Shown here: in pieces, positions 1 through 22,474 of the stretch
How the letters are laid out: the number at the start of each line of letters is the position of its first letter
Position numbering within the stretch: the stretch's first letter is position 1
Assembly (NCBI GenBank): GCA_017504545.1
Contig: JAFVRA010000072.1
Coordinates: 1 to 22,474 of the forward strand
Source: Clostridia bacterium
Lineage (GTDB): Bacteria; Bacillota; Clostridia; Oscillospirales; CAG-272
DNA: 22,474 bases
Direction: 5' to 3'
Position numbers and translations under genes: made by a program
The notes under the pieces: generated by a model
What the model was told of the DNA's origin: nothing
The model's database searches: none
What the model saw: the letters and a program-made list of their open reading frames with translations, nothing else

Positions 1-144
1 CAGTAAAGTTAACTTAGTGTCTGAAGTTTCACAAGATGGCAAGGTGATAGGCCAACTTAATATCACTTGTAGTTTTACGTTATATAACTACAAACTTCAC
101 TGTGTTGCAACTTTATTTCGCGATAGTGAAAATTTTACAAACAG

Positions 145-192
145 AAAAAGAGAGTACAAATCGGTTTAAAGACCGAAATGTCCTCTCTTTTT
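145..192. terminator. Long imperfect hairpin with A-run/T-run flanks; probable bidirectional intrinsic terminator closing the cdd-hyp-M48 operon
   Basis: AAAAAGAGAG (145-154) pairs with CTCTCTTTTT (183-192). An inner stem is TCGGT (161-165)/ACCGA (172-176). On the minus strand the hairpin is followed by TTTTTCTGTTT, about 65 nt after the M48 stop. Confidence 0.5.
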
Positions 193-257
193 GTTTGCAA
201 TAATGGCGCGATATATCCTTAAAGGACAAATTTCGCCGAGCGATGAGTTCTTCTTTG

Positions 258-1487
258 CTATTCTACTTTTTGATCTTTAATTGCCTTTTCGACCTCTTCA
301 ATTCTCCTGTCAAGCGGCGGGTGGCTGTATTCAAGCACCACGTTTATCTTCGAGGGAGAGAGATTTGAGAAGTTATCCTTCGCAAGCTTTTTGAGCGCGA
401 CTATCATCGGCTCGCCGTAGCCCTCGATGACCGCCTGTCTGTCGGCGCGGTACTCGGCACTTCTGCTTCGCAGATTTGTGATGATGCCCGTAAGCGGCTG
501 AACGAGGCCGAGCGCCACGCCTATAACGATGTACGAGAAGCCGTAATTTATCTCGGCAAAGCCGAAATCAGTGTATATAGCGGGCTCGCGGAGCGTAAGC
601 CATACGAGAACGCCCATCAGCAAGAGGTTACCCACGTTGAGTATCTGGGATTTAAGCACGTCCTTGTGCAGTCCGTGTCCCATTTCGTGCGAGAATATGG
701 CACATATCTCGTCCTCGGTCATAGCGTTCAGCAGGTTATCGTAAAGCACGATAGTCTTGAGCTTGCCAAAGCCCGTGAAATACGCGTTGAGCTTGGTGGT
801 CCTTCTTGACGCGTCCATTACCTCGATAGCCTTGACCTTGTAGCCGTACTTCTCAAGCAGAGCCATAAGCTTATTCTTAAGCTCACCGTCCTCAAGGGGA
901 GTGAACTTGTTTCCAAGGCGGCTGAAGATAGGGTAGAGGAAGGAGATGATCAGAGTTATCGCGAATACCGCGCCTGCAAAGAGAAGTATCAGCCAGTCGC
1001 CGACCGTCTTGTGCAGAAGCATCATAAGTCCGACGAGCGCGAGTGAGAGCACGAACTCAAGCAGAAGGGAGCGGATGCAGTCAAAGATAAAGGTCTTGAC
1101 GGTCGAGCGGTTGAAGCCGTATTTCTGCTCGATGACCATAGTTGATATATATTTTTCTATAATATCAAGCACCGAGCCGACTACGACCGTTAGTATGACA
1201 ACGCCGAAAAGCTCGCCACCCTTGGGGAAGAGAGAGGCAAACGCGGAATGCGCGTTCGTTGCGAGAAGCGCGACCATTACGGCTGTGGAAGCAAGGTCAG
1301 AGATTATGCTCAGCTTATTGTGCTCAGCGCTGTAGCGCTTCCACTTTTGGTAAGTCTCGGCGTCGTAAACGTCCGAGAGATTATCGGGCGTGGGATTGTT
1401 CGCGGAGCGAAGGCGCACTATATTAAGCACGACAGAGTACACGCACTTAAGCAGCACGCAAATAATAATTGCTATTTTGAAATTCAT
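258..1487 (-). CDS. M48 family zinc metallopeptidase (Ste24/HtpX-like), polytopic membrane protein
   Basis: 409-aa ORF with the HEXXH motif in FSHEMGHGLHKD and several hydrophobic helices in the N-terminal half. It has the NAYFTGFG...IVLYDNLL block typical of Ste24-type M48 enzymes. An AAGGAGA RBS precedes the ATG. Confidence 0.85.
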   Translation of the reverse strand: MNFKIAIIICVLLKCVYSVVLNIVRLRSANNPTPDNLSDVYDAETYQKWKRYSAEHNKLSIISDLASTAVMVALLATNAHSAFASLFPKGGELFGVVILTVVVGSVLDIIEKYISTMVIEQKYGFNRSTVKTFIFDCIRSLLLEFVLSLALVGLMMLLHKTVGDWLILLFAGAVFAITLIISFLYPIFSRLGNKFTPLEDGELKNKLMALLEKYGYKVKAIEVMDASRRTTKLNAYFTGFGKLKTIVLYDNLLNAMTEDEICAIFSHEMGHGLHKDVLKSQILNVGNLLLMGVLVWLTLREPAIYTDFGFAEINYGFSYIVIGVALGLVQPLTGIITNLRSRSAEYRADRQAVIEGYGEPMIVALKKLAKDNFSNLSPSKINVVLEYSHPPLDRRIEEVEKAIKDQKVE

Positions 1488-1523
1488 GTCGTTCTCCTTG
1501 AGAAATATGTAGTAGCGCGAGAG

Positions 1524-2036
1524 TTATTTAGCCGCTTTTGACTTTTTTCTCGGACATTCGTTGCAGTTGTAGGGGCAACCGCAGAGGATAGTCTTTTTCT
1601 CGGGAGGAACGGGAAGGCCAAAGAGCTTTGCAAGCGAGTCCATGACCTTGTTGCGCTTGGTAAATATTCTTACTCTGTGTCTTGAGGGCTCGTCGTCAAT
1701 CAGATGACAATCGTCGCAGAGATCATCCTCGTCATCATCGACGGTCTTCTGAATTGCGATAGCCGCCTCGCCCTTGTCTGAGGGTGAGACGAACAGCTCG
1801 TTGTAGGTGGATGCCGCAAGGATTTCCTGAAGCTTTTCAATATCCTCTTCTGTGAAGACGTTGCCAAACTTCATAGCCTTGCGGATAAGCTGGATCTTGT
1901 ATCTCTCCTCGGGCATATCGTAAACCATGGCGATAACCTCTTCGTTAGTGCCAATATCCTTAAGCGCATAGATCCTTGAACGGAGAGTTGCGCCCGACCA
2001 TCTGCCGTGTCTTTCCATAAATTCGTTCCAGTTCAT
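1524..2036 (-). CDS. Hypothetical protein with acidic linker and C-terminal Cys cluster (CDDC ... CGCPYNCNEC)
   Basis: 170-aa ORF with an AAGGAGA RBS before the ATG at 2036. It sits 55 nt after cdd and 36 nt before the M48 gene on the same strand. I recognise no family. Confidence 0.6.
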   Translation of the reverse strand: MNWNEFMERHGRWSGATLRSRIYALKDIGTNEEVIAMVYDMPEERYKIQLIRKAMKFGNVFTEEDIEKLQEILAASTYNELFVSPSDKGEAAIAIQKTVDDDEDDLCDDCHLIDDEPSRHRVRIFTKRNKVMDSLAKLFGLPVPPEKKTILCGCPYNCNECPRKKSKAAK

Positions 2037-2091
2037 TTTTTATCTCCTTTTGGGATTGATTTATATTTTTTTGCCTTGCGCTGAGTTGCTG

Positions 2092-2493
2092 TTATTCAAA
2101 GCGAGTCTTGCCCCACCAGTCAGGGCAGAGAGCGCCGAGGGTGGTAGTGCTTTTCGTTTCTATATCAAGCAGTATCTCTATGCTCGGACTGTCCTTATCA
2201 AGCTGCATCATAAATTCTCTGCAGGCGCCGCAGGGCGAGCCGACCTTGCCGTTGCTCATTACCGCGACCACGCGCCTGATGCGGCTCTCGACGTGTGTCA
2301 GCATGCTCGCGATAGCAGTTCTTTCGGCGCACATTCCAAGAGAAGAGCAGGTATCTATGCAAACGCCTACGTAAATATTGCCCGACTCAGACTCTATTGC
2401 GGCGGCAACGCCGCCCGCTTCTATAAACGGAGAAACTACTCTTGGATCCTGCACCTCAAGCGCGGCTCTGTAAAGCTTATCCCATATATCCAT
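2092..2493 (-). CDS. cdd: Cytidine deaminase
   Basis: 133-aa ORF with the zinc-ligand motifs CAERTAI and PCGACREF, characteristic of homotetrameric cytidine deaminases. An AGGAGG RBS is upstream. Confidence 0.9.
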   Translation of the reverse strand: MDIWDKLYRAALEVQDPRVVSPFIEAGGVAAAIESESGNIYVGVCIDTCSSLGMCAERTAIASMLTHVESRIRRVVAVMSNGKVGSPCGACREFMMQLDKDSPSIEILLDIETKSTTTLGALCPDWWGKTRFE

Positions 2494-2548
2494 TGCTGTA
2501 CCTCCTGCTCGGTACCGGTACTCGCACGGTACTGTAGTATTTAATTTT

Positions 2549-2576
2549 ATTATAACATATATTTTGATAATTTCAA
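2549..2576 (-). promoter_or_regulatory. Sigma-A-type promoter for the cdd operon
   Basis: Read on the minus strand this is TTGAAA (2571-2576), a 16-nt spacer, then TGtTATAAT (extended -10, 2549-2557). It lies about 55 nt upstream of the cdd ATG. Confidence 0.5.
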
Positions 2577-2671
2577 CAGTTTTTTGTCGTAAAAGAGCAA
2601 AAAATGCGGAAAATACGAGGCTTTTTAAAAAGTACGGATATCTTGGTACTTAAAAATACTTTTTGATACCA

Positions 2672-2700
2672 TTGACAAGCTATGAATATTGTTGTATAAT
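2672..2700 (+). promoter_or_regulatory. Consensus sigma-A promoter for the EEP-tdk-udk operon
   Basis: Perfect TTGACA (2672-2677), a 17-nt spacer, and perfect TATAAT (2695-2700). It lies 47 nt upstream of the ATG at 2747. Confidence 0.6.
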
Positions 2701-2746
2701 GTAGATGTAGTATTTTATACACTGTCATACTTACGGAGGTAGGCTT

Positions 2747-3823
2747 ATGAAGGCTTTCAAGATCATATTAAAGATACTTCTTGCGCTTGTAGCAACACTT
2801 ATTCTCGTTGCCGCTATTTACGTAGCATACGTCTTTATAAGCTATTATCGCATTGAAGACAATCTCTCCCTTGAGGTTGAAAACAGGGCGGAAGAGGACA
2901 GCGCTGTGCTGAATAAGGAATATACGATAGTCTCACAAAATCTCGGATTTGGAGCTTATACCGCGGACTTCACCTTCTTTATGGATGGTGGAAAGGAGTC
3001 GAGGGCGAGAAGCAAGGAAAGCGTGATAGATTGCATTGAGGCAGGAGCTGAGAAGGTAGACAGCTTTTCTCCCGATTTCATTCTGTTTCAAGAGGTGGAT
3101 CTCGATTCAACGAGAAGCCACCACGTTGATCAGTACCTGATGCTTCAGGATATTTTTGAGGGGTACTCACACACCTCTGCGGTAAATTACGATTCACCCT
3201 ATCTCTTTTATCCCTTTAACTCTCCCCACGGGGCGTCAAACAGCTCTATTGCGACCTTCAGCAATATAAATATGACCTCCTCGCTTCGCAGAAGCCTGCC
3301 GATAACCGACTCGGTCACAAAGCTGCTTGATCTTGACAGATGCTACAGCGTTACGAGAATACCGGTTGAAAATGGAAAGGAGCTGCTGCTCTACAACGTA
3401 CATACCTCGGCATACGGAAGCGACGACAGCGTCAGAACGGCGCAGCTGACTATGCTTTTCGAGGATATGCAGAGCGAATACGAAAAGGGCAATTATATCG
3501 TTTGCGGCGGTGACTTCAACCACGATTTCACGGGAGACTCAAGCCTTACGCTTAACGGAAGTGAGACAGAATATGGCTGGGCTCAGCCTTTTCCCGACGA
3601 TCTCGTTCCCGAGGGCTTTACAAAATGTGAAAACTATAAGGATGGAGAGATCCTTCCGTCCTGCAGAAACTGCGATATTCCTTACGAGGAAGGTAATTAT
3701 ACTATCATAGTCGACGGTTTTTTCGTTTCGGATAACGTTGAGTGCGTTGTCGTTGAAAATATCCAGACGGGCTTTGAGTATTCAGACCACAATCCCGTAG
3801 TGATGACATTCAAGTTGAAATAA
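2747..3823 (+). CDS. Endonuclease/exonuclease/phosphatase (EEP) family protein with N-terminal membrane anchor
   Basis: 358-aa ORF with an N-terminal hydrophobic helix (ILKILLALVATLILVAAIYVAYVFI). It has the C-terminal SDHNPV motif and LFQEVD / GGDFNHD blocks typical of the EEP fold. A GGAGGT RBS is present. Confidence 0.8.
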   Translation: MKAFKIILKILLALVATLILVAAIYVAYVFISYYRIEDNLSLEVENRAEEDSAVLNKEYTIVSQNLGFGAYTADFTFFMDGGKESRARSKESVIDCIEAGAEKVDSFSPDFILFQEVDLDSTRSHHVDQYLMLQDIFEGYSHTSAVNYDSPYLFYPFNSPHGASNSSIATFSNINMTSSLRRSLPITDSVTKLLDLDRCYSVTRIPVENGKELLLYNVHTSAYGSDDSVRTAQLTMLFEDMQSEYEKGNYIVCGGDFNHDFTGDSSLTLNGSETEYGWAQPFPDDLVPEGFTKCENYKDGEILPSCRNCDIPYEEGNYTIIVDGFFVSDNVECVVVENIQTGFEYSDHNPVVMTFKLK

Positions 3824-3844
3824 AGACAAGCAGAGGAGAAAGAT

Positions 3845-4435
3845 ATGGCAAAATTATATTTCAAATACGGCGCGATGGGCTCATCAAAGACTGCTAACGC
3901 ACTTATAACAAAGTTCAACTACGAGGAGAGAGGAATGAAGGTGTGGCTGATAAAGCCCTCTACCGATAACCGTGACGGAGCAGCCGCGGTGCGCTCGCGC
4001 ATCGGACTTTCGGCTGATGCCTACGTCGTAACACCCGACGTTGATCTCTTTGCGGAATTCGCTAAAAGAACCGACTGCAACGTAATTATAGCCGACGAGT
4101 GTCAGTTCCTTAGCCCTGCGCAGATAGATCAGCTCAGACGTATAGTCGACGAGCTTGACGTTCCCGTGCTTTGCTTTGGTCTGAGGACAGACTTCCTTAC
4201 TCACACCTTTGAAGGTAGCCACCGCCTTTTTGAGGTTGCAGACTCTATAACCGAGATAAAGACTATCTGCGAGTGCGGTAAGAAGGCTATAGTCAACGCG
4301 CGTATAGACGGCGAGGGCAGGGTACTTACCGAGGGCGGACAGATACTTATCGGCGGCAACGATTCTTACGTTGCTATGTGCCATAGCTGCTGGGTAAACG
4401 CTATCAAGGCTCAGAAAAAGAGCGAGGAAAAGTGA
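3845..4435 (+). CDS. tdk: Thymidine kinase
   Basis: 196-aa ORF with the P-loop GAMGSSKT, the ADECQF Walker-B-like block and the zinc ribbon CECGKKA...CHSCW. A GAGGAG RBS is present. Confidence 0.92.
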   Translation: MAKLYFKYGAMGSSKTANALITKFNYEERGMKVWLIKPSTDNRDGAAAVRSRIGLSADAYVVTPDVDLFAEFAKRTDCNVIIADECQFLSPAQIDQLRRIVDELDVPVLCFGLRTDFLTHTFEGSHRLFEVADSITEIKTICECGKKAIVNARIDGEGRVLTEGGQILIGGNDSYVAMCHSCWVNAIKAQKKSEEK

Positions 4436-4436
4436 T

Positions 4437-5066
4437 ATGGATAAAAGCGGCGAGATAATGATAATAGGCGTAGCGGGTGGCACGGGAAGCGGAAAGACCA
4501 CGCTTGCCGAGAATATCGCGAGCGCCTTTGGCAACAAGGTCGCCGTGATCACGCACGACAGCTATTACTGCGCGCAGAACGATAAGACCTACGAGGAGAG
4601 ATGCAAGCAGAATTACGATCACCCCGATGCATTCGAGACAGATCTGCTTTGCGAGCATCTTGACGCTCTTGCGAGAGGTGAGGCGGTTGATATTCCCGTA
4701 TACGATTACACGGTGCATAACCGCTCGGATAAGACTCAAAAAGTCGAGCCTCGCGCAGTTATCGTGCTTGAGGGTATTCTGATCTTCTCGGACAAGCGTC
4801 TGCGAGACAGAATGTCGCTCAAGATCTTCGTTGACACCGATGCCGACGAGCGCATTTTGCGCCGTATATTGCGCGATACCAAGGAGAGAGGCAGAAGCCT
4901 TGACTCTGTTGTAGATCAGTATCTGAGTACGGTAAAGCCGATGCACGACGCCTTTGTTGAGCCTTACAAGCGCTTTGCCGACGTTATCGTTCCCGGTGGC
5001 GGCTCAAACCCCGCGGCACTTGATATGATAATTACGAGAATAAATAAACAGCTTAGTGAAAAGTAA
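4437..5066 (+). CDS. udk: Uridine kinase
   Basis: 209-aa ORF with the P-loop GVAGGTGSGKTT and the NYDHPDAFE and VLEGIL blocks. It starts 1 nt after the tdk stop. Confidence 0.92.
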   Translation: MDKSGEIMIIGVAGGTGSGKTTLAENIASAFGNKVAVITHDSYYCAQNDKTYEERCKQNYDHPDAFETDLLCEHLDALARGEAVDIPVYDYTVHNRSDKTQKVEPRAVIVLEGILIFSDKRLRDRMSLKIFVDTDADERILRRILRDTKERGRSLDSVVDQYLSTVKPMHDAFVEPYKRFADVIVPGGGSNPAALDMIITRINKQLSEK

Positions 5067-5110
5067 TAAAAAAGAGCAAGCACAAGGGGAGATGTCCTTA
5101 GCGGAGAAAT
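5066..5110. repeat. Left arm of a long-range inverted repeat bracketing the 5066-5784 island
   Basis: ATAAAAAAGAGCAAGCACA (5066-5084) is the reverse complement of 5766-5784 with 1 mismatch in 19. TTAGCGGAGAAAT (5098-5110) is the perfect reverse complement of 5738-5750. Confidence 0.6.
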
Positions 5111-5123
5111 TATCTAACACACG

Positions 5124-5171
5124 GTAGGGGCGAACTGTGTTCGCCCGCGGGCGTTCACAGAACGCCCCTAC
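5124..5171. repeat. REPIN-like doublet A: two inverted copies of a 23-nt GTAG-headed hairpin
   Basis: Unit 1 (5124-5146) is GTAGGGGCGAACTGTGTTCGCCC. The reverse complement of unit 2 (5149-5171) is GTAGGGGCGTTCTGTGAACGCCC. The only differences are AA/TT swaps that keep each 8-bp stem paired. Confidence 0.6.
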
Positions 5172-5201
5172 GGATAGAAAAAATTGCTCTGCAGTAAACA
5201 A

Positions 5202-5247
5202 ATAATTAACCCCGACAGATTTTCAAAAGTCTGTCGGGGTTAATTAT
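5202..5247. terminator. 17-bp perfect hairpin; probable terminator of the zinc-ribbon gene (possibly bidirectional)
   Basis: ATAATTAACCCCGACAG (5202-5218) pairs with CTGTCGGGGTTAATTAT (5231-5247) around a 12-nt loop. T-rich sequence follows on both strands. Confidence 0.6.
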
Positions 5248-5269
5248 ATTCTGCTCGGCAAATTGGAAT

Positions 5270-5503
5270 TTACCTATTTGTTTCTTCCGATATGTCAATG
5301 ATTATTTTTTTACATTCTTTGCAGTAATAAGCATCTACTGATGCAGGAGCCAATAGAAAGTATTTTGCCAACACAATGCTATTGGGGCTCTTTGCCCATC
5401 TTGTGCCCCCTGTGCTTCTTTCGCCATCGGGTTTCCAAGATAAAAGATTATCGGCTTCAATTTGTCCTAATTTCATTTTTGCATTGCAATAAGGGCAATT
5501 CAT
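5270..5503 (-). CDS. Small zinc-ribbon protein (77 aa), function unknown
   Basis: It has CPYC near the N-terminus and CKEC near the C-terminus. I place the start at the ATG at 5501-5503 (MNCPYCNAKM...) because AAGGAG lies 9 nt upstream. The longer ORF-track form (to 5593) has no RBS and abuts a palindromic repeat. Confidence 0.55.
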   Translation of the reverse strand: MNCPYCNAKMKLGQIEADNLLSWKPDGERSTGGTRWAKSPNSIVLAKYFLLAPASVDAYYCKECKKIIIDISEETNR

Positions 5504-5600
5504 ACAATCACACTCCTTTGTCAAATTCTTATTTATCGTTCTGTTTATCTCAAGTTTCGCCTTTGTATTACAAAGGCATCGGGCAAAGCCCATACCCCTT

Positions 5601-5672
5601 GTAGGGCGGGGGTTTACTCCCGCCTTGTTGGCTTAGATCCTATGTTACGGCGGGAGCAAGCCCCCGCCCTAC
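5601..5672. repeat. REPIN-like doublet B: two inverted 24-nt GTAG-headed hairpins separated by a 24-nt spacer
   Basis: Unit 1 (5601-5624) is GTAGGGCGGGGGTTTACTCCCGCC. The reverse complement of unit 2 (5649-5672) is GTAGGGCGGGGGCTTGCTCCCGCC. There are 2 differences, both in the loop. Confidence 0.6.
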
Positions 5673-5694
5673 GATATCCCATTATAACACAAAT

Positions 5695-5720
5695 CGGCAG
5701 AGAAAACAATATCTCTGCCG
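5695..5720 (-). terminator. Hairpin, candidate terminator for the glpK-hydrolase-GNAT operon
   Basis: CGGCAGAGA (5695-5703) pairs with TCTCTGCCG (5712-5720) around an 8-nt loop. It lies 65 nt downstream of the GNAT stop on the minus strand, followed by ATTTGTGTT, a weak T-run. Confidence 0.45.
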
Positions 5721-5737
5721 AAATTTTTGTGTCTGTC

Positions 5738-5784
5738 ATTTCTCCGCTAAGAATGCAGAGAGAAGTGTGTTTGCTCTTTTTTAT
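5738..5784. repeat. Right arm of the long-range inverted repeat bracketing the 5066-5784 island
   Basis: ATTTCTCCGCTAA (5738-5750) and TGTGTTTGCTCTTTTTTAT (5766-5784) are reverse complements of 5098-5110 and 5066-5084. Confidence 0.6.
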
Positions 5785-6210
5785 TTACAGCATCTTTTTC
5801 ATCCAGACGTGGAGGGCGTTTTGCTCGTATTCGGGCTCTCCGCAGACTTCAAATCCGTTCTTTTCGTAGAAATCCTTTGCGGGATACTGCGAATGAAGCT
5901 TAAGGCAGGAAATTCCTCGCTCTTTGAGTGAATCGCACACCGCGCCGAGAAGCTCTGAGCCAAGTCCTTTGCCTCTGTGTGCCTTAAGCACCGCAAAGCG
6001 TCCGAGAATATAGCAATCACCGTCACCCTTAAAGGCGCGGCAGGTCGCTACGGGGAGCGTGCCAATATATCCGACGAAGTGAAGCGCGACAAGGTCGGTC
6101 TCGTCGGGCAGGTCAACAAATCCCTGCTCCTTGACGAAGACGGTCGTTCTTATCTGCATCGCCTCGTCCGGAAGAGAGGTGTAGATCTTTATCTCCATAT
6201 CCAAGATCAT
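5785..6210 (-). CDS. GNAT family N-acetyltransferase
   Basis: 141-aa ORF with the acetyl-CoA motif A, HRGKGLGSELL. Its start overlaps the upstream stop by 4 nt (ATGA at 6207-6210). Confidence 0.85.
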   Translation of the reverse strand: MILDMEIKIYTSLPDEAMQIRTTVFVKEQGFVDLPDETDLVALHFVGYIGTLPVATCRAFKGDGDCYILGRFAVLKAHRGKGLGSELLGAVCDSLKERGISCLKLHSQYPAKDFYEKNGFEVCGEPEYEQNALHVWMKKML

Positions 6211-7133
6211 TCAACGAACGCGAGAATATCTCTCACAACGTCGTCGTGAGTGAAGTCCTCAAGTATCTCGTGACGTGCGCCCTTGTATATCACGCACTTT
6301 ACGGGAATGCCTTTCTTTTTAAGTCCTTTCTCAACCTCAAGAACACCCTTAGAGTAGTTACCTACGGGATCGTCCTCGCCCGACACGAGCAGTACGGGGA
6401 GAGAGGTGGGCATAGCCTTGTACCAGCGCCCGAGGTTGCAGTCTCTGTTCATTCTGACGAGATCCTTCATAGCGCTGACGGTAAAGAAAAATCCGCTGAG
6501 CTTGTCCTCGTGAAATGCCGATAGGCGCTCTTGGTTCGTGGAGAGCCAGCGCGAAGGATCGGTACCCTCAAAGCGCTCGGTGTAATTACCGAATGCGAGC
6601 TTCTGCACGAGGGGAGAAATATGATGACCGCCGCGAAACGCCTTGATCATCGATATTATCGCAATTCCGGGGGTGGCAAGCGGATTCTTGCCGCCTGTGC
6701 CCATAATAATCAGCTTGTCGGGATTTTTGTACTTTGCCGTGGCAAGTCTTACGATAAACGAGCCCATGCTGTGTCCCATAAGAACGTAAGGACCATTCAC
6801 GCCCTTTTCGGCGGTATACTTGCTTATTACGGCATCGGCAAAGCGCTTGACGTCATCAATAAGAAGTTCGTAGCCCTTTTTATCGGCAATGTATCCGAAT
6901 TCAGAAGGATCTGCCGCAGTTTTTCCGTGACCGAGATGATCGTATCCAAAGCATATCCAGCCCTCGTCTGCCATCTGCGACATAAAGCGCTCGTATCTGC
7001 CGATATGCTCGCACATTCCGTGCACTACCTGAAAATATCCGCGCGCCTCACCGTCAGGACAATAGACAACGCCCGTGAGAGTGTGCTTACCGTCAGATGA
7101 GGGGTGTGTAAAGGAATTTACCGTGTAGCTCAT
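6207..7133 (-). CDS. Alpha/beta hydrolase (lysophospholipase / monoacylglycerol-lipase-like)
   Basis: 308-aa ORF with the nucleophile elbow GHSMGS, the oxyanion-type VVHGMCEH block and a C-terminal GARHEIL histidine block. A GGAGGT RBS is present. Confidence 0.85.
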   Translation of the reverse strand: MSYTVNSFTHPSSDGKHTLTGVVYCPDGEARGYFQVVHGMCEHIGRYERFMSQMADEGWICFGYDHLGHGKTAADPSEFGYIADKKGYELLIDDVKRFADAVISKYTAEKGVNGPYVLMGHSMGSFIVRLATAKYKNPDKLIIMGTGGKNPLATPGIAIISMIKAFRGGHHISPLVQKLAFGNYTERFEGTDPSRWLSTNQERLSAFHEDKLSGFFFTVSAMKDLVRMNRDCNLGRWYKAMPTSLPVLLVSGEDDPVGNYSKGVLEVEKGLKKKGIPVKCVIYKGARHEILEDFTHDDVVRDILAFVE

Positions 7134-7148
7134 AATTACCTCCGAAAA

Positions 7149-8654
7149 TCAGAAATTTCTGCAAGCGTTGACCGCTCTGTGCCAGCCTTCAAGAAGCCTT
7201 GCGCGAGTCTCTGCATCGATAGAGGGCTCGAATACGTCGGCGTCTGCGGCAAGTGCGCGAAGCTCGTCGCGGCTCTCAAAGAAGCCTACCGCAAGTCCTG
7301 CAAGGTACGCTGCACCCGTGGCGGTAGCCTCGGGATTTGCCGAGCGCACCACCGAGAGATCTGAGAAATCAGCCTGCATCTGCATAAGAAGCTTATTTGC
7401 AGAAGCGCCGCCGTCTACCTTAAGGCGAGATACGTCGCTTGAGTAGGGAAGTGAGCGCATATCCTCTCTCATCGCCGCGAGAACGTCCTCGGTCTGATAG
7501 CAGATAGACTCAAGCGCGGCTCTTATGATGTGGTTTGCGCCCGTTCCTCTCGTAAGCCCGAGTATGCTTCCGCGCGCGTGCATATCCCAATAGGGTGCGC
7601 CAAGGCCTGCAAATGCGGGAACGACGTAAACGCCGCCGTTGTCAGAAACCTTGCGCGCGAAATACTCGCTGTCCTTTGATTCGTTTATTACTCTAAGCTC
7701 GTCGCGAAGCCATTGCACCACGGCGCCACCAACGAAAACGCTGCCCTCAAGAGCGTATTCGATAGGCTTGCCCGCTTCTGTCGCAGCTATCGTGGTAAGC
7801 AGACCGTGCTTACTGCTGACGGCGTCGTTGCCCGTGTGAGTAAGCAGGAAGCAACCCGTACCGTAGGTGTTCTTGGCGCTTCCGCGCTCGAAGCAGCACT
7901 GTCCGAAGAGAGCTGCCTGCTGGTCACCTGCGATGCCCGATATAACTATCTCCGAGCCCATACACTCAAAGCTTCCGTAGATCTCGCTGCTGCTCTTTAT
8001 TTCGGGGAGCATAGAGCGGGGAACTCCGAGAAGCGAGAGCATGCCCTCATCCCACTCGCCCGTGCGGATGTTGCAGAGCATAGTTCTTGATGCGTTAGTG
8101 CGGTCGGTAACGAAAGCTCTGCCGTCTGTCAGCTTCCAGAGAAGCCATGTATCAACAGTTCCGAACAGAAGCTCGCCTGCCTCGGCTCTCTCTCTTGCAC
8201 CCTCGATATTGTCAAGTATCCATTTTAGCTTAGTTCCGCTGAAGTAGGGGTCGAGTCGCAAGCCCGTGGTCTTTCGTATATACTCGCTCTTGCCCTCTTT
8301 CTCAAGCTGCTCGCATATCTCTGCTGTGCGGCGGCATTGCCAGACGATAGCGTTACACACGGGCTTGCCCGTGCGCTTATCCCAAACGATAGTCGTCTCA
8401 CGCTGATTGGTTATACCGAGCGCGGCGATCTCGTCGGTAGATATTCCGCTTTTGGCGATGCACTCAATAAGTGAGGCGTACTGATTTGCATAGATCTCCA
8501 TAGGATCCTGCTCCACCCAGCCGGGTCTTGCGTATATCTGAGGGATCTCGTGCTGAGCCATAGCTACTATATTTGCCCTTTTGTCAAAGAGTATGGCGCG
8601 CGCGCTCGTCGTACCCTCGTCAAGCGCAAGAACGTATTTCTTTTTAGCTTCCAT
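7149..8654 (-). CDS. glpK: Glycerol kinase
   Basis: The N-terminal [19 protein letters not shown] block and the overall FGGY kinase pattern are unmistakable. I prefer the second ATG (8652-8654, MEAKKKYV...) because GGAG lies about 8 nt upstream of it. GGAG is only 2-3 nt from the ORF-track ATG at 8660. Confidence 0.93.
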
Positions 8655-8694
8655 ATACATGTCTCCTTTTTGGGTAAATAATCTTTACAAGAAC

Positions 8695-8723
8695 ATTATA
8701 TCATAATATTTTCACTATTTCAA
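8695..8723 (-). promoter_or_regulatory. Sigma-A-type promoter for glpK
   Basis: On the minus strand this reads TTGAAA (8718-8723), a 17-nt spacer, then TGaTATAAT (8695-8703). Confidence 0.55.
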
Positions 8724-8729
8724 TAGTGA
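8712..8729. promoter_or_regulatory. Perfect 8-2-8 palindrome overlapping the glpK -35; candidate operator
   Basis: TCACTATT-TC-AATAGTGA. The -35 hexamer (8718-8723) sits at its centre. Confidence 0.35.
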
Positions 8730-8761
8730 GATTTATCAGCTGAAAAATAAATGAAAATATA

Positions 8762-8790
8762 TTGCAATGAAAATAAAAAAATGTTATAAT
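8762..8790 (+). promoter_or_regulatory. Near-consensus sigma-A promoter upstream of the ABC operon
   Basis: TTGCAA (8762-8767), a 17-nt spacer, then TGtTATAAT (8782-8790). The predicted TSS is near 8797, which leaves a 5-prime leader of about 90 nt. Confidence 0.55.
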
Positions 8791-8806
8791 AAATTTAAGA
8801 AAATCA

Positions 8807-8886
8807 TGTAACCTTTTGAGAAAAATTACGACATATAATATAGAGGCACAAGTACCCTCGCCTTTAGTAAACGAAAGGAGATAAAA
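8807..8886 (+). promoter_or_regulatory. Conserved upstream module, copy 1 (before the ABC operon)
   Basis: TGTAACCTTTTGAGAAAAATTACGACATATA...GGCACAAGTACCCT...CGAAAGGAGA. The gapless alignment of 8806-8859 with 14505-14558 gives 43/54 identities by hand count (core 29/31). Confidence 0.5.
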
Positions 8887-11202
8887 ATGTCTTTACTTAA
8901 GCTCAGGGATATCGGCAAGATATACGTTTCGGAGGGATCGGTAGCGGTCGGTCTTCGCGGCGTCAATCTTGATTTCGATATCGGTGAATTTATTGCCGTA
9001 ACGGGCAAATCGGGAAGCGGTAAGACCACGCTTCTCAATATGATAAGCGGTATGGATACCTACGAGGAGGGAGAGCTCTATATAGAGGGCGAGCCCACCT
9101 CGCATTACGATCAGCTCGAGTGGGAGAACTATCGTAAGAAGTATATATCGTTTATCTTTCAGGAATACAACATAATCGACAGCTTCACGGTGCTTCAGAA
9201 CGTTGAGCTTGCGCTTTCTTATATCGACTCTCCGAGTGAGAGGCGCGCAAGAGCGCTTGAGCTTATCGAGCGCGTAGGTCTTACAAAATTCAAGAACCAC
9301 AAGGGCTCTAAGCTCTCGGGCGGACAGAAGCAGAGAACGGTCATCGCGCGTGCTCTCGCAAAGGACAGCCCAATAATTCTTGCCGACGAGCCTACGGGAA
9401 ATCTTGACGCTAAGACCTCTGAGGAGATAATTGCGCTTCTTGCCGAGATATCCAAGGATAAGCTCGTTATCGTGGTAACTCACACGGTAGAGGAGCTCCA
9501 AAAGTATGCGACGAGAGAGATAAGAATATTTGACGGTACGGTTGAGCGAGACGAGACGCTTCGCAAGGCAGAAAAGAGATCGACGGTCGATATAAGCGAG
9601 AAGATCGCAAAGCCGCACAATATCAGGCGCGGAATTGAGCTTGGCTGGCAGAGATTTCGCTCTATGCCAAAGCTTTCGGTGTTTATGTGCGCTCTTATGG
9701 TGCTTGCAATACTCGGCACCTTCTTCTCAACTCTGCTGTTCTCGGTGGATCTTGAGACGTCGTATCCCATTTTCGTCCACAGAGACGGCAGACTCGTTAT
9801 CACCCGTCAGGACGGCAGTCCGATAACCGACGATGAGCTTAAAGCTCTCGCAGAGGAGCTTGATGCAAAGGACTTCTGCCATTATGATTATCTTTACGAT
9901 TCGTCCTTCGGCGTGAATGATATATCAGATACGGGCAACCACAGATTTGCACAGGTCTACGCCTACGTTGACGACGGAAGCGTGCGTGCGACTGTCGGAC
10001 ACGAGCCCGAGAACGAAAACGAGGTAATGCTCTCTCTTCCGATAGAGTGGCTCTTGGTGTACGGTACGTCGCTTGACGAAGAGGACACTATCAAGCTCGG
10101 CGGCAGGACCTACACTATTTCGGGAGTACACTACTATCTCGACAATACCAAGACGGGCAGGGCGATATTCAGCGAGGAAGGCTTTGAGGAGTGTATCGAC
10201 TCTAACTTCATAAACGGCTATCAGTTCGGATTTATTTCTCTTACCCCGAGATTTGCTACCGACACCGCTCTTTTTGACTACGTGACGAATATCTATATAG
10301 ACGATACGCTCGGAGAGAACGAATGTTACTTTACAAGCACCGACTACAGGACTATCGAGAACATCAAGGTCGCGGCAAGAAAGGAAAATATAGACACGGC
10401 CGCTCTTACCTTTGACTTTAATAAGAACAGCAAGACGGGTATGTCTCAAGGATTTAGCTATCCTTACGGTGACGCTAAGATCAACCTTGACAGATGCAAG
10501 GTTGTTACAAGCAGCAATGATACCCCTTACCTTGAGTACGATTACGGCTACAACGGCGGTATCGTCTACGAGGACGTTCTCATCGTCGATAAGTACGCTC
10601 CCAACGGCTCGGTAGATATTTATATCTCGCGTGATATAGCCGACGCTATGTTTGAAAACCTCAGAGAGCCCAACTATATGCAGGCATCTCTCTTCTTTGG
10701 CAGCGACTCGCGCGCAGAGAAGGCGGCAGAGGAGCTTCAGGACAAGGGCTATTTCACGATGCTCTCAAGCCATACCTACGAGAGAGGCGAGGACATCATA
10801 CTCTCGCTCTTTATAAACATCTTTATGATAGGCTTCTGGCTCGTAACTCTTCTTTTCTTAGGACTCTTCCTCTACGTTTGCTCGGCAAGAGCGATAGTTG
10901 CCAAGAGAGGCGACATCGCGATACTTCGCTCAATGGGAATCGAGAATAAGGTCATCAAGATATCTATGTACGCGCAGACGGCAATAGCGATGATACCTTC
11001 ATTCGTTGTGCTCTTCTTTACGGCTGTGTTGATCTACACGTCGCCGTGGCTCAACCCGATGTTCCCGTTTATGCACGCGCATCAGTACGCGCTGATACTT
11101 CTCGGAATGGTGCTTATAAATCTTTATATCTCGAGAAAGTATAACAAAAAGATGTTCAAGGAAAGCGTCCGCAAAACTTTGAAGGGAGGAGCTAAGGAAT
11201 GA
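8887..11202 (+). CDS. MacB-type ABC transporter, fused ATP-binding domain and FtsX-like permease (771 aa)
   Basis: Walker A is GKSGSGKTT, the signature is LSGGQKQR, Walker B is ILADEPTGNLD and the H-loop is VTHT. TM1 lies near aa 262-285, followed by an extracytoplasmic domain of about 350 aa (ENEVMLSLP...IKLGGRTYTISGV, MacB periplasmic-core-like). Three C-terminal TM helices follow. An AAAGGAGA RBS is present. Confidence 0.85.
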   Translation: MSLLKLRDIGKIYVSEGSVAVGLRGVNLDFDIGEFIAVTGKSGSGKTTLLNMISGMDTYEEGELYIEGEPTSHYDQLEWENYRKKYISFIFQEYNIIDSFTVLQNVELALSYIDSPSERRARALELIERVGLTKFKNHKGSKLSGGQKQRTVIARALAKDSPIILADEPTGNLDAKTSEEIIALLAEISKDKLVIVVTHTVEELQKYATREIRIFDGTVERDETLRKAEKRSTVDISEKIAKPHNIRRGIELGWQRFRSMPKLSVFMCALMVLAILGTFFSTLLFSVDLETSYPIFVHRDGRLVITRQDGSPITDDELKALAEELDAKDFCHYDYLYDSSFGVNDISDTGNHRFAQVYAYVDDGSVRATVGHEPENENEVMLSLPIEWLLVYGTSLDEEDTIKLGGRTYTISGVHYYLDNTKTGRAIFSEEGFEECIDSNFINGYQFGFISLTPRFATDTALFDYVTNIYIDDTLGENECYFTSTDYRTIENIKVAARKENIDTAALTFDFNKNSKTGMSQGFSYPYGDAKINLDRCKVVTSSNDTPYLEYDYGYNGGIVYEDVLIVDKYAPNGSVDIYISRDIADAMFENLREPNYMQASLFFGSDSRAEKAAEELQDKGYFTMLSSHTYERGEDIILSLFINIFMIGFWLVTLLFLGLFLYVCSARAIVAKRGDIAILRSMGIENKVIKISMYAQTAIAMIPSFVVLFFTAVLIYTSPWLNPMFPFMHAHQYALILLGMVLINLYISRKYNKKMFKESVRKTLKGGAKE

Positions 11203-13931
11203 TCAGGATAGATAAGCTTAACAAATATTACGGCAACCGAGGCGCAAATCAGGTGCACGCCGTAAACGACGTTTCTATTACTCTCCCCGATAGCGGCATG
11301 GTCGCTATCTTCGGTAAATCGGGTTGCGGAAAGACTACGCTTCTCAATATGGTGGGAGGTCTTGACAAGGCAAGCTCGGGTGAGGTGCTCATTGACGGTA
11401 AGAAGATCACCCCCGACTCCGACAGCGCGAGAAATCTCAAGGTCGGATATATATTCCAGAATTACAACCTCTCCGAGAGAATGAGCGTTTACGATAACGT
11501 TGCGGTCTCGCTCCGCCTTTGCGGTATGACGGACGAAGCCGAGATAGAGGAGAGAGTTCTCGCGGCGCTCCGAAGCGTTGATATGGAGAAATACCGCAAG
11601 CGTCTGCCGACGGCTCTCTCGGGCGGTCAGCAGCAGAGAGTTGCTATTGCAAGAGCAATAGTGAAGAACCCCTCGCTCATCCTTGCCGACGAGCCTACGG
11701 GCAACCTTGACGAGCAGAACACGGTCATGGTTATGGATCTTCTCAAGTCGCTCTCGCGCGACAGGCTCGTGCTTCTCGTCACTCACGAGGCGCATCTCGT
11801 TGACAGCTATTGCGACAAGGTGATCGGTCTCTCTGACGGAAAGATATTTGAGGAGAGAGAGAACAGCGTAACCGAGGGCTATATTGGCAAGAAGGCAAAC
11901 GAGGTCTATCTTGGCGATATGGAGCGCGACGAGCTCTCGGACGGAGAGCTTACCTTTGAGTATTACGGCGACCGCGAGAACAAGCCGACAAAGCTTCGCA
12001 TCATCTCCTCGGGCGGCGTGCTTTACGTCTCTGCCGATGACGACGTCAAGCTGAAGATAGTCGATAAGTCCTCCGAGCTTATAGTTCACGAGGGCAAGTA
12101 TACCGAGAAGCCCAAGAGCGAGCCAAAGGAGCTTCCGTCTGAGCTCAAAGCTCCGATACCCGAGGGCAAGAGCGGACGGCTCTATAATTTCAAGGGCGCA
12201 CTCAAGAGCGGATTTAACAGCAACTTTGCCAAGAAGCGCAAGAGAAAGATACTTCTTATACTCACTATGATGTGCTTTGCGGCGATAATCGTATTCGTCG
12301 TAGGTCTTTTCGGTGCGGCGATATATAACTTCTCGACGGTTGAGCAGTATTTCAACTCAAACGTAGTAGGCGTTGACGCCAACGATATGAGCAACGAAGA
12401 GGCAAGGGAAGTAGTGAGCAGGGGAGACGCCGAGCTTTTCGTGATCAGCGGAAGCTTCAGCGAATATCGTCCCAACGTTCACGATTATCTCAATTTCTCG
12501 TTTGGTAGCTACGATACCGCATCCTACGGCATCCGCTACGATAATGCGGGAAGTGAGAACGTGCAGGCTCTTCCGATCTCTCTGCTTGAGGGCAGAAGAC
12601 TGCTTGCAGGCAGTGACGAGATCAAGGCTGAAAACGAGATCATTATCACCGCTGCGGTTGCAGACACCATAATAAAGGCGATGGGCAATTCCAACGTAAA
12701 GGAATACGAGGATCTTATCCACGCAAACGTCTCGCGCGGCGGCAGATACGGTTACTATTACGACGGTATGGATATGATATCCCCCGGCGGCAGAGCGCAG
12801 AACAGTAAGCTCAAGGTCGTTGGCGTAGTGTCGGGCTCTGACGAGGAGGCTTTCTACCACGAGTACACCTATTTGCAGAAGACTCTTACCGATCTTTACG
12901 GCGTAAACGCGGGATATTTCTCGGATCTTGAGCATTCGGGCTTTGACCTTCCCGCGCTTGAGAACGGAAGCGTGTACACCCTTGAGGGCTACTACACCTA
13001 CGGCGGCTATGAAAAGACGGTCATTGGCGGTGAAAGCTACAGAGTTGCCGACACTTACGAGGTCACCGTGACAGATGAGATGTTAAGTCAGCACTGCAAA
13101 GATTACTACGGCTACGATCTTACCGAGGGCGTTGAAGCGTATCTCAGATATTACTACGGCCTTAACAGCTTTGAGGACTGGGCGGCAACTTACTACGGCA
13201 AGGAGGGGCTCAGCAAGGAAGAAGCGAAGAACCTTCTTGACTCGGAGTATCAGTCGTTTATGGAAAGAGCCAAGGTAGAGTGCCTTATGCGCGAGGGAAA
13301 CAACGTTCCTAAGGTAATAATGACGCTTGAGGATATGAAGCGAGTGGCTACCTCCTACTCGATCGGCAAAGACTCCGAGGGACTTACCTCGGGCATCTAT
13401 CAGGGCGGAACCTACGTCTTTTATTCAAAGGATGCGAAGGCGCTCGGCGAGAGCATGATCGAGAAATACGGCGAGGATAACGTGATCACACCCAAGTCCT
13501 CTCGCGACTATTTGCGCGCAGAGTATTACGGCACCTTCGTATCTCTCACGGTAGTTCTTATAGTCGTCAGCGCGATAATGTCGCTCTGTCTCTACTTCAT
13601 CATGCGCTCGTCTCTTATGGGGGACATCAAGGAGGTCGGAATCAGCCGCGCTATCGGCGTAAGCAAGAGAAATCTCTCCTACAGATATCTTATTGAGACG
13701 CTGATGCTCTTTATTATGACTATCTTCGTAGGATTCCTGCTCTCAAGTATACTGATGGGACTTCTCACGAGCCTTATATCGACTATGGGTATGCTGGTCT
13801 ACTACCCGTGGTGGCTCGGAATAATCACGCTTATAGGAATAATCATCATCACCGTGATATGCGGACAGATGCCTATACGCTCGCTTCTTCGCCGTTCACC
13901 CGCGGAGATACTTGCAAAATACGATATCTAA
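11199..13931 (+). CDS. MacB-type ABC transporter, fused ATP-binding domain and FtsX-like permease (910 aa)
   Basis: Walker A is GKSGCGKTT, the signature is LSGGQQQR, Walker B is ILADEPTGNLD and the H-loop is VTHE. A cytoplasmic linker of about 120 aa precedes TM1 (near aa 350-375). An extracytoplasmic domain of about 400 aa follows (ENEIIITAAVADTI...KLKVVGVVSG), then three C-terminal TM helices. An ATGA overlap with the upstream gene (11199-11202) implies translational coupling. Confidence 0.85.
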   Translation: MIRIDKLNKYYGNRGANQVHAVNDVSITLPDSGMVAIFGKSGCGKTTLLNMVGGLDKASSGEVLIDGKKITPDSDSARNLKVGYIFQNYNLSERMSVYDNVAVSLRLCGMTDEAEIEERVLAALRSVDMEKYRKRLPTALSGGQQQRVAIARAIVKNPSLILADEPTGNLDEQNTVMVMDLLKSLSRDRLVLLVTHEAHLVDSYCDKVIGLSDGKIFEERENSVTEGYIGKKANEVYLGDMERDELSDGELTFEYYGDRENKPTKLRIISSGGVLYVSADDDVKLKIVDKSSELIVHEGKYTEKPKSEPKELPSELKAPIPEGKSGRLYNFKGALKSGFNSNFAKKRKRKILLILTMMCFAAIIVFVVGLFGAAIYNFSTVEQYFNSNVVGVDANDMSNEEAREVVSRGDAELFVISGSFSEYRPNVHDYLNFSFGSYDTASYGIRYDNAGSENVQALPISLLEGRRLLAGSDEIKAENEIIITAAVADTIIKAMGNSNVKEYEDLIHANVSRGGRYGYYYDGMDMISPGGRAQNSKLKVVGVVSGSDEEAFYHEYTYLQKTLTDLYGVNAGYFSDLEHSGFDLPALENGSVYTLEGYYTYGGYEKTVIGGESYRVADTYEVTVTDEMLSQHCKDYYGYDLTEGVEAYLRYYYGLNSFEDWAATYYGKEGLSKEEAKNLLDSEYQSFMERAKVECLMREGNNVPKVIMTLEDMKRVATSYSIGKDSEGLTSGIYQGGTYVFYSKDAKALGESMIEKYGEDNVITPKSSRDYLRAEYYGTFVSLTVVLIVVSAIMSLCLYFIMRSSLMGDIKEVGISRAIGVSKRNLSYRYLIETLMLFIMTIFVGFLLSSILMGLLTSLISTMGMLVYYPWWLGIITLIGIIIITVICGQMPIRSLLRRSPAEILAKYDI

Positions 13932-13946
13932 CAGAGGAATTTTAAA

Positions 13947-14480
13947 ATGGTGCTTCAGAAAGGACGCCCTGCGGACACCGCAGGGCGACTTGAAAAGGAA
14001 ATACGCTCGTACGATCTGCTTGATTCTCTTGGAATAGAGTACGACAGGATCGACCACGAGCCTGCAATGACTATGGAGGTATGCGAGGAGATAGACAGAG
14101 TGCTTGGCGCTACTATCTGCAAAAATCTCTTTCTTTGCAACAGACAAGAGACCGACTTTTATCTGTTGATGATGCCGGGCGACAAGCCTTTCAAGACGAA
14201 AGACCTGTCATCCCAGATAGGCTCGTCTCGACTTTCGTTCGGCAGTCCTGAGTATATGGAGCAGCTCGTTGATATAACCCCCGGCTCGCTCAGTATTCTC
14301 GGACTTATGAACGACAAGGAGGGCAGGGTGCGCCTGCTTATCGACAAGGACGTGCTCTCGGGCGAGTATATCGGCTGTCATCCGTGTATAAACACCTCGA
14401 GCCTCAGAATTAAGACCTCGGATATGGTCGAGAAGCTTATCCCCGCGCTCCGCCACACGCCCACGCTCGTGGAGCTTTAA
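13947..14480 (+). CDS. YbaK/ProX-like aminoacyl-tRNA trans-editing domain protein
   Basis: 177-aa ORF of the size typical for free-standing YbaK/ProX proteins. It has the CKNLFLCN...FYLLMMPGDK block (the conserved Lys-containing KNLFL motif) and GCHPC. It starts 15 nt after ABC-2 with an AGAGGA RBS. Confidence 0.7.
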   Translation: MVLQKGRPADTAGRLEKEIRSYDLLDSLGIEYDRIDHEPAMTMEVCEEIDRVLGATICKNLFLCNRQETDFYLLMMPGDKPFKTKDLSSQIGSSRLSFGSPEYMEQLVDITPGSLSILGLMNDKEGRVRLLIDKDVLSGEYIGCHPCINTSSLRIKTSDMVEKLIPALRHTPTLVEL

Positions 14481-14505
14481 AATTTTAAAAAAGTTTTATA
14501 AAACG

Positions 14506-14581
14506 TGTAACCTTTCAAGAAAAATTACGACATATATAGTGAAGGCACAAATGCCCTATTTGTCATCGAAAGGAGAACAAA
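14506..14581 (+). promoter_or_regulatory. Conserved upstream module, copy 2 (before the serpin pair)
   Basis: TGTAACCTTTCAAGAAAAATTACGACATATA...GGCACAAATGCCCT...CGAAAGGAGA. See copy 1. No hairpin terminator separates it from the preceding proX-like gene. Confidence 0.5.
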
Positions 14582-15895
14582 ATGAAGAAAATAACTCTTT
14601 CATTGATAAGCGCGCTTCTTCTTTGCGCTATCGCAATAAGCTTTTTTGGATGTAACTCGATGGAAGCTACAGACTTGATGGAGGGAATAACTCCGAACGA
14701 GACGCCGCAAAAGCCCTCTCCTAAGCCTCCTACGGCATCAGGAGATCCTACCGACAAGCCTCCCGTCTTCGACGAGCCTACTACTTTGAAGGCTGCCGAT
14801 AATGCCGCCGCTACAGATTTTGCGCTTCGTCTCTTTAGGGCGAGCAACGAAAAAGGCAAAAACACACTCATCTCGCCCCTCTCGGTGCTTTGCGCACTCT
14901 CTATGACCGCAAACGGTGCTAAGGGAGAGACGAGAGAGCAGATGGAAGCTACTCTCGGAATGCCTATAGAGGAGCTTAATCTTTATATCTCCAACTATAT
15001 GAATAGCCTCCCTAATACTGAAAAGTACAAGCTTCATCTGGCTAACTCTATCTGGTTTACAGATGACGAGCGCTTTACGGTAAATGAAGACTTCTTGCAG
15101 ATTAATGCCGATTATTACGGCGCAGGTGCGTACAAGGCTCCGTTTGATGACTCCACGCTTGAGGATATCAATAATTGGGTGAAGAAAGAGACCGACGGAA
15201 TGATCCCCAAGGTGCTTGACGAGATACCGCCCGAGGCAGTTATGTATCTTGTTAACGCGCTTGCTTTTGAGGCTGAGTGGGCGGAGATCTACAATGAATA
15301 CGCTGTTAGCGACGGCACTTTTACTAAAGAAGACGGCACGAAGCAGAGCGTTGAATTTATGTACAGCGACGAAAGCACATACCTTGAGGACGATAAGGCT
15401 ATCGGCTTTAAGAAGTACTACAAGGATAGGAAATATGCCTTTGTGGCTCTGCTGCCCAACGAGGGTGTCAGCGTTGACGAGTATATCGCCTCTCTTGACG
15501 GCGAGTCGCTGAACGCGCTTCTCAGTAACGCTAAGAATACCTCTGTATCCGCAAAAATGCCGAAGTTTGAGACGGGATATGACGTAGAAATGTCAAAGGT
15601 GCTTCAATCTATGGGTATGATCGACGCGTTTGACGGAAATAAGGCAGATTTTTCTGGTATTGGTACTTCAAGTGCGGGAAATCTTAGGATAAATCGCGTA
15701 ATACACAAGACCTTTCTATCGGTTGCCGAGAAGGGAACAAAGGCAGGTGCGTCAACTGTAGTTGAGGTTACGGATGAGTCTGCTCCTATGGAAGTAAAGC
15801 GCGTATTCCTCGACAGACCTTTTGTGTATATGCTCGTTGACTGCGAGAACAATCTTCCGTTCTTTATAGGAACGATGATGGACATTGAGAAATAA
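14582..15895 (+). CDS. Serpin (serine protease inhibitor) lipoprotein, paralog 1
   Basis: 437 aa with a signal peptide ending in the lipobox-like FFGC (Cys24) and a Pro/Thr/Lys-rich spacer (aa 38-68). The serpin hinge is EKGTKAGAST and the C-terminal signature is FLDRPFVYMLVD...PFFIGTM. Confidence 0.9.
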   Translation: MKKITLSLISALLLCAIAISFFGCNSMEATDLMEGITPNETPQKPSPKPPTASGDPTDKPPVFDEPTTLKAADNAAATDFALRLFRASNEKGKNTLISPLSVLCALSMTANGAKGETREQMEATLGMPIEELNLYISNYMNSLPNTEKYKLHLANSIWFTDDERFTVNEDFLQINADYYGAGAYKAPFDDSTLEDINNWVKKETDGMIPKVLDEIPPEAVMYLVNALAFEAEWAEIYNEYAVSDGTFTKEDGTKQSVEFMYSDESTYLEDDKAIGFKKYYKDRKYAFVALLPNEGVSVDEYIASLDGESLNALLSNAKNTSVSAKMPKFETGYDVEMSKVLQSMGMIDAFDGNKADFSGIGTSSAGNLRINRVIHKTFLSVAEKGTKAGASTVVEVTDESAPMEVKRVFLDRPFVYMLVDCENNLPFFIGTMMDIEK

Positions 15896-15925
15896 GTCGA
15901 ACGTAAGGCTTTGAGGGAGAAGAAA

Positions 15926-17182
15926 ATGAAAAACAAAAAATTTTATCTTAGCATATCTGCCTTGTTGCTTCTGTGCGCGATGCTGTTTAATATCGTTTCC
16001 TGCACTAAAGTCAAGGCTGCCGATCTTATGGAGGGAGTGACTCCGAGAGAGGTAGAAGTGCGCGAGGAGCTTAGCGAGGATAATGCCGCCGTTACAGATT
16101 TCGCGCTTCGTCTTTTTAAGGCGACTAATGCCGGTGGCAAAAACACGCTTATCTCGCCCCTCTCGGTGCTTTGCGCCCTCGCAATGACGACTAACGGCGC
16201 TAAGGGAGAGACGAGAGAGCAGATGGAAGCAACGCTCGGAATGAGCGCCGAGGAGCTCAATCTCTATCTTTACTCGTATATGAACTCCTTGCCGACGGGT
16301 GAGAAGTATAAGCTTAGTCTTGCAAACTCGATCTGGTTCAGAGATGACGAGAGATTTACGGTAAACGAGGATTTCCTGCAGACCAACGCCGATTATTACG
16401 GCGCGGGTGCATACAAAGCGCCCTTTGATAAATCTACCAAGAAGGACATCAATAATTGGGTAAAGGAAAATACCGACGGAATGATCCCCGAGGTGCTTGA
16501 CGAGATACCGCCTGAGGCAGTTATGTATCTCGTTAACGCGCTTGCATTTGAAGCCGAGTGGTCTGATATATATAAAAAGACTCAGGTGCGCGACGGCACT
16601 TTTACTAAAGAGGACGGCACTAAGCAGAGCGCTGAGTTTATGTATAGCGAAGAGCACCGTTATCTTGAGGACGAAAAGGCTACGGGATTTATGAAGTATT
16701 ACAGAGGAAGCAAATACGCCTTCGTAGCGCTTCTTCCCAACGAGGGTGTAACCGTCAAGGAGTATTTGAATTCGATAGACGGAGAGGCTCTTAGCGCTCT
16801 CTTGTCAGCACCGAAGGGGAATTCAGTACAGGCTGCAATACCGAAGTTTGAGACCGAGTACAGCACCGAGATGTCTGAAATACTCAAGTCTATGGGAATG
16901 CCGCTCGCTTTTGATGAGGACAATGCAGATTTCTCGGGTCTTGGCAGATCAAGCGCGGGAAATATATACATCAGCCGCGTGATACACAAGACCTTTATCT
17001 CGGTAGCCGAGAAGGGAACGAAGGCAGGCGCGGTGACTGCTATTGAAATGGATGGTAAAGGCGCGAGCGACCCCGACGAGACCAAGAGAGTATATCTCGA
17101 CAGACCATTCGTTTATATGCTCGTTGACTGCGAGAACAACATTCCGTTCTTTATAGGAACGATGATGGATATTGAAAAGTAA
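15926..17182 (+). CDS. Serpin (serine protease inhibitor) lipoprotein, paralog 2
   Basis: 418 aa from the ATG at 15926, with a GAGGGAGA RBS at 15913-15920. The ORF-track TTG at 15911 overlaps that RBS. The lipobox is IVSC, the hinge is EKGTKAGAVT and the C-terminus is YLDRPFVYMLVD...PFFIGTM. It is roughly three-quarters identical to paralog 1 by eye. Confidence 0.9.
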   Translation: MKNKKFYLSISALLLLCAMLFNIVSCTKVKAADLMEGVTPREVEVREELSEDNAAVTDFALRLFKATNAGGKNTLISPLSVLCALAMTTNGAKGETREQMEATLGMSAEELNLYLYSYMNSLPTGEKYKLSLANSIWFRDDERFTVNEDFLQTNADYYGAGAYKAPFDKSTKKDINNWVKENTDGMIPEVLDEIPPEAVMYLVNALAFEAEWSDIYKKTQVRDGTFTKEDGTKQSAEFMYSEEHRYLEDEKATGFMKYYRGSKYAFVALLPNEGVTVKEYLNSIDGEALSALLSAPKGNSVQAAIPKFETEYSTEMSEILKSMGMPLAFDEDNADFSGLGRSSAGNIYISRVIHKTFISVAEKGTKAGAVTAIEMDGKGASDPDETKRVYLDRPFVYMLVDCENNIPFFIGTMMDIEK

Positions 17183-17196
17183 ACTTAATGGAAAAG

Positions 17197-17226
17197 AAAA
17201 AACGGCTGAGAGATCAGCCGTTTTTT
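17197..17226. terminator. Bidirectional intrinsic terminator between the convergent serpin and minus-strand operons
   Basis: AAAAAACGGCTGA (17197-17209) pairs with TCAGCCGTTTTTT (17214-17226) around a GAGA loop. There is an A-run on one side and a T-run on the other. Confidence 0.8.
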
Positions 17227-17237
17227 CTATGCGTAAC

Positions 17238-17528
17238 TTATTTGCTTATGGGGGTGAGGACTTCGTTGTCCACGGTAATAGTGGGGGCGTCCTTTTCAAA
17301 GCGAAGGAGCGCCGCCGAGTCACCGAGGCGGAAGACCTGCTCGGTGCCCTTTAGAGAGAAGGGCTTCTCGCTTATGTCAAACTCGGTTCCGTCTATAGTT
17401 ACTATCGCCTTGCCGCTAAGATACGAGCAGGTAAGCGAGATAGTGTGAGTGAGCGTGTTGCCCGTCTCCTTGCCCGTTTCCATATCGGTCTCGGGCTCGC
17501 TGTATTCCCAGGTGTATTTTTTAGCCAT
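17238..17528 (-). CDS. Hypothetical small protein (96 aa)
   Basis: A GAGGAGAA RBS immediately precedes the ATG and overlaps the PHP gene stop (gap 10 nt). I recognise no motif, and the composition looks beta-rich. Confidence 0.55.
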   Translation of the reverse strand: MAKKYTWEYSEPETDMETGKETGNTLTHTISLTCSYLSGKAIVTIDGTEFDISEKPFSLKGTEQVFRLGDSAALLRFEKDAPTITVDNEVLTPISK

Positions 17529-17538
17529 ACTGTTCTCC

Positions 17539-18234
17539 TCAATAAAGATAAGGTATTACGATATGTCCCGAGCAGTCAAAAACCACGTCGCGCGATTTGA
17601 TAGCCGAGGCAATATCGTAGGAGTCCTTCATTTTCTCCTTGGTTCTCATAAGCGCGAGAGCCTGATGACCTGCGTGATGGAAGTCGGTACCTGCAGTTAC
17701 GAGCTTTCCGCAGAGCTTTGCGTATCTCGCACCGATTCCAACTCGCGAGTTGTGTCCGGGGTGAAGATTGAAGCTCTCGATGCCGTCTATAGAATCCTCG
17801 GGCGCAAGAACGATGTTCTTCCTGAACGGATGCGCCTGAATGATGACGTTGCGCTCGTTCTTGACCTCTTTGTAGAAGTTCTCAATCCCGTAAGGGATAA
17901 GCTCGATAAAGTGAGGAATATCCTCGGGGGATACGCCGTAAACGAGATAGTCGTTAGAGTTTTCGGTAAAGCGCATCTCAACGCCGAGAATCACGTTGAG
18001 CTTTCCCTCTGCCGCTTCGAGCGCCTTGTAGTAGTCGCTAAGATAGTGCTCAACTCCCTCGTCGCAGTTGTGGGGCGAGAGGTGATTGGTAAGCACGAGC
18101 GAGTCAACGCCTGCCTCGGCGTACACCTTAACTACCTCCTCGGCAGAGAAGTCTCCGCAGGAGCTTACGGGGAAGGAGTGCGCGTGAAGCTCGGTCTTAT
18201 AAGGATAATCGGTTAAGATCTTAGAAAAATCCAT
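17539..18234 (-). CDS. PHP-domain metal-dependent phosphoesterase
   Basis: It has the N-terminal ELHAHSFPVSSCG block (PHP motif I) with later histidines (IIQAHPF, GTDFHHAGH). I start it at the ATG at 18232-18234 (MDFSKIL...), which has GAGG 5 nt upstream. The ORF-track TTG at 18258 would overlap the malic-enzyme gene by 14 nt. Confidence 0.8.
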   Translation of the reverse strand: MDFSKILTDYPYKTELHAHSFPVSSCGDFSAEEVVKVYAEAGVDSLVLTNHLSPHNCDEGVEHYLSDYYKALEAAEGKLNVILGVEMRFTENSNDYLVYGVSPEDIPHFIELIPYGIENFYKEVKNERNVIIQAHPFRKNIVLAPEDSIDGIESFNLHPGHNSRVGIGARYAKLCGKLVTAGTDFHHAGHQALALMRTKEKMKDSYDIASAIKSRDVVFDCSGHIVIPYLY

Positions 18235-18244
18235 CTTTGCCTCG

Positions 18245-19417
18245 TTATATTCTTGCAACTCCCGTGCGCTTTGCCGCTTCCTTTACAGCCTCTGCAACAA
18301 CGCTTGCAACTCTCTTGTCAAGCGCGGGAGCGATGATGTTCTCTTCGTTAAGCTCCTCGTCAGAGATGAGAGAAGCGAGTGCGAGAGAGGTTGCGACCTT
18401 CATTTCCTCGTTGATGCAGGTAGCTCTGCAATCAAGCGCGCCGCGGAAGATTCCGGGGAATGCGAGAACGTTGTTGATCTGGTTGGGGAAGTCAGAGCGT
18501 CCCGTTCCGACGATGCGCGCGCCTGCCTTCTTAGCGAGGTCGGGCATGATCTCGGGGGTGGGGTTAGCCATCGGGAAAACGATAGCGTCGGTAGCCATTG
18601 AAGCAACCATTTCCTCGCTTACGACACCGGGTGCGGAAACGCCGATAAACACGTCAGCGCCGCGCATAGCGTCGGCAAGAGTGCCGTGCATGAGCGAGTG
18701 GTTTGTGAGCATAGCGATGTCCTTGTGAGCGGAATTAAGGCTCTCGTCGTCGCGGCTGATGATGCCGAAGCGGTCAACCATAACGAGATCAGTAACACCC
18801 ATATTGAGCAGATGCTTACCGATAGCGCAGCCTGCAGAGCCCGCGCCGTTGATAACTACTCTTACCTTGCCGATGTCCTTCTTTACTATCTTGAGCGCGT
18901 TGAGCATAGCCGCCGCAACTACGATAGCAGTACCGTGCTGGTCGTCGTGGAACACGGGAATGTCGCAGATCTCCTTAAGCTTCTTTTCTATTTCAAAGCA
19001 TCTGGGAGCGGCAATGTCCTCAAGATTGATACCGCCAAAGCTGCCCGAGATGAGATAGACGGTGCGAACTATCTCGTCAACGTCCTTGGAGCGAACGCAG
19101 ATGGGGAATGCGTCAACGTCAGCAAATGACTTAAAGAGCGCGCACTTGCCCTCCATAACCGGCATACCTGCCTCAGGGCCTATATCTCCAAGACCGAGCA
19201 CAGCAGTACCGTCGGTAACTACTGCAACGAGGTTGTTTCTTCTTGTAAGCTCGTAGGACTTGTTTACGTCCTTCTGTATTTCAAGGCAGGGCTCTGCAAC
19301 ACCGGGGGTGTATGCAAGAGAGAGGTCCTGTCTGCTTTCAATAGGGCAGCGTGCGATGACCTCGATCTTTCCGTTCCATTCGTAATGCTTCTTAAGTGAT
19401 TCTTGTCTGATGTCCAT
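18245..19417 (-). CDS. NAD(P)-dependent malic enzyme (short, about 390-aa form)
   Basis: It has the LAYTPGVA and [22 protein letters not shown] blocks, the dinucleotide fold VINGAGSAG, and [13 protein letters not shown]. An AAGGAGAA RBS is present. Confidence 0.9.
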
Positions 19418-19447
19418 TTTTGTTCTCCTTATATATTACAAATAAAT

Positions 19448-20824
19448 TTAAACCATTTTTTCGGGGCGGACGATAGCGTCAAACTCCTCGGGAGTGAGAA
19501 GTCCGAGCTTTTCTGCCGCTTCCTTGAGCGTGATGCCCTCGGAATATGCGAGCTTTGCTATCTTAGCGGCGTTCTCGTAGCCGATGTGGGTGTTGAGCGC
19601 GGTCACGAGCATAAGCGAGCTTGAAAGATAGCTTTGCATTCTGTCCGTATTTGCCTTTATTCCTGCAACGCAGTTGGCTCTGAAGGAGCGCATTGCATCC
19701 GCGAGCAGACGGCAGGATTGCAGGAAATTGTAAGCGCAGACCGGCATATAAACGTTAAGCTCGAAGTTGCCCTGAGATGCGGCAAGACCGACGGCAACGT
19801 CGTTTGCCATTACCTGAAGACAAACCATAGTCATCGCCTCGCATTGCGTGGGATTGACCTTGCCGGGCATTATAGACGAGCCGGGCTCGTTTTCGGGAAT
19901 AGTTATCTCTCCAAGACCGCAGCGAGGGCCCGAGGCGAGCCATCTGACGTCGTTGGCTATCTTCATAAGGTCAGCGGCGAGCGCCTTGAGCGCGCCGTGT
20001 ACGAACACGAGCTCGTCCTTTGAGGAGAGCGCGTGATATTTGTTTTCTGCGCTGAGGAAGGGAATATGCGTAAGCGCGGATACCTTCGTCGCCACGAGCG
20101 TATCAAAACCGCGAGGGGCGTTGAGTCCGCTGCCTACTGCCGTACCGCCAAGCGCGATAGAGCTTAAGGTTTCCTTAGCGTAATTGAGCATTTGCAGATC
20201 TTTTTCAAGCGAGGAGCGCCAACCCGATATTTCAGCCGAGAAGCGAATGGGCGTTGCATCCTGAAGATGAGTTCTGCCGCATTTGATCACTCCCTCGTTC
20301 TCTTCTTCAAGGCGACGAAGCTCGCCGATAAGCTCGGAGAGCGCGGGGATCAGAGCGTTTTCTATAGAAACAAGTGCTGAGACGTGCATTGCGGAGGGGA
20401 AGACGTCGTTTGAGGACTGCGACATATTTACGTCGTCGTTGGGGTGAAGAAGCTTCTTGCCCGCCTCTCTGTTGGCGTAATTCGCTATCACCTCGTTGAC
20501 GTTCATATTTGTCTGAGTTCCCGAGCCCGTCTGCCATACTACGAGCGGAAAGTGATCGTCAAGCTCGCCCGAGATTATTTTCTCGCAGGCAGATCGGATT
20601 GCAGAGAGCTTTTCGGCAGTCATTCTTTCGGGGCAAAGCTCGGCGTTAGCCTCGGCAGAGGCGAGCTTGAGCAGGGCAAGCGAGCGGATGATTTCGATCG
20701 GCATCAGCTCAAGTCCTGCGCCGATGCGGAAGTTATCAAAGCTGCGCTGAGTCTGAGCGCCCCAAAGGCGATCCTCGCGCACCTCAACGTCTCCCATAGA
20801 GTCGTGTTCAATTCTGTATTTCAT
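19448..20824 (-). CDS. fumC: Class II fumarate hydratase
   Basis: 458 aa with the fumarate lyase signature [16 protein letters not shown] and the N-terminal DSMGDVEV...LWGAQTQRS block. An AGAGGTG RBS is present. Confidence 0.93.
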
Positions 20825-21485
20825 AAATATCGCACCTCTTTTTTATCAAAAAATCCTCGCTTAGCGTAGGCGTAATGTCACCTTTTTTGCGGCAGACCGA
20901 AATATACGCGCGCGCGTCGCCAACGTTTAACGAAAAGAGAGAAAAGCCATAGCTCTCATCAAGCTTGTCCGCGCGGCAGATAGCCGCAAGTCCCTCGCCC
21001 GTTATCTTCGCGAGTGCCTCTTTTTTCGTCCAGAGGGCGAAGAAATCATCAAGGGGAGAGTTGCTCTCGGATAAAACTTTATGCTCGTCAGGGGCAAAAA
21101 AACGCCGCGAGAGCGAGAGAATATCCCGACGCTCGTCAATAAATTCAATATCTATGCCAACGGGTGTGTCCGATAGTGCCACCGCGACTATGTCTTTAGC
21201 ATGTGAGATGCTGAAGAATAGCTCTTGCGAGGAAAAATACGGCTTTCCCCCAGAAGTGCGGCAGATAGAAAGATCGTTCTGCGCTTCTTCCGACACAGTC
21301 AAAAGCTCGTGAAGGCAGAGAAGAGCAGAGAGCGAGCTGTTTTTGTATTCTTGATTTTTTATTTCAGAAAGGCGGAGCTTCTCGCCCTCACCAAAGGGAA
21401 GAGAAGATATGAGCGCGTCCGCGTCATCAAAAAAACAGGGTGATGGCGCGAGAATTATTTTGCAAAAATTCTTTTTTTGAGCCAT
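20808..21485 (-). CDS. Sfp-type 4-prime-phosphopantetheinyl transferase
   Basis: It has the [19 protein letters not shown] and [14 protein letters not shown] motifs. The start is set at the ATG at 21483-21485 (MAQKKNF...), which has a GAGGTGAG RBS. The 3-prime end overlaps the fumC start by 17 nt. Confidence 0.85.
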
Positions 21486-21514
21486 TTTCTCACCTCGCCT
21501 TTCTTTCCGCATAT

Positions 21515-21543
21515 ATTATACTACATTTCTTTAAAAAATTCAA
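21515..21543 (-). promoter_or_regulatory. Sigma-A-type promoter for the PPTase-fumC-malic enzyme-PHP operon
   Basis: On the minus strand this reads TTGAAT (21538-21543), a 17-nt spacer, then TATAAT (21515-21520). It lies about 30 nt upstream of the PPTase ATG. Confidence 0.5.
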
Positions 21544-21589
21544 TACGTTTGAGGCAAAAGAGAGCAGAGAAAGGGGAATTTTTATAAGT

Positions 21590-22474
21590 TTAATTCTGCT
21601 TGGAATTCAATATTTCAGCCGCCTGTTTTTTTGCGATCGGCAGGTATTTTTTATAATATTCGCCGTCGGTCTCCTGATATTTATTCCCGACGAACACCCA
21701 TTCGCAGTATTCATAGAATAAAAAGTATTCTAAGGTATGCAACCACTCTTGATAAAGAACGCCTTTTTCCTTTAGCAAATTCTCATAATAGTAATCTATC
21801 GCAAAAGCTTTATCAGCATCTGTCATATAAAAGAGAGCGTTCTCATCCTCTTGTGTATGCGCTATAAGTCGCGCAAAGGGCGTTGGGTAGGGCAGCATTC
21901 CGCACGTCTCCCAATCGATTAAGTAAGCGTTTTGCTCGGCAACAATAATATTGAAAGGGAGCAGATCGTCGTGGCAAAGCGCTTTAGGTGTAGATCGATA
22001 TAGCTCCAAAAATTTCTCGTAGGCTTCTTCAAGTAAGGGGTCTCCAAGATATTTTCCGCGATTTTTGCGATTGGCGAGGCTTTTCTCAAAGGAATTCTCG
22101 AGTCCGTCGATCTCCTGCATCCCCCACGTTTCTTTCTGCATAGCTATCAAAGAATCCAACGCAAGCGTCAGCTTCTTGCGGTCGCTATGGCAGAGATCCT
22201 CACCATCAACGTATTCCATAAGAAGATAGGTCTTTTCATTTGCCGTTACAGTCTGATATATCTTAGGAACACTATTCTTGCATACACCCGAAATAGCCGC
22301 ATAAATATACCTTTCGTCGCCCTTGGCTTCTTTAAGGATATATATTTCGTCACGCGTATCTATTCTCCAAACTTGATACAGCTCGTTATCTTCCTCGTGC
22401 TTTAACTGTGTTATCGTTGCATCAAGGGGTATAGAGACGGCATTGATCTGTTCTAATATTTTCTGTAATTCCAT
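21590..22474 (-). CDS. Phosphotransferase (APH / choline-kinase fold) family protein
   Basis: The catalytic loop is CHDDLLPFNII (HxDxxxxN) and the metal-binding block is YLIDWETCG. The 294 aa start with an ATG exactly at the window edge, so the true start may lie outside the window. Confidence 0.75.
   Translation of the reverse strand: MELQKILEQINAVSIPLDATITQLKHEEDNELYQVWRIDTRDEIYILKEAKGDERYIYAAISGVCKNSVPKIYQTVTANEKTYLLMEYVDGEDLCHSDRKKLTLALDSLIAMQKETWGMQEIDGLENSFEKSLANRKNRGKYLGDPLLEEAYEKFLELYRSTPKALCHDDLLPFNIIVAEQNAYLIDWETCGMLPYPTPFARLIAHTQEDENALFYMTDADKAFAIDYYYENLLKEKGVLYQEWLHTLEYFLFYEYCEWVFVGNKYQETDGEYYKKYLPIAKKQAAEILNSKQN

Follow-up and report, generated by a model that had tools for sequence, protein, structure and literature searches.

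The window analysed here, a stretch of 22,474 nucleotides of DNA from a gut member of the Clostridia, carries five same-strand genes, which encode a pair of MacB-type ABC proteins with fused NBDs, two serpins that are lipoproteins and, between these, a ProXp-ala-like protein (Table 1). All five are present as described in an earlier sequence-only reading of this DNA, running from a strong promoter to a strong terminator, and the tight junctions that it listed are confirmed exactly: the ABC1 stop and ABC2 start codons overlap as ATGA, 15 nt separate ABC2 from the ProX gene, and 30 nt lie between the two serpin genes. The ProX gene and serpin 1 are 101 nt apart, and this gap holds the second copy of a duplicated module which that reading had also noticed; the two copies (8784–8858 and 14483–14557) are 76% identical. 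The terminator at the far end closes both the serpin unit and a convergent 96-aa gene. The genes flanking the segment are housekeeping genes.

Table 1. Features of the segment, numbered from the first nucleotide of the window
Feature	Position	Strand	Details
Sigma-70 (housekeeping)-type promoter, extended −10	8762–8790	+	TTGCAA, 17 nt, TATAAT, TG before −10; consensus scan, 10/12
ECF-sigma-type promoter copy 1 (predicted)	8807–8836	+	TGTAACC-N15-CGACATAT; PWM 43.9 bits
ABC1	8887–11202	+	771 aa; Pfam ABC_tran
ABC2	11199–13931	+	910 aa; Pfam ABC_tran + FtsX
ProXp-ala-like gene	13947–14480	+	Pfam tRNA_edit (ProX/YbaK-type)
ECF-sigma-type promoter copy 2 (predicted), before serpin 1	14506–14535	+	PWM 42.7 bits
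Serpin 1	14582–15895	+	Pfam Serpin, E ~1e-89
Serpin 2	15926–17182	+	Pfam Serpin, E ~1e-89
Intrinsic terminator, bidirectional	17195–17228		Fold −23.5 kcal/mol, z −6.45, then U run

The ABC pair and the ProXp-ala-like protein

ABC1 has an N-terminal NBD of the MacB/LolD/MJ0796 class fused to a divergent membrane domain (one TM segment, a loop of ~340 aa and three further TM segments); hydropathy places TM1 at residues 258–290 and further segments from 634, with TM4 recognised by eye only. In ABC2, an NBD is joined to an FtsX-type permease (Pfam FtsX, E 1e-11) with an extracytoplasmic domain of ~390 aa, TM1 lying at 348–382 and further segments from 775. The NBD motifs are intact in both proteins (GKSGSGKTT, LSGGQ, ILADE and THT in ABC1; GKSGCGKTT, LSGGQ, ILADE and THE in ABC2), with ABC_tran matches at E 1e-32 and 1e-35, and both show the type VII topology, in which a large extracytoplasmic domain separates TM1 from the other three TM helices. 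The best Foldseek matches of the ABC2 AlphaFold model (pLDDT 78) are full-length MacB structures (5lil, 5gko and 5nik; E ~1e-27, target-normalised TM score ~0.6). ABC1 shows no match to Pfam FtsX even at E ≤ 10, profile–profile comparison with the ABC2 family aligns the NBD only, and the FtsX-like character of its KRGDIAILRSMGI motif and topology is apparent by eye only. The earlier description of MacB-type pumps is supported for ABC2, which models as a MacB (type VII) fold. The two proteins are probably the partners of a heterodimeric MacB-type (type VII) ABC transporter.

The ProX protein is a free-standing aminoacyl-tRNA editing domain (Pfam tRNA_edit, E 1e-23) whose closest solved structure is ProXp-ala (5vxb, E 5e-20), and neither a signal peptide nor a TM segment was found in it. 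Assignment as a YbaK equivalog was rejected, the score of 20.6 bits falling far below the NCBIfam cut-off of 153. Since its gene begins only 15 nt past ABC2, it is probably co-transcribed with ABC2.

The lipoprotein serpins

Both serpins carry lipoprotein signal peptides, in line with the earlier suggestion of two surface serpins, and in both the match to Pfam Serpin spans profile positions 2–369 of 370 (E 1e-89 and 2e-88). Serpin 1 has a lipobox cysteine at position 24 (...SFFG-C24) followed by a Pro-rich tether, and its reactive loop reads ...VEVTDESAPMEV...; serpin 2 (...IVS-C) is a paralogue with 69% identity whose reactive loop, ...IEMDGKGASDPDET..., is unlike that of serpin 1. The lipobox cysteine is invariant in all eight aligned serpin homologues. 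Serpin loop insertion is allowed by a threonine at P14 together with small residues at P12–P9. The hinges read from the alignment, EKGTKAGAS and EKGTKAGAV, are of this inhibitory type. Counting from the hinge tentatively places glutamate at P1 in serpin 1 and approximately a lysine in serpin 2, the loops differing in length.

A promoter-like element ahead of each unit

A sigma-70-type promoter precedes ABC1 and is conserved in five ABC orthologue loci; its pattern (TTGnnn-17-TGnTATAAT) is kept upstream of ABC1 in L089, L091, L092 and L184. An ECF-sigma promoter, TGTAACC-N15-CGACATAT, is the best reading of the duplicated module: a −35 box with AAC and a −10 box starting CG lie 16 nt apart, within the ~16–17 nt expected for this promoter class. 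Transcription from copy 1 is predicted to start at ~8839–8841. No sigma-70-type promoter was seen near copy 2 or at the other serpin sites (L089, L090, L008, L165 and L119). The window contains two copies of the core TGTAAC-N16-CGAC (8807–8832 and 14506–14531) versus 0.04 expected by chance, each 43–47 nt ahead of the start codon of its unit. When 11 instances were compiled into a PWM, no match in 1.4 Mb of unrelated loci exceeded 20 bits.

The element is also found in other lineages. Upstream of ABC1, TGTAACC and CGACATAT are invariant in the window, L089, L091 and L092 (ABC2 identity to the window 77%, 57% and 51%, respectively), while the 15-nt spacer between them varies in sequence and is constant in length. 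The motif is absent ahead of the distant ABC orthologue L184 (42% identity), so the ECF link is not universal among this ABC family. The same boxes lie upstream of the serpin orthologues in L089, L090, L008 and L165, and of a more distant serpin (49–53% identical) on a separate contig, L119. The motif was also searched for across a metagenome, giving 76 matches, near the number roughly expected by chance for a pattern of 17 bases, so that only gene-proximal matches are informative; among these, one lies immediately ahead of an ECF sigma gene in each of L101 and L153. The products of these two genes match Pfam Sigma70_ECF, r2 and r4_2, and each gene is followed by an overlapping one for a single-TM protein of ~213 aa. 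Both loci come from one assembly, which also contains near-identical contigs for ABC1 (L103, 96%) and serpin 2 (L165, 96%). Three more orthologous sigma/anti-sigma/vWA lineages (L169–L173) have TGTAACC-N15-CGA(C/T/G)nTAT upstream, bringing to five the lineages in which the motif precedes an ECF sigma gene. The operon, conserved in Oscillospiraceae with these boxes upstream, comprises an ECF sigma, a putative single-pass anti-sigma and a vWA lipoprotein. No ECF sigma gene was found on the window's own contig; the sigma operons sit on other contigs and are tied to its organism only through assembly co-occurrence, similar G+C content (48–51% vs 49%) and the promoter match.

These observations bear on the claim of a single five-gene operon that starts at the sigma-70 promoter (8762) and ends at the terminator (17228), in which the module would be a duplication relic or a non-promoter leader. 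As had been noted earlier, no convincing terminator lies between the genes on the plus strand: the scan gave two weak matches within the serpin 1 gene, and overall it performed at chance level (10 found vs 11 expected). A strong GC hairpin within the ProX reading frame (13965–13987) has no U tract on that strand. With the tight same-strand junctions and the conserved sigma-70 promoter, this makes some read-through into the serpins likely. However, the boxes persist, while the spacer sequence varies, in orthologues as distant as 51% identity and also stand ahead of the L119 serpin and of ECF sigma genes, which is unlike a relic; and the spacer between the ProX gene and serpin 1 is not an RNA element, as its fold is insignificant (z −0.7) and the window contains no Rfam match. 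The single promoter-to-terminator operon of the sequence-only reading is thus unlikely, and the more probable arrangement has sigma-70-type and ECF-type promoters before ABC1 and another of ECF type before serpin 1.

It is similarly improbable that TGTAACC...CGACATAT serves as an operator for a DNA-binding regulator such as a repressor or a response regulator, an explanation under which the units would still be co-regulated. The element before ABC1 lies 16–23 nt downstream of the −10 box of the sigma-70 promoter, a position typical of operators at which repressors act as roadblocks, and the copies in the window agree at 14 of the 16 positions between TGTAAC and CGAC, beyond what a promoter needs. 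Yet neither dyad nor direct-repeat symmetry is seen in the element; what is conserved in it is a pair of boxes always 16 nt apart, with ECF-like AAC and CG signatures (PMC3397946); the serpin copies have no other promoter alongside; and a position ahead of ECF sigma genes, as in five lineages here, is a hallmark of sigma factors that regulate their own expression.

ABC–serpin linkage in relatives

A lack of conserved linkage between the ABC pair and the serpins had been named as evidence against the proposal; the neighbourhood comparison found such linkage in a narrow clade only (ABC2 identity at least 77%), largely the unfavourable outcome. Orthologues of the ABC pair occur at the same site without ProX or serpin in L091 (57%), L092 (51%) and L184 (42%). 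Serpin homologues with 65–72% identity have no adjacent ABC pair in L003, L006, L007 and L174–L183, and the serpin homologues of L003–L005 and L174–L183 lie within ECF sigma/anti-sigma/serpin operons, again with no ABC pair. Serpin 2 is the orthologue of the lone serpin in L089 and L090 (94%); the lineage of the window has two serpin paralogues versus one there. On the neighbourhoods compared, the ABC–serpin adjacency is lineage-specific: the ABC pair would be ancestral at this chromosomal site, and ProX and a serpin would have been added on its downstream side, by insertion, in a narrow sub-lineage.

A LolCDE-like machine dedicated to extracting, releasing or maturing the lipid-anchored serpins, raised earlier as an alternative, would be in keeping with the MacB/LolC-type fold of ABC2, with two permease-bearing proteins translationally coupled like LolC and LolE, and with lipoprotein serpins that adjoin the ABC pair behind the same promoter type. 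It is nevertheless very unlikely, since each gene set is found without the other and the joint conservation of pump and serpin cargo across genomes that characterises a LolCDE-like system was not observed. Pure adjacency, with no functional or regulatory relation, fits the housekeeping flanks and the way in which ProX and the serpins seem to have been inserted, with the ABC pair on one side and the 96-aa/PHP genes on the other, but is highly improbable given two copies of so rare an element exactly ahead of both units and its conservation before both gene types in other lineages.

A predicted ECF regulon

We consider it likely that the segment comprises two adjacent transcription units belonging to one ECF sigma regulon, the sigma factor being encoded elsewhere in the genome. 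Unit 1 (ABC1, ABC2 and the ProXp-ala-like gene) would have a conserved housekeeping promoter for basal expression and, immediately downstream, an ECF promoter for induction. Unit 2, the two lipid-anchored serpins, would be driven by the second ECF promoter copy, plus any read-through from unit 1, and would end at the strong bidirectional terminator. Control of both units most likely lies with the Oscillospiraceae ECF sigma/putative anti-sigma/vWA lipoprotein operon: an envelope signal would inactivate the anti-sigma, and the freed sigma would raise its own expression and co-induce the pump and the surface-tethered protease inhibitors.

The earlier proposal of a co-regulated module therefore stands as probable, with one copy of a conserved promoter-like element ahead of each unit pointing to shared control of the ABC pair and the serpins. 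The same stress-sigma promoter type at both gene sets means that they are probably co-expressed without forming one dedicated machine, and the coupling of pump and serpins appears to be regulatory rather than a pump–substrate relationship. Co-induction as a response to envelope or protease stress is plausible. A shared ECF sigma factor, the apparent real connection, was absent from the proposals of the sequence-only reading. We know of no ECF regulon that contains serpins, and the literature search turned up no publication connecting ECF sigma factors with serpins.

Comparison with known systems

The ABC pair shares with MacB and LolCDE (PMC5985334) an N-terminal NBD, four TM helices and, between the first two of these, a large extracytoplasmic domain; full-length MacB is the best match of the ABC2 model, and, as with LolC and LolE, there are two different permease-bearing subunits. 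It differs in that both subunits have their own NBD, the extracytoplasmic domains measure ~340–390 aa versus ~200 aa in MacB, no MacA-like adaptor is present, the membrane domain of ABC1 is too divergent for Pfam FtsX, and the host appears to be a monoderm member of the Clostridia.

The serpins resemble tengpin, miropin and the siropins in having a full serpin domain, for which tengpin is the closest solved structure (E 5e-115) and miropin the next (E 9e-53), and an inhibitory-type hinge, EKGTKAGA; with the siropins they also share a gut-commensal setting (PMC5127057). They are set apart from these proteins by a lipoprotein signal peptide and, after the anchor, the conserved motif A-x-DLM-x-G-x-TP, by their occurrence as tandem paralogues whose reactive loops differ, and by the ECF control predicted for them. 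The Bifidobacterium serpin operons likewise belong to commensals and are expressed conditionally rather than constitutively, as predicted here. The B. breve serpin is induced by proteases via a two-component system. The B. longum operon is under carbohydrate control (PMC10059941 and its reference 20). The regulator proposed here is an ECF sigma, in contrast to the two-component system or LacI-type regulator of those operons.

Tt-RpoE1 of Thermoanaerobacter tengcongensis is likewise an autoregulated Clostridia ECF sigma, and its experimentally defined promoter, tGTTAC-N16-CGTC, matches the architecture of TGTAAC-N16-CGAC (PMC3397946). It differs in its box sequences and its TolB-like anti-sigma, with no serpin or ABC link reported.

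In Bacillus subtilis, sigmaW drives the MacB-type yknWXYZ detoxification operon. The function of YknXYZ has been described (PMC5985334). The predicted regulon resembles those of B. subtilis sigmaW, sigmaX, sigmaM and sigmaV in that sigma and anti-sigma form an autoregulated pair, the promoters have ‘AAC’ at −35 and ‘CG’ at −10, ~16 nt apart, and the targets are envelope proteins that include a MacB-type ABC transporter. It differs in that its sigma factor comes from an uncharacterised Oscillospiraceae group and shares an operon with a vWA/YfbK_C lipoprotein, its ABC proteins come as a pair in which each has a fused NBD and a very large extracytoplasmic domain, no adaptor protein accompanies them, and its predicted members include serpins.

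Gene content and signals of the segment

All five genes that the sequence-only reading had grouped into one co-regulated module are present at the coordinates it assigned, according to gene calls and Pfam. The strong promoter and the strong terminator (at about 17197-17226) said to enclose them were likewise recovered, as were the tight gene junctions (from ABC1 through serpin 2, an ATGA overlap followed by gaps of 15, 101 and 30 nt) and the duplicated upstream module. The promoter is among the two best matches in a consensus scan of the region, and the terminator hairpin is set between A and T runs, so that by its sequence it should work in both directions and end both convergent transcripts. 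The reported absence of an internal hairpin terminator also holds, in that no convincing one was found on the + strand between the 8762 promoter and the 17195 hairpin. The neighbouring genes are housekeeping ones (FGGY kinase, alpha/beta hydrolase, PHP-domain protein, malic enzyme and fumarase), and no recognisable regulator gene is encoded in the window. Going by the names given to homologues and by sample labels (XIEF21 and TONG22, which probably stand for studies of ruminant gut), the source is an uncultured member of Oscillospiraceae/Ruminococcaceae, probably from a ruminant gut.

Features of the segment carrying the ABC pair, the ProX-like gene and the serpins
Feature	Coordinates	Strand	Description
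Sigma-70-like promoter	8762-8790	+	TTGCAA-17-TATAAT, TG upstream
Duplicated module	8784-8858 and 14483-14557	+	76% identity between copies
ABC1	8887-11202	+	771 aa; ABC ATPase domain at N-terminus
ABC2	11199-13931	+	910 aa; ABC ATPase domain first, Pfam FtsX domain at end
ProX-like gene	13947-14480	+	Free-standing aminoacyl-tRNA editing domain, tRNA_edit E 1e-23
Serpin 1	14582-15895	+	Full-length; Pfam E ~1e-89
Serpin 2	15926-17182	+	Full-length; Pfam E ~1e-89
Bidirectional terminator	17195-17228	both	-23.5 kcal/mol, z -6.5; U run after hairpin

A perfect 10-bp, GC-rich hairpin (13965-13987; -22.8 kcal/mol, z -5.9) lies in codons 7-14 of the ProX-like ORF, without a U tract on the + strand. 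It is kept in two of the compared loci, L089 and L008, and the one substitution in L089 disrupts a pair and is non-compensatory.

A predicted ECF promoter in two copies

The core of the duplicated module, TGTAAC-N16-CGAC, occurs twice in the window (8807 and 14506) against an expectation of 0.04. Promoters of ECF sigma factors are marked by AAC in the -35 box, a -10 box beginning with CG and a spacing of about 16 nt, and since all three are present the core can be read as such a promoter. Upstream of ABC1, the boxes TGTAACC and CGACATAT are unchanged in four of four loci, namely the window, L089, L091 and L092 (ABC2 orthologues 77%, 57% and 51% identical to that of the window, respectively), and the 15-nt spacer between them varies in sequence while keeping a constant length. 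Identical boxes are found upstream of a serpin in L089, L090, L008 and L165 and, with another spacer, before a lipoprotein serpin of 49-53% identity on an unrelated metagenome contig (L119); no sigma-70-type promoter was found at the serpin sites bearing the boxes. A PWM built from 11 motif instances scores the window sites at 43.9 and 42.7 bits and the rest of the window at no more than 12 bits, and 1.4 Mb of unrelated loci contain no match exceeding 20 bits. These control loci come from a contig scan with the ABC2 alignment that was dominated by generic NBD peptides, 79 of its 80 loci being unrelated ABC ATPases and L009 the only full-length relative. The module was also considered as an RNA element and discarded as such: Rfam gave no match in the window, and the fold of the ProX-serpin 1 spacer is not significant (z -0.7).

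A TTGnnn-17-TGnTATAAT element likewise precedes ABC1 in the window, L089, L091, L092 and L184. With both promoter types conserved at this position, ABC1 would have tandem promoters, a housekeeping one followed 15-23 nt downstream by the ECF one. The ProX-like gene, 15 nt past ABC2, is presumably co-transcribed with the ABC pair (unit 1), whereas the serpins (unit 2) appear to have their own predicted ECF promoter, with possible read-through from unit 1, and to end at the bidirectional terminator. The segment would thus consist of two adjoining units of one predicted ECF regulon and not of a simple single operon. Joint regulation of the ABC pair and the serpins, as first proposed, is therefore probable, through shared ECF boxes rather than one simple operon.

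The bases right after the -10 box are purine-rich and alike between promoters of different ECF sigmas (TAGTGAAGGC, TAGGTGAAGCCCG and TAAGTGAAGGGG), both in the window (8837-8850 and 14536-14548) and upstream of the sigma genes of L101, L153, L169-L173, L003 and L174, which suggests a common initially transcribed sequence or 5' leader motif. TGTAACC-N15-CGACATAT, with variable spacers, also occurs on four low-GC contigs (oriented +: L099 1705-1734, L144 950-979, L151 4406-4435 and L152 6332-6361), about 85-95 nt 5' of MacAB-TolC-like operons. By gene order and size, these would encode an NBD protein and two MacB-type permeases, followed on contigs that reach far enough by a putative adaptor and a putative outer-membrane protein. 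These sites are either similar ECF promoters driving MacB-type pumps in a distant phylum or a conserved chance match.

History of the ABC-serpin linkage

Neighbourhood comparison did not bear out a linkage of the ABC pair and the serpins conserved across genomes, the pair occurring without serpins in L091, L092 and L184 and serpins occurring without the pair elsewhere. L089 and L090 (77%) have the order FGGY, ABC1-ABC2-ProX-one serpin, 96-aa gene-PHP; their serpin is orthologous to serpin 2 (94%), and serpin 1 is consequently an additional, diverged copy in the window's lineage. L091, which belongs to NCBI assembly GCA_054295025.1, retains FGGY and ABC1-ABC2 and then runs on into unrelated genes, while L092 has ABC1-ABC2, a short ORF and the same 96-aa and PHP genes with no ProX or serpins in between, and L184 (42%) has the ABC pair alone with a sigma-70 promoter only. 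Serpins of 65-72% identity directly follow another ECF sigma and putative anti-sigma in L003-L005 (human gut) and L174-L183 (ruminant), with no adjoining ABC pair, and another serpin in this identity range, that of L006/L007, stands alone, preceded by TGAAAC-N16-CGTT.

Since relatives carry the ABC pair at the same site without ProX or serpin, the pair is taken to be ancestral here; ProX and serpin would have been inserted in a narrow clade, where the serpin has the ECF promoter of the ABC pair in a second copy. Such an insertion history, together with the promoter copy, argues against a dedicated pump-cargo relation and for regulatory coupling. The suggestion that the adjoining pump serves as a serpin-handling machine is corrected on this point, as the linkage is not conserved.

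Recent transfer of the ProX-serpin cassette gave no clear signal, its 93-94% identity to L089 falling within the 61-95% range of flanking housekeeping genes. In L008, a hybrid serpin and seemingly missing stretches of the ABC pair gave the appearance of pseudogenisation, but these features coincide with runs of N, are probably assembly artefacts and were discounted as evidence. The runs, 200 N altogether at about 4980-5080 and 10110-10210, break up the ABC pair and the second serpin; the first serpin resembles a serpin 2/serpin 1 hybrid, probably through paralogue collapse in assembly.

Further ECF sigma/anti-sigma pairs crowd the serpin loci of related gut species, namely L003 (14203-15950 and 16082-20396) and L174 (11842-16393), which are also rich in BlaR1-type (Peptidase_M56/Penicillinase_R) sensor pairs; one of the sigmas there shares 39-42% identity with that of L101/L153. 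At L174 6508-6538 there is an orphan near-match, TGAAACC-N15-CGACTTATA (29 bits), flanked on one side by a 189-aa gene and on the other by the serpin-linked ECF sigma. With a terminator-like hairpin about 100 nt beyond it, it may mark a short transcript or leader.

A candidate sigma/anti-sigma operon

Scanning the metagenome collection for TGTAACCNTT-N12-CGACATAT returned 76 matches, about as many as a pattern of 17 bases would, by a rough estimate, give by chance. Of the 11 matches in the assembly JAEIGA01, however, 10 lie closely 5' of a same-strand ORF. The ORFs behind these matches include an ABC1 (L103) and a serpin 2 (L165), each 96% identical to its counterpart in the window, and genes for three lipoproteins and two membrane proteins. 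They further include two ECF sigma genes (L101 and L153), whose products share 67% identity and have Pfam hits to Sigma70_ECF, r2 and r4_2. Both overlap the next gene, whose product, a protein of about 213 aa with a single TM segment, is a likely anti-sigma factor. Orthologues of the sigma (at least 70% identity) are widespread among Ruminococcaceae/Oscillospiraceae MAGs, and in three further lineages (L169-L173) an operon of sigma, anti-sigma and vWA/YfbK_C lipoprotein is preceded by TGTAACC-N15-CGA(C/T/G)nTAT. An ECF regulon whose sigma regulates itself is classically recognised by one motif standing before both the sigma gene and the targets. The sigma/anti-sigma/vWA operon is located on contigs other than that of the window.

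A vWA/YfbK_C-domain protein consistently follows the ECF sigma/anti-sigma operon (L153 280-2753; L169 11256-13160). In L153 its signal peptide is of the lipoprotein type and another lipoprotein is encoded next, both being candidate co-sensors or first sigma targets.

Properties of the encoded proteins

In the NBDs of ABC1 and ABC2 the Walker A, signature, Walker B and H-loop motifs are all intact, and hydropathy gives both proteins a single TM helix, then 340-390 extracytoplasmic residues and then C-terminal TM helices. An AlphaFold model of ABC2 (mean pLDDT 78) best matches full-length MacB (5lil, 5gko and 5nik; E ~1e-27) and, as a model, fits the definition of type VII ABC transporters (PMC5985334). 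For the membrane domain of ABC1, Pfam at E<=10, a PDB profile search and an hhalign comparison with the ABC2 family all failed to show homology, and its putative assignment follows from topology and one motif read by eye. A role in anti-phage defence found no favour, PADLOC giving generic ATPase-domain matches for the ABC proteins and none for ProX or the serpins.

The nearest solved relative of the ProX-like protein is ProXp-ala. The serpins, 69% identical to each other, are nearest to tengpin (E 5e-115) and next to miropin. Both have a signal peptide with a terminal lipobox whose Cys is invariant in eight homologues, and in serpin 1 a Pro-rich tether, about 23 aa long, is added. Both have an inhibitory-type hinge, EKGTKAGA(S/V)T. 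No other part of the alignment varies as much as the reactive loop, which reads VEVTDESAPMEV in serpin 1 and IEMDGKGASDPDET in serpin 2; this difference suggests different protease targets, P1 being tentatively assigned as acidic in serpin 1 and basic in serpin 2. After the lipobox Cys, the motif A-x-D-L-M-x-G-x-T-P is invariant in 8/8 aligned clade serpins (window 14651-14695, serpin 1 residues 24-38, and the matching residues of serpin 2) and could serve in sorting, tethering or interaction.

A model for regulation

The regulation of both units is predicted from sequence throughout. The sigma of the sigma/anti-sigma/vWA operon would read the window's ECF-type promoters: an envelope signal would free it from its membrane anti-sigma, and the freed sigma would induce pump and surface-tethered inhibitors together. 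Like other MacB-type transporters, the pump would then act on the external side of the membrane, and the serpins would protect surface proteins from serine proteases. A more specific and rather unlikely extension makes the lipid-anchored serpins of gut Oscillospiraceae the output of ECF circuits that sense proteases. In it, an extracellular protease of host or competitor origin would cleave or otherwise damage the anti-sigma, in its exposed part, or the vWA lipoprotein, and so release sigma. The sigma would induce the serpins, which would block the triggering protease in negative feedback, and also the MacB-type pump, which would clear peptide fragments or antimicrobial peptides. Both the recurrence of sigma/anti-sigma/serpin operons (L003, L174-L183) and the promoter copy acquired by the window's serpins fit a design of this kind.

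Bacterial serpins from gut commensals are under study as a way to modulate host proteases in inflammatory bowel disease, and to our knowledge almost nothing is known of when Clostridia produce them. The promoter motif and the candidate sigma/anti-sigma pair offer concrete handles on this timing. Motif and pair also predict the remaining regulon, which appears to include lipoproteins, membrane proteins and a MacB-type pump.

Comparison with known systems

MacB-type transporters are known members of ECF envelope-stress regulons, as with yknWXYZ, which is driven by sigmaW. The function of YknXYZ has been described (PMC5985334). The experimentally defined promoter of Tt-RpoE1, an ECF sigma from Clostridia, is tGTTAC-N16-CGTC and has the same layout as the window's TGTAAC-N16-CGAC (PMC3397946). 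LolC and LolE form paired permease subunits, and by analogy the translational coupling of ABC1 and ABC2 suggests a heterodimer. Known bacterial serpins include tengpin, miropin, the siropins and the Bifidobacterium serpin. Full-text searches returned no literature linking serpins to ECF sigma factors, the one paper with both terms treating them separately. Serpins come under predicted ECF control in at least two ways, by a promoter copy in trans and by a sigma/anti-sigma/serpin operon in cis; as ECF regulons and bacterial serpins are each known and no report of a link between them was found, ECF-controlled lipoprotein serpins, in both wirings, look like a new combination within a known type of system.

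Follow-up and report, generated by a model that had tools for sequence, protein, structure and literature searches.

Two transcription units in one stretch of Clostridia DNA, an ABC transporter operon and a pair of serpin genes, are preceded by nearly the same upstream module, which raises the question of what this module does and at which level it acts. The stretch, referred to here as the window, comprises 22,474 nt of contig JAFVRA010000072.1 from a Clostridia bacterium of the order Oscillospirales. An earlier note, made from the sequence alone, had pointed out the repeat and proposed a shared cis-regulatory element, working either as an activator-dependent promoter or at the RNA level. The genes downstream of the two copies and the end of the serpin unit are as follows.

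8887-13931, + strand: two overlapping genes for fused ABC ATPase-permeases of the MacB/FtsX class, 771 aa and 910 aa (Pfam, NCBIfam)
13947-14480, + strand: YbaK/ProX-like tRNA-editing-domain gene, the third of the ABC operon (Pfam tRNA_edit; same position in loci L003, L005 and L007)
14582-17182, + strand: two serpin genes in tandem, at 14582-15895 (serpin-1) and about 15926-17182 (serpin-2) (Pfam Serpin, E 1e-89 and 1e-88)
17195-17228, no strand assigned: bidirectional terminator hairpin ending the serpin unit (terminator scan, 15-bp stem)

The two ABC genes occupy 8887-11202 and 11199-13931. A Pfam ABC_tran domain was found in both products and FtsX in the second, and the best NCBIfam matches were ATPases of the MacB/LolD/FtsE type. 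The serpin-2 gene call was taken from L001, and the N-terminus of serpin-1 reads as a lipoprotein-type signal sequence (...FFGC). Exact-protein look-ups returned nothing on record for ABC-1 and near-identical contigs only for serpin-1. A terminator hairpin carries the sole Rfam match of the window, a sub-threshold one to BSnc120. No sigma factor or transcription regulator was detectable among the window genes, as the earlier note had stated, and a 170-aa open reading frame at 1524-2036 on the − strand, considered as a possible sigma or regulator gene, was without a family match.

Realignment reproduced the similarity of the two copies. The 31-nt core, TGTAACCTTTnnAGAAAAATTACGACATATA, is identical at 29 of 31 positions (8807-8837 versus 14506-14536), and the gapless alignment of 8806-8859 with 14505-14558 again gave 43 identities out of 54. 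The best gapless 54-mer between both intergenic regions scored 44, whereas 200 shuffles averaged 28.5 and did not exceed 33, and the core written in IUPAC code had two exact matches in the window against 0.00 expected (100 dinucleotide shuffles). A repeat finder placed the pair in family D6, followed after a 4-nt length difference by family D15, which comprises the ribosome-binding site and ATG. The distances from GTAACC to the ATG, 79 nt for ABC-1 and 75 nt for serpin-1, were recomputed with the same outcome. A third full copy is indeed missing from the window, where the relaxed pattern TG[AT]AAC-N16/17-CG[AT]C gave two matches (0.25 expected) and the sole near-copy, at 20876-20905, has two mismatches, both at critical bases. 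Further details of the surroundings held as well: the hexamers TAATAT (8836-8841) and TATAGT (14535-14540) are present, a consensus scan recovered the near-consensus promoter at 8762-8790 (TTGCAA-17-TATAAT, with TG), and a terminator scan found no + strand terminator-like site at 13931-14582, between the YbaK/ProX-like gene and the serpin module.

To see which parts of the module are conserved, we located ABC-1 homologues at 77%, 74%, 63% and 59% identity, then retrieved and compared their loci. The same element precedes the ABC operon in three of these four lineages (L003, L005 and L008), and it also precedes the serpin genes where these follow. It is thus kept at orthologous loci. Conservation sets in abruptly at TGTAACC(T/A)TT, lapses in an A/T-rich stretch and returns at CGACATAT. 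The A/T-rich stretch is lineage-specific in sequence and constant in length, with CGAC always beginning 16 nt after TGTAAC, while the flanks of the motif and the hexamers TAATAT/TATAGT vary among orthologous loci. The conserved core is therefore bipartite, composed of TGTAAC-CTTT, a variable A/T-rich spacing of 16 nt and CGAC-ATAT.

The conservation of TGTAAC(C)TTT and CGACATAT at a fixed 16-nt spacing around a variable spacer led us to assign TGTAAC as the −35 and CGAC as the −10 of a promoter. The earlier note had reported no usable −35; in this assignment TGTAAC itself takes that role. Promoters of ECF sigma factors share an "AAC" in the −35 and have spacers of 14-17 bp. In many of them a T-tract next to the −35 (tgaAACnTTTt) contributes to function, and the autoregulatory sigX promoter of B. 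subtilis, which is specific to sigmaX, has CGAC as its −10 (Gaballa et al., PMC5758882). In the window, an "AAC" −35 with its T-tract lies at 8807 and at 14506, and both copies have the CGAC −10 at a 16-nt spacing. The promoter features are listed below.

8762-8790, + strand: P1, the sigma-A-type promoter of the ABC genes, TTGCAA-N17-TATAAT, its −10 extended by TG (10/12 consensus positions plus TG)
8807-8817, + strand: predicted −35 TGTAAC and −35-proximal T-tract CTTTT of P2(ABC) (invariant in L003, L005 and L008; literature)
8818-8828, + strand: rest of the A/T-rich spacer of P2(ABC) (TGTAAC-to-CGAC distance 16 nt; sequence varies, length fixed)
8829-8836, + strand: predicted −10 CGAC and conserved ATAT extension of P2(ABC) (protein-found orthologues; upstream of protein-chosen sigma genes)
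14506-14535, + strand: predicted P(serpin), with −35 TGTAAC at 14506-14511, T-tract, 16-nt spacer and −10 CGACATAT at 14528-14535 (before serpin genes in L003, L005, L054 and L075)

Judged from this anatomy and from the distribution described below, the module very probably represents two promoters read by one ECF sigma factor that would be encoded elsewhere in the genome. A literature search for ECF sigma promoters combining TGTAAC and CGAC returned nothing relevant. The sigma-A-type promoter is conserved separately: TTGnnn-N17-TGnTATAAT lies upstream of every ABC orthologue, including that of L007, which is without the ECF motif. The ABC operon therefore has tandem promoters, and the case of L007 shows that ECF control of the transporter is not universal. 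ABC orthologues with the same ECF-type promoter were present in at least five other lineages (L015, L018, L032, L051 and L069).

Because ECF sigma genes are usually autoregulated (PMC7826278), we scanned a genome collection with the motif to find the sigma gene. The pattern TGTAACCWTT-N12-CGACATAT was run against 185,579 species-representative genomes and gave 59 loci. Overall, 21 loci of relatives (11 + 7 + 3) have the motif 45-140 nt in front of an ECF sigma gene. In 11 Clostridia loci from the motif scan, an open reading frame of about 183 aa, starting M-E/D-D-x-x-I-V-D-L-Y-W, lies 45-120 nt downstream, and all five of these 11 that were tested by Pfam contained Sigma70_r2, Sigma70_r4_2 and Sigma70_ECF. 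The protein, of about 184 aa, has regions 2 and 4 and no region 3 (Pfam), as in group 4 sigma factors, and it scored 74.6 bits against the sigma70-ECF model TIGR02937 (cutoff 42.9). Its nearest solved relatives are the ECF sigma factors SigE, SigH and SigW. The element also precedes the sigma gene in contigs whose sigma is 95-96% identical to that of the MAG CALCTA01: TGTAACCTTTTGCGAAAAATTACGACATAT lies about 75 nt before the MEDFKIVDL start in seven of seven, with TTGACA-N17-TATAAT further upstream, the dual-promoter layout of the ABC operon. These seven contigs belong to the same metagenome series as the near-identical contigs of the window.

All 27 Firmicutes motif instances have a 16-nt spacer whose positions are low in information content; as the search pattern presets the motif positions in the collection-scan hits, this invariance is partly one of ascertainment, and it is the protein-found loci that lend independent support. 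Since the scans were conditioned on the motif, we performed a reverse test with sigma homologues picked by protein similarity only. All three distant homologues (79%, 62% and 60% identity) have the promoter upstream, as TGTAAC-N17-CGAC in L083 and as TGAAAC-N16-CGAC in L084 and L085, each followed by a semi-conserved AGAAG(G/C)C block. The promoter consensus reads TG(T/A)AAC-CTTT-N12-CGACATAT. In relatives, the motif is therefore located upstream of its cognate sigma gene, as expected of autoregulation.

The sigma gene opens an operon of conserved order, followed by genes for a single-pass membrane protein (+1) and a VWA/YfbK_C lipoprotein (+2). The +1 protein has 200-240 aa, and its start overlaps the sigma stop codon, so that the two are translationally coupled. 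A single transmembrane segment separates its short, conserved N-terminal helix (AIGEIDDRFIxEA) from an extracytoplasmic domain that is likewise conserved. Searches of Pfam, NCBIfam and PDB profiles revealed no similarity of the +1 protein to known anti-sigma domains; it is probably the anti-sigma factor. The +2 protein is a lipoprotein of about 540 aa with vWF_A, VWA and YfbK_C domains. In L084, the gene for the VWA lipoprotein runs directly into a serpin gene within the sigma operon, which links sigma and serpin by gene context, independently of the motif. We infer that the source genome of the window encodes the same sigma factor, its operon being known from a sister species (90% nucleotide identity) and from metagenome contigs of the same sample series.

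These results bear directly on the activator-dependent promoter that the earlier note had proposed, in which TAATAT/TATAGT would form a −10 with no −35, and an activator (e.g. a BceR-like response regulator) bound at TGTAACC would recruit RNA polymerase. The −10-like hexamers do exist at 8836-8841 and 14535-14540, and FtsX-type ABC transporters in Firmicutes are often under two-component control. However, the hexamers are not conserved across orthologues and regulon members, while the G/C-containing CGAC is invariant. Conservation starts at TGTAAC, and the DNA before it is free of conserved repeats, direct or inverted: when 27 aligned instances were inspected for BceR-like or other repeat operators, only A/T tracts were seen. 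Furthermore, in 21 loci the motif goes with an ECF sigma gene, and it has no linked response regulator. A response-regulator-dependent sigma-A promoter, which would combine a conserved TAnnnT −10 with a repeat operator, was rejected on this basis, and we consider the activator reading improbable. What stands of the DNA-level proposal is a shared DNA element with its regulator outside the window; the anatomy of an activator-dependent sigma-A promoter does not, as the conserved parts are TGTAAC and CGAC.

The genes found behind the motif in relatives are consistent with promoters of an ECF regulon. In MAGs of Clostridia, Eubacteriales, Oscillospiraceae and Lachnospiraceae, nearly every match is co-oriented with a gene starting 45-120 nt downstream, L045 being the only exception among the Firmicutes MAG copies. 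The non-sigma genes downstream in the motif scan encode an ABC-1 orthologue in five loci, a serpin in one and a lipoprotein or membrane protein in three (146 aa; a 307-aa DUF4349 protein; 226 aa). A metagenome scan with a genus-tuned pattern added one ABC orthologue, one serpin and two lipoprotein genes. In CALCTA01, the closest reference genome, which has 90.4% nucleotide identity to window positions 8712-16733 (8 kb), there are exactly four sites, located before the sigma operon, the ABC operon, a serpin gene and the gene for a 146-aa lipoprotein, with the ABC and serpin sites spaced 5,689 nt apart. The same promoter type was also seen before MacB-type transporters in Bacteroidota. Taken together, the ABC and serpin transcription units share one cis-regulatory element acting at the DNA level, and comparison of these genomes indicates that a sigmaX-like ECF regulon of gut Clostridia most likely takes in a MacB-like ABC exporter pair and surface serpins.

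The resemblance of the two window copies extends beyond the sigma boxes, into the spacer (AGAAAAATTA) and GGCACAAnTnCCCT. The spacer and the 5′ UTR are more alike than recognition by a sigma factor needs, which points to a further cause, for instance shared descent, gene conversion or a preferred type of spacer. Part of the spacer likeness is a family-wide spacer style (T-tract, A-tract, T-tract), and part of the likeness in the spacer and downstream probably stems from common descent or gene conversion; in L005, both spacers have changed in parallel, which suggests copying between the sites. The extended likeness and the parallel change in L005 would also be expected if the module were a neutral sequence with no shared regulatory role, either left over from a segmental duplication or dispersed as a REP- or MITE-like repeat, and the genus does have true dispersed GC-rich repeats elsewhere, e.g. 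at window positions 5119-5151. However, the motif is kept at both sites between species even though their ABC protein is only 59-77% identical and the flanking intergenic DNA diverges. The copies in Firmicutes MAGs are, apart from L045, co-oriented with a gene start 45-140 nt downstream, and they number about four per genome, with no terminal inverted repeats. A REP or MITE assignment was rejected, given two copies in the window and four in CALCTA01, all in promoter position. Contrary to the dispersal over unrelated intergenic sites that the earlier note had named as a refutation, the extra copies in relatives are all at promoter position before a coherent gene set, which makes a neutral repeat hardly plausible.

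An RNA-level role, in which the module is transcribed from an upstream promoter or by read-through and acts as a leader, riboswitch, processing site or sRNA target, draws on the sigma-A promoter 45 nt upstream of copy 1 and the absence of a terminator before copy 2. Long transcripts containing the module therefore probably exist, and in these, pairing of CCUUU (the −35 flank) with AAAGG in the ribosome-binding site would be possible. Nevertheless, an Rfam cmscan of the whole window at E<=1 gave no match on either copy, and single-sequence folds of both modules at three lengths (z −0.7 to −1.9) were barely better than shuffles. RNAalifold of 12 modules gave −2.8 kcal/mol and a covariation term of −0.16, the only pairs being the invariant CCUUU:AAAGG ones. 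An ECF-driven transcript would not contain the CCUUU arm, which belongs to the −35 region, and the most conserved part of the module would sit upstream of the predicted transcription start. Two fixed boxes around a spacer that is constant in length and free in sequence typically mark a site where protein binds DNA, as opposed to a helix, and the motif precedes genes with quite different 5′ UTRs. With neither a covarying conserved structure nor a match to a known family, a cis-regulatory RNA was rejected, and the RNA-level proposal of the earlier note is scarcely credible.

Returning to the promoter reading, the sigma factor can be placed relative to known ones. A gene of Heyndrickxia sp. (Bacillaceae) that passes the NCBIfam SigX equivalog cutoff (272.8 vs 260 bits) has the exact motif directly before it, which makes the motif a promoter of the sigmaX type. 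The autoregulatory sigX promoter of B. subtilis and the sigmaX/M/V/W class share with it the AAC −35, the T-tract, a 16-17 bp spacer, the CGAC −10 and autoregulation (PMC5758882). The Clostridia sigma itself was rejected as a SigX orthologue, scoring 44.8 bits against NF007220 (cutoff 260) and passing only the general ECF superfamily model. Its system also differs from the sigX-rsiX operon and the sigmaX regulon, both in the partner genes (a novel single-pass protein and a VWA/YfbK_C lipoprotein) and in the regulon (a fused MacB-like ABC pair and serpins).

ECF sigma-dependent transcription is expected to start about 6-10 nt downstream of the −10. Setting the last C of CGAC at −10 gives the following predicted transcript leaders.

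8842-8886, + strand: predicted 5′ UTR of the ECF-driven ABC transcript, predicted start at about 8842 (±3), weak 5′ hairpin, ribosome-binding site AAAGGAG at 8874-8880
14541-14581, + strand: predicted 5′ UTR of the serpin transcript, predicted start at about 14541 (±3), hairpin GGCA-CAAA-TGCC at 14544-14555, ribosome-binding site AAAGGAG at 14569-14575

A semi-conserved block, (A/T)GA(A/G)G(G/C)C, with about 1 bit per position, was found at the predicted starts, and this coincidence was not imposed by the search pattern. The 5′-proximal hairpin of the ABC copy has a z of −2.4, but the mean over 27 promoters is only −0.86; hairpins are thus frequent and not universal, and we treat them as an ordinary 5′ UTR feature. 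The hairpin of the serpin copy is kept in L003, L054 and L075, while a GGCAC..GTGCC hairpin is intact in the ABC copy of L054 and degenerate in the window.

In the model that we propose, an extracytoplasmic signal would release the sigma factor, and RNA polymerase bearing it would then initiate roughly 10 nt past CGAC, at about 8842 and 14541. Besides its own operon, the sigma factor would in this way co-induce the genes for the MacB-like exporter pair, for the surface serpins and for a few small lipoproteins. In addition, the constitutive sigma-A promoter 45 nt upstream (8762-8790) would drive the ABC operon, and the serpin genes could also receive read-through from there. The likeness of the two copies downstream of CGAC would correspond to the start of the transcripts: first the semi-conserved GAAGgc block as the initially transcribed bases, then a short 5′ hairpin and finally a canonical ribosome-binding site. 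This likeness would reflect shared ancestry or gene conversion of the two promoters.

Several described systems resemble parts of this arrangement. Group ECF289 has a DUF3520-von Willebrand partner (Casas-Pastor et al. 2021, PMC7826278). It resembles the Clostridia operon by partner domain only, the +2 protein here carrying vWF_A, VWA and YfbK_C domains; it differs in that the VWA protein here is a separate lipoprotein at +2, with another membrane protein of about 230 aa at +1. YfbK_C (PF12034) is the former DUF3520. BceRS-BceAB-type modules likewise join an FtsX/MacB-family ABC transporter to a dedicated envelope-stress regulator and a specific promoter just upstream, but here there is no response-regulator-type repeat, ATPase and permease are fused in both subunits, and the regulator would be a sigma factor. 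As for serpins, that of Bifidobacterium breve is under a two-component system (Alvarez-Martin et al. 2012, as cited in PMC8201313). The likeness lies in a gut commensal placing a surface or secreted serpin under a dedicated, autoregulated envelope-signal system; there, a histidine kinase and response regulator exert the control, whereas here it would be an ECF sigma/(putative) anti-sigma pair, with an ABC exporter in the regulon. This serpin review does not mention sigma factors, and a literature search joining serpins and ECF sigma factors returned nothing relevant.

The composition of the operon and regulon also allows a more speculative proposal, which we put forward tentatively: the module of sigma factor, membrane protein and VWA lipoprotein might be a protease-sensing switch. 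Serine proteases of the host or of competitors would cut the anti-sigma factor in its extracytoplasmic part, or else its partner, the VWA lipoprotein, replacing site-1 cleavage, and the released sigma would induce lipid-anchored serpins that neutralise those proteases, together with the MacB-like exporter. This is in line with the presence of serpins in the regulon in several lineages, and inside the sigma operon in one, with the novel type of the +1 protein, and with the dedicated signal-transduction control of serpin expression in Bifidobacterium reported in PMC8201313.

The regulons of ECF sigma factors and their promoter logic are textbook material, and the mechanism proposed here would be only mildly surprising to a specialist. 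The novelty lies in the content: a fused MacB-like ABC pair and lipoprotein serpins appear to be controlled by a previously uncharacterised ECF system of Clostridia, whose +1 partner is unrecognisable and whose +2 gene encodes a VWA/YfbK_C lipoprotein. An anonymous repeat thereby becomes a testable regulon of uncultured Clostridia of the gut and rumen, and the MacB-type transporters behind the same promoter type in Bacteroidota hint at a widespread ECF-to-MacB wiring. Serpins of gut Firmicutes, the siropins for example, are inhibitors of human neutrophil elastase and proteinase 3, and a relevance to IBD is under discussion; to our knowledge, their regulation is essentially undescribed. The present results would tie the serpins of gut Clostridia to an envelope-stress-type regulator, and the promoter consensus may serve as a simple predictor of when, and alongside what, they are expressed. 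If the protease-sensing switch proved true, it would represent an ECF pathway whose direct input is the very activity that its output inhibits, and the serpins of gut Clostridia would gain their first described regulatory logic.

The sigma operon of relatives carries tandem promoters (L076:2100-2320 and L079:1530-1750), with TTGACA-N17-TATAAT first and the ECF motif second, a layout that mirrors that of the ABC operon. At both loci secG is divergent from the sigma operon. At L005, a locus with an ABC-1 homologue, the spacers of the ABC promoter (9128-9157) and of the serpin promoter (14837-14866) are altered alike relative to the window, to TTTTT[G/C]AAAAAAATA. This parallel change suggests that the two promoters underwent gene conversion with each other or co-evolved with the sigma factor.

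In both window copies of the motif, the -35 flank ACCUUU(U) is complementary to GAAAGG of the ribosome-binding site, through the following arms:

8812-8818 with 8873-8879, ABC operon
14511-14516 with 14568-14573, serpin unit

In transcripts that start at the upstream sigma-A promoter or arrive by read-through, this pairing might partly mask the ribosome-binding site, and ECF-initiated transcripts would be without its 5' arm. We regard masking as speculative because the pairing is both invariant and weak.

Two neighboring genes deserve mention. In the ABC operon, the gene in third place (13947-14480) encodes a YbaK/ProX-like aminoacyl-tRNA-editing domain, and it keeps this position at L003, L005 and L007. 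Functionally, it is an odd companion for an exporter. In one relative, a gene for a subtilisin-like Peptidase_S8 protein of 708 aa (L083:5190-7316, minus strand) lies ~2.7 kb 5' of the sigma operon; no motif was seen before it, and it may be relevant to the serpin/protease theme.

Further elements were found in the window:

5119-5151 and 5601-5672, intergenic palindromic GC-rich elements, ACGGTAGGGGCGAACTGTGTTCGCCCGCGGGCG...
17181-17279, minus strand, sub-threshold Rfam match to the Brucella sRNA BSnc120 (33.5 bits vs a gathering score of 114)
20876-20905, plus strand, degenerate third motif copy with 2 mismatches, TGTCACCTTTTTTGCGGCAGACCGAAATAT

In the genus, these GC-rich elements form a dispersed repeat of REP-like type, and sister genomes carry 100% identical copies of 29-33 nt at loci that are unrelated (L031 22-54; L079 231-263; L052 2670-2700; L081 1-29). 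The BSnc120 match coincides with a bidirectional terminator hairpin of 15 bp (17195-17228), placed between the serpin unit and a convergent 96-aa gene, and is most likely just this terminator. The degenerate copy is statistically unexpected, the chance expectation at ≤3 mismatches being 0.01. Both of its mismatches fall at critical bases (AAC to CAC and CGAC to CGAA), it lies antisense within a phosphopantetheinyl-transferase gene, and it is probably non-functional.

In Mucispirillum MAGs, the motif is located 67-78 nt 5' of genes for small proteins, namely secreted proteins of 137-140 aa (L014, L026) and a membrane protein of 168 aa (L040). No sigma gene was seen near the motif at these three loci.

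In Bacteroidota, 10 or more Dysgonomonas species, along with several Prevotella/Bacteroidetes MAGs, keep the exact form TGTAACCWTT-N12-CGACATAT, always with 'tgttaaaa' 5' of it. A MacB-type ABC operon, composed of one ATPase and two MacB_PCD/FtsX permeases, follows ~125-200 nt downstream:

L044:3838-7199 (Dysgonomonas mossii), motif and MacB-type operon, example locus
L010, L012, L023-L025, L042, L046, L048, L049, L055, L058, L060-L062, L064, L068 and L074, further loci with this arrangement

Thus a second phylum has this promoter type wired to the transporter class that it precedes in Clostridia.
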